Part shown: positions 1-21,910 of the stretch, one piece after another | How positions within the stretch are numbered: the first letter of the stretch is position 1 | How the letters are laid out: every line of letters begins with the position of its first letter | From: a virus | Taxonomy: Duplodnaviria; Heunggongvirae; Uroviricota; Caudoviricetes | Direction: 5' to 3' (one strand) | Length of the DNA: 21,910 nucleotides | Virus record (IMG/VR): IMGVR_UViG_2579778884_000002 | Translations under genes and position numbers: made by a program | The notes under the pieces: model-generated | The model's input: only the letters and a program-made list of their open reading frames with translations | What the model was told of the DNA's origin: nothing | Database searches by the model: none

Positions 1-451
1 AGAGCGTCTTGCCGTCAGGCAGCAGCGAAGCAAAGTGTTACTGACGTCGCTGCATGAATGGATGGTGGAGAAGAATGGTACGCTGTCGAAAAAATCCAGA
101 CTGGGCGAAGCGTTCAGCTATGTACTGAATCAGTGGGATGCCCTCTGTTATTACAGTGATGACGGTCTGGCGGAGGCGGATAATAATGCTGCGGAAAGAG
201 CGCTTCGTGCAGTCTGTCTCGGAAAGAAAAACTTTATGTTCTTTGGCAGCGATCACGGCGGCGAGCGTGGAGCACTGTTGTACGGGCTGATCGGCACCTG
301 CCGTCTGAACGGTATCGATCCGGAAGCGTATCTGCGCCATATCCTGAGCGTACTGCCGGAATGGCCTTCCAACCGAGTTGACGAACTCCTGCCATGGAAC
401 GTAGTACTCACCAATAAATAAGCGTCAATACGGTGCTCCGTTGACGCTTAC
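1..451 (+). mobile_element. IS66-family insertion sequence, 3' portion (transposase C-terminus plus terminal inverted repeat); element continues upstream of the window
   Basis: Open frame from base 2 to 421 (ORF track 35..421) has the conserved IS66 transposase C-terminal region (LGKKNFMFFGSDHGGERGALLYGLIGTCRLNGIDPEAYLRHILSVLPEWP). Bases 421-451 read on the minus strand give GTAAGCGTCAACGGAGCACCGTATTGACGCT, beginning with the GTAAGCG typical of IS66-family terminal repeats. Confidence 0.8.
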
Positions 452-1005
452 CCTTTATCAAAGGTTTTGTCACCATTTGTAGTTCCCATCATCTGGGCAA
501 GCCATCCACCGGCAGAGTCACCCAGAACTCCGATTCTTTGAGGATCAATCCCATAATTGCTGGCATGCTCTCTCAGGTAACGTATTGCAGCTTTTCCATC
601 CTCAACTGGTGCTGGAAATGTATCAGGAATTGTTCTGTATTCTACAGCGGCCACAACAAAACCAGCTTCTGCCAGAGCCATTCTCATTTCAATAAATTTG
701 TCATGTTCAGAAGACATGAATCCGCCGCCGGGATAATAAATAATGGCTGGTTTTAAATCATTTGTTCGCGGGACAAGAACTGACATGTGAAGCTGTCTGA
801 CAGAACGAGTTCCTTTTATCTGGGAATAAACAACATCACCAATGAGATCGACCTGGTTTCTGGTCGGTGAAACACTAATGATATCTGCACCCGGGGTGTA
901 ACCAGGAAGATTAGTCTGGACAGGTGTTGCACAACTCCCGACCGACATGGCCATTGACATACCATACAATAGTGTTGCAGATGATAATATCTTGTTAATT
1001 TTCAT
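448..1005 (-). pseudogene. alpha/beta-hydrolase (esterase/lipase, HGGG-type) with N-terminal signal peptide, 3'-truncated by the IS66 insertion
   Basis: 185-aa ORF with oxyanion-hole motif YPGGGF and nucleophile elbow GDSAGG but no downstream Asp/His of the catalytic triad. The reading frame runs into the IS terminal repeat and its stop codon (448-450) lies inside the IS end. N-terminus MKINKILSSATLLYGMSMAMSVGSC looks like a signal or lipoprotein peptide. Confidence 0.6.
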
Positions 1006-1452
1006 GTTTTACATGCCTTGACTTATCGGATGAAATTCTCTTACTAAATTTAACGGCAGTTTAATAGCCGTACAACTCGTGGTAGCCAGGGAAATATCCC
1101 AGTCGTGGTTAAGGTTGTACTTGACGGCTATTATTTCAACAATGCTTAAAGTGAGAGCTTAAGGTTATGCGTATGTTTTACAGTCCGAGTAGATTCTGAC
1201 CAATAGCTTCTTTGTATAATTCTGTCAGAAATAAATCTTGGCTTGCATGAAGTTTGAGACCTTATCTTGTTTGATTATGAATAATCAATTCGCCATAATT
1301 GTATCACCGGAGCCTGAACAACTCCGGTGACTTCTGCGCTAAACGGGGACGTTTATGCGCACACACAATCCAAACTCTCTTCTCCCTTCACAGATGCAGA
1401 AATGCACCTGCGTTTTTTTGCATCTAGCGTCTGACCTCTGTGGAGGTGAAGC

Positions 1453-1908
1453 GTGAACCTACCACAAGATGGCATCAAACTGCATCGCGGTAACTTCATC
1501 GCTATCGGCCAGCAGATCCAGCCTTATCTGGAGAACGGAAAATGCTTTCGCATGGTGCTTAAACCGTGGCGTGAGAAACGCAGTCTTTCCCAGAATGCAC
1601 TCAGCCACATGTGGTACAGCGAAATCAGTGAATACCTCATCAGCAGGGGGAAATCGTTCGCTACCGCAGCATGGGTAAAAGATGCTCTCAAACACACATA
1701 CCTCGGTTATGAAACCAAGGACCTGGTTGATGTCGTAACCGGCGAAATCACTACTATCCAGTCGTTACGCCATACCTCCGATCTCGATACCGGAGAGATG
1801 TATGTCTTCCTGTGTAAGGTTGAAGCCTGGGCGGTGAATATTGGCTGCCACCTGACTATTCCGCAGAGCTGCGAGTTCCAGCTGCTGCGCGACAAGCAGG
1901 AGGCGTAA
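1453..1908 (+). CDS. ybcN: NinB/YbcN-family protein (DLP12 YbcN-like, DNA base-flipping/recombination-associated)
   Basis: 151-aa ORF, GTG start preceded by GGAGG at 1443-1447. Sequence matches my recollection of E. coli DLP12 YbcN almost residue for residue. Gene order ybcN-ninE-ybcO-rusA is conserved. Confidence 0.85.
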
Positions 1909-2078
1909 TGGCTACACCGCTTATTCGTGTCATGAACGGACACATCTACAGAGTACCAAATCGTCGTAAGCGTAAGCCTGAGCTGAAACCATCCGAAATA
2001 CCAACACTGCTCGGATATACCGCCAGCCTGGTTGATAAAAAATGGTTGCGACTGGCAGCAAGGAGGAATCATGGCTGA
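1908..2078 (+). CDS. ninE: NinE-family protein
   Basis: 56-aa ORF found by manual translation (below the ORF-track size cutoff). Start ATG overlaps the ybcN stop (TAATG). Basic, short, WLRLAARR C-terminal region like lambda/DLP12 NinE. Confidence 0.7.
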   Translation: MATPLIRVMNGHIYRVPNRRKRKPELKPSEIPTLLGYTASLVDKKWLRLAARRNHG

Positions 2079-2361
2079 CTTGAGAAAAGCAGCGCGTGGT
2101 CGGGAATGCCAGGTAAGAATCCCTGGCGTATGTAATGGCAATCCTGAAACGTCAGTACTGGCACATATCCGGCTGGCTGGATTGTGCGGTACCGGTATCA
2201 AACCGCCAGACCTGATTGCCACCATTGCATGTTCTGCCTGCCACGACGAAATCGACCGTCGCACGCATTTTGTTGACGCTGGATATGCAAAAGAATGTGC
2301 GCTGGAAGGTATGGCGAGAACACAGGTTATCTGGCTGAAAGAGGGGGTAATTAAGGCGTGA
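2071..2361 (+). CDS. ybcO: YbcO-family putative nuclease (DUF1364-type)
   Basis: 96-aa product from the ATG at 2071 ([34 protein letters not shown]...), matching recalled DLP12 YbcO. Cys-rich motif CQVRIPGVC...CSACHDE. The ORF-track start at 2032 is an upstream extension overlapping ninE. Confidence 0.85.
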
Positions 2362-2720
2362 ATACTTACTGCATCACACTACCCTGGCCGCCGAGCAATA
2401 ATCGCTATTACCGCCATAATCGCGGACGCACGCATATCAGCGCAGAGGGGCAGGCATACCGCGATAATGTCGCCCGAATCATTAAAAACGCAATGCTGGA
2501 TATCGGCCTGGCTATTCCTGTGAAAATCAGCATTGAGTGCCACATGCCGGATCGCCGTCGCCGTGACCTTGATAATCTGCAAAAGGCCGCTTTTGACGCA
2601 CTCACCAAAGCAGGTTTCTGGCTGGATGATGCTCAGGTCGTTGATTACCGCGTTGTGAAGATGCCCGTTACCAAAGGTGGGAAGCTGGAGCTGACTATCA
2701 CTGAACTGGGAGATGAATGA
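2358..2720 (+). CDS. rusA: Holliday junction resolvase RusA (crossover junction endodeoxyribonuclease)
   Basis: 120-aa ORF, GTG start overlapping the ybcO stop (GTGA). Sequence matches recalled DLP12 RusA, including acidic catalytic residues (DLDN, DD). Confidence 0.9.
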
Positions 2721-2857
2721 TGTTTGAGTCTTATATGGCAGAACGTCTTCGCCGCCGCTGGGTGCGCCTGCGCTTATATCGTTTTCCTAGTTCTGTTTTG
2801 ACCGATTACCGGATACTGAAGAATTACGCCAAAACACTGAAAGGAGCTGCCGCATGA
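2717..2857 (+). CDS. ylcG: YlcG-family small protein
   Basis: 46-aa ORF found by manual translation ([46 protein letters not shown]). ATG overlaps the rusA stop (ATGA). Matches recalled DLP12 YlcG, which follows rusA. Confidence 0.65.
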
Positions 2858-3543
2858 ATACCCAATATTTACAGTATGTCCGCGAGCAACTCATTGTGGC
2901 TACCGCTGATTTGAGCGGAGCAACGAAAGGACAGCTTGAAGCCTGGCTGGAGCATGCACAATTTGATACTGGTACATACAAACGAAAGAAGCCGCGCATT
3001 CTGGATGAGGTAACTGGCAGGATGATTACGCTGGATAATCCGCCGATTTCCGGTAAGCAGTTGTACGCAAAAGGTTCATCCATTGCACTGGTCAGCCAGG
3101 TTGAGTTCTCAACCTCGTCATGGCGCCGCGCGGTTCTGTCTCTCGAAGAACATCAGAAAGCGTGGTTGCTGTGGAGTTACAGCGAAAGTGTTCGCTGGGA
3201 ACATCAGGTCACCATAACGCAGTGGGCATGGAGCGAGTTTAAGACTCTGTTGGGTACCAGGAAAATTGCAGGTAAAACACTGGAACGTTTGAAGAAGTTG
3301 ATCTGGCTGGCGGCACAGGATGTGAAGAACGAGCTGGCAGGGCGTAAGACCTATGAATACCAGGAGCTGGCATCACTGGTGGGAGTGACATCAAAAAACT
3401 GGTCTGAGACATTTACTGAACGCTGGGTTGCAATGAAGCACATTTTTCTACAGCTTGATAGCCAAGCTTTATTGCTTTTAACGAAAACACGTTCAAAACA
3501 AAAGACCATATTTTCACAGCAAGATATTGCAAAACTGGATTAA
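2854..3543 (+). CDS. Putative late-gene antiterminator (Q-position protein), family uncertain
   Basis: 229-aa ORF whose start overlaps the ylcG stop (ATGA). It sits between the nin module and the late promoter/lysis cassette, where lambdoid phages encode Q. It has no cysteine (so no lambda-Q-type zinc finger), is Trp-rich, and does not resemble the lambda or phage 21 Q sequences I recall. Confidence 0.5.
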   Translation: MNTQYLQYVREQLIVATADLSGATKGQLEAWLEHAQFDTGTYKRKKPRILDEVTGRMITLDNPPISGKQLYAKGSSIALVSQVEFSTSSWRRAVLSLEEHQKAWLLWSYSESVRWEHQVTITQWAWSEFKTLLGTRKIAGKTLERLKKLIWLAAQDVKNELAGRKTYEYQELASLVGVTSKNWSETFTERWVAMKHIFLQLDSQALLLLTKTRSKQKTIFSQQDIAKLD

Positions 3544-3573
3544 AAATCATATATTTTATGTAAATCTGATATT

Positions 3574-3602
3574 TTGCCAATGTTGTACGCACTGGCAGTA
3601 AT
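3574..3602 (+). promoter_or_regulatory. Candidate late promoter (pR'-like): TTGCCA -17 bp- AGTAAT
   Basis: Good -35 hexamer TTGCCA (3574-3579), 17-bp spacer, weak -10 AGTAAT (3597-3602). Located just downstream of the Q-position gene and upstream of terminator hairpins and the holin gene. Confidence 0.3.
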
Positions 3603-3610
3603 CCAAATTC

Positions 3611-3647
3611 AAGCCCGAGGTTTAAAGCCTTGGGCTTTTCTGTTTCT
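3611..3647 (+). terminator. Intrinsic terminator-like hairpin (candidate pause/termination element of the late leader)
   Basis: aaGCCCGAGG-tttaaag-CCTTGGGCtt stem (8-10 bp, one G-U pair) followed by TTTTCTGTTTCT. Confidence 0.45.
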
Positions 3648-3724
3648 GAACGGTGAGTAGCCTTCCAACCTACCCCAGCCAGGGTGTCTTCAGCTGTTGA
3701 GTTGATATTGCTTAACCCTCTGTT

Positions 3725-3750
3725 GCCAGCTACATGCTGGCTTTTTTATT
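3725..3750 (+). terminator. Intrinsic terminator (tR'-like)
   Basis: GCCAGC-tacat-GCTGGC perfect 6-bp stem followed by TTTTTTATT. Lies between the candidate late promoter and the holin gene. Confidence 0.5.
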
Positions 3751-3864
3751 CCAGGCTTGCGGGGAGCATCAACTCCGTGCTTTGTCGTTAAATTACCCCG
3801 TGAGCCTGATTTCTGACATTTAACGTCCCGGCCTTTTGTCGGCGGCGAAACATTGGCTATTCAT

Positions 3865-4170
3865 ATGCACGAAAAAGAGAGCCTTGCCGGAGCGTTCTGG
3901 CTCGTTTTGCTGATCATCGCAGGTTGGGGCGGTCTGGTCCGCTACCTGATAGATGTGAAGCAGAGTAAAGCAACGTGGAGTTGGATAAATGCTCTGGCTC
4001 AAATAGTGGTATCAGGATTCACCGGTGTTATTGGTGGCCTGATCAGCATCGAAAGTGGATTCAGTATTTACATGATTCTCGCGACAGCGGGGATTAGTGG
4101 TGCGATGGGTTCGGTTGCACTGACGTACTTCTGGGAACGACTGACAGGGGTGAAAAATGCAAAATCTTAA
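3865..4170 (+). CDS. Holin, class I (three predicted transmembrane segments), non-lambda-S type
   Basis: 101-aa product from the ATG at 3865 with three hydrophobic stretches (LAGAFWLVLLIIAGWGGLV, WINALAQIVVSGFTGVIGGLI, FSIYMILATAGISGAMGSVALTYF) and a charged C-terminus. Immediately upstream of and overlapping the endolysin gene. The ORF-track start at 3853 is a TTG four codons upstream. Confidence 0.8.
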   Translation: MHEKESLAGAFWLVLLIIAGWGGLVRYLIDVKQSKATWSWINALAQIVVSGFTGVIGGLISIESGFSIYMILATAGISGAMGSVALTYFWERLTGVKNAKS

Positions 4171-4633
4171 TCCTCAGCGTAAAGCCTTCCTCGATATGTT
4201 GGCGTGGTCAGAAGGAACGGATAACGGGCGACAACCGACACGTAACCACGGTTATGATGTTATTGTTGGCGGCGAACTGTTTACTGATTACTCCGATCAC
4301 CCTCGCAAACTTGTCACGCTACACCCCAAACTCAAATCAACAGCCGCCGGACGTTATCAGCTTCTTTCACGCTGGTGGGATGCTTACCGTAAACAGCTTG
4401 GTTTGAAAGACTTCTCCCCCAAAAGCCAGGACGCAGTGGCATTACAGCAGATTAAAGAGCGTGGTGCTTTACCGATGATTGATCGCGGTGATATCCGTCA
4501 GGCAATCGACCGTTGCAGCAATATCTGGGCTTCACTGCCGGGCGCTGGTTATGGTCAGTTCGAGCATAAGGCTGACAGCCTGATTGCAAAATTCAAAGAA
4601 GCTGGCGGAACGCTCAGAGAGAGTGAGGTATGA
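4157..4633 (+). CDS. R: Endolysin R (lytic transglycosylase, lambda R type)
   Basis: 158 aa. From residue 7 onward it matches the lambda R sequence as I recall it ([20 protein letters not shown]...), with the catalytic Glu in WSEGTD. The N-terminal 6 residues differ from lambda. Confidence 0.95.
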
Positions 4634-5091
4634 GCAGAATAACCGCGATTATCTCCGCTCTGGTTATCTGCGTCATCGTCTGCCTTTCATGGGCGGTTAA
4701 TCATTACCGCGATAACGCGATTACCTACAAAGCCCAGCGCGACAAAAATGCCAGAGAACTGACGCTGGCGAACGCGGCAATTACTGACATACAGATGCGT
4801 CAGCGTGATGTTGCTGCGCTCGATGCAAAATACACGAAGGAGTTAGCTGATGCGAAAGCTGAAAATGATGCTCTGCGTGATGATGTTGCCGCTGGTCGTC
4901 GTCGGTTGCACATCAAAGCAGTCTGTCAGTCAGTGCGTGAAGCCACCACCGCCTCCGGCGTGGATAATGCAGCCTCCCCCCGACTGGCAGACACCGCTGA
5001 ACGGGATTATTTCACCCTCAGAGAGAGGCTGATCACTATGCAAAAACAACTGGAAGGAACCCAGAAGTATATTAATGAGCAGTGCAGATAG
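4630..5091 (+). CDS. Rz: Inner-membrane spanin Rz (i-spanin)
   Basis: 153 aa with an N-terminal TMD ([20 protein letters not shown]) and a coiled-coil periplasmic domain. Matches recalled lambda Rz. Start overlaps the R stop. Confidence 0.95.
4850..5032 (+). CDS. Rz1: Outer-membrane lipoprotein spanin Rz1 (o-spanin), embedded in the +1 frame of Rz
   Basis: 60-aa ORF entirely inside Rz. Lipoprotein signal [20 protein letters not shown] and proline-rich [15 protein letters not shown]. Matches recalled lambda Rz1. Confidence 0.95.
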
Positions 5092-5095
5092 AGCT

Positions 5096-5111
5096 GCCCA
5101 TATCGATGGGC
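5096..5111. terminator. Hairpin between the convergent Rz and bor genes (possible bidirectional terminator)
   Basis: GCCCAT-atcg-ATGGGC perfect 6-bp inverted repeat between the Rz stop (5091) and the bor stop (5123). No strong U-tract on either strand. Confidence 0.3.
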
Positions 5112-5122
5112 AACTCATGCAA

Positions 5123-5416
5123 TTATTGTGAGCAATACACACGCGCTTCCAGCGGAGTATAAATGCCTAAAGTAATAAAACCGAGAAATCCATTTACGAA
5201 TGTTTGCTGGGTTTCTGTTTTAACAACATTTTCTGCGCCGCCACAAATTTTGGCTGCATCAACAGTTTTCTCCTGTCCAATTCCCGAAACGAAGAAATGA
5301 TGGGTGATGGTTTCCTTTGGTGTTACTGCTGTCGGTTTGTTTCCAACAGTAAACGTCTGTTGAGCACATCCTGTAATAAGCATTGCCAGAGCGGCAGAAA
5401 ACAACATTTTTTTCAT
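5123..5416 (-). CDS. bor: Bor outer-membrane lipoprotein (serum-resistance lysogenic-conversion factor)
   Basis: 97-aa product from the internal ATG at 5416 (MKKMLFSAALAMLITGCAQQTFTV...), matching recalled lambda Bor with lipobox LITGC. The longer ORF-track version (to 5464) adds 16 N-terminal residues. Confidence 0.95.
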   Translation of the reverse strand: MKKMLFSAALAMLITGCAQQTFTVGNKPTAVTPKETITHHFFVSGIGQEKTVDAAKICGGAENVVKTETQQTFVNGFLGFITLGIYTPLEARVYCSQ

Positions 5417-5896
5417 CTTATTATCCTGCATTGTTAAAAACGGCAGAATCCTATGTGACAACAATTAAACGATAGTTAAATGGATTGATGAAAATTAAAA
5501 CTACACAGGTGGGCTCAGACTATTGGAGGAAGTTGGGGACACTCAGAATCCTGTGGAATGAAATAAACCGGTCTATCCGTCCATTACCCTTTTAGCTGCG
5601 CTGTATCGTCGCCGTATTCCCGCATTAACCATGACCGTAGCCCGACGGGGAATTCCTTCTGCGTGAGTGTGCGGGAATAATTAAAAACGATGCACACCGG
5701 GTTTTTACCGCGTTAATGATTCGCGGGTTTATCCCGGTGCGATGGTGGAAGAAACAGGAAGCTGTATTACAGAAAGTGCTACTACTGTATCCCGATGCGA
5801 TGTATGTAATGTGAGTCAGATAATGGCACAGGATGTGGTGATGTGGCAGTCTGGAACACAGGATATATTGTCAGAATAAGACCCGTAGGAATAAAA

Positions 5897-6223
5897 ATGA
5901 AAAGACGCCTTTTACTACTTTTTCTGTTATCTGTCCTGGCAGTGGGATGCTCGCAGCAAAAAGCTGATGAGCCCCGGCAATTAGTGACGGTGTATCCACG
6001 ATATCCGGAATATGCTGCAGCAAATTATATCAAGGGGCTGGTTGAGGTTAAGTTCGATATTGGTGCTGATGGGACTGTGACACGGATCGTTTTTCTCCGC
6101 TCAGAGCCTCATAATTTGTTTCGTGATGAAGTGGTGAAGGCCATGGCGAAATGGCGATTTGAAAAGAATCGCCCCTGTCAGGGAGTGAAGAGACAATTTA
6201 TCTTTACGCCGTCACGTCCTTGA
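5897..6223 (+). CDS. Lipoprotein consisting of a TonB C-terminal domain (TonB_C-like accessory gene)
   Basis: 108-aa product from the ATG at 5897 (AGGA 6 nt upstream). Signal peptide with lipobox MKRRLLLLFLLSVLAVGC. The mature part aligns with the E. coli TonB C-terminal domain: YPRYPEYAAANYIKGLVEVKFDIGADGTV...EPHNLFRDEVVKAMAKWRFE versus TonB YPARAQALRIEGQVKVKFDVTPDGRV...KPANMFEREVKNAMRRWRYE. No proline-rich spacer and no N-terminal TonB membrane anchor. Confidence 0.75.
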   Translation: MKRRLLLLFLLSVLAVGCSQQKADEPRQLVTVYPRYPEYAAANYIKGLVEVKFDIGADGTVTRIVFLRSEPHNLFRDEVVKAMAKWRFEKNRPCQGVKRQFIFTPSRP

Positions 6224-6315
6224 TGCTTCCAGGTAGAGAGGGGCTGGAAGCAGGAGAAAAATGAAAGAGCCAGCGGTTATATTTTTGTCATGGCTGACGA
6301 GGAATGATGGAAGAA

Positions 6316-6338
6316 GGCGTTGTATGCCACACAACGCC
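6316..6338 (-). terminator. Hairpin immediately downstream of the minus-strand small ORF (candidate terminator)
   Basis: GGCGTTGT-atgccac-ACAACGCC perfect 8-bp stem. On the minus strand it is followed by UUCUUCC. Sits 8 nt past the stop of the 6346..6525 ORF. Confidence 0.4.
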
Positions 6339-6345
6339 TCACTGT

Positions 6346-6525
6346 TCATTTCTTCTTTTTCTCTGGTGGAACCCGATGAATAAGAGTTGCACTGGTTTCC
6401 GATGAGATGGCGATATACTCGGGCAAAGTATGCTGGCAGTTTTCCAACTGGTCAAAAATACCTGCTCTCGTCTGTTGCAATGCCTGCAGCATGCGGCGGC
6501 AATGCGCCTTGCTTTTACTAACCAT
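6346..6525 (-). CDS. Hypothetical small basic protein (59 aa)
   Basis: Internal ATG at 6525 preceded by GAGGAAGGAAAG (SD-like), giving MVSKSKAHCRRMLQALQQTRAGIFDQLENCQHTLPEYIAISSETSATLIHRVPPEKKKK. Followed by the hairpin at 6316-6338. No family recognised. The longer ORF-track version (to 6699) overlaps the upstream ORF. Confidence 0.3.
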   Translation of the reverse strand: MVSKSKAHCRRMLQALQQTRAGIFDQLENCQHTLPEYIAISSETSATLIHRVPPEKKKK

Positions 6526-6586
6526 CTTTCCTTCCTCTATCAGTCGCTGCGTGAACTCATCATGGAATACCAGGTAAATGCGGATG

Positions 6587-6838
6587 TTATCGGTTTTGGC
6601 TACGCAGCATAGTACAAAACGGACAGGTGCATCCCGGGACGGGGGAGGCGTCACATGTCCCTGTGATGGTTGTTCCGGGTAATGTACTGTGTGGGGCATA
6701 AAAATGTCCGATAATTTTACTTTCTACCGCAGTTAGTTGATTCGTTGGTCCTGGTAGCACATTGGGCGAGGATTTAAATGCCAGGCAACTGAAGGATGAT
6801 GTCGCAAGGGAGATAGCGAGAATATTTCTGATTTTCAT
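6587..6838 (-). CDS. Hypothetical small secreted Cys-containing protein (83 aa)
   Basis: ATG at 6838 with GAGG 9 nt upstream. N-terminal signal-peptide-like MKIRNILAISLATSSFSCLA. C-terminal CDASPVPGCTCPFC cysteine cluster. No family recognised. Confidence 0.3.
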   Translation of the reverse strand: MKIRNILAISLATSSFSCLAFKSSPNVLPGPTNQLTAVESKIIGHFYAPHSTLPGTTITGTCDASPVPGCTCPFCTMLRSQNR

Positions 6839-6949
6839 TTGATGATGCCTCTGTGTGAAATGACGGTAAACGACGCACTTGTGCCGGCACATAATAGCAA
6901 GCACCATAATAGATCAGATTCGATTCTTGCTGTAAGTGATAATTATTCT

Positions 6950-7160
6950 CGTTTTCGGGTCCTTTCCGTCGATCCAACAGGTTACGGGGCGGCGACCTCG
7001 CGGGTTTTCGCTATTTATGAAAATTTTCCGGTTTAAGGCGTTTCCGTTCTTCTTCGCCGTAACTTAATGTTTTTATTTAAAACACTCCCTGAAAAGAAAG
7101 GAAACGACAGGTGCTGAAAACGGGCTTTTTGGCCTCTGTCGTTTCCTTTCTCTGTTTTTG
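6950..7160 (+). other. cos: cos site region (cosQ-cosN-cosB) of a lambda-type packaging system; cosN cohesive-end sequence GGGCGGCGACCT at 6987-6998
   Basis: The 12-nt lambda cohesive-end sequence occurs at 6987-6998, flanked by sequence matching the recalled lambda right end (GGGTCCTTTCCG...ACAGGTTACG) and left end (CGCGGGTTTTCGCTATTTATGAAAATTTTCCGGTTTAAGGCGTTTCCGTTCTTCTTCG). Nu1 starts 178 bp downstream. Confidence 0.9.
7039..7153 (+). promoter_or_regulatory. cosB: terminase small-subunit binding sites R3, R2, R1 with an intervening A/T-rich IHF-type site
   Basis: CGTTTCC core repeated at 7039-7045 (R3) and 7140-7146 (R1), and inverted as GGAAACG at 7100-7106 (R2). A/T-rich stretch TAACTTAATGTTTTTATTTAAAAC lies between R3 and R2. 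Confidence 0.75.
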
Positions 7161-7175
7161 TCCGTGGAATGAACA

Positions 7176-7695
7176 ATGGAAGTCAACAAAAAGCAGCTGG
7201 CTGACATTTTCGGCGCGAGTATCCGTACTATTCAGAACTGGCAGGAGCAGGGAATGCCCGTTCTGCGAGGCGGTGGGAAGGGTAATGAGGTGCTTTATGA
7301 CTCTGCCGACGTCATAAAATGGTATGCCGAAAGGGATGCTGAAATTGAGAACGAAAAGCTGCGCCGGGAGGTTGAAGAACTGCGACAGGCCAGCGAGACA
7401 GATCTCCAGCCAGGGACTATTGAGTACGAACGCCATCGACTTACGCGTGCGCAGGCCGACGCACAGGAGCTGAAAAATGCCAGAGACTCCGCTGAAGTGG
7501 TGGAAACCGCATTCTGTACTTTCGTGCTGTCGCGGATCGCAGGTGAAATTGCCAGTATTCTCGACGGGATCCCCCTGTCGGTGCAGCGGCGTTTTCCGGA
7601 ACTGGAAAACCGACATGTTGATTTCCTGAAACGGGATATCATCAAAGCCATGAACAAAGCAGCCGCGCTGGATGAACTGATACCGGGGTTGCTGA

Positions 7696-7721
<26 letters not shown>
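7176..7721 (+). CDS. nu1: Terminase small subunit Nu1
   Basis: 181 aa, matching recalled lambda gpNu1 (MEVNKKQLADIFGASIRTIQNWQEQGMPV...), with the N-terminal winged-HTH DNA-binding region. Confidence 0.97.
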
Positions 7722-11402
<3,681 letters not shown>

Positions 11403-11422
<20 letters not shown>

Positions 11423-12722
11423 TCTCCCGCATATTGCCAGTATGGCCTTTAATGAGCCGCTGATGCTTGAACCCGCCTATGCGCGGGTTTTCTTTTGTGC
11501 GCTTGCAGGCCAGCTTGGGATCAGCCGCCTGACGGATGCGGTATCCGGCGACAGCCTGACTGCCGGAGAGGCACCCGCGGCGCTGGCGTTATCCGTTGAT
11601 GATGACGGACCACGACAGGCCCGCAGTTATCAGGTCATGAACGGCATCGCCGTGCTGCCGGTGTCCGGCACGCTGGTCAGTCGGACGCGAGCGCTGCAGC
11701 CGTATTCGGGGATGACCGGTTACAACGGCATTATCGCCCGTCTGCAACAGGCTGCCAGCGACCCGATGGTGGACGGCATTCTGCTCGATATGGATACGCC
11801 AGGCGGGATGGTGGCAGGGGCATTTGACTGCGCTGACATCATCGCCCGTGTGCGTGACATAAAGCCGGTATGGGCGCTGGCCAACGACATGAACTGCAGT
11901 GCAGGTCAGTTGCTTGCCAGCGCCGCCTCCCGACGTCTGGTCACGCAGACCGCCCGGACAGGCTCCATCGGCGTCATGATGGCTCACAGTAATTACGGTG
12001 CTGCGCTGGAGAAACAGGGCGTGGAAATCACGCTGATTTACAGCGGCAGCCATAAGGTGGATGGCAACCCCTACAGCCATCTACCGGATGATGTCCGGGA
12101 AACACTGCAGTCCCGGATGGATGCAACCCGCCGGATGTTTGCACAGAAGGTGTCGGCATATACCGGCCTGTCCGTGCAGGCTGTGCTGGATACCGAGGCT
12201 GCAGTGTACAGCGGTCAGGAGGCCATTGATGCCGGACTGGCTGATGAACTTGTTAACAGTACCGATGCGATCACCGTCATGCGTGATGCACTGGATGCAC
12301 GTAAATCCCGTCTCTCAGGAGGGCGAATGACCAAAGAGACTCAATCAACAACTGTTTCAGCCACTGCTTCGCAGGCTGACGTTACTGGCGTGGTGCCAGC
12401 GACGGAGGGCGAGAACGCCAGCGCTGCGCAGCCGGACGTGAACGCGCAGATCACCGCAGCGGTTGCGGCAGAAAACAGTCGCATTATGGGGATCCTCAAC
12501 TGTGAGGAAGCTCACGGACGCGAAGAACAGGCACGCGTGCTGGCCGAAACCCCTGGTATGACCGTGGAAACGGCCCGCCGCATTCTGGCAGTTGCACCAC
12601 AGAGTGCACAGGCGCGCAGTGACACTGCGCTGGATCGTCTGATGCAGGGGGCACCGGCACCGCTGGCTGCAGGTAACCTGGCATCTGATGCCGTTAACGA
12701 TTTGCTGAACACACCAGTGTAA
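11403..12722 (+). CDS. C: Head maturation protease / minor capsid protein C
   Basis: 439-aa product from the GTG at 11403 (VTAELRNLPHIASMAFNEPLML...), matching recalled lambda gpC. The longer ORF-track frame (from 11268) is an upstream extension overlapping B. Confidence 0.93.
12327..12722 (+). CDS. nu3: Scaffolding protein Nu3, nested in-frame in the 3' end of C
   Basis: In-frame ATG at 12327 preceded by the strong SD CAGGAGGG, giving a 131-aa product identical to the C-terminus of C. Another in-frame ATG at 12117 is an alternative start; I am not certain which matches the reference annotation. Confidence 0.6.
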   Translation: MTKETQSTTVSATASQADVTGVVPATEGENASAAQPDVNAQITAAVAAENSRIMGILNCEEAHGREEQARVLAETPGMTVETARRILAVAPQSAQARSDTALDRLMQGAPAPLAAGNLASDAVNDLLNTPV

Positions 12723-12731
12723 GGGATGTTT

Positions 12732-13064
12732 ATGACGAGCAAAGAAACCTTTACCCATTACCAGCCGCTGGGCAACAGTGACCCGGCTCATACCGCAACC
12801 GCGCCCGGCGGATTGAGTGCGAAAGCGCCTGCAATGACCCCGCTGATGCTGGACACCTCCAGCCGTAAGCTGGTTGCGTGGGATGGCACCACCGACGGTG
12901 CTGCCGTTGGCATTCTTGCGGTTGCTGCTGACCAGACCAGCACCACGCTGACGTTCTACAAGTCCGGCACGTTCCGTTATGAGGATGTGCTCTGGCCGGA
13001 GGCTGCCAGCGACGAGACGAAAAAACGGACCGCGTTTGCCGGAACGGCAATCAGCATCGTTTAA
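12732..13064 (+). CDS. D: Head decoration protein D
   Basis: 110 aa from the ATG at 12732 ([27 protein letters not shown]...), matching recalled lambda gpD. Confidence 0.97.
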
Positions 13065-13084
13065 CTTTACCCTTCATCACTAAA

Positions 13085-13106
13085 GGCCGCCTGTGCGGCT
13101 TTTTTT
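13085..13106 (+). terminator. Intrinsic terminator-like hairpin between D and E
   Basis: GGCCGC-ctgt-GCGGCT stem followed by TTTTTTT, 14 nt upstream of the E start codon. Confidence 0.45.
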
Positions 13107-13119
13107 ACGGGATTTTTTT

Positions 13120-14145
13120 ATGTCGATGTACACAACCGCCCAGCTGCTGGCGGCAAATGAGCAGAAATTTAAGTTTGATCCGCTGTTTCTGCGTCTCTTT
13201 TTCCGTGAGAGCTATCCCTTCACCACGGAGAAAGTCTATCTCTCACAAATTCCGGGACTGGTAAACATGGCGCTGTACGTTTCGCCGATTGTTTCCGGTG
13301 AGGTTATCCGTTCCCGTGGCGGCTCCACCTCTGAATTTACGCCGGGATATGTCAAGCCGAAGCATGAAGTGAATCCGCAGATGACCCTGCGTCGCCTGCC
13401 GGATGAAGATCCGCAGAATCTGGTGGACCCGGCTTACCGCCGCCGTCGCATCATCATGCAGAACATGCGTGACGAAGAGCTGGCCATTGCTCAGGTCGAA
13501 GAGATGCAGGCAGTTTCTGCCGTGCTTAAGGGCAAATACACCATGACCGGTGAAGCCTTCGATCCGGTTGAGGTGGATATGGGCCGCAGTGAGGAGAATA
13601 ACATCACGCAGTCCGGCGGCACGGAGTGGAGCAAGCGTGACAAGTCCACGTATGACCCGACCGACGATATCGAAGCCTACGCGCTGAACGCCAGCGGTGT
13701 GGTGAATATCATCGTGTTCGATCCGAAAGGCTGGGCGCTGTTCCGTTCCTTCAAAGCCGTCAAGGAGAAGCTGGATACCCGTCGTGGTTCTAATTCCGAG
13801 CTGGAGACAGCGGTGAAAGACCTGGGTAAAGCGGTGTCCTATAAGGGGATGTATGGCGATGTGGCCATCGTCGTGTATTCCGGACAGTACGTGGAAAACG
13901 GCGTCAAAAAGAACTTCCTGCCGGACAACACGATGGTGCTGGGGAACACTCAGGCACGCGGTCTGCGCACCTATGGCTGCATTCAGGATGCGGACGCACA
14001 GCTCGAAGGCATTAACGCCTCTGCCCGTTACCCGAAAAACTGGGTGACCACCGGCGATCCGGCGCGTGAGTTCACCATGATTCAGTCAGCACCGCTGATG
14101 CTGCTGGCTGACCCTGATGAGTTCGTGTCCGTACAACTGGCGTAA
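13120..14145 (+). CDS. E: Major capsid protein E
   Basis: 341 aa from the ATG at 13120 (MSMYTTAQLLAANEQKFKFDPLF...), matching recalled lambda gpE. Confidence 0.97.
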   Translation: MSMYTTAQLLAANEQKFKFDPLFLRLFFRESYPFTTEKVYLSQIPGLVNMALYVSPIVSGEVIRSRGGSTSEFTPGYVKPKHEVNPQMTLRRLPDEDPQNLVDPAYRRRRIIMQNMRDEELAIAQVEEMQAVSAVLKGKYTMTGEAFDPVEVDMGRSEENNITQSGGTEWSKRDKSTYDPTDDIEAYALNASGVVNIIVFDPKGWALFRSFKAVKEKLDTRRGSNSELETAVKDLGKAVSYKGMYGDVAIVVYSGQYVENGVKKNFLPDNTMVLGNTQARGLRTYGCIQDADAQLEGINASARYPKNWVTTGDPAREFTMIQSAPLMLLADPDEFVSVQLA

Positions 14146-14147
14146 TC

Positions 14148-14170
14148 ATGGCCCTTCGGGGCCATTGTTT
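14148..14170 (+). terminator. Stem-loop with UUCG tetraloop immediately after E (RNA stabiliser or partial terminator)
   Basis: ATGGCCC-ttcg-GGGCCAT perfect 7-bp stem with a TTCG loop, followed by the U-rich TGTTTCTCTG. Starts 3 nt after the E stop. Confidence 0.4.
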
Positions 14171-14186
14171 CTCTGTGGAGGAGTCC

Positions 14187-14585
14187 ATGACGAAAGATGA
14201 ACTGATTGCCCGTCTCCGCTCGCTGGGTGAACAACTGAACCGTGATGTCAGCCTGACGGGGACGAAAGAAGAACTGGCGCTCCGTGTGGCAGAGCTGGAA
14301 GAGGAGCTTGATGACACGGATGAAACTGCCGGTCAGGACACCCCTCTCAGCCGGGAAAATGTGCTGACCGGACATGAAAATGAGGTGGGATCAGCGCAGC
14401 CGGATACCGTGATTCTGGATACGTCTGAACTGGTCACGGTCGTGGCACTGGTGACGCTGCATACTGATGCACTTCACGCCACGCGGGATGAACCTGTGGC
14501 ATTTGTGCTTCCGGGAACGGCGTTCCGTGTCTCTGCCGGTGTGGCAGCCGAAATGACAGAACGTGGCCTGGCCAGAATGCAATAA
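14187..14585 (+). CDS. FI: DNA-packaging protein FI
   Basis: 132 aa from the ATG at 14187 (GGAGG upstream), matching recalled lambda gpFI. Confidence 0.95.
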   Translation: MTKDELIARLRSLGEQLNRDVSLTGTKEELALRVAELEEELDDTDETAGQDTPLSRENVLTGHENEVGSAQPDTVILDTSELVTVVALVTLHTDALHATRDEPVAFVLPGTAFRVSAGVAAEMTERGLARMQ

Positions 14586-14596
14586 CGGGAGGCGCT

Positions 14597-14950
14597 GTGG
14601 CTGATTTCGATAACCTGTTCGATGCTGCCATTGTCCGCGCCGATGAAACGATACGCGGGTACATGGGAACGTCAGCCACCATGACATCCGGTGAGCAGTC
14701 CGGCGCAGTAATACGTGGTGTTTTTGATGACCCTGAAAATATCAGCTATGCCGGACAGGGCGTGCGCGTTGAAGGCTCCAGCCCGTCCCTGTTTGTCCGG
14801 ACTGATGATGTGCGGCAGCTGCGGCGCGGCGACACGCTGACCATCGGTGAGGAAAACTTCTGGATAGACCGGATTTCGACGGATGATGGCGGAAGCTGTC
14901 ATCTCTGGCTTGGGCGTGGCGTGCCGCCTGCCGTTAACCGTCGTCGCTGA
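14597..14950 (+). CDS. FII: Head-tail joining protein FII
   Basis: 117 aa, GTG start, matching recalled lambda gpFII (MADFDNLFDAAI...). Confidence 0.95.
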   Translation: MADFDNLFDAAIVRADETIRGYMGTSATMTSGEQSGAVIRGVFDDPENISYAGQGVRVEGSSPSLFVRTDDVRQLRRGDTLTIGEENFWIDRISTDDGGSCHLWLGRGVPPAVNRRR

Positions 14951-14961
14951 AGGGGGGATGT

Positions 14962-15540
14962 ATGGCCATAAAAGGTCTTGAGCAGGCCGTTGAAAACCTC
15001 AGCCGTATCAGCAGAACGGCGGTGCCCGGTGCCGCCGCAATGGCCATTAACCGCGTTGCTTCATCCGCGATATCGCAGTCGGCGTCACAGGTTGCCCGTG
15101 AGACAAAGGTACGCCGGAAACTGGTAAAGGAAAGGGCCAGGCTGAAAAGGGCCACGGTCAAAAATCCGCAGGCCAGAATCAAGGTTAACCGGGGGGATTT
15201 GCCCGTAATCAGGCTGGGTAACGCGCGGGTTGTCCTGTCCCGACGCAGGCGTCGTAAAAAGGGGCAGCGTTCATCCCTGAAAGGTGGCGACAGCGTGCTT
15301 GTGGTGGGAAACCGTCGTATTCCCGGCGCGTTTATTCAGCAACTGAAAAATGGCCGATGGCATGTCATGCAGCGTGTGGCCGGGAAAAACCGTTACCCCA
15401 TTGATGTGGTGAAAATCCCGATGGCAGTGCCGCTGACCACGGCGTTTAAACAGAATATTGAGCGGATACGGCGTGAACGTCTTCCGAAAGAGCTGGGCTA
15501 TGCGCTGCAGCATCAACTGAGGATGGTAATAAAGCGATGA
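14962..15540 (+). CDS. Z: Tail completion protein Z
   Basis: 192 aa, matching recalled lambda gpZ. Confidence 0.95.
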   Translation: MAIKGLEQAVENLSRISRTAVPGAAAMAINRVASSAISQSASQVARETKVRRKLVKERARLKRATVKNPQARIKVNRGDLPVIRLGNARVVLSRRRRRKKGQRSSLKGGDSVLVVGNRRIPGAFIQQLKNGRWHVMQRVAGKNRYPIDVVKIPMAVPLTTAFKQNIERIRRERLPKELGYALQHQLRMVIKR

Positions 15541-15932
15541 AACATACAGAACTCCGTGCAGCCGTACTGGATGCACTGGAAAAACATGACACCGGGGCGA
15601 CGCTTTTTGATGGTCGCCCCGCTGTTTTTGATGAGGAGGATTTTCCGGCAGTTGCCGTTTATCTCACCGGCGCTGAATACACGGGCGAAGAGCTGGACAG
15701 CGATACCTGGCAGGCGGAGCTGCATATTGAAGTTTTCCTGCCTGCTCAGGTGCCGGATTCAGAGCTGGATTCGTGGATGGAGTCCCGGATTTATCCGGTG
15801 ATGAGCGATGTCCCGGCACTGTCAGATTTGATCACCAGTATGGTGGCCAGTGGCTATGACTACCGGCGCGACGATGATGCGGGCCTGTGGAGTTCAGCCG
15901 ATCTGACTTATGTCATTACCTATGAAATGTGA
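15537..15932 (+). CDS. U: Tail terminator protein U
   Basis: 131 aa, matching recalled lambda gpU. ATGA overlap with the Z stop. Confidence 0.95.
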
Positions 15933-15939
15933 GGACGAT

Positions 15940-16680
15940 ATGCCTGTACCAAATCCAGTAATGCCGGTGAAAGGGGCCGGGACCACCCTGTGGGTTTATA
16001 AGGGGAACGGTGACCCTTATGCGAACCCGCTTTCAGACGTTGACTGGTCGCGTCTGGCTAAAGTTAAAGACCTGACGCCCGGCGAACTGAGCGCTGAGTC
16101 CTATGACGACAGCTATCTCGATGATGAAGATGCGGACTGGACTGCGACCGGGCAGGGGCAGAAATCTGCCGGAGATACCAGCTTCACGCTGGCGTGGATG
16201 CCCGGAGAGCAGGGGCAGCAGGCGCTGCTGGCGTGGTTTAATGAAGGGGATACCCGTGCCTATAAAATCCGCTTCCCGAACGGCACGGTCGATGTGTTCC
16301 GCGGCTGGGTCAGCAGTATCGGTAAGGCGGTGACGGCGAAGGAAGTGATCACCCGCACGGTGAAAGTCACCAACGTGGGACGTCCGTCGATGGCAGAAGA
16401 TCGCAGCACGGTGACGGCGACAACCGGCATGACGGTGACACCCGCCAGTGCTTCCGTAGTGAAAGGGCAGAGCACTACGCTGACCGTGGCATTCCAGCCG
16501 GAGGGCGCAACCGACAAGAGCTTCCGTGCGGTGTCTGCGGATAAAACAAAAGCCACCGTGTCGGTCAGCGGTATGACCATCACCGTGAACGGCGTTGCTG
16601 CAGGCAAGGTCAACATTCCGGTTGTATCCGGTAATGGTGAGTTTGCTGCGGTTGCAGAAATCACCGTCACCGCCAGTTAA
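15940..16680 (+). CDS. V: Major tail tube protein V
   Basis: 246 aa from the ATG at 15940 ([22 protein letters not shown]...), matching recalled lambda gpV, including the C-terminal Ig-like domain. Confidence 0.97.
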
Positions 16681-16695
16681 TCCGGAGAGTCAGCG

Positions 16696-17118
16696 ATGTT
16701 CCTGAAAACCGAATCATTTGAATATAACGGCGTGACCGTCACGCTTTCTGAACTGTCAGCCCTGCAGCGTATTGAGCATCTTGCCCTGATGAAACGGCAG
16801 GCAGAACCGGCGGGATCCGACAGCAACCGGCAGGTTACTGTGGAAGACGTCATCAGAACCGGCGCGTTTCTGGTGGCGATGTCCCTGTGGCATAACCATC
16901 CGAAGAAGACGCAGATGCCGTCCATGAATGAAGCCGTTAAACAGATTGAGCAGGAAGTGCTTACCACCTGGCCCACAGAGGCAATTTCTCATGCTGAAAA
17001 CGTGGTGTACCGGCTGTCCGGTATGTATGAGTTTGTGGTGAATAATGCCCCCGAACAGGCAGAGGACGCCGGGCCTGCAGAGCCTGTTTCTGCGGGAAAG
17101 TGTTCGACGGTGAGCTGA
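16696..17118 (+). CDS. G: Tail assembly chaperone G
   Basis: 140 aa, matching recalled lambda gpG. Confidence 0.95.
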   Translation: MFLKTESFEYNGVTVTLSELSALQRIEHLALMKRQAEPAGSDSNRQVTVEDVIRTGAFLVAMSLWHNHPKKTQMPSMNEAVKQIEQEVLTTWPTEAISHAENVVYRLSGMYEFVVNNAPEQAEDAGPAEPVSAGKCSTVS

Positions 17119-17534
17119 GTTTTGCCCTGAAACTGGCGCGTGAGATGGGGCGACCCGACTGGCGTGCCATGCTTGCCGGGATGTCATCCACGGAGTATGC
17201 CGACTGGCACCGCTTTTACAGTACCCATTATTTTCATGATGTTCTGCTGGATATGCACTTTTCCGGGCTGACGTACACCGTGCTCAGCCTGTTTTTCAGC
17301 GATCCGGATATGCATCCGCTGGATTTCAGTCTGCTGAACCGGCGCGAGGCTGACGAAGAGCCTGAAGATGATGTGCTGATGCAGAAAGCGGCAGGGCTTG
17401 CCGGAGGTGTCCGCTTTGGCCCGGACGGGAATGAAGTTATCCCCGCTTCCCCGGATGTGGCGGACATGACGGAGGATGACGTAATGCTGATGACAGTATC
17501 AGAAGGGATCGCAGGAGGAGTCCGGTATGGCTGA
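16696..17534 (+). CDS. T: Tail assembly chaperone G-T fusion produced by -1 programmed ribosomal frameshift at G GGA AAG (17094-17100)
   Basis: The slippery heptamer GGGAAAG lies in the G zero frame (GCG GGA AAG). The -1 frame continues open from it to 17534, encoding the gpT-like sequence (FDGELSFALKLAREMGRPDWRAMLAGMSS...). This matches the known lambda G/GT arrangement. Confidence 0.9.
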
Positions 17535-20088
17535 ACCGGTAGGCGATCTGGTCGTTGATTTGAGTCTGGATGCGGCCAGATTTGACGAGCAGATGGCCAG
17601 AGTCAGGCGTCATTTTTCCGGTACGGAAAGTGATGCGAAAAAAACAGCGGCAGTCGTTGAACAGTCGCTGAGCCGACAGGCGCTGGCTGCACAGAAAGCG
17701 GGGATTTCCGTCGGGCAGTATAAAGCCGCCATGCGTATGCTGCCTGCACAGTTCACCGACGTGGCCACGCAGCTTGCAGGCGGGCAAAGTCCGTGGCTGA
17801 TCCTGCTGCAACAGGGGGGGCAGGTGAAGGACTCCTTCGGCGGGATGATCCCCATGTTCAGGGGGCTTGCCGGTGCGATCACCCTGCCGATGGTGGGGGC
17901 CACCTCGCTGGCGGTGGCGACCGGTGCGCTGGCGTATGCCTGGTATCAGGGCAACTCAACCCTGTCCGATTTCAACAAAACGCTGGTCCTTTCCGGCAAT
18001 CAGGCGGGTCTGACGGCAGATCGTATGCTGGTCCTGTCCAGAGCCGGGCAGGCGGCAGGGCTGACGTTTAACCAGACCAGCGAGTCACTCAGCGCACTGG
18101 TTAAGGCGGGGGTAAGCGGTGAGGCTCAGATTGCGTCCATCAGCCAGAGTGTGGCGCGTTTCTCCTCTGCATCCGGCGTGGAGGTGGACAAGGTCGCTGA
18201 AGCCTTCGGGAAGCTGACCACAGACCCGACGTCGGGGCTGACGGCGATGGCACGCCAGTTCCATAACGTGACGGCGGAGCAGATTGCGTATGTTGCTCAG
18301 TTGCAGCGTTCCGGCGATGAAGCCGGGGCATTGCAGGCGGCGAACGAGGCCGCAACGAAAGGGTTTGATGACCAGACCCGCCGCCTGAAAGAGAACATGG
18401 GCACGCTGGAGACCTGGGCAGACAGGACTGCGCGGGCATTCAAATCCATGTGGGATGCGGTGCTGGATATTGGTCGTCCTGATACCGCGCAGGAGATGCT
18501 GATTAAGGCAGAGGCTGCGTTTAAGAAAGCAGACGACATCTGGAATCTGCGCAAGGATGATTATTTTGTTAACGATGAAGCGCGGGCGCGTTACTGGGAT
18601 GATCGTGAAAAGGCCCGTCTTGCGCTTGAAGCCGCCCGAAAGAAGGCTGAACAGCAGAGTCAACAGGACAAAAATGCGCAGCAGCAGAGCGATACCGAAG
18701 CGTCACGGCTGAAATATACCGAAGAGGCGCAGAAGGCTTACGAACGGCTGCAGACGCCGCTGGAGAAATATGCCGCCCGTCAGGAAGAACTGAATAAGGC
18801 CCTGAAAGACGGAAAAATCCTGCAGGCAGATTACAACACGCTGATGGCGGCAGCGAAAAAGGACTATGAAACGACACTGAAAAAGCCGAAGCAGTCCGGC
18901 GTGAAGGTGTCTGCGGGCGATCGTCAGGAAGACAGTGCTCATGCTGCCCTGCTGACGCTTCAGGCTGAACTCCGGACGCTGGAGAAGCATGCCGGAGCAA
19001 ATGAGAAAATCAGCCAGCAGCGCCGGGATTTGTGGAAGGCGGAGAGTCAGTTCGCGGTACTGGAGGAGGCGGCGCAACGTCGCCAGCTGTCTGTACAGGA
19101 GAAATCCCTGCTGGCGCATAAAGATGAGACGCTGGAGTACAAACGCCAGCTGGCTGCACTTGGCGACAAGGTTACGTATCAGGAGCGCCTGAACGCGCTG
19201 GCGCAGCAGGCGGATAAATTCGCACAGCAGCAACGGGCAAAACGGGCCGCCATTGATGCGAAAAGCCGGGGGCTGACTGACCGGCAGGCAGAACGGGAAG
19301 CCACGGAACAGCGCCTGAAGGAACAGTATGGCGATAATCCGCTGGCGCTGAATAACGTCATGTCAGAGCAGAAAAAGACCTGGGCGGCTGAAGACCAGCT
19401 TCGCGGGAACTGGATGGCAGGCCTGAAGTCCGGCTGGAGTGAGTGGGAAGAGAGCGCCACGGACAGTATGTCGCAGGTAAAAAGTGCAGCCACGCAGACC
19501 TTTGATGGTATTGCACAGAATATGGCGGCGATGCTGACCGGCAGTGAGCAGAACTGGCGCAGCTTCACCCGTTCCGTGCTGTCCATGATGACAGAAATTC
19601 TGCTTAAGCAGGCAATGGTGGGGATTGTCGGGAGTATCGGCAGCGCCATTGGCGGGGCTGTTGGTGGCGGCGCATCCGCGTCAGGCGGTACAGCCATTCA
19701 GGCCGCTGCGGCGAAATTCCATTTTGCAACCGGAGGATTTACGGGAACCGGCGGCAAATATGAGCCAGCGGGGATTGTTCACCGTGGTGAGTTTGTCTTC
19801 ACGAAGGAGGCAACCAGCCGGATTGGCGTGGGGAATCTTTACCGGCTGATGCGCGGCTATGCCACCGGCGGTTATGTCGGTACACCGGGCAGCATGGCAG
19901 ACAGCCGGTCGCAGGCGTCCGGGACGTTTGAGCAGAATAACCATGTGGTGATTAACAACGACGGCACGAACGGGCAGATAGGTCCGGCTGCTCTGAAGGC
20001 GGTGTATGACATGGCCCGCAAGGGTGCCCGTGATGAAATTCAGACACAGATGCGTGATGGTGGCCTGTTCTCCGGAGGTGGACGATGA
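17527..20088 (+). CDS. H: Tail tape measure protein H
   Basis: 853 aa, matching recalled lambda gpH. Start overlaps the end of the T frame. Confidence 0.97.
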   Translation: MAEPVGDLVVDLSLDAARFDEQMARVRRHFSGTESDAKKTAAVVEQSLSRQALAAQKAGISVGQYKAAMRMLPAQFTDVATQLAGGQSPWLILLQQGGQVKDSFGGMIPMFRGLAGAITLPMVGATSLAVATGALAYAWYQGNSTLSDFNKTLVLSGNQAGLTADRMLVLSRAGQAAGLTFNQTSESLSALVKAGVSGEAQIASISQSVARFSSASGVEVDKVAEAFGKLTTDPTSGLTAMARQFHNVTAEQIAYVAQLQRSGDEAGALQAANEAATKGFDDQTRRLKENMGTLETWADRTARAFKSMWDAVLDIGRPDTAQEMLIKAEAAFKKADDIWNLRKDDYFVNDEARARYWDDREKARLALEAARKKAEQQSQQDKNAQQQSDTEASRLKYTEEAQKAYERLQTPLEKYAARQEELNKALKDGKILQADYNTLMAAAKKDYETTLKKPKQSGVKVSAGDRQEDSAHAALLTLQAELRTLEKHAGANEKISQQRRDLWKAESQFAVLEEAAQRRQLSVQEKSLLAHKDETLEYKRQLAALGDKVTYQERLNALAQQADKFAQQQRAKRAAIDAKSRGLTDRQAEREATEQRLKEQYGDNPLALNNVMSEQKKTWAAEDQLRGNWMAGLKSGWSEWEESATDSMSQVKSAATQTFDGIAQNMAAMLTGSEQNWRSFTRSVLSMMTEILLKQAMVGIVGSIGSAIGGAVGGGASASGGTAIQAAAAKFHFATGGFTGTGGKYEPAGIVHRGEFVFTKEATSRIGVGNLYRLMRGYATGGYVGTPGSMADSRSQASGTFEQNNHVVINNDGTNGQIGPAALKAVYDMARKGARDEIQTQMRDGGLFSGGGR

Positions 20089-20414
20089 AGACCTTCCGCT
20101 GGAAAGTGAAACCCGGTATGGATGTGGCTTCGGTCCCTTCTGTAAGAAAGGTGCGCTTTGGTGATGGCTATTCTCAGCGAGCGCCTGCCGGGCTGAATGC
20201 CAACCTGAAAACGTACAGCGTGACGCTTTCTGTCCCCCGTGAGGAGGCCACGGTACTGGAGTCGTTTCTGGAAGAGCACGGGGGCTGGAAATCCTTTCTG
20301 TGGACGCCGCCTTATGAGTGGCAGCAGATAAAGGTGACCTGCGCAAAATGGTCGTCGCGGGTCAGTATGCTGCGTGTTGAGTTCAGCGCAGAGTTTGAAC
20401 AGGTGGTGAACTGA
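20085..20414 (+). CDS. M: Minor tail protein M
   Basis: 109 aa, matching recalled lambda gpM. Confidence 0.95.
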   Translation: MKTFRWKVKPGMDVASVPSVRKVRFGDGYSQRAPAGLNANLKTYSVTLSVPREEATVLESFLEEHGGWKSFLWTPPYEWQQIKVTCAKWSSRVSMLRVEFSAEFEQVVN

Positions 20415-21112
20415 TGCAGGATATCCGGCAGGAAACACTGAATGAATGCACCCGTGCGGAGCAGTCGGCCAGCGTGGTGCTCTGGGAAATCGACCTGACA
20501 GAGGTCGGTGGAGAACGTTATTTTTTCTGTAATGAGCAGAACGAAAAAGGTGAGCCGGTCACCTGGCAGGGGCGACAGTATCAGCCGTATCCCATTCAGG
20601 GGAGCGGTTTTGAACTGAATGGCAAAGGCACCAGTACGCGCCCCACGCTGACGGTTTCTAACCTGTACGGTATGGTCACCGGGATGGCGGAAGATCTGCA
20701 GAGTCTGGTCGGCGGAACGGTGGTCCGGCGTAAGGTTTACGCCCGTTTTCTGGATGCGGTGAACTTCGTCAACGGAAACAGTTATGCCGATCCGGAGCAG
20801 GAGGTGATCAGCCGCTGGCGCATTGAGCAGTGCAGCGAACTGAGCGCGGTGAGTGCCTCCTTTGTACTGTCCACGCCGACGGAAACGGATGGCGCTGTTT
20901 TTCCGGGACGTATCATGCTGGCCAACACCTGCACCTGGACCTATCGCGGTGACGAGTGCGGTTATAGCGGTCCGGCTGTCGCGGATGAATATGACCAGCC
21001 AACGTCCGATATCACGAAGGATAAATGCAGCAAATGCCTGAGCGGTTGTAAGTTCCGCAATAACGTCGGCAACTTTGGCGGCTTCCTTTCCATTAACAAA
21101 CTTTCGCAGTAA
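20414..21112 (+). CDS. L: Minor tail protein L
   Basis: 232 aa, matching recalled lambda gpL, with the C-terminal Cys cluster (CTWTYRGDECGY...CSKCLSGC). Confidence 0.95.
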   Translation: MQDIRQETLNECTRAEQSASVVLWEIDLTEVGGERYFFCNEQNEKGEPVTWQGRQYQPYPIQGSGFELNGKGTSTRPTLTVSNLYGMVTGMAEDLQSLVGGTVVRRKVYARFLDAVNFVNGNSYADPEQEVISRWRIEQCSELSAVSASFVLSTPTETDGAVFPGRIMLANTCTWTYRGDECGYSGPAVADEYDQPTSDITKDKCSKCLSGCKFRNNVGNFGGFLSINKLSQ

Positions 21113-21116
21113 TCCC

Positions 21117-21860
21117 ATGACACAGACAGAATCAGCGATTCTGGCGCACGCCCGGCGATGTGCGCCAGCGGAGTCGTGTGGCTTCGTGGTGAGAACGCCG
21201 AAGGGGGAAAGATATTTTCCCTGCGTGAATATCTCCGGTGAGCCGGAGGCGTATTTCCGGATGTCGCCGGAGGACTGGCTGCGGGCAGAGATGCAGGGTG
21301 AGATTGTGGCGCTGGTCCACAGCCACCCCGGTGGTCTGCCCTGGCTGAGTGAGGCTGACAGGCGGCTGCAGGTGCAGAGCGATTTGCCGTGGTGGCTGGT
21401 CTGCCGGGGTGAGATTCATAAATTCCGCTGTGTGCCGCATCTTACCGGGCGGTGCTTTGAGCACGGGGTGACGGACTGTTACACGCTGTTCCGGGATGCT
21501 TATCATCTGGCGGGGATTGAGATGCCGGATTTTCATCGCGGGGATGACTGGTGGCGTCACGGTCAGAATCTCTATCTGGATAATCTGGAGGCCACAGGGC
21601 TGTATCAGGTGCCGTTGTCATCAGCACAACCGGGCGATGTGCTGCTGTGCTGTTTTGGTTCATCGGTGCCGAATCATGCCGCCATTTACTGTGGTGATGG
21701 CGAGCTGCTGCACCATATTCCTGAACAACTGAGCAAACGAGAGAGGTATACCGACAAATGGCAGCGACGCACACACTCCCTCTGGCGTCACCGGGCATGG
21801 CGCGCATCTGCCTTTACGGGGATTTACAACGATTTGGCCGCCGCCTCAGCCTGTATGTGA
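21117..21860 (+). CDS. K: Tail tip assembly protein K (MPN/JAMM plus NlpC/P60-like domains)
   Basis: 247-aa open frame from the ATG at 21117. JAMM motif HSHPGGLPWLSEAD and NlpC/P60-like DCYTL plus downstream His residues. The 199-aa lambda K I recall corresponds to the internal Met at 21261. Confidence 0.85.
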   Translation: MTQTESAILAHARRCAPAESCGFVVRTPKGERYFPCVNISGEPEAYFRMSPEDWLRAEMQGEIVALVHSHPGGLPWLSEADRRLQVQSDLPWWLVCRGEIHKFRCVPHLTGRCFEHGVTDCYTLFRDAYHLAGIEMPDFHRGDDWWRHGQNLYLDNLEATGLYQVPLSSAQPGDVLLCCFGSSVPNHAAIYCGDGELLHHIPEQLSKRERYTDKWQRRTHSLWRHRAWRASAFTGIYNDLAAASACM

Positions 21861-21910
21861 ACACGGCAGCGGAAGCCATCCGGGCGCTGTCGTTACAGGT
21901 GCCGGGCTTT
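21758..21910 (+). CDS. I: Tail tip assembly protein I, 5' part (continues past the window end)
   Basis: ATG at 21758 in a different frame, overlapping the 3' end of K by 103 nt. Translation MAATHTLPLASPGMARICLYGDLQRFGRRLSLYVNTAAEAIRALSLQVPGF matches the recalled lambda gpI N-terminus. Confidence 0.85.
   Translation, partial: MAATHTLPLASPGMARICLYGDLQRFGRRLSLYVNTAAEAIRALSLQVPGF

Follow-up and report, generated by a model that had tools for sequence, protein, structure and literature searches.

A complete copy of ISEc23, an insertion sequence (IS) of the IS66 family, appears to have inserted by simple transposition into codon 185/186 of a 347-aa prophage hydrolase gene and to have inactivated it, a reading to which we give a probability of about 95%. 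The window, meaning the whole 21,910-nucleotide stretch of DNA that was analyzed, opens inside the element and continues through the 5′ part of the gene into a lambda-like prophage (Table 1).

The preliminary description, made from the sequence without database searches, had assigned the element to the IS66 family. Profile searches of the tnpC reading frame confirmed the family, with matches to the Pfam domains DDE_Tnp_IS66 (PF03050, E = 7.7e-26) and DDE_Tnp_IS66_C, the IS66 C-terminal element (PF13817, E = 4.9e-17), as well as to the NCBIfam model transpos_IS66 (NF033517, E = 1.1e-37). The bit score of this last match lies below the whole-protein cut-off because only 139 of the 537 TnpC residues are in view. 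The identity could be refined further, as the right (tnpC) end of ISEc23 seen in the window shows 100% identity to complete copies at three other loci (L001, L002, and L009). Complete ISEc23 is 2,532 bp long, contains its genes in the order tnpA-tnpB-tnpC in all three of these copies, and is labeled in RefSeq as “IS66-like element ISEc23 family transposase” together with tnpA and tnpB. The final bases of the element (...CGCTTAC) end at position 451, and three other loci with ISEc23 part from the window at exactly that base. Its two terminal inverted repeats are imperfect (21 of 27 positions are equal between the right repeat and the left repeat GTAAGCGTAAACTGACCGCCGTATGTA, the latter read in L003 and L001), and both begin with 5′-GTAAGCG.

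A search for exact matches to the 185-aa product encoded next to the element led to a 1.08-Mb draft scaffold (KK736514.1 of GCA_000692795.1, referred to here as L003), which is 100% identical to the window across all 11,005 shared bases. On this scaffold, window base 1 adjoins a run of 1,868 Ns inside the IS; the left edge of the window is an assembly gap within ISEc23 and no biological boundary. The preliminary description had pointed upstream for the rest of the element and for a 3′ portion of the hydrolase gene displaced by it, and both are found across the gap. The first 289 bp beyond it are identical to the left end of ISEc23 and include part of tnpA (a 68-aa fragment matching HTH_Tnp_1), so that the scaffold shows this fragment and the 3′ end of tnpC, with the remainder of the element in the N run. 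There follow the 8 bases GATAAAGG (L003 positions 13163–13170) and then the remaining hydrolase gene (GDFLQQ...NPNANL, stop). The same 8 bases flank the right end of the element in the window, and elements of the IS66 family are expected to duplicate 8 bp of their target. When the IS and one of the two copies are removed in silico, a 1,044-nt gene results that has no mismatches to the intact gene of CCUG 73778. Together, the perfect 8-bp duplication, the displaced 3′ part, and the exact restoration of the gene constitute the signature of simple transposition. We assume this particular copy of ISEc23 to be intact on the strength of its left 289 bp and its right 451 bp, each of which shows 100% identity to known copies; between them, approximately 1,792 bp are represented by the N run.

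At the junction itself, the hydrolase reading frame runs into the terminal inverted repeat and acquires its stop codon from the end of the IS, just as it had been read from the sequence alone. The minus-strand open reading frame (1005..448) encodes 185 aa and closes with the codons TTT GAT AAA GG/G TAA (the slash marks the junction), in which the IS terminus GTAAGCG contributes both the TAA (450..448) and the last base of the Gly185 codon. The intact gene reads on at this point as GGT GAC TTT. The junction was not found in either orientation in 5,426 complete RefSeq E. coli genomes, nor in exact-pattern scans of IMG/VR viral contigs or JGI metagenome contigs, and the full structure is seen only in the draft scaffold.

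Table 1 Features at the insertion junction, in window coordinates
Feature	Position	Strand	Basis
ISEc23, right-hand 451 bp	1..451	+	100% identity to L001/L002/L009; starts at the N-run edge in L003
TnpC, C-terminal 139 codons (full length 537 aa; WP_000080195.1)	2..421	+	Pfam, NCBIfam, RefSeq annotation of L001
Right terminal inverted repeat of ISEc23	425..451	-	Minus strand 5′-GTAAGCGTCAACGGAGCACCGTATTGA; compared with the left inverted repeat
TAA stop of the truncated reading frame	448..450	-	Direct reading; IS terminus G-TAA-GCG
Target-site duplication copy, 8 bp	452..459	+	CCTTTATC on the plus strand, GATAAAGG on the gene strand; intact-gene nt 547–554
Prophage alpha/beta-hydrolase gene, 5′ fragment (pseudogene), codons 1–185	452..1005	-	Profile matches, identity to the intact protein, motifs
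Upstream/intergenic region, hydrolase start to ybcN/ninB	1006..1452	.	Same as in genomes with the intact gene

The truncated product is identical to residues 1–185 of the intact 347-aa protein WP_000700202.1 and is catalogued at NCBI as WP_032179069.1, “alpha/beta hydrolase, partial”. It matches the Pfam family BD-FAE (PF20434, E = 1.4e-27) and also Abhydrolase_3, although in both cases the match is confined to the first half of the profile. Profile positions 6–117 of 215 are covered, whereas the intact protein matches BD-FAE from end to end (E = 5.7e-45). No NCBIfam equivalog reaches its cut-off for the hydrolase. The intact protein aligns over residues 48–330 with Lip_vut4, a metagenomic lipase of solved structure (6nkf, E = 1.6e-37), as well as with the 6mly esterase domain and the acetyl-xylan esterase 6xyc, and its GDSAGG, HGSKD, and GAEHG motifs pair with the Ser, Asp, and His motifs of all three. 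The intact allele contains a complete Ser-Asp-His triad and a complete fold, and its family membership suggests esterase chemistry of the BD-FAE or fold-3 type.

Retention of the oxyanion hole and the nucleophile, with loss of the Asp/His part of the triad, had been predicted for the fragment, and the alignment bears this out. The 185 residues keep the oxyanion loop PGGGF at 92–96 (GGGF, 93–96) and GDSAGG at 162–167 with the nucleophile Ser164, while Asp276 (within HGSKD) and His308 (within GAEHG) lie beyond residue 185 and are encoded in the displaced 3′ part, leaving the short reading frame with neither a complete triad nor a complete fold. Because both residues lie in the displaced part, the fragment is a pseudogene, and the loss of Asp276, His308, and half of the fold would be expected to abolish enzymatic activity. 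The preliminary claim that an accessory gene was inactivated by an IS is supported, and all the checks proposed with it had favorable outcomes. The description of the hydrolase as secreted needs refinement, a lipoprotein being more likely than a free enzyme. Residues 15–25 fit a lipobox pattern of the PROSITE PS51257 type (GMSMAMSVGS/C25, with the slash preceding Cys25), and Lys2 and Lys5 are present in the n-region, which suggests that the hydrolase is probably a lipoprotein.

Beyond the junction, positions 452–21889 of the window are collinear with the lambda-like prophage of CCUG 73778 at 99.9% identity, in the gene order ybcN/ninB, ninE, ybcO, rusA, ylcG, Q, lysis genes, iss/bor, terminase, and head and tail genes. 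Positions 452–1450 are 100% identical to a locus with an intact hydrolase gene (L008). Promoter-like matches in a promoter and terminator scan of positions 400–1500 were not above shuffle expectation. The hydrolase gene had been placed beside the replication/nin module. It does adjoin the nin side, where ybcN/ninB starts at position 1453. The replication side is separated from it: on the source scaffold, the 3′ part of the hydrolase gene is followed by a convergent gene for a 1,421-aa inverse autotransporter, and only then by lambda P, lambda O, ydaT, and ydaS. The GC content of the hydrolase and autotransporter genes is 0.44–0.45 compared with 0.50–0.54 for the backbone, which fits a cargo cassette placed between P and the nin region.

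Several further observations concern the prophage as a whole. The inverse autotransporter is intimin/invasin-like (IAT_beta, Big_1, and Invasin_D3 repeats), and is encoded at 13697–17962 of L003 and 2209–6474 of L008 with a GC content of 44%. The prophage carries it as cargo, with lambda P on one side and the hydrolase gene, with which it converges, on the other. In iss/bor (5123–5416, minus strand), eight clustered substitutions at window positions 5186–5333 distinguish the window from each of the seven related loci with which it was compared. Apart from these, the loci are nearly identical over several kb, and the patch looks like a small gene conversion from another bor/iss paralogue. Collinearity with the CCUG 73778 prophage is lost in the last ~50 bases (about 21862–21910), in the tail-assembly K/I region, probably at a mosaic boundary between lambdoid tail modules.

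The hydrolase gene region is present in 681 of 5,426 complete E. coli genomes, including the ST131 reference strains EC958 and JJ1886. In nearly all of these 681 genomes the region is unbroken, most of them have the uninterrupted 347-aa homologue, and the intact allele occurs in the same context without the IS. Isolated lambda-like phages, among them 4A7, Lambda_4C10, Perceval, and D2, also carry the hydrolase at 98.3% protein identity. The comparison with uninterrupted homologues that the preliminary description had proposed therefore returns proteins of 347 aa, both in complete E. coli genomes and in lambda-like phages, rather than of about 185 aa. The intact protein is found on at least 1,000 contigs, and the exact 185-aa form on 30 contigs from NCBI, ENA, and Logan.

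These distributions bear on two other accounts of the truncated gene. In most complete genomes with ISEc23 next to the hydrolase, the element has the same orientation and lies 474 bp further out, and BLAST against those genomes returns two pieces spanning 1,924 bases compared with 1,450 in the window. ISEc23 might accordingly have landed first at the 3′ end of the gene, as in Ecol_AZ146, and then deleted the adjacent 474 bp down to codon 185, in which case the 3′ part would be lost. The source scaffold instead keeps the whole 3′ part across the IS with a perfect 8-bp duplication, and the Ecol_AZ146 site GGGTTTTG is present in it once, without a footprint. With the 3′ part displaced rather than lost, and with the signature of an independent simple insertion, IS-mediated adjacent deletion is ruled out as a highly improbable route.

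The 185-aa reading frame might also be a natural short form of the enzyme, or the junction an artefact of assembly, and it is in keeping with this that the window starts at a scaffold gap and that no complete genome among the 5,426 contains the junction. However, a metagenome contig (L005) independently shows this junction, including 55 nt of the adjoining IS, and the exact 185-aa product recurs on the 30 contigs mentioned above. The full-length homologues of 347 aa and the match of the 185-aa frame to only the first half of the Pfam profiles also speak against a natural short form. For practical purposes these observations refute both versions, and we consider the chance that either is correct to be negligible.

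Simple insertion of a complete ISEc23, the reading that we prefer, would have proceeded as follows. The 2,532-bp element (tnpA-tnpB-tnpC) would have transposed into codon 185/186, duplicating the 8 bp GATAAAGG. Its target would have been a low-GC cassette, made up of the hydrolase gene and the convergent inverse-autotransporter gene, between the replication gene P and the nin region (here ybcN/ninB, ninE, ybcO, rusA, ylcG, and Q) in a lambda-like prophage of a kind typical for E. coli ST131. The terminus GTAAGCG places an in-frame TAA directly after Gly185, and the 5′ fragment that remains encodes the oxyanion loop and the nucleophilic Ser in addition to the signal peptide, without the triad Asp/His or the C-terminal half of the fold. 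Judged from its sequence, the hydrolase gene would be inactive.

Other insertions were found in the same cassette. Complete genomes contain three further ISEc23 insertions. Every one of them has a separate 8-bp duplication and shares the orientation seen in the window. In the Ecol_AZ146 type (~65 ST131 genomes), the last four hydrolase codons are replaced, giving a product of 343 aa compared with 347 aa (duplication GGGTTTTG); in AVS0935 the element lies near hydrolase codon 217 (duplication ACTGATTC); and in M70 the autotransporter gene is interrupted in its 3′ end (duplication GGACTTAT). Together with the site in the window, all of these fall within one 572-bp stretch of the intact locus (L008:6436–7007). 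In AVS0051 the hydrolase gene is split by a different element, IS1.

The exact junction nucleotide of the window, position 452, is also shared by contigs that differ in the adjoining IS end. The right end of ISEc23 abuts it in the window, in L003, and in L005. In L004 (10555–10694, 140 nt past the junction) and L007 (3947–3975, 29 nt), the left end of ISEc23 abuts the same nucleotide, which corresponds to an element in the opposite orientation, and the same 185-aa product results. In L006 (4530–4559), a different IS66-family element meets this nucleotide with its tnpC-proximal end, and the same 185-aa product again results; the TnpC of that element is WP_000998013.1, and O157:H7 contains many copies of it. 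The flank in L006 is only 98.8% identical and its Q and porin neighbours differ, in line with a more diverged prophage. The target lies in a small palindrome, CCTTTGATAAAGG (CCTTT-GAT-AAAGG), with a GGTGAC direct repeat on either side.

Like the junction of the window, the opposite-orientation junction was not found in the complete E. coli genomes. Its origin by homologous recombination between copies of the IS was considered and rejected by reasoning, since such inversions keep the pairing between flank and IS end. Because recombination is unable to swap the IS end at a flank, independent insertions at one nucleotide are likely, and the junctions of the window, of L004/L007, and of L006 look like such independent events. 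On this basis we tentatively suggest, while considering it somewhat less probable than the contrary, that IS66-family transposases favor GATAAAGG as a target or, more loosely, the ~570 bp that surround the convergent 3′ ends in the cassette. To our knowledge, target choice in the IS66 family is poorly defined. Literature searches on ISEc23 and on target preference in the IS66 family yielded nothing about this locus or about a hot spot. If the suggestion is correct, the site would be a natural recurrent target for the IS66 family, and this possible recurrence at the hydrolase site is the sole aspect of wider interest here. Inactivation of a prophage accessory (moron) gene by an IS is otherwise routine in the decay of E. 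coli genomes and matters little. In practical terms, the 185-aa reading frame should be annotated as a pseudogene fragment and not as an esterase.

Compared with known systems, both the IS and the prophage cargo gene are known already, and the resulting pseudogene is catalogued as partial. Relative to known ISEc23 copies, the right 451 bp in the window and the left 289 bp in the source scaffold are both 100% identical, the GTAAGCG termini and the 8-bp duplication are alike, and the sequence is without any difference; the insertion site alone is new, being absent from the complete RefSeq E. coli genomes. The three further ISEc23 insertions (Ecol_AZ146 type, AVS0935, and M70) share the element, the orientation, and 8-bp duplications with the window and differ from it in position, and the catalytic domain is split only by the ISEc23 of AVS0935, the IS1 of AVS0051, and the insertion in the window. 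The closest intact counterpart is WP_000700202.1 of ST131-type lambda-like prophages, whose residues 1–185 are identical, with 100% identity of the DNA over window 452–1450, and whose loci have the same neighbours, namely the inverse autotransporter and, on the opposite side, ybcN, ninE, ybcO, and rusA; relative to it, the copy in the window is cut after Gly185 and is without Asp276 and His308. At greater distance, the full-length protein conserves the Ser, Asp, and His motifs of the BD-FAE and hormone-sensitive-lipase-like (fold-3) esterases 6nkf, 6mly, and 6xyc, but the prophage hydrolase differs from those enzymes in being phage-borne and in its lipoprotein-type signal peptide.

Follow-up and report, generated by a model that had tools for sequence, protein, structure and literature searches.

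The window, that is, the whole stretch of DNA that was analysed (21,910 nucleotides; IMG/VR record IMGVR_UViG_2579778884_000002, Caudoviricetes), carries the genes ybcN (NinB-like), ninE, ybcO, rusA, ylcG, Q, holin, lysozyme, and Rz in this order, as established by Pfam searches and by the RefSeq annotation of a nearly identical chromosome (Table 1). This confirms the succession of nin genes, rusA, ylcG, an open reading frame (ORF), and holin which a preliminary description had read from the letters. The ORF in question, the Q gene, closes the nin region and immediately precedes the late promoter pR′ and the lysis genes. Window positions 1270–3543 are 95.5% identical to the whole nin-rus-Q record of phage 82 (X92588), in which the upstream genes are the same (orf151/ybcN, ninE, orf96/ybcO, rus, and orf45/ylcG) and the order rus-orf45-Q is as in the window.

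Table 1 Genes and putative transcription signals around the Q gene (window positions; plus-signed numbers in the comments are relative to the putative transcription start)
Feature	Position	Strand	Evidence or comment
rusA	2358–2720	+	Pfam RusA; translationally overlaps ylcG
ylcG	2717–2857	+	Directly upstream of Q
Q	2854–3543	+	ATG start, TAA stop, 229 aa; ATG overlaps the ylcG stop
pR′ −35 hexamer, TTGCAA	3527–3532	+	Promoter scan; inside Q codons I-A-K
−35/−10 spacer, AACTGGATTAAAAATCA	3533–3549	+	17 nt; putative location of the Q-binding element (QBE)
pR′ −10 hexamer, TATATT	3550–3555	+	Promoter scan
Putative transcription start, +1 (A)	3562	+	7 nt after the −10 hexamer
Putative sigma70-dependent pause element	3567–3578	+	Sequence fit to the description of Bird et al. 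2016
Predicted pause and Q loading site, +25 (U)/+26	3586–3587	+	T at 3586; published +25/+26 pause
First intrinsic terminator (predicted)	3611–3647	+	12-bp stem 3611–3637 (+50 to +76), then T-rich tail
Second intrinsic terminator (predicted)	3725–3751	+	GCCAGC...GCTGGC (3725–3741), then TTTTTT; terminator scan and RNA fold
Holin, LydA-type	3865–4170	+	Pfam Phage_holin_3_3; RefSeq holin
Lysozyme	4157–4633	+	RefSeq GH24
Rz	4630–5091	+	Pfam Phage_lysis; RefSeq RzpD
Rz1-like ORF	4850–5032		Embedded in Rz

Between positions 452 and 16300, the window is 99.95% identical to a prophage of Escherichia coli strain 4/1-1. Of 5426 complete genomes, 4219 match the 2-kb Q region at some level, and many E. 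coli chromosomes carry it with 100% identity. In the leftmost part of the window (1–1005), the 3′ part of an IS66-like ISEc23 transposase ORF (35–421, + strand) abuts a truncated alpha/beta-hydrolase gene (448–1005, − strand). In strain 4/1-1, this hydrolase gene has its full length of 1044 nt and adjoins an inverse-autotransporter cargo gene; in the genome from which the window derives, an IS element has therefore inserted into prophage cargo. Downstream of Rz lie a bor/iss-type lipoprotein gene (5123–5464, − strand), to which the 99.95% identical genome gives the annotation “increased serum survival lipoprotein Iss,” and a gene for a small TonB-family protein (5843–6223, + strand); genes of these two types are typical moron cargo between the lysis and terminase genes.

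The Q ORF matches the Pfam family PF06323 (Phage_antiter_Q) with an E-value of 2.6e-93 and a score of 312.2 bits against a cutoff of 25, and the alignment, which places residues 4–219 on positions 1–216 of the 220-position profile, is full-length. A clear match to a family other than antiterminators was also looked for, and no Pfam family besides PF06323 matched the 229-aa protein at E ≤ 1. NCBIfam holds no model for the protein, whereas PHROG 304 (“anti-termination protein Q-like”) is matched with an E-value of 2.6e-107, and RefSeq names the same gene in the strain 4/1-1 prophage “bacteriophage antitermination protein Q.” Direct alignment with the Q protein of phage 82 (CAA63332, REGQ_BP82) is gap-free, with 223 of the 229 residues identical (97.4%). 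Consistently, tblastn searches against phage records recovered the gene annotated “phage 82 Q antiterminator” in X92588 (97.4% identity), the Q of the isolated phage PhiR47_2 (99.6%), and that of phage 434 (87%). The phage 82 protein has the same length and likewise no cysteine, and differs from its counterpart in the window by six substitutions (S70L, E204Q, R211K, A218T, T219I, and N224D), five of which fall in the C-terminal tail, residues 204–224. Phage 82 is a laboratory phage, whereas the Q gene of the window sits in an E. coli chromosomal prophage. By these sequence comparisons, ORF 2854–3543 is a late antiterminator Q of the Q82 family (PF06323), namely a 97.4% identical allele of phage 82 Q, so that the preliminary description was right in suggesting a distinct Q family. 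The Q82 family is textbook material, with biochemistry since the late 1980s; a Q of this type is an already known protein, to which the locus adds only another near-identical allele. More distant members of the same family, with 26–29% identity over ~68–84% of the length, are the Q-like late activators of N15 (gene 40), PY54, phiKO2, and VP882, all of them linear-plasmid (telomere) phages in which the Q-like gene lies beside cro rather than after a nin region.

The composition of the protein had been described as cysteine-free and tryptophan-rich, and the counts bear out both statements: 0 Cys, 10 Trp (4.4%), and 4 His. The tryptophan excess (P about 0.003 against a background of 1.5%) is a property of the family. 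Among 64 non-redundant homologues, filtered below 80% identity, W90, W104, W126, and W183 are invariant, and W151 and W191 are nearly so. The absence of cysteine from 229 residues, by itself, is not statistically unusual (chance P about 0.06–0.13). We considered it as a signature of the Q82 family and rejected it, since most homologues have cysteines: only 72 of 246 full-length homologues lack them, and position 108, a serine in the protein of the window, is a cysteine in 55 of the 64 non-redundant sequences.

Lambda Q (PF03589; PDB 4MO1 and 7UBN) has a Cys4 zinc finger, whereas the Q of the window has none; the motif was confirmed in the fetched lambda Q sequence, which served as control and carries C118, C121, C144, and C147. 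Yin et al. 2022 (PMC9388147) distinguish three Q families, Q21 (PF06530), Q-lambda (PF03589), and Q82 (PF06323), which are equivalent in activity and in genome position without obviously resembling one another in sequence. The unlikeness to lambda Q is therefore to be expected, and because the protein belongs to the Q82 family, so is the missing zinc finger. When the protein was checked against the three families, Q82 was matched, whereas PF03589 was not at E ≤ 1 (the lambda Q control scores 193 bits), nor was PF06530; a close fold match to Q21 (PDB 6JNX and 6P19) was likewise not obtained. Profile comparison with hhalign gave no significant similarity between the Q82 family and lambda Q (E 0.14, probability 0.4%). 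The sole stretch aligned, itself insignificant at that E-value, pairs Q82 residues 177–198 with lambda Q residues 170–191 and falls in the part assigned to DNA recognition by Wen 2022.

The preliminary description had also raised the possibility that a different, non-antiterminator regulator, for example a classical activator or repressor, has replaced Q between ylcG and the lysis genes. Such a replacement would fit the lack of a zinc motif and of sequence similarity to lambda Q (hhalign E 0.14), but it is contradicted by 97.4% identity to a protein for which antitermination has been reconstituted in vitro and by the full-length PF06323 match; moreover, the pause element and terminators predicted downstream make sense for a Q-type mechanism only. 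On homology to phage 82 Q, replacement by another regulator is excluded, and we regard it as barely conceivable.

As the PDB was searched with both the protein and the 64-sequence family profile, no solved relative emerged, the only matches being chance ones to a tobamovirus replicase (E about 0.8). The structure of the Q82-type protein was predicted from the alignment of 64 sequences with 24–80% identity; a homologue search seeded with Morganella Q had returned only 14 matches, and the necessary diversity came only with a profile built from five distant members. The resulting model has a mean pLDDT of 80.7 and a pTM of 0.69. Residues 80–222 (pLDDT >90) are predicted to be all-helical and to end in a helix-turn-helix-like pair (169–176 and 180–221), whereas the N-terminal loops 24–39 and 64–76 are of low confidence. 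In a Foldseek search of the PDB, the first-ranked match of the model is lambda Q (7ubn_Q), with a weak E-value of 0.15 and a match probability of 0.99, and the second is AlpA of Pseudomonas aeruginosa (PDB 7XYB; 7xyb_G), with a similarly weak E-value of 0.27; against viral predicted structures, Foldseek returned one family member and otherwise only weak, uninformative matches. That two Q-type antiterminators should independently come top in both methods is unlikely to be a chance coincidence. The two best structural matches therefore point, with the weak E-values of 0.15 and 0.27, to a lambda-Q/AlpA-like helical scaffold devoid of a zinc finger. A resemblance in fold of the Q82 family has already been proposed by Wen 2022. 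One might go further, for the Q82 family as a whole rather than for this locus, and see in it a structural relative of lambda Q and AlpA that lacks the zinc finger and has common ancestry with families described as unrelated, yet acts through an open NusA shield rather than a closed RNA-exit nozzle. The shared-fold part of this reading draws on the two best PDB matches of the model. As to the nozzle, Q21, lambda Q, and AlpA form a closed one at the RNA exit channel, and Q82 has been predicted to do so as well (Wen 2022), whereas its loading onto complexes that carry long RNA speaks against a closed ring (Yin 2022, PMC9388147, where a shield is raised as the alternative). As a whole, we consider this extended reading tentative and somewhat doubtful.

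Promoter and terminators had been placed at 3574–3750 in the preliminary description. The predicted terminators and part of the pause element are indeed found there, but the promoter does not start at 3574: its −35 hexamer lies within the end of the Q gene and transcription would begin at A3562 (Table 1). This start and the QBE coordinates were fitted to published descriptions of the phage 82 promoter. A3562 was chosen because it is the only start that puts the single GCC (3576–3578) at +15 to +17 and a U at +25, as reported for 82 pR′, which pauses at +25/+26 (Bird et al. 2016, PMC5001585). The QBE has been mapped between the −35 and −10 elements, within the segment −31 to +30 of 82 pR′ (Wells 2016), and here it would occupy the spacer, its exact bases being putative.

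Comparison with phage 82 DNA extends to the Q stop codon, where record X92588 ends, and searching the phage collection for the intergenic region yielded no phage 82 record other than X92588. Within the shared part, phage 82 has the same −35 hexamer and the same first 11 spacer bases (3533–3543), and the Q82 family largely preserves them; of the other Q82-family phages compared, most keep the hexamer. The family also largely conserves AACTGGATTAAA and the segment TTGCAAAACTGGATTAAA...TATATT...TGATAT, which follows the Q82-family genes of phage 434, PPompW, and Klebsiella, Enterobacter, and Cronobacter phages and is not shared by Gifsy-1. The last five Q codons (I-A-K-L-D-stop; 3527–3543) double as −35 hexamer and spacer start, and their DNA is conserved in most Q82-family phages compared. 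Overlap with the promoter would explain why a conserved “IAKLD” C-terminus stands beside an otherwise variable tail.

Two further matches were noted on the opposite strand. Overlapping with the pR′ −35 hexamer, the sequence TTGCAATATCTTGC (3519–3532, − strand) conforms to the CII-box consensus TTGY-N6-TTGY; the phage 434 record has, at the corresponding place, an annotated CII site that is also marked as the −35 of the antisense promoter paQ. The consensus is not over-represented in the window (2 occurrences against 4.4 expected), and the match is suggestive by its position alone. A sigma70-like promoter match, TTGGCA-16-TAAAAT (3553–3580, − strand; 10/12), points back into Q; it mirrors the region of the pR′ start and pause, and may simply reflect the AT-rich −10-like elements there.

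The putative pause element consists of an extended TG at 3567–3568 (+6/+7), a −10-like TATTTT at 3570–3575 (+9 to +14), and a GCC discriminator at 3576–3578 (+15 to +17), and the TGATAT sequence is conserved across most of the Q82 family. In 82 pR′, the −10-like pause element is closer to the consensus than that of lambda and includes an extended −10 (Bird et al. 2016, PMC5001585). With A3562 as the putative start, the positions of TG, TATTTT, and T3586 agree independently with this description. The pause predicted here is of the 82 type (+25/26), whereas lambda Q acts at a pause at +16/17. Of the two strong terminators predicted, the first was found by the terminator scan, its hairpin is present in both the MFE and centroid RNA folds, and a hairpin followed by a T-run occurs at roughly the same place in 434, PPompW, Gifsy-1, and the Enterobacter and Cronobacter relatives. 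The scan returned 5 terminator-like sites, compared with an expectation of 0.8. Beyond the second terminator and ahead of the holin gene there is a third and weaker hairpin of this kind (3758–3779; 7 pairs, tail CTTTGTCGTT). Searches against Rfam identified no known RNA family anywhere in the window.

Alternatively, the Q82-type gene might be an inactive relic of a decaying prophage, disabled by its substitutions or by surrounding insertions. The ISEc23 insertion in a cargo gene at the left end of the window and the clustering of five of the six substitutions in the C-terminal tail could be read in this way. However, the Q ORF is intact, as are the promoter, pause element, and terminators, and the lysis, head, and tail genes that follow form a complete set. 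An isolated phage, PhiR47_2, carries the same allele (99.6%); many E. coli chromosomes preserve the 2-kb Q region without change, as noted above; and the six substitutions are either conservative or recur in other family members. Decay of the gene into a relic is accordingly a most improbable explanation, if a little less so than replacement by another regulator.

Almost certainly, then, the ORF encodes the late antiterminator Q of a phage 82-like lambdoid E. coli prophage and should work by the phage 82 mechanism; nothing in the data speaks against this account. For this locus, the analysis established the identity of the protein by sequence and its place in the Q82 family, located the cis elements, and predicted the fold. 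According to published work, phage 82 Q depends on the promoter QBE and loads onto the sigma70-dependent paused complex at +25, NusA stimulates it through alpha-CTD, and the Q-NusA shield covers about 10 extra nucleotides of nascent RNA; its antitermination has been reconstituted in vitro and is QBE- and pause-dependent and NusA-stimulated. Carried over to the window, RNA polymerase holoenzyme would start constitutively at pR′ (about 3562) and pause at +25/+26, because sigma70 region 2 would rebind the extended −10-like sequence TGaTATTTT (+6 to +14). [quoted passage not shown] The Q-modified complex, carrying Q and NusA, would then escape the pause and read through the two terminators into the holin, lysozyme, Rz, head, and tail genes. 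The DNA binding, flap contact, NusA dependence, and antitermination in this scheme derive from the phage 82 Q work and would hold here by analogy.

An experimental structure of the Q82 family and its exact mechanism of antitermination are known priorities of the field, which this locus does not advance. What the Q82-type identity provides is an explanation for the missing zinc motif and, for annotators, the location of the late promoter, pause site, and terminators. Its significance goes little beyond such correct annotation, in this case of the switch for late genes in a phage 82-like prophage found widely among E. coli.

Follow-up and report, generated by a model that had tools for sequence, protein, structure and literature searches.

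Sequence anatomy of a probable late-gene regulatory leader in a phage 82-like lambdoid prophage of Escherichia coli

The late promoter of phage 82 and its Q protein have served for decades as a model for sigma-dependent pausing and antitermination. Transcription from the wild-type promoter (82 pR') begins with AAA, which causes stuttering, and the transcribed region carries a -10-like pause element that starts at +9 and has an extended -10 motif, followed by GCC at +15 to +17 and an AT-rich segment at +18 to +25 (PMC5001585). Polymerase pauses at +25/+26, and the natural base at +25 is U (PMC5001585). A one-base insertion at +18 brings a G to the paused end (PMC5001585), from which it follows that +24 of 82 pR' is a G. 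The Q-binding element (QBE) sits between the -35 and -10 elements (PMC4914094). Short RNAs regulated by antitermination are made by the late promoters of phages lambda, 21, phi80, 82, and P22, and one such product, the pR'-tR' RNA of Shiga toxin phage called StxS, binds Hfq and regulates host genes (PMC7547250). IsrJ is a 74-nt RNA of the Salmonella prophage Gifsy-1 that was detected by northern blotting and whose 5' end was determined by primer extension (PMC2330248).

We analyzed a stretch of 21,910 nucleotides of viral DNA (Caudoviricetes; IMG/VR record IMGVR_UViG_2579778884_000002), here called the window, at the region between its Q and holin genes. The gene order is ninB, ninE, ybcO, rusA, ylcG, Q, a 321-nt untranslated gap, holin, lysozyme, and Rz. 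The Q gene (positions 2854 to 3543, plus strand) encodes an antiterminator of the phage 82 type (Pfam PF06323; E = 2.6e-93), and its protein is identical to phage 82 Q (record X92588) at 223 of 229 positions, or 97%. The DNA from the nin region to the Q stop codon (1200 to 3543; 2.3 kb) is also 97% identical to the phage 82 nin-Q record X92588. These two matches place the locus in the late regulatory region of a prophage resembling phage 82. Positions 3400 to 3950 are 100% identical to Escherichia phage PhiR47_2, and of 5426 complete E. coli genomes, 1212 carry them (790 at a coverage of at least 80%). The first gene of the lysis cassette encodes a LydA-like holin (3865 to 4170, plus strand; Pfam PF16083; E = 8.2e-22). 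RefSeq starts this gene at the ATG equivalent to 3865, and there is an alternative TTG start at 3853, which is used in the PhiR47_2 annotation.

Searching the whole window against Rfam at gathering thresholds returned no curated RNA family, and ARAGORN found no tRNA in it, in contrast to many relatives. An earlier note on this DNA, made from the letters alone, had described a Q-dependent late leader with two intrinsic terminators between Q and the lysis cassette, and the layout is as it claimed. We consider it highly likely that positions 3527 to 3864 form the leader that regulates the late genes of a phage 82-like lambdoid E. coli prophage. Such a region is already known in kind: the window contains the phage 82 late regulatory region or that of a very close relative.

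The late promoter is TTGCAA-17-TATATT at 3527 to 3555, which overlaps the Q stop codon and has A3562 as its predicted start. In the promoter scan, the -35 element TTGCAA (3527 to 3532, plus strand) lies within the last Q codons and is separated by 17 nt from the -10 element TATATT (3550 to 3555, plus strand). Transcription is predicted to begin at the AAA 7 nt past the -10 element (3562 to 3564, plus strand; +1 = A3562). The earlier note had hedged that the true promoter might lie further upstream than its own candidate, and this is where we find it. The two hexamers agree with the consensus at only 9 of 12 positions, and the window as a whole is not enriched in promoter-like matches (11, compared with 14.4 +/- 3.6 in shuffled sequences). 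A consensus hexamer match therefore carries no weight by itself, and the assignment of pR' rests on homology. When we searched for related leaders using the downstream pause element as the anchor, the -35 TTGCAA was constant in all of them. The -10 element of the relatives, always at fixed spacing, reads TATATT, TATACT, or TACATT. In phage 82 itself, the -35 element and the first 11 spacer bases (3533 to 3543) are identical to those of the window.

The promoter spacer (3533 to 3549, plus strand) occupies the position expected of a QBE, as placed from PMC4914094, and is by analogy the probable Q-binding element. The sequence AACTGGATT is retained in Gifsy-1 upstream of isrJ, where the preceding gene is not Q. 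The 5' end of Salmonella IsrJ as mapped by primer extension falls 2 to 3 nt upstream of the A equivalent to A3562 (PMC2330248); slippage at the AAA that adds A residues would give exactly this offset. A full-text literature search with the initial transcribed sequence returned only unrelated primer matches. The minus strand of the same area holds a promoter-like match at 3580 to 3553 that agrees with the consensus at 10 of 12 positions, and such matches are not enriched. It also holds a CII-type site (TTGCN6TTGC) at 3519 to 3532, which corresponds to the paQ annotation in the phage 434 record; at one match against a chance expectation of 1.76, we do not take the site as evidence on its own.

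Counted from A3562, the initial transcribed sequence is AAATCTGATATTTTGCCAATGTTGT, and every checkable feature of 82 pR' is present in it (the AAA, the element at +9, GCC, the AT-rich segment, G at +24, and U at +25), the comparison beyond position 3543 being with the published verbal description (PMC5001585) and not by alignment. The sigma-70-dependent pause element (3567 to 3578, plus strand) consists of an extended TG at 3567 to 3568, the -10-like hexamer TATTTT at 3570 to 3575 (+9 to +14), and GCC at 3576 to 3578 (+15 to +17). Next comes the AT-rich segment with the predicted pause site (3579 to 3587, plus strand), where 3585 is the G at +24, 3586 the U at +25, and 3587 position +26. The string TGaTATTTT at 3567 to 3575, the GCC, and AATGTTGT at 3579 to 3586 all fit the description of 82 pR'. 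By analogy with phage 82, sigma-70 pausing at +25/+26 and Q-dependent read-through of the terminators are predicted for this locus.

Conservation among relatives follows the same features. Scanning viral contigs with TTGCAAAACTGGATT yielded 120 loci, approximately 90 of which are related leaders, and in these the -35 element, the -10 element, and TGnTATnnT are kept at fixed spacing. The distance from the -35 element to TGnTATnnT is fixed in 56 of 58 distinct relatives, and within the -10-like hexamer neither the A nor the last T ever varies. A second scan, for which the pause element was the sole anchor, came back with the same TTGCAA and with TATATT (or TACATT), again at fixed spacing; the spacers of this set fall into a few discrete classes.

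Downstream of the pause element, both the minimum free energy and the centroid folds contain a leader RNA hairpin (hairpin 1; 3574 to 3598, plus strand) in which UUGCCA at 3574 to 3579 pairs with UGGCAG at 3593 to 3598. It is the counterpart of the first helix in the Rfam isrJ model. Analogous hairpins with other arm sequences occur in further leader classes, and the phage 434 class is without one. From the sequences compared, hairpin 1 would be a recurrent analogue across leader classes and not a case of proven covariation.

The first intrinsic terminator, T1 (3611 to 3647, plus strand; the tR' equivalent), was identified by folding and by a terminator scan. Its stem (3611 to 3637) has 12 pairs and a 3-nt loop, and the tail UUUUCUGUUUCU extends to about 3647, with a U tract that is broken (UUUUCUGUUU). 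The RNA folds at -18.4 kcal/mol (z = -4.1; 0 of 200 shuffles fold as well), and T1 ranks first among 36 terminator-like sites in 20 kb. A hairpin with a U tract stands at the place of T1 in every related leader, built on several different stem sequences. Column-wise covariation for T1 was weak, and RNAalifold run on hairpin 1 plus T1 recovered only the base of T1, both on a MAFFT alignment in which the hairpins of different leader classes lie in different registers.

The second intrinsic terminator, T2 (3725 to 3750, plus strand), was found by the same two approaches and is the center of a pre-holin module. It has a stem of six pairs, five of them G-C (3725 to 3741), followed by UUUUUUAUU, a tail with six U residues; the fold energy is -11.9 kcal/mol (z = -2.5), and the site ranks fourth of the 36. 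Across 45 distinct sequences, the stem is 94% paired and the U tract is conserved, and the main helix shows compensatory changes at 5 of 5 pairs (GCCAGC, CCCGGC, CCUGGC, GCCCGC). Both hairpins were proposed as terminators in the earlier note, which had named their folding energies as a check, and both are present and above chance. That note had also suggested that the first hairpin is a pause or qut-associated element, which does not hold, as the pause and qut signals lie 25 to 50 nt upstream of T1. Terminator-like sites are locally enriched between 2500 and 5000 (8, compared with 2.4 +/- 1.4 in shuffles). More terminator-like hairpins occur in the late operon, for example at 11469 to 11490 and 14148 to 14165.

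The module centered on T2 spans 3681 to 3808 and has two further structured parts. Part A (3681 to 3719, plus strand), defined by covariance model R1, is an AGGGU/ACCCU helix around a hairpin at 3690 to 3705; this inner hairpin is 93% paired across the alignment and has double changes at 4 of 5 pairs. Part B (3752 to 3808, plus strand), supported by covariance and independently by RNAalifold, is a 13-bp helix (3752 to 3764 with 3796 to 3808) that encloses a conserved loop with invariant bases (CAUC...GC.U..U.G.UAAA) and includes the "third hairpin" of the scan (3758 to 3779). Its helix is 88% paired, with double changes at 12 of 13 pairs. By inspection, Part B is without an acceptable -10 element for a promoter and without an IHF consensus for an IHF site, and the start of the sole open reading frame that it could hold is not conserved. 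Of 91 related loci searched with model R1, 53 have the module, and the model found none in E. coli K-12 DLP12 or in phi80; a search of Rfam with the module at E <= 10 gave no match.

How the module is placed among relatives bears on whether T2 belongs to the Q leader at all. The distance from the promoter to the module varies from 107 to 1457 nt, yet the module is always 17 to 49 nt before the first lysis gene, a holin gene; the holins concerned belong to at least five Pfam families. Many relatives carry one to four tRNA genes between T1 and the module, placed directly after T1. Two phages with other late regulators, mEp237 and a P22-like phage, likewise have the module ahead of their holin. 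We lean toward the explanation that T2 is the terminator of a portable module (3681 to 3808) that travels with the lysis cassette and lies outside the Q leader proper, where it would close off cargo such as tRNA arrays before the holin and give the holin mRNA a structured 5' end. The structure itself argues for such a unit: 86.6% of cells in the module alignment pair, against 30 to 44% after the partners have been slid, with covariation scores of 0.335 and 0.04 to 0.07, respectively, and 26 of 32 pairs have changed on both sides, although the pair counts come from an alignment fitted to model R1, which favors structure. In the window studied here, however, T1 and the module have no cargo between them, and T2 would act as a plain second terminator of the leader, as the earlier note had it.

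A broader interpretation is tentative at present. The region 3681 to 3808 could be an undescribed, widespread structured RNA module at the entry to the lysis cassette of lambdoid and P22-like phages, with a role perhaps beyond that of a safety terminator. As part of the same tentative interpretation, it would mark the lysis-cassette entry whatever the Q type or the holin family. Possible roles are that of a 5' processing or stabilizing element of the holin mRNA or that of a regulator of lysis timing.

For the phage 82-type late leader that we prefer as the reading of this locus, the RNA from pR' to T1 is predicted to run from 3562 to about 3639 to 3647, a length of approximately 78 to 84 nt. 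Positions 1 to 75 of the Rfam isrJ model (RF01393) align full-length at 3559 to 3638 (30.4 bits; E = 9.6e-4), a score below the Rfam gathering threshold of 37 bits. The 74-nt IsrJ RNA ends in the hairpin equivalent to T1. As a further tentative point, the virulence-associated Salmonella sRNA IsrJ appears to be the RNA that a phage 82-type late promoter makes up to its leader terminator, sigma-70 pause element included. The IsrJ, IsrK, and StxS literature that we searched does not mention a link between IsrJ and a phage 82-type late promoter.

The likeness to IsrJ also raises the idea that the main product of the locus is an approximately 80-nt trans-acting, Hfq-binding RNA made in lysogens, with antitermination as a second use. 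We regard this as rather unlikely. The Rfam family that is matched full-length, below threshold, is named "isrJ Hfq binding RNA," and deletion of isrJ reduces Salmonella invasion and effector translocation (PMC2330248). StxS is a precedent for a pR'-tR' RNA with Hfq binding and host targets (PMC7547250), and a function of this kind has been proposed for IsrJ. The predicted RNA also has the typical shape of a small regulatory RNA (two hairpins, the unpaired linker AAUCCAAAUUCA, and a U-tailed terminator), and the element is as frequent in complete E. coli genomes as noted above (about 790 of 5426 at the 80% coverage limit). On the other hand, the body of the RNA, hairpin 1 plus the linker, is different from one leader class to the next and absent from the 434 class, which argues against one conserved trans-acting seed. 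A trans-acting function would moreover add to the antitermination mechanism and not compete with it.

As its own candidate, the earlier note had proposed the late promoter TTGCCA-17-AGTAAT, made up, with coordinates corrected by one base, of TTGCCA at 3574 to 3579, a 17-nt spacer, and AGTAAT at 3597 to 3602. These hexamers are +13 to +18 and +36 to +41 of the pR' transcript; TTGCCA overlaps the sigma-70-dependent pause element and its GCC, and AGTAAT shares two bases with the 3' arm of hairpin 1. In sigma-70 promoters, an A at the second position of the -10 element is essential. A late promoter at this pair, with a start near 3609 and T1 at the extreme 5' end of the RNA, is very improbable: the pair does have a 17-nt spacer and 9 of 12 consensus positions, and a "-35-like" element mentioned for an 82 pR' plasmid (PMC5001585) makes a -35-like sequence nearby plausible, but the letters, although present, are no better than chance and lie about 45 bases too far downstream; AGTAAT has a G in place of the essential A (-11), and the promoter scan rejects the pair; both hexamers fall inside the region aligned with IsrJ, whose RNA has its start some 45 nt further upstream; they coincide with the arms of the leader RNA hairpin and are not kept in other leader classes that retain the upstream promoter; and a start at the base of the terminator stem leaves no space for a promoter-proximal pause or for Q loading.

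The sequence comparisons establish the anatomy of the locus, the near-identity of its Q to that of phage 82, the agreement of the initial transcribed region with the published 82 pR' features, and the conservation and covariation among relatives. With pR' at 3527 to 3555 as the late promoter, we propose the following mechanism, whose steps (a start at 3562, the pause, the loading of Q, and the stops at T1 and T2) are what the phage 82, lambda, and IsrJ literature would lead one to expect. A constitutive sigma-70 promoter at the end of the Q gene would fire in lysogens and start at A3562. Retained sigma-70 would bind the TG-extended -10-like TATTTT (+9 to +14) and hold polymerase at +25/+26 (3586 to 3587). 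Without Q, polymerase would escape from the pause and terminate at T1, leaving a two-hairpin RNA of about 80 nt that would be the counterpart of lambda 6S RNA, StxS, and Salmonella IsrJ. Any polymerase that passes T1, or that starts in the cargo DNA of relatives, would meet T2 directly before the holin. Once Q is made, it would bind the promoter spacer and load onto the paused complex. Polymerase modified in this way would resist T1, T2, and later terminators, and the lysis and morphogenesis genes would be turned on.

The practical value of the analysis is a correct annotation (promoter, start, site of pausing, and a roughly 80-nt RNA so far unannotated) for a very common E. coli prophage. We found no described match for two elements: the module ahead of the holin, and the connection of IsrJ to a late promoter of the phage 82 type. 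If confirmed, the module may bear on the silencing of the lysis genes and then on their timing. If the link is true, the level of IsrJ should report the activity of Q and the late promoter and not that of a dedicated small-RNA promoter. Were IsrJ confirmed as such a leader RNA, its expression and the phenotype of its deletion in Salmonella would have to be interpreted differently.

Among the described systems, lambda 6S RNA and StxS are products of constitutive late promoters that are stopped at tR' in lysogens and read through once Q loads at a sigma-70-dependent promoter-proximal pause. They differ from the window in Q family and in sequence. In lambda, the pause is at +16/+17 and the RNA is 194 nt long; StxS is processed from a longer form, and Hfq-dependent targets have been shown for it. 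The phi80 record has the same plan as the window, with a pR' that includes a Q site and two putative terminators before the holin. The first of these, annotated as a "putative rightward terminator" approximately 50 nt downstream of pR', is 94% identical to T1, and the second has the tail UUUUUUAUUCC and lies approximately 40 nt before the holin. In contrast to the window, the Q of phi80 is lambda-like, its promoter is another one, and Parts A and B are absent from it (no R1 match).

IsrJ of Gifsy-1 is like the window in its promoter (TTGCAA-17-TATATT) and in its first 14 transcribed bases, which are identical and include the pause element. It also shares the two-hairpin plan, a similar linker (CAAAUUCAAGCC), a length of approximately 75 to 80 nt, and an end at an intrinsic terminator. 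The sequences of hairpin 1 and of the terminator loop are different, and isrJ follows anrP instead of Q and is itself followed by a tRNA-Arg gene. Phage 434 has a similar Q and the same promoter but a different and shorter leader. That its leader differs despite the similar Q indicates that Q type does not determine the leader beyond about +15. The closest system is phage 82. Past the Q stop codon it was compared with the window by description; hairpin 1, T1, and the DNA downstream may be shared with phage 82 or may be a mosaic replacement as in phage 434. The two have in common a Q protein of 97% identity, the same DNA through the -35 element and 11 spacer bases, all the published features of 82 pR' (AAA, the +9 to +14 element, GCC, G at +24, and U at +25), and a short terminated leader RNA.

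Between the late promoter and the holin gene (3865-4170), we identified a conserved structured RNA module at window positions 3681-3808. It consists of a set of hairpins (Part A), the terminator T2 and a long helix with an invariant loop (Part B). Covariation support for the module is strong, and Rfam holds no family that matches it. In lambdoid and P22-like phages, the module lies 17 to 49 nt 5' of holin genes, and the holins downstream of it belong to at least five Pfam families.

The stretch that separates the first terminator, T1, from the module serves in relatives as a cargo slot, which is occupied by one to four tRNA genes (Asn, Phe, Thr, Arg, Gly, and Met types) or by other DNA. Examples include the related loci L004 (1025-1344) and L005 (about 1016-1250) and many IMG/VR loci. 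The equivalent slot in the window (about 3648-3680) is empty and spans approximately 35 nt. On the other side of the module, a hairpin at 3826-3847 (GUCCCGGCC...GUCGGCGGC) is located just 5' of two possible holin starts, TTG 3853 (as annotated in PhiR47_2) and ATG 3865 (RefSeq). Many holins have a similar dual-start arrangement; among relatives, most holins downstream of the module start with M-x(1-5)-M. Two further strong terminator-like hairpins on the plus strand (11469-11490 and 14148-14165) ranked second and third in a 20-kb terminator scan. Their position within the late structural operon fits a requirement for processive Q-dependent antitermination over its length.

In the related leaders from the second viral-contig scan (L130-L236), phage 82-type late promoters share a constant -35, -10 and initial transcribed region. 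The 17-nt spacer (window 3533-3549), which doubles as coding sequence for the Q C terminus and is the expected Q-binding position, falls into discrete classes (AACTGGATT..., AACCGAACTG..., AAGTCAATT..., and AATAGAACTG...). These classes could serve as markers of Q and binding-site specificity groups.

Two candidate signals on the minus strand overlap this region. A candidate CII-type site at 3519-3532 (TTGCAATATCTTGC) matches the CII-binding consensus TTGCN6TTGC and shares bases with the pR' -35, which is on the opposite strand; the equivalent site in the phage 434 record is annotated as the antisense promoter paQ. The single consensus match compares with 1.76 expected by chance, so the site is no more than a candidate. 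The region's best promoter-like match (TTGGCA-16-TAAAAT, 10/12; 3580-3553) is directed back into the end of Q and overlaps the pause element on the other strand. This match may be due to chance in AT-rich DNA.

The 5' end of IsrJ, a virulence-associated small RNA of Salmonella, has a phage 82-type late promoter and a sigma-70 pause element (TGATAT). The IsrJ region of the Gifsy-1 locus (L006, 1203-1310), the counterpart of window 3559-3638, thus looks like a terminated late-promoter leader, a reading not mentioned in the IsrJ/IsrK papers or the StxS paper searched for it. Directly 3' of the Gifsy-1 Q gene (L006, 360-480), a promoter that differs from that of isrJ (TTGACA-18-TATATT) is followed by a terminator, and this unit corresponds to isrK. 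Gifsy-1 therefore has a tandem pair of late-promoter-like leader modules: isrK follows Q, and isrJ follows anrP.

Follow-up and report, generated by a model that had tools for sequence, protein, structure and literature searches.

This locus raises the question of what two neighboring inverted repeats, lying in an untranslated gap between the lysis and packaging genes of a lambdoid prophage, represent. The window, by which we mean the whole 21,910-nucleotide stretch of viral DNA that was analyzed, carries the late region of such a prophage, with Q, S, R, and Rz/Rz1 (to position 5091) followed by bor. The landmarks around the gap are as follows:

5123-5417, - strand: bor
5418-5896: gap from bor to the TonB-like gene, 479 bp
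5897-6223: small gene, between the element described below and cos, for a lipoprotein with a TonB C-terminal domain
6987-6998: lambda-type cosN
7176: nu1, with terminase A after it

The gap is therefore longer than the 430 bp given in the first-pass annotation. Positions 5420-5900 are 100% identical to phage 21, in whose record 5600-5741 is unannotated and the sole feature nearby is a hypothetical coding sequence (CDS) on 5742-5879. The lipoprotein gene is accessory and occupies the place that leftward genes hold in lambda. Its locus is common to phage 21 and 821 E. coli genomes, at 100% identity over a 481-bp query that covers just the first four bases of the gene.

Both inverted repeats exist, with some correction to how they had been described. 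The first lies where it was placed, at TATTCCCGCA (5615-5624) and TGCGGGAATA (5670-5679), and is a perfect repeat of 10 bp with a 45-nt spacer, not of 9 bp with 47. The second, a compound palindrome at 5693-5741, is present with one mismatch per tier: its outer arms, CACACCGGG (5693-5701) and CCCGGTGCG (5733-5741), are complementary at 8 of 9 positions, the other being an A·C, and its inner arms, ACCGCG (5707-5712) and CGCGGG (5722-5727), pair at 5 of 6. A repeat finder reported this palindrome as one pair of 18-nt arms that are 72% complementary. It is lineage specific, and the pairings conserved in relatives differ from those originally drawn. When the intergenic region was subjected to 300 dinucleotide shuffles, 1.3% of the shuffled sequences contained a perfect inverted repeat this long or longer (≥10 bp) whose arms were no more than 60 nt apart, and single-sequence folding z-scores were modest (-2.1 for the + strand and -1.65 for the - strand). 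Judged from the window by itself, the repeats are suggestive only; the strong evidence is comparative.

Comparison with relatives showed that both inverted repeats are stems of one discrete element:

5598..5760, + strand: whole conserved element, phage-21-type copy, 163 nt (179 nt in most relatives)

The best explanation of the whole, to which we assign a probability of roughly 0.6, is that the element is a folded RNA domain of ∼165 to 180 nt, encoded on the late-gene strand in the untranslated gap from the lysis cassette to cos/terminase. One component of this explanation, that RNA structure on the late strand has been under selection, we consider highly likely.

Covariance model R1 has a sole match in the window, at 5598-5760 on the + strand (174.9 bits; E value, 6e-48). 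The element occurs in 4,583 of 5,426 complete E. coli genomes (∼85%), at 11,733 places and up to 11 times per genome, with as many as 11 copies in EHEC. It is also found in 432 phage records, including lambda (nucleotides 46869-47033, between bor and lambdap78), 434, 21, 933W, VT2-Sakai, many Stx1 and Stx2 phages, the Shigella phage POCJ13, and the Salmonella phage S135. Identity among copies is about 75 to 100%, and many copies are 95 to 100% identical. Covariance model searches of P22, HK97, and HK022 found no copy, indicating that the element is not essential to the lambdoid life cycle. Two degenerate-pattern scans and a linker-variant scan for wider relatives returned only Escherichia/Shigella- and Salmonella-type copies, plus random matches. 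By these scans the family is a narrow one, of lambdoid phages of Escherichia, Shigella, and Salmonella.

The element keeps its position downstream of Rz and upstream of cos/terminase regardless of the genes that flank it. The flanking sequence was long enough to examine in 172 copies. An Rz-like open reading frame (ORF) lies on the same strand within 2.5 kb upstream in 166 of them (ending within 30 nt of the element in 16 of these), and a lambda-type cosN lies within 4 kb downstream in 70 and within 150 nt in 6; one copy at locus L021 stops ∼70 bp before cosN. What precedes the element varies and may be bor, the stop codon of Rz (∼10 nt away), or other accessory genes, and its 5′ boundary is sharp: unrelated upstream sequences give way to the element at the same base each time. 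Downstream lie packaging modules of the Nu1/A, DUF1441, or HNH-plus-small-terminase type. In lambda, DLP12, and 434 the element sits between leftward genes, and elsewhere both neighbors are rightward or bor is absent. Mosaic breakpoints fall at and within the element, the types of its first and second domains reassort, and the domain 2 type follows the type of the downstream module. The element is thus a discrete, mosaic, and very widespread module.

In the window, this module lies between two divergently oriented accessory genes, an arrangement that had led to the proposal that bor and the TonB-like gene are controlled by a regulator binding to operators here. We give this proposal scarcely any credence: the element is found without either gene and is unchanged where both are missing, 45 bp separates the arms, the repeats coincide with no promoter-like hexamers, and it is the complementarity of the half-sites that is kept while their sequence changes. 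A feature acting as DNA, either a joint for module recombination or a packaging or replication site, with palindromes kept perfect by template-switch (quasipalindrome) repair, would suit the breakpoints at and inside the element, the reassortment of domain types, and the proximity of some copies (≤150 bp) to cosN. We nevertheless consider such a feature quite improbable, given that the element accompanies all three types of packaging module and that the cos phages HK97 and HK022 are without it. Furthermore, a short cos fragment is all that lambda needs to package a cosmid, and the length of the element is kept across unrelated domain 2 inserts, which is a better fit to a folded molecule.

Several other arrangements of the element and its fragments were observed. 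Some prophages (loci L021, at 5058-5235 and 5998-6180, L031, L191, L193, L196, L210, and L215) hold two copies ∼0.95 to 2.7 kb apart that bracket an inserted accessory gene having its own ribosome-binding site and terminator, which looks like the footprint of recombination between phages that differ in which side of the element the insert occupies. A perfect hairpin, GTGCGACC-GTG-GGTCGCAC, stands on both sides of some copies (L021, at 5031-5048 and 5250-5267; also L031 and L095), with a weak T-run after it on one side; it could be either a small repeat element or a terminator at a moron boundary. Partial matches of ∼100 nt (L170, L180, L187, L188, L200, and L201) run from the P1 5′ strand through P3 (helices as defined below) into unrelated sequence and end in the GTGCGACC hairpin; the 3′ strands of P2 and P1 are gone, and this short form looks like a decayed copy. 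At ∼695 places on E. coli plasmids there is a fragment comprising domain 1 only, at 82 to 88% identity (e.g., NZ_CP033091.2, 22936-23199, and NZ_CP098193.1, 174010-174105); these fragments presumably adjoin iss, the bor homologue of ColV-type plasmids, as a phage remnant carried with it. An exact 19-mer of the linker occurs on contigs labeled Nanosynbacter, Modestobacter, Thiomicrorhabdus, Planctomycetota, Spirosoma, and others (L007, L008, L011, L013, L014, and L015), most likely from contaminating E. coli or lambda DNA in those assemblies.

The element was compared with known RNAs, genes, and protein-binding sites. At the gathering threshold, Rfam 15 gave no match in the window, S135, Sakai Sp9, 933W, or L021, and at E values of up to 10 on positions 5400-5950 there were two noise matches to eukaryotic lncRNA models, both outside the element. 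A scan for tRNA and tmRNA found none. The element itself is absent from the annotation of the phage and RefSeq records inspected, at most overlapped by a hypothetical CDS; the literature on lambda transcripts, borD/ybcV, and structured phage RNAs yielded nothing relevant, and 15- to 16-nt strings from the element matched no paper. A protein-coding role was rejected: the copies share no open frame, and indels of 1 nt are present among them. The phage 21 gene CPT_21_72 (45 amino acids; window 5742-5879) has its ATG inside the P8 loop, where other lineages have GGG, ACG, or GUA, and the sequences downstream are unrelated, so that it is probably a spurious ORF annotation. A Nu1 R-site at GTTTCTTCC (- strand) was ruled out because the element accompanies three different terminase types. 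Comparison by eye with hammerhead and HDV-like ribozymes, RfaH ops, boxB, tRNA-like 3′ ends, and signal recognition particle (SRP) RNA found none that fits.

Variation among the collected copies was used to draw the helices, and the following predicted features make up the fold:

5603..5609, + strand: P1 5′ strand, GUAUCGU, pairing with 5687-5693 (RNAalifold)
5687..5693, + strand: P1 3′ strand, ACGAUGC
5615..5625, + strand: P2 5′ strand, UAUUCCCGCAU, the arm of the first repeat originally noted
5669..5679, + strand: P2 3′ strand, GUGCGGGAAUA
5628..5635, + strand: P2 extension of two pairs (RNAalifold), AC with GU at 5667-5668, then the internal loop CAUGAC
5636..5640, + strand: P3 5′ strand, CGUAG, pairing with 5659-5663
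5659..5663, + strand: P3 3′ strand, CUGCG
5641..5649, + strand: P4, an apical mini-hairpin, CCC-GAC-GGG, read by eye with no formal count
5680..5698, + strand: A-rich linker, AUUAAAA, nearly invariant, then, past the P1 3′ strand, ACACC
5695-5698 and 5744-5747, + strand: candidate pseudoknot, CACC with GGUG
5699..5735, + strand: domain 2, made of P6 and P7 (RNAalifold), the compound palindrome originally noted
5699-5701 and 5733-5735, + strand: P6, GGG with CCC, enclosing P7
5708-5712 and 5722-5726, + strand: P7, CCGCG with CGCGG
5734..5758, + strand: P8, the 3′ hairpin, CCGGU, a 15-nt loop GCGAUGGUGGAAGAA, and ACAGG

Each of these helices varies in a manner of its own. The second pair of P1 alternates among U·G, C-G, and U-A. 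In P2, 5 of the 11 pairs have changed on both sides (e.g., UAUCUCCACA/UGUGGAGAUA), including a C-G to G-C switch in lambda. P3 alternates between U·G and C-G, with an A-U to U-A change in one lineage, and the P4 stem is kept as loops vary (CCCUUAAUGGG; CCAG-ACA-CUGG) and is deleted in one lineage. All three counted pairs of P7 have changed on both sides; the domain 2 insert around it is wholly different between lineages, yet the total length is still 179 ± 3 nt in most. P8 reads UCCKGU/ACMGGA (UCCGGU/ACCGGA or UCCUGU/ACAGGA) or CUCGAU/AUCGAG in relatives; with 6 of 7 pairs compensatory and a loop that is always 15 nt and ends in GAAGAA, it is the clearest of the predicted helices.

Near-invariant sequence is found in loops and junctions, namely, AUUAAC, GAGUGU, AAUCAAAAAC, and the 15-nt GAAGAA loop. 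The internal loop between P2 and P3 has a variable 3-nt bulge and then a conserved G-A opposite a conserved G-A at 5665-5666. Most copies fit a kink-turn pattern there (AC/GU pairs, a bulge of CAU, AGA, AAU, or UAU, and GA opposite GA), lambda-type copies having GU in place of GA; the loop is possibly kink-turn-like. At the candidate pseudoknot, 63 sequences have CACC/GGUG, 9 have UACC/GGUA, and 4 are mixed. The pairing is weakly indicated, and the switch to UACC/GGUA looks like one evolutionary event.

The first-pass annotation had proposed covariation analysis across homologous prophages and named a lack of conserved dyad symmetry as grounds for refutation; the dyad symmetry is kept in relatives while the sequence of the arms changes. 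As an independent test of P2, copies were fetched by patterns that demanded a change in its 5′ arm only, and their 3′ arms carry matching changes, for example, UAUCUCCACA/UGUGGAGAUA and UAUUUCCGCA/UGCGGAAAUA. In a MAFFT alignment of 57 distinct domain 1 sequences, 97.5% of the cells of P1, P2, and P3 are paired and 7 pairs have changed on both sides; slid controls are 23 to 67% paired. From 20 diverse full-length copies, RNAalifold found P1, P2 with its two-pair extension, P3, P6, P7, and P8 unprompted, with compensatory changes in 12 of the 38 consensus pairs. A covariance model was built from this alignment, and 64 distinct copies aligned to it have 97.3% of cells paired and 16 of 38 pairs changed on both sides, counts that lean toward the structure to which the copies were fitted. 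In both the domain 1 and the model-based alignments none of 500 shuffles reached the observed values (0/500 each), these being controls that ignore relatedness, and many of the compensatory changes may stem from few lineages. Compensatory changes are shown by these comparisons to maintain the predicted helices P1, P2 (with its short extension), P3, P6, P7, and P8, counted as seven, at a level above controls, as is generally looked for in a conserved structured RNA.

These results bear directly on whether the element has any function. Many copies are 95 to 100% identical and the single-sequence statistics are modest, as they would be if conservation reflected recent spread among prophages and the repeats arose by chance. 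This we find barely credible, because 16 of 38 pairs carry compensatory changes, slid and shuffled controls fall far lower, and the element is kept while its flanks are unrelated.

The pairing also distinguishes the two strands. The same pairs are canonical in 97.2% of cells on the + strand and 85.6% on the - strand, with consensus folding energies of -36.9 and -16.9 kcal/mol, respectively. G·U occurs in 258 cells over 25 pair columns and A·C in 26 cells over 8 columns (∼10:1), and on the - strand the commonest states of several pairs turn into A·C mismatches. The + strand is that of Rz and the late operon, and the element is oriented like Rz in 166 of the 172 copies. The predicted pairing fits the + strand far better than the - strand, and the excess of G·U over A·C probably places the RNA on the late-gene strand. 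This asymmetry also tells against the DNA-level reading, for which template switching could copy arm changes; Ripley in 1982, and later studies of E. coli quasipalindromes, reportedly found that template switching in inverted repeats copies a change from one arm to the other. Such copying yields perfect complements and leaves the 10:1 excess of G·U on one strand unexplained.

The alternative that the functional transcript comes from the - strand, as a 3′ untranslated region (UTR) or terminator for the leftward lambdap78/ybcV or DUF3950 gene or as a long bor leader, draws on the position of the element between leftward genes in lambda, DLP12, and 434. The lambda copy has a promoter-like site that abuts its left edge and is directed at bor, another inside its 3′ end that points away from it, and, downstream of lambdap78, a - strand terminator-like hairpin with a CGUUUU tail that overlaps the linker. 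Given this terminator-like site, some - strand role in the lambda context is possible. As an account of the element itself the alternative is very unlikely, since the element also lies between rightward genes or without bor, and the - strand is inferior in pairing, folding energy, and the ratio of G·U to A·C (258:26).

How the RNA would be made is suggested by the signals around the element. A consensus scan of both strands of 5418-5896 found no promoter- or terminator-like site within or immediately flanking it, and in scans of four contexts no such site travels with it, with no promoter-like site upstream on its strand in the three contexts other than the window. In Sakai Sp9, the nearby signals belong solely to a leftward ylcI-family gene. 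No intrinsic terminator was recognized at P8 or at the long hairpin described below: there is no U-tract, and AUGGUGG... and AAGCUG... come after. In O157 strain 644-PT8, a consensus scan placed a strong + strand terminator ∼125 nt upstream of the element with no promoter between them, implying that only a terminator-resistant (Q-modified) polymerase should reach it. With neither promoter nor terminator conserved alongside it, the element RNA is probably made as part of the Q-dependent late transcript from pR′. The earlier suggestion of a structured small RNA is thus borne out for a structured RNA, by covariation and wobble asymmetry, and not for a free-standing small RNA, as these scans recognized no conserved promoter- or terminator-like site that belongs to the element.

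An independent prophage small RNA (sRNA) gene, with its own promoter and acting by base pairing in trans, would have precedent in AgvB and AsxR (EcOnc01-03), the anti-sRNAs of EHEC lambdoid prophages (Tree et al. 2014, PMC4104026; Rfam RF02702 and RF02703). Like the element, these are noncoding RNAs at a conserved, mosaic late-region position, with many copies per EHEC genome, and lambdoid prophages are known to carry small RNA genes at such positions (PMC4104026). The element is self-contained and moves between contexts, and some variants have a hairpin with a short U-run ∼15 nt after it. On the other hand, AgvB and AsxR are encoded antisense to the late operon, between pR′ and the lysis genes, and are 51 to 60 nt long, with their own promoter, a U-tailed terminator, and Hfq binding, whereas the element comes after Rz on the late strand, spans ∼180 nt and seven helices, and has no terminator and no Rfam match. 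These differences in position exclude AgvB/AsxR, and likewise the Pas sRNAs, as its identity. Because there is no conserved promoter-like site, upstream DNA differing right up to the first base, because the conserved block lacks a terminal U-tract terminator, and because a 180-nt multihelix RNA is unlike the 51- to 60-nt anti-sRNAs, we regard an independent sRNA gene as improbable.

The published Hfq-CRAC peaks EcOnc10, EcOnc11, and EcOnc12 (PMC4104026) were considered as antisense to the element. The Sakai coordinates in that paper are ∼140 nt lower than those of NC_002695.2, as shown by the position of AgvB1, and after correction the three peaks fall 20 to 75 nt outside the element, on the opposite strand, on a ylcI-family terminator. 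This rules out the antisense assignment and counts further against an independent sRNA gene; among the peaks tabulated there as EcOnc, none was traced to the element. The corrected peaks lie at ∼1779645-1779700 (Sp9), 1946945-1947007 (Sp10), and 2234379-2234438 (Sp12) of NC_002695.2 (loci L224 to L226). They are highly ranked and uncharacterized, sit on the terminator or 3′ end of a ylcI/ynfO-family gene that converges on the element, and may mark a 3′-UTR-derived sRNA.

The copy in the window departs from the common form of this late-strand RNA, the 179-nt consensus type, of which Sakai Sp9 has an example at 1779459-1779636 of NC_002695.2. Most relatives have 14 to 16 extra bases (consensus, UCAUGSUCGCCNGU) between CCC and GGTGCG; the phage-21 type is without this ∼16-nt segment and part of the P8 5′ strand, and it has A for C in the P8 3′ strand and one P8 pair that is a G·A mismatch. 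The deletion gives rise to the compound palindrome, weakens the otherwise universal 3′ hairpin, and makes CCC (P6) and CCGGU (P8) overlap, so that the two helices are mutually exclusive in the window copy; phage 21 is viable nevertheless. Its predicted minimum free energy fold is a single long hairpin of -59 kcal/mol, compared with -43.8 kcal/mol when P8 is forced (a cost of ∼15). Lambda-type copies lack the same segment and keep P8. The window copy is thus predicted to be a deletion variant whose 3′ domain collapses into one long hairpin.

Some classes of phage RNA resemble the element in part. The put sites of HK022, two stem-loops of ∼70 nt in all, lie just downstream of the early promoters and are specific to that phage. 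Like the element, the put RNAs, which are cis-acting antiterminators, are untranslated and promoterless folded domains in a lambdoid operon transcript, but comparison showed no match to it in sequence or architecture, and HK022 is without the element. RNase III sites, such as those of the T7 early and late mRNAs and lambda sib, are single hairpins of ∼50 to 60 nt without conserved loops. Domain 1 resembles them in being an extended, irregular hairpin, interrupted by internal loops, that separates blocks of genes on a polycistronic phage mRNA; unlike them, the element combines three domains with near-invariant sequence in its unpaired parts, a loop fixed at 15 nt, and a possible pseudoknot. The cabRNA of staphylococcal phages (PMC10686824) and the ROOL and GOLLD prophage RNAs (PMC12286853) are likewise structured RNAs from the late or packaging region of temperate phages that were recognized by structure first. 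None of them is related to the element in sequence: cabRNA originates inside terminase genes, its defining property being that it binds a CBASS cyclase, and ROOL and GOLLD are several times larger.

In the mechanism that we propose for the folded RNA domain, Q-modified RNA polymerase from pR′ would transcribe the element within the long late transcript, with no promoter of its own, and its RNA would be abundant in lytic growth only. The element would work as RNA, through a specific three-dimensional fold that binds a conserved host or phage factor, either while embedded in the late mRNA or once cut out. The near-invariant loops and junctions, the fixed length, and the possible kink-turn and pseudoknot point to a partner-binding fold. 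Based on these conserved unpaired sequences and fixed length, a probable tertiary structure, the lack of a conserved downstream neighbor, and a position always after the lysis genes, we tentatively favor, at short of even odds, a folded module within the late transcript that would bind a conserved partner, perhaps once it has been excised. In a simpler version, the fold would serve as a boundary for processing or stability at the point where the late mRNA passes from its lysis part to its packaging part; this version seems to us doubtful, leaning to unlikely. A bolder proposal, which we think possible and on balance doubtful, is that lambda and most of its E. coli relatives make a late functional RNA of ∼180 nt, with a kink-turn-like bend and a pseudoknotted GAAGAA loop, that acts in trans. 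Its target might be a host factor, which it would sequester or which would sense it; an RNA-binding protein, a nuclease, and a sensor of anti-phage defense are examples. It might instead bind a small molecule or release itself from the late transcript by self-cleavage.

Few genomes in biology have been studied as closely as those of lambda, 21, 434, and the Shiga-toxin phages, and the element is still unannotated in the records inspected and has no Rfam family. Its presence offers a concrete explanation for the mosaic joint that recurs where the lysis module meets the packaging module. The fold, if functional, would be a new RNA component of the lambdoid late program, present in ∼85% of E. coli genomes.

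Follow-up and report, generated by a model that had tools for sequence, protein, structure and literature searches.

Within the window, i.e., the whole 21,910-nt stretch analysed here (IMG/VR virus record IMGVR_UViG_2579778884_000002, Caudoviricetes), a gene for a 108-aa TonB_C lipoprotein (5897..6223, +; ATG at 5897 and TGA at 6221-6223, from the ORF list and the sequence) lies between the lysis genes and the cos site. Upstream of it are Rz (4630..5091, +; Pfam Phage_lysis) and the embedded Rz1 (4850..5032, +; Pfam Rz1), which form the phage's own spanin pair, and bor (5123..5416, -; Pfam Lambda_Bor, E=4e-30), which is not part of the unit. Downstream are cosQ (6957-6963) and the cos end (about 6986), both mapped by identity from the phage 21 annotation, and the gene for the Nu1 small terminase subunit (7176..7721, +; Pfam Phage_Nu1, E=3e-100), which bounds the slot. 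Thus the position between bor and cos, as given in an earlier reading made from the letters alone (the sequence-only reading), was borne out.

Accessory genes, bor being one of them, are known to insert in the interval that separates the lysis genes from cos. Across 119 related viral loci in IMG/VR the order was uniform, namely lysis cassette, (bor), TonB_C gene, (HNH gene), terS and terL, with all genes co-stranded except the optional bor on the opposite strand, and it spanned at least three types of holin/endolysin and several of terminase. As this order is constant and bor is frequent but optional (about 45 of the 119 loci), the partner of the TonB_C gene is the junction between lysis cassette and small terminase gene, not bor. 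The same slot is occupied in a Klebsiella phage, in JLK-2012 and in Serratia, Salmonella (plasmid-borne) and Rahnella prophages; the gene often lies 80-130 nt from Rz/Rz1 on the late-operon strand, and in one Serratia prophage it is found ~80 nt past Rz1 with a 4-nt overlap with terS. The sequence-only reading had assigned the gene to a lysogenic-conversion slot next to bor: expression in lysogens (see below) and the adjacent bor of this window agree with it, but the optional presence of bor among the related loci and the late-strand orientation do not. The gene proved to be widespread in lambdoid prophages, as that reading had suggested might be checked, but its distribution is tied to the lysis/terS junction rather than to bor.

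The lysis cassettes themselves differ, with a lambda-type holin and R endolysin in the window (3853-5091) and a pinholin and SAR endolysin in phage 21 (4522-5692). Since the TonB_C module sits behind at least three lysis-cassette types, a mosaic junction is placed near a conserved non-coding element of ~110 nt (5597-5705, +) between bor and the TonB_C gene. Between the window and JLK-2012 this element has about 93% identity, compared with 73% for the TonB_C coding sequence, and 432 phage records contain it (lambda, 933W, VT2-Sakai, many Stx phages and Salmonella S135), always on the late-gene strand and after Rz/bor. It contains a stem of 10-11 bp, GTATTCCCGCA / TGCGGGAATAC-like, with compensatory changes at five base pairs (in five phages) and with G-U pairs that suit an RNA of the + strand only. 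No Rfam match was obtained for the element, and its identity with a known sRNA, AsxR, AgvB and STnc100 included, was thus rejected.

The signals immediately around the gene are sparse. A ribosome-binding site (AGGA, 5887..5890, +), which is also given in the phage 21 annotation, is located 6 nt 5' of the ATG. A longer version of the protein from a GTG at 5843 is unlikely, because a 13-nt indel in JLK-2012 disrupts that frame just 5' of the ATG; a small ORF at 5742-5879, present in the phage 21 annotation, was rejected as well, its frame not being kept in JLK-2012, where the indels are not multiples of three. Comparison of the upstream region with JLK-2012 revealed a block, TTGTyAGAATAAGAC, that is kept between allele A (that of the window) and allele B (that of JLK-2012) while the flanks have diverged, and inside this block lies a candidate extended -10 promoter, TGTCAGAAT (5869..5877, +). 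A consensus scan found no canonical sigma-70 -35/-10 pair around the TonB_C gene. The terminator scan reported none there either, including at an 8-bp hairpin directly 3' of the stop (6225..6251, +), which is without a U-tract and so is not a canonical terminator.

Fur regulation of the gene was considered and rejected: there was no convincing Fur box 5' of the gene, the best match being 11/19. The best Fur-box-like match of the whole window, 15/19 to GATAATGATAATCATTATC at 6938 with an overlapping match of 14/19 (span 6932-6956), is AT-rich, adjoins cosQ and lies downstream of the TonB_C gene, and is probably due to chance. The 0.7 kb from the gene to cos (6224-6960) is without a convincing gene and is treated differently by annotators: + strand ORFs of 40 aa and 60 aa are called in phage 21, and the 60-aa one alone by PGAP. 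On the minus strand there are ORFs of 106 aa and 117 aa, one of them with a signal-peptide-like start, MKIRNILAISLATSSFSCLA; none of the ORFs of this stretch matched Pfam.

A TonB C-terminal domain behind a lipobox signal peptide

The N-terminus of the protein reads MKRRLLLLFLLSVLAVG-C18-SQQ, with a basic n-region, a hydrophobic core and a lipobox-type cysteine in the context LAVG-C-S, so that signal peptide and lipobox, as read from the sequence, occupy residues 1-18 (5897..5950, +; Cys18 codon at 5948-5950). Among nine lipoprotein-type relatives Cys18 is invariant. The residue at +2 is Ser, Thr or Ala, never Asp. Under the lipoprotein sorting rule, Asp at +2 leads to retention in the inner membrane. 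The protein thus has both features of an outer-membrane lipoprotein, i.e., a lipobox cysteine after a signal peptide and no Asp at +2, and with Ser at +2 it is predicted to be lipidated and sorted to the outer membrane.

Cys18 is followed by a tether, SQQKADEPRQ (residues 19-28; 5951..5980, +; pLDDT about 58-82), which corresponds to TonB 146-155 in the gapless alignment, and only these ~10 residues separate the cysteine from the fold. A transmembrane anchor and a proline-rich spacer are absent from the 108 residues; the protein therefore has neither the N-terminal, ExbB/ExbD-coupling anchor nor the spacer of a functional TonB transducer. A second, unpaired cysteine, Cys94 (6176-6178; context RPCQG), is located in the loop preceding beta3; it is found in allele A and in the allele B of JLK-2012 and is replaced by Arg in other allele B variants. 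In the periplasm it might take part in an intermolecular disulfide.

The remainder of the chain, residues 29-108 (5981..6220, +), is a TonB C-terminal domain equivalent to TonB 156-235, with beta3 at residues 94-103. Pfam TonB_C (PF03544) matched residues 33-99 with E=7.3e-13 and 49.2 bits, about twice the gathering score of 24.6, and NCBIfam tonB_Cterm (TIGR01352) gave 47.4 bits against a cut-off of 27.1, whereas the NCBIfam TonB equivalog models matched over their C-terminal ~80 positions only (45-69 bits against cut-offs of 265-448). Residues 23-103 align with E. coli TonB 150-230 without a gap (phmmer, E about 1e-14; PDB 1u07, 2gsk and 2grx), at 38-40% identity to E. coli TonB (P02929), whose fragments were the best matches among PDB sequences. 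At a constant offset of +127 the identical residues include Y36/Y163, P37/P164, F53/F180, G59/G186, F75/F202, W86/W213 and F103/F230; TonB Y215 is replaced by F88.

An AlphaFold2 model built from 21 family members had pLDDT above 96 at residues 30-100 (87.8 overall). Its Foldseek superposition on TonB gave 1.0 Å (79 residues) for the BtuB complex (2gsk_B) and 0.9 Å for the FhuA complex (2grx_C), with probability 1.0 and rmsd of 0.9-1.5 Å across 2grx_C, 2gsk_B and 1u07. The matches to TolA domain III were weak, and a structure search found no TonB-like fold in the viral structure library. Thus both the profile search and the structure prediction that the sequence-only reading had called for returned a TonB C-terminal domain, the latter within 0.9-1.0 Å of receptor-bound TonB, and its description of a lipobox signal fused to this domain, with anchor and spacer missing, holds by sequence, Pfam and model alike.

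The mature protein covers about TonB 145-235, the last four TonB residues being missing. TonB 158-235, the segment bound to the TonB box of FhuA in the co-crystal structure (PMC2533080), falls wholly within the region covered. One position of potential weight is not conserved: the equivalent of TonB Q160 is Tyr in the window protein, Leu in allele B and His or Asn in other relatives. In TonB, Q160 has been implicated in TonB-box contacts, and Q160L is a classical tonB suppressor of TonB-box mutations (PMC2533080).

Among the PHROGs the protein matched PHROG 1267 ('Rz-like spanin', E=5e-43), phrog_34172 (function unknown, E=2.5e-15) and four families weakly (E>0.1). A hallmark of o-spanins is a gene embedded in or beside the i-spanin gene, and another is a short, proline-rich mature part without a globular fold. 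An Rz1-like o-spanin was accordingly rejected, as the window has its own Rz/Rz1, the TonB_C gene lies ~800 nt further on, past bor, and the product is a globular domain of 91 aa; the spanin label of PHROG 1267 is probably a propagated annotation error. In the RefSeq entries of VT2-Sakai and ArgO145, an 'Rz-like spanin' feature is laid over the conserved element matched at window 5597-5705.

Occurrence, selection and expression

Over 5400-6700 the window shares 100% identity with phage 21, ev017 and PhiR47_2 and 99.9% with Perceval, a prophage of LF82. Public annotations already name the domain: phage 21 gene CPT_21_73, with a product 100% identical, is annotated as "TonB C-terminal domain protein", and other labels are "TonB fragment" (Perceval), "TonB family protein" (RefSeq) and 'partial tonB-like', with a TonB-type label in ev017 too. 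A full-text literature search found no paper on a phage TonB-domain lipoprotein. Of 5426 complete E. coli genomes, 1225 (23%) carry the gene, 1203 of them at >=99% identity; Nissle 1917 is among the carriers. Lambda and 434 share only 5400-5705 with the window and lack the TonB_C gene, which is thus accessory and not a part of the lambda core; a conserved core gene with an established unrelated function was the outcome named beforehand as one that would weaken the exclusion proposal.

Allele B, found in Stx1a-converting phages, JLK-2012 and Lys8385Vzw, encodes a protein 72% identical to that of allele A, likewise 108 aa long and equipped with a lipobox. Comparison of the two alleles gave a dN/dS of 0.12 at dS about 1.5, uniformly over signal peptide, tether and domain, and length, lipobox, stop position and C-terminus were kept. 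Thus the gene is under strong purifying selection and is not a decaying fragment.

In RNA-seq of LF82 the gene was classed as an accessory "moron" expressed 8-fold over the prophage background (PMC9928086 Table 1). Over five LF82 conditions, log2(FPKM+5) was 5.0-6.6 for the TonB_C gene, compared with 2.3-3.7 for Rz, 2.3-4.3 for terS and 4.2-7.2 for host tonB (PMC9928086 S1/S4 tables). Therefore TonB_C mRNA and host tonB mRNA are at about the same level in the LF82 lysogen, and as transcription of the TonB_C gene is independent of the flanking late genes, it should have its own promoter between bor and the ATG. Late transcription in lambdoid phages proceeds by Q-antiterminated read-through. Being on the late-operon strand, the gene should be transcribed late in lytic growth too, and so would not be purely a lysogenic-conversion gene.

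In an exhaustive HMMER search, short relatives (105-135 aa) with 38-46% identity and alignments beginning at residue 1 were obtained from Salmonella enterica (>1000 contigs), the Klebsiella pneumoniae complex, Gibbsiella, Rahnella, Erwinia and Pantoea; the Erwinia and Pantoea copies are plain chromosomal genes without phage or bacteriocin context. Most relatives have a lipobox and some have an ordinary signal peptide, and the latter, from sequence, would be soluble periplasmic TonB domains.

Several relatives lie near bacteriocin genes. In Serratia, 68 nt separate the gene of a soluble 119-aa relative from a downstream colicin-E1-type immunity gene, and a pore-forming colicin gene is convergent to both; this three-gene unit spans 3426-5923 of one examined locus and recurs in several others. 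It is found on chromosomes and plasmids with differing flanks and is thus a mobile unit, which argues for a self-protection role of the TonB_C relative. The Serratia colicin shows homology in its N-terminal region to the part of colicin A that binds TolB/TolA, and the position of the TolB box reads DGDSMTV, which resembles the colicin B TonB box GDTMVV. With a translocation domain of the colicin A kind, i.e., Tol-type, the association is not specific to TonB-dependent import, and a clear TonB-dependent colicin was not upheld.

In Klebsiella IncF plasmids the TonB_C lipoprotein gene is followed on the same strand by one for an 'Exc2 family lipoprotein', adjoining a cloacin-type operon (TonB_C/Exc2 stretches at 5956-7032 and 3456-4532 of two examined loci). 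Of the 906 plasmids with the cloacin operon, a single one had the full arrangement; the adjacency is therefore incidental, and this klebicin/Exc2 linkage was downgraded as evidence for a bacteriocin role. Another relative, of 111 aa, is located within a cellulose-synthesis (bcs) locus, directly 5' of a gene with a weak match to a Tle1-like type VI lipase (4001-6034 of that examined locus). A possibility raised by this arrangement is that some family members are periplasmic immunity-type proteins.

A proposed TonB-box decoy and its alternatives

The reading best supported by the analysis, which we put forward tentatively and at a little short of an even balance, is that the protein is a TonB-box decoy without energy coupling whose benefit is exclusion. 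The lipoprotein would be anchored in the inner leaflet of the outer membrane, facing the periplasm, with the TonB C-terminal domain as its sole folded part. The short tether and the predicted outer-membrane site would hold this domain at the periplasmic face of TonB-dependent transporters, in the plane of their TonB boxes and far from ExbD. There its exposed beta3 edge would pair with transporter TonB boxes by strand addition, as TonB does, and it might also bind the TonB boxes of incoming group B colicins. Having no ExbB/ExbD link, the decoy could neither pull nor transmit force, and would compete with scarce host TonB and dampen TonB-dependent import. Prophage and host would gain in that fewer TonB-dependent phages (T1 and phi80 types), group B colicins and microcins enter, at the cost of some siderophore and B12 uptake, and the protein would be produced from its own promoter in lysogens and by late-operon read-through in lytic growth.

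Several lines of evidence bear on such a decoy. Relative to E. coli TonB, the fold of the C-terminal domain (about 150-239), its gapless alignment, YP motif, aromatic core and the TonB-box-pairing beta3 are all the same; on the other hand, the phage protein is without transmembrane helix, proline spacer and ExbB/ExbD route, has a lipoprotein signal instead, ends at the equivalent of 235 and is predicted to hang from the outer membrane, whereas TonB reaches out from the inner one. By sequence, the retention of the conserved TonB core residues and of the beta3 strand speaks for a decoy, and the variation of the Q160-equivalent residue across the family speaks against it. Also to be set against it are the co-orientation and tight packing with late genes, which would fit a lytic-cycle role as well, and the Erwinia and Pantoea relatives that have neither phage nor bacteriocin context. 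Iron-starved cells contain far more transporters than TonB. With its mRNA at about the level of tonB, a stoichiometric decoy may thus block only partially. The PADLOC anti-phage defence models gave 0 families for the protein at E up to 1.

Precedents exist for inhibition by parts of TonB. Secreted or overexpressed TonB periplasmic domain was described as inhibiting TonB-dependent transport and iron import, with FecA and FhuA transport affected (Howard, Herrmann, Stratilo and Braun 2001, J Bacteriol 183:5885, as summarised in PMC9841981), and TonB proteolytic fragments competitively inhibit energy transduction (bioRxiv 10.1101/2022.09.26.509584). As far as that summary describes them, the engineered secreted fragments resemble the phage protein in being an anchorless periplasmic TonB C-terminal region, but were lab-made from host TonB, soluble and overexpressed, whereas the phage protein is natural, diverged and predicted to be lipid-anchored; the naturally soluble family members would be their close equivalents.

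Phage proteins of similar general design are Cor (phi80, N15 and HK022) and Llp (T5), small outer-membrane lipoproteins that block phage entry by acting on FhuA at its periplasmic side (PMC11436027; PMC9586334). Like these, the TonB_C protein is a small phage lipoprotein, predicted to be in the outer membrane, for which an action on TonB-dependent transporters is proposed; Cor and Llp are FhuA-specific, whereas a TonB-domain decoy would hit the coupling step that all TonB-dependent transporters have in common. Homology to Cor or Llp was not found: TonB_C was the only Pfam match, and none of the PHROG matches, judged by description, is an exclusion protein. The likeness to Bor/Iss of lambdoid prophages, which are small outer-membrane lipoproteins encoded between lysis genes and cos and expressed in lysogens, does not extend to the fold, which is unrelated, or to the strand, which is opposite, and bor is often missing from TonB_C loci.

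Three other explanations were weighed against the decoy. That the gene is a decaying, functionless fragment of a captured tonB is what database names such as 'TonB fragment' and 'partial tonB-like' imply, and identity to host TonB is only about 40% with two thirds of TonB missing; however, a signal peptide and lipobox have been gained, relatives occur in at least five genera, the gene has transcription of its own, and at 72% protein identity, with dN/dS at 0.12 and synonymous sites saturated, the 108 residues, lipobox and stop are kept. Selection analysis and conserved architecture together effectively refute it and leave it extremely improbable. Considerably less remote, though still unlikely, is that the domain has been repurposed for another ligand and acts late, e.g., as an envelope or lysis accessory, with peptidoglycan, Lpp or OmpA as candidate ligands, or else a beta-strand epitope in some other protein, e.g., in the translocation domain of a colicin or in a partner of the TolA/TolB type. 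The gene is always directly 3' of the lysis cassette on the late strand, sometimes within 80 nt of Rz1 and overlapping terS, and PHROG 1267, which contains the protein, is labelled Rz-like spanin, but the window already supplies Rz and Rz1, the lysis-cos slot is known for accessory insertions such as bor, and the gene is transcribed in lysogens, in which the lysis genes are silent. A related fold is found in TolA domain III, which likewise binds partners by strand addition. Its weak Foldseek matches to the model, and the Serratia relative that accompanies a colicin with a colicin-A-type Tol-binding region, would suit a ligand of that kind; on the other hand, the protein matches TonB rather than TolA and keeps essentially every conserved TonB C-terminal residue.

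The third explanation retains the TonB-box occupancy and differs in what is selected, namely the physiology of the lysogen: damped TonB-dependent iron or B12 uptake, or damped FecA-type signalling, would shift the Fur regulon and, for example, raise the expression of iron-repressed prophage genes such as stx1. Allele B does reside in Stx1a-converting phages, but most carriers are not Stx1 phages, and reduced iron uptake is usually costly. Perceval (allele A) also carries sitABCD, an alternative metal importer that is expressed in the lysogen, and the transcript stays close to that of tonB over conditions, the macrophage interior included, both of which agree with such tuning; the absence of an upstream Fur box (best 11/19, as above) speaks against it. 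We judge this explanation improbable, somewhat more so than a repurposed domain.

The decoy reading may be extended to the family. A stand-alone TonB docking domain, lipid-anchored or soluble, in temperate phages of Enterobacterales and at some colicin loci may serve as a broad exclusion or immunity factor, a generalisation that we regard as possible but doubtful. If true, it would mean that the shared coupling step of all TonB-dependent transporters is disabled, rather than one receptor masked, and that roughly every fourth E. coli genome, those of Nissle 1917 and LF82 among them, encodes a so far undescribed class of superinfection exclusion or bacteriocin tolerance. What is new here is the architecture and context of an already known domain, for which a potentially general exclusion mechanism is plausible. 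If the decoy holds, prophages would have a general means of protecting their hosts by poisoning the coupling step, and carriers would respond differently to phages of the T1 and phi80 types, to group B colicins and microcins, and to siderophore-antibiotic conjugates, with a bearing on phage therapy host range, colicin and microcin competition, cefiderocol-type uptake and iron physiology; given a carriage of 23% among complete E. coli genomes and the relatives known from Salmonella and Klebsiella, such effects would be of practical relevance.

What the first reader, a model, noticed from the sequence alone, without database searches (positions are those of the whole stretch)
21117..21860. K protein reads as 247 aa with MPN/JAMM and NlpC/P60-like motifs; 48 residues precede the start I recall for lambda K
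The frame is open from an ATG 5 nt after the L stop. The extra N-terminal 48 residues include a Glu that could complete a JAMM active site together with HSHP...S..D, and the C-terminal half has Cys/His motifs typical of NlpC/P60. My recollection of a 199-aa lambda K is uncertain, so the reference annotation may simply start at an internal Met. If the long form is real, the tail tip protein carries two predicted hydrolase domains.
Basis: partly seen in the sequence, partly recalled or inferred. Interest (0 to 1): 0.4.

Follow-up and report, generated by a model that had tools for sequence, protein, structure and literature searches.

The report
Full-length lambda-type tail assembly protein K
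The 247-residue reading of tail-assembly gene K is correct and carries a complete deubiquitinase-like domain plus a cysteine-peptidase domain, but this is already known; the 199-residue "lambda K" comes from one G missing in the 1982 lambda reference sequence.

Summary
An ATG at 21117, four bases after the L stop, opens a 247-codon frame ending at 21860. Pfam finds a complete Prok-JAB (JAMM/MPN+) domain at residues 3-105 and an NlpC/P60 domain at 114-224. The 48 extra N-terminal residues are real coding sequence. They are under purifying selection, are conserved in homologues down to 31% identity, and form the first helix and two strands of the JAB fold. Glu19 is present in 29 of 30 sequences, and Cys21, Gly22 and Asn38 in all 30.

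The lambda reference (J02459/NC_001416) lacks one G after position 14266, so its upstream ATG is out of frame and stops after 76 codons. Independently sequenced lambda stocks and derivatives carry the G and encode 247 residues. None of 7,328 E. coli prophage copies has the reference variant.

The JAB + NlpC/P60 architecture of gpK was published by 2006. [quoted passage not shown] Verdict: real, ordinary and already known.

The parts
21117..21860 (+). Gene K, full-length CDS (247 codons plus TGA)
   Evidence: The ORF was read directly. Both Pfam domains are found. Most homologue clusters listed in the protein search are 242-249 aa and carry both domains.
21110..21112 (+). Stop codon of gene L, 4 nt upstream of the K ATG (probable translational coupling)
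   Evidence: A 4-5 nt spacer between an in-frame L stop (TAA or TGA) and the K ATG is seen in about 141 of the 146 related loci examined. There is no Shine-Dalgarno match upstream of 21117 (duplex dG +0.6 kcal/mol).
21117..21260 (+). The 48 N-terminal codons missing from the lambda reference annotation
   Evidence: pN/pS is 0.21, and variable sites by codon position are 13/7/28. P17, E19, C21, G22, N38 and F47 are conserved in homologues of 31-58% identity. The AF2 model places helix 3-15 and strands 21-27 and 30-36 here.
21123..21431 (+). JAB/MPN+ (JAMM) metalloprotease domain, residues 3-105
   Evidence: Pfam PF14464, E=4e-14. PDB 2KKS by sequence, E=7e-6. Foldseek matches PfJAMM1 5LD9/5LDA, Rpn11, CSN5 and AMSH.
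21171..21173 (+). Glu19 codon (GAG), the general-base Glu of the JAMM motif
   Evidence: Glu in 29 of 30 aligned homologues. It lies within the P-x-E-x-C-G block of the Prok-JAB family.
21318..21359 (+). H68-S-H70-x7-S78-x-x-D81, the zinc-binding part of the JAMM motif
   Evidence: H68, H70 and D81 are invariant, and S69 and S78 are present in 29 of 30. This matches the motif EXnHS/THX7SXXD as given in PMC300881.
21456..21788 (+). NlpC/P60 (C40) papain-like cysteine peptidase domain, residues 114-224
   Evidence: Pfam PF00877, E=3e-12. Foldseek matches MepS, LytE, Acd33800 and other NlpC/P60 structures. C121 is present in 29 of 30; H187 and H199 in 30 of 30.
21245..21263 (+). GGAGG (21245-21249), the G at 21251 that is absent from the lambda reference, and the internal ATG of Met49 (21261-21263), which is the reference K start
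   Evidence: Alignment with lambda. SD-like duplex dG is -9.5, ending 10-11 nt before the ATG. Codon 49 is Ile in 25 of 30 distant homologues and ATT in Stx phages.
21758..21860 (+). 103-nt overlap with the start of gene I (223-aa form; different frame). I is the predicted substrate of the JAB domain
   Evidence: NC_001416 annotates the same overlap. K-frame pS drops to 0.037 here, against 0.148 upstream. The I ATG is invariant in 107 unique sequences and has an SD-like site with dG -9.4.

Best explanation
This is the full-length orthologue of lambda gpK (TAPK), a 28-kDa non-structural tail-tip assembly enzyme. It is translated from the ATG at 21117, probably by coupling to termination of gene L, because there is no Shine-Dalgarno sequence.

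Its N-terminal JAB/MPN+ zinc metalloprotease domain uses E19, H68, H70, S78 and D81. It cleaves the ubiquitin-like N-terminal domain of the downstream protein gpI away from gpI's structural C-terminal part during tail-tip assembly.

The C-terminal NlpC/P60 domain keeps an intact Cys-His-His triad and is probably also active. Its substrate is unknown.

The 199-aa lambda K of the reference records comes from a missing G after position 14266 of J02459/NC_001416, not from biology.

Shown here: the ORF, the two domains, the conservation, and the reference frameshift. Taken from the literature: the gpI cleavage. Inferred: the translational coupling and the activity of the NlpC/P60 domain.
For: - ORF and motifs are present as described.
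- The 48 N-terminal codons show pN/pS of 0.21, against 0.11 for codons 49-213. Against Stx-phage sequences, codons 1-48 show 14-15 synonymous and 3-6.5 non-synonymous differences.
- All 29 distant homologues (31-58% identity) begin within -15 to +9 residues of M1. E19 is present in 29 of 30 sequences; C21, G22 and N38 in all 30.
- The AF2 model has pLDDT 95.6 and pTM 0.90. Residues 3-36 form integral JAB secondary structure.
- Foldseek hits both JAMM deubiquitinases and NlpC/P60 endopeptidases.
- Reference frameshift: the lambda reference reads CCGGAGGC-TATTTCC where every other sequence compared has CCGGAGGCGTATTTCC, apart from a few relatives with base substitutions at that site.
- The upstream ORF is 76 aa in J02459, NC_001416 and OR974322. 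It is 247 aa in lambda imm21, PV340536, LC730321 and KT232076.
- The exact reference 30-mer has 0 hits in IMG/VR, against at least 120 for the +G variant.
- Among 7,328 matching places in 5,426 complete E. coli genomes, none is 99% or more identical to the reference 81-mer.
- Whole-genome comparisons show +G at 14266 in two independent lambdas, one of them of the PaPa stf-frameshift lineage.
- The lambda-gt10 transgene of MutaMouse carries 14266 C>CG (PMC6760142).
- Literature: TAPK was described as JAB + NlpC/P60 and predicted to process the Ub-like TAPI (PMC1779556). A Davidson-lab talk reported that gpK cleaves the Ub-like domain of gpI (PMC12908700). gpK was absent from virions by mass spectrometry, and gpI was resolved only from about residue 137 (PMC10721106).
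Against: - No protein-level evidence for the N-terminus of K was available here, neither proteomics nor ribosome profiling.
- The long start has no Shine-Dalgarno sequence, whereas Met49 has a GGAGG 10-11 nt upstream. Some internal initiation therefore cannot be excluded.
- One non-reference lambda record (OR974322, which carries Sam7) keeps the reference state at 14266. A stock-specific deletion is therefore not formally ruled out, although that record may be a reference-guided assembly.
- The gpI-cleavage result is known to me only from a conference summary, not from a full paper.
- Nothing tested here bears on the substrate of the NlpC/P60 domain.
Confidence: 0.9

Rival explanations
1. Two in-frame products are made. 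One is the 247-aa protein from ATG 21117. The other is a 199-aa NlpC/P60-only protein from Met49, driven by the GGAGG at 21245-21249. This would be analogous to lambda C/Nu3 or S107/S105.
For: An SD-like site with dG -9.5 kcal/mol ends 10-11 nt upstream of Met49. Only about 8% of window positions score -8 or lower. ATG at codon 49 is kept in 141 of 146 close relatives. Iyer et al. note phage TAPK versions with only the NlpC/P60 domain.
Against: Codon 49 is Ile in 25 of 30 distant homologues and ATT in Stx phages, so the start is not conserved. The GGAGG is explained by the conserved P43-E44 codons. The 10-11 nt spacing is longer than optimal. The short product would carry residues 49-105 as a half JAB domain without its first helix and two strands, so it would be unlikely to fold.
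Confidence: 0.08
2. The short 199-aa form is the true product and the upstream 144 nt are non-coding. The JAB-like N-terminus would then be a chance or relic open frame.
For: The reference annotation and several derivative annotations use it: lambda imm21 and Gifsy-1. There is an SD-like site before Met49.
Against: Purifying selection and a third-position bias are seen in codons 1-48. Catalytic and structural residues are conserved at the amino-acid level at 31-58% identity. The JAB profile matches in full only with the long form. The AF2 fold is confident. The reference frame is broken by a single-base difference that no prophage copy shares.
Confidence: 0.02
3. The missing G in the lambda reference is a real mutation of the sequenced stock rather than a sequencing error. 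That stock would make K from Met49, or by frameshifting, and still assemble tails.
For: OR974322, a lambda record with the Sam7 allele, also lacks the G, although it does call another indel at 46312. Lab lambda is known to carry another tail-gene frameshift, in stf.
Against: PV340536 (PaPa lineage, stf still split), LC730321, KT232076, DE3, the imm21 and imm434 hybrids and lambda-gt10 all carry the G. The paired 138 delG and 14266 +G differences, which together leave the genome length unchanged, recur in independent sequences. That is the pattern expected of reference errors. K is an essential tail gene, and the JAB Glu lies upstream of the shift.
Confidence: 0.07

Closest known systems
Bacteriophage lambda gpK (TAPK, tail tip assembly protein K; 247-aa form as in PV340536 and phage 21 OL657228)
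   Same: 235 of 247 residues are identical. The gene order M-L-K-I-J is the same, with the same 4-5 nt L-K spacer and the same 103-nt K/I overlap. Both domains and all catalytic residues are shared.
   Different: There are twelve substitutions, four of them in the last seven residues, which lie in the K/I overlap. The window has one A fewer in the L-K spacer. Nothing functional is apparent.
Archaeal and bacterial stand-alone JAMM/MPN+ proteases (PfJAMM1 5LD9/5LDA, HvJAMM1 desampylase, AfJAMM, PDB 2KKS)
   Same: The fold is the same (Foldseek TM about 0.63-0.66 normalised to the target, rmsd 2.8-3.0 over about 111-113 columns). The E...HSHx7SxxD zinc site is shared. These enzymes cleave after the C-terminal Gly of a ubiquitin-like beta-grasp protein.
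   Different: Here the domain is fused to an NlpC/P60 domain. The substrate is a linear Ub-like-to-structural-domain fusion (gpI) rather than an isopeptide conjugate. Sequence identity is only about 20-24%. The NCBIfam desampylase model scores far below its cutoff (28.6 against 130 bits).
NlpC/P60 (C40) peptidoglycan endopeptidases such as E. coli MepS/Spr, B. subtilis LytE and C. difficile Acd33800
   Same: Papain-like fold and Cys-His-His triad.
   Different: There is no signal peptide or cell-wall-binding domain, and the protein is cytoplasmic and non-virion. A peptidoglycan substrate is therefore doubtful. Iyer et al. suggest it may also process the Ub-like protein.
Eukaryotic Rpn11 / CSN5 / AMSH deubiquitinases
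   Same: MPN+ fold and JAMM catalytic motif.
   Different: These have larger, insert-bearing MPN domains that act within multi-subunit complexes on isopeptide bonds.

Membership tests
JAMM/MPN+ (Prok-JAB, PF14464) metalloproteases | Profile match above the curated threshold over the whole domain | tested here: met
   52.9 bits against a 25-bit cutoff, covering profile positions 3-113 of 114, for the 247-aa form. The 199-aa form scores 23.8 bits, below the cutoff.
JAMM/MPN+ (Prok-JAB, PF14464) metalloproteases | Catalytic motif E-Xn-H-S/T-H-X7-S-X-X-D | tested here: met
   E19, H68-S69-H70, then seven residues, then S78-E-A-D81. The His and Asp residues are conserved in 30 of 30 sequences, and Glu and Ser in 29 of 30. 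The motif definition is from PMC300881.
JAMM/MPN+ (Prok-JAB, PF14464) metalloproteases | MPN fold | tested here: met
   The AF2 model has pLDDT 95.6. Foldseek to PfJAMM1 5LD9 gives target-normalised TM 0.63 and rmsd 2.9.
JAMM/MPN+ (Prok-JAB, PF14464) metalloproteases | Zinc binding and peptidase activity | not testable with these tools
   Known only from the literature: a conference summary reports that gpK cleaves the Ub-like domain of gpI (PMC12908700).
NlpC/P60 (C40, PF00877) cysteine peptidases | Profile match above the curated threshold | tested here: met
   46.7 bits against a 23-bit cutoff, covering profile positions 4-105 of 105.
NlpC/P60 (C40, PF00877) cysteine peptidases | Cys-His-(His/polar) catalytic triad | tested here: met
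   C121 is present in 29 of 30 sequences; H187 and H199 in 30 of 30.
NlpC/P60 (C40, PF00877) cysteine peptidases | Peptidoglycan (gamma-D-Glu-mDAP or similar) endopeptidase activity | not testable with these tools
The lack of an export signal and the absence from virions argue against a cell-wall substrate.
Lambda gpK / TAPK tail assembly proteins | Two-domain JAB + NlpC/P60 architecture | tested here: met
   The architecture is as described in PMC1779556.
Lambda gpK / TAPK tail assembly proteins | Position between the gpL homologue and the Ub-like gpI homologue in a tail gene cluster | tested here: met
   H, M and L lie upstream, and I starts at 21758.
Lambda gpK / TAPK tail assembly proteins | High sequence identity to lambda K | tested here: met
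   235 of 247 residues are identical to resequenced lambda K.

The most novel reading that the evidence does not exclude
Besides the full-length enzyme, lambdoid phages with ATG at codon 49 might make a second, NlpC/P60-only product from the internal GGAGG-ATG. This would give K a nested-gene arrangement like lambda C/Nu3, with the short form acting on a different substrate or regulating the long form.
Probability: 0.07. Interest if true: 0.35.

Novelty: already known. Interest (0 to 1): 0.15.

Why it matters
There is little new biology here. The two-domain architecture was published by 2006 and is built into Pfam and PGAP annotation. [quoted passage not shown]

The practical point is curatorial. 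The most widely used lambda records (J02459, NC_001416) still carry a one-base omission that truncates K to 199 aa and removes the catalytic Glu and a third of the JAB domain. That truncated protein has been analysed in at least one review, which saw only a peptidase at residues 52-182 of 199 (PMC7291167). It has also been copied into newer annotations whose own sequence has the open frame. Anyone modelling, cloning or mutating lambda K should use the 247-aa sequence.

Tried and rejected
- The search for related loci with the 30-sequence alignment failed because it had no conserved stretch to search with. A 9-sequence alignment worked but returned only relatives of 94-100% identity. Divergent DNA therefore came from Stx-phage and Gifsy-1 records instead.
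- The Anantharaman & Aravind 2003 paper (PMC151301) and the Casjens & Hendrix 2015 review (PMC4424060) are not held. The 2003 origin of the architecture is therefore cited only through the 2006 paper.
- Literature searches for an explicit published erratum on position 14266 or on the K start found none. They found only the MutaMouse variant table. My recollection that a commercial supplier's lambda sequence notes list "138 delete G, 14266 insert G" is from memory and untested.
- A search of the supplements of the 2025 lambda mutation-rate preprint was rejected for term syntax and not repeated.
- No model coordinates were available to the script environment, so active-site distances could not be measured.
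- I considered a programmed frameshift in lambda K and rejected it. The frame is simply continuous in every sequence except the reference-derived ones.
- I considered a virion-associated peptidoglycan hydrolase role for the NlpC/P60 domain and think it unlikely, because gpK was not detected in virions.

Full report
**The observation**

The window has an ATG at 21117-21119. The stop codon of the preceding gene (TAA, 21110-21112) lies four bases upstream. That gene is the lambda gpL homologue, 232 aa, at 20414-21112. The frame stays open to the TGA at 21858-21860, giving 247 codons. Codon 49 is an ATG (21261-21263), so 48 residues precede it.

The lambda records J02459 and NC_001416 do annotate K as 199 aa, at 14276..14875.

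The motifs are as described:
- E19, then H68-S69-H70, seven residues, and S78-x-x-D81. This is the JAMM motif EXnHS/THX7SXXD (definition from PMC300881).
- C121, H187 and H199 in the C-terminal half.

Pfam finds a complete Prok-JAB domain (PF14464, E=4e-14, residues 3-105, profile positions 3-113 of 114). It also finds an NlpC/P60 domain (PF00877, E=3e-12, residues 114-224). The 199-aa form drops below the JAB gathering score and matches only the second half of the profile.

**Are the 48 extra residues really coding?**

Four lines of evidence say yes.

1. *Selection among close relatives.* Among 79 unique K sequences from related phages and prophages, pN/pS is 0.21 for codons 1-48 and 0.11 for codons 49-213. 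Variable sites in codons 1-48 fall 13/7/28 on codon positions 1/2/3. Against Stx-phage sequences about 83-87% identical in DNA, codons 1-48 carry 14-15 synonymous but only 3-6.5 non-synonymous differences.

2. *Distant homologues.* An exhaustive HMMER search of 1.84 billion representatives found 1,710 proteins at E<=1e-10. Full-length relatives of 35-50% identity align from query residue 4-10 onward. In an alignment of 30 sequences (31-58% identity to the window protein):
   - all 29 homologues begin within -15 to +9 residues of M1;
   - P17 is present in 28 of 30, E19 in 29 of 30, C21, G22 and N38 in 30 of 30, and F47 in 29 of 30;
   - mean identity over residues 5-48 (36%) is close to that over residues 49-105 (39%);
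   - residue 49 is Ile in 25 of 30, so the internal start is not conserved.

3. *Structure.* An AlphaFold2 model built on that alignment is very confident (mean pLDDT 95.6, pTM 0.90). It places helix 3-15 and strands 21-27 and 30-36 inside the first domain. Foldseek against the PDB returns two classes of match. One is JAMM/MPN+ deubiquitinases: PfJAMM1 5LD9/5LDA (target-normalised TM 0.63, rmsd 2.9), Rpn11, CSN5 and AMSH. The other is NlpC/P60 endopeptidases: MepS, LytE and Acd33800. By sequence, the closest solved chain is the JAB protein 2KKS, aligned over residues 7-109.

4. *Start codon and spacer.* M1 is ATG in all 146 related loci examined. A 4-5 nt spacer after an in-frame L stop is seen in about 141 of them.

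**Why lambda K is annotated as 199 aa**

Aligning the region shows otherwise. The reference reads CCGGAGGC-TATTTCC. The window, phage 21, two Stx phages and lambda imm21 read CCGGAGGCGTATTTCC. Gifsy-1 has the same length with a substitution at that site.

Because of this one-base difference (aligned with window 21251, after reference position 14266), the upstream ATG of the reference (14133) is out of frame with K. It terminates after 76 codons. The first ATG left in the K frame is Met49. It happens to have a GGAGG 10-11 nt upstream.

The deletion is confined to reference-derived records.
- The exact 30-mer has 0 hits in IMG/VR, against at least 120 for the +G version.
- Only four of 122 phage records match the reference 81-mer exactly: J02459, NC_001416, OR474059 and OR974322.
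- None of 7,328 matching places in 5,426 complete E. coli genomes does.

Independently sequenced lambdas all carry the G. These are lambda imm21, imm434 and h434 imm21, DE3, KT232076, LC730321 and PV340536. The four translated here (lambda imm21, PV340536, LC730321 and KT232076) encode a 247-aa K.

Whole-genome comparison shows that LC730321 and PV340536 share eight differences from NC_001416. These include the pair 138 delG and 14266 +G, which together leave the genome length unchanged. PV340536 still has the split stf of the PaPa laboratory lineage. The lambda-gt10 transgene of MutaMouse shows the same two indels (PMC6760142 Table 5).

The most economical reading is an error in the 1982 reference sequence. 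A stock-specific mutation is a weak alternative. OR974322 carries the Sam7 allele and is therefore laboratory lambda DNA. It keeps the reference state, but it may be a reference-guided assembly.

The error has propagated:
- lambda imm21 (OM418625) has the open frame but annotates K as 199 aa;
- Gifsy-1 copies the 199-aa start;
- Perceval, the closest relative of the window in this region, uses a 224-aa start;
- a 2020 review analysed "199 residues" and saw only the peptidase at residues 52-182 (PMC7291167).

Other records already have 247 aa: phage 21, the Stx phages, PV340536, and PGAP prophage annotations named "C40 family peptidase" or "phage tail protein".

**What it does**

The architecture is not new. 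Iyer, Burroughs and Aravind (2006, PMC1779556, citing Anantharaman & Aravind 2003) described TAPK as JAB + NlpC/P60, encoded next to TAPI (gpI). The N-terminus of gpI is a ThiS/MoaD-like ubiquitin fold ending in a conserved Gly. They predicted that the JAB domain releases that domain. Lambda K was also listed among JAMM-motif proteins in 2004 (PMC300881).

[quoted passage not shown] Cleavage occurs only after gpI has engaged other tail-tip proteins, which enforces the order of assembly (PMC12908700).

Two further results are consistent with this. gpI in the virion is resolved only from about residue 137. gpK was not detected in virions by mass spectrometry (PMC10721106), and its location is called unknown in the Ur-lambda structure paper. 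K is thus best described as a non-structural assembly enzyme, not a tail-tip component.

The NlpC/P60 domain keeps its triad in essentially all homologues and is presumably active, but nothing here identifies its substrate. The protein is cytoplasmic and absent from virions, so a peptidoglycan target is doubtful. A second proteolytic role in tail-tip maturation, as Iyer et al. suggested, is the more likely inference.

**Translation start**

The long start has no Shine-Dalgarno complementarity (dG +0.6). It lies 4 nt after the L stop, which is the usual signature of termination-reinitiation coupling (inference). Met49 has a good SD-like site (dG -9.5), but at a long spacing.

The GGAGG is accounted for by the conserved Pro43-Glu44 codons. 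Met49 is Ile in Stx phages and in most distant homologues. A minor internal product cannot be excluded in phages that keep the ATG. It would, however, carry half a JAB domain and is not a conserved feature. I give that rival about 8%.

**Verdict**

It is wrong on the reason for the 199-aa annotation and on "tail tip protein".

Everything biological here is already known. The only added value is documentation that the canonical lambda record carries a frame-breaking single-base omission in K that is still misleading annotations. Novelty: already known. Interest: low (0.15).

Noticed in passing
window 21251; NC_001416 between 14266 and 14267: The lambda reference sequence lacks one G that is present in the window, in all other lambdoid relatives checked and in independently sequenced lambda stocks. 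This breaks the K frame and is the origin of the 199-aa annotation. It is probably a 1982 sequencing error that is still in RefSeq.
   Followed up: yes
window 21758-21910 (gene I, cut by the window end); L003, L210, L212: The start of gene I is annotated three ways in public records. The 223-aa form uses the ATG at window 21758. The 210-aa form uses Met14 at 21797. The 190-aa form uses the GTG at 21857, which overlaps the K stop. The first ATG is invariant and has an SD-like site, and K-frame synonymous change is suppressed across the 103-nt overlap. This favours the 223-aa form, which is also the one with an intact ubiquitin-like domain.
   Followed up: partly
L213 against L214 and L217 (whole lambda genomes): Two independent lambda sequences (LC730321, PV340536) share eight differences from NC_001416: 138 delG, 14266 +G, 20661, 22444, 25662, 31016, 34934 and 45618. 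A 2025 preprint that mapped reads to NC_001416 also mentions 8 mutations in its ancestral lab strain. These may all be reference errors or early stock differences.
   Followed up: partly
L214 (LC730321), reference position 20832: LC730321 has an extra C that would rejoin orf-401 and orf-314 into an intact side tail fibre gene. It is therefore Ur-lambda-like rather than the PaPa laboratory lineage.
   Followed up: no
L216 (OR974322): A lambda record described as coming from chicken cloacal swabs carries the laboratory Sam7 amber allele (45352 G>A) and is otherwise nearly identical to the reference. It is probably laboratory lambda DNA rather than an environmental isolate.
   Followed up: no
homologue list (for example P0013, P0014, P0026, P0092): Some database proteins fuse K to L (PF05100) or to I (PF06805). 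Most are singletons and may be frameshifted prophage genes or gene-calling artefacts. Iyer et al. did, however, describe real TAPI fusions in some prophages.
   Followed up: no
window 21186 (GTG, Val24): Phage Perceval is 98.9% identical to the window over the ~1-kb query spanning the end of L, K and the start of I. Its K is annotated from this internal GTG (224 aa). That start has a moderate SD-like site (dG -7.2) but would remove Glu19.
   Followed up: partly
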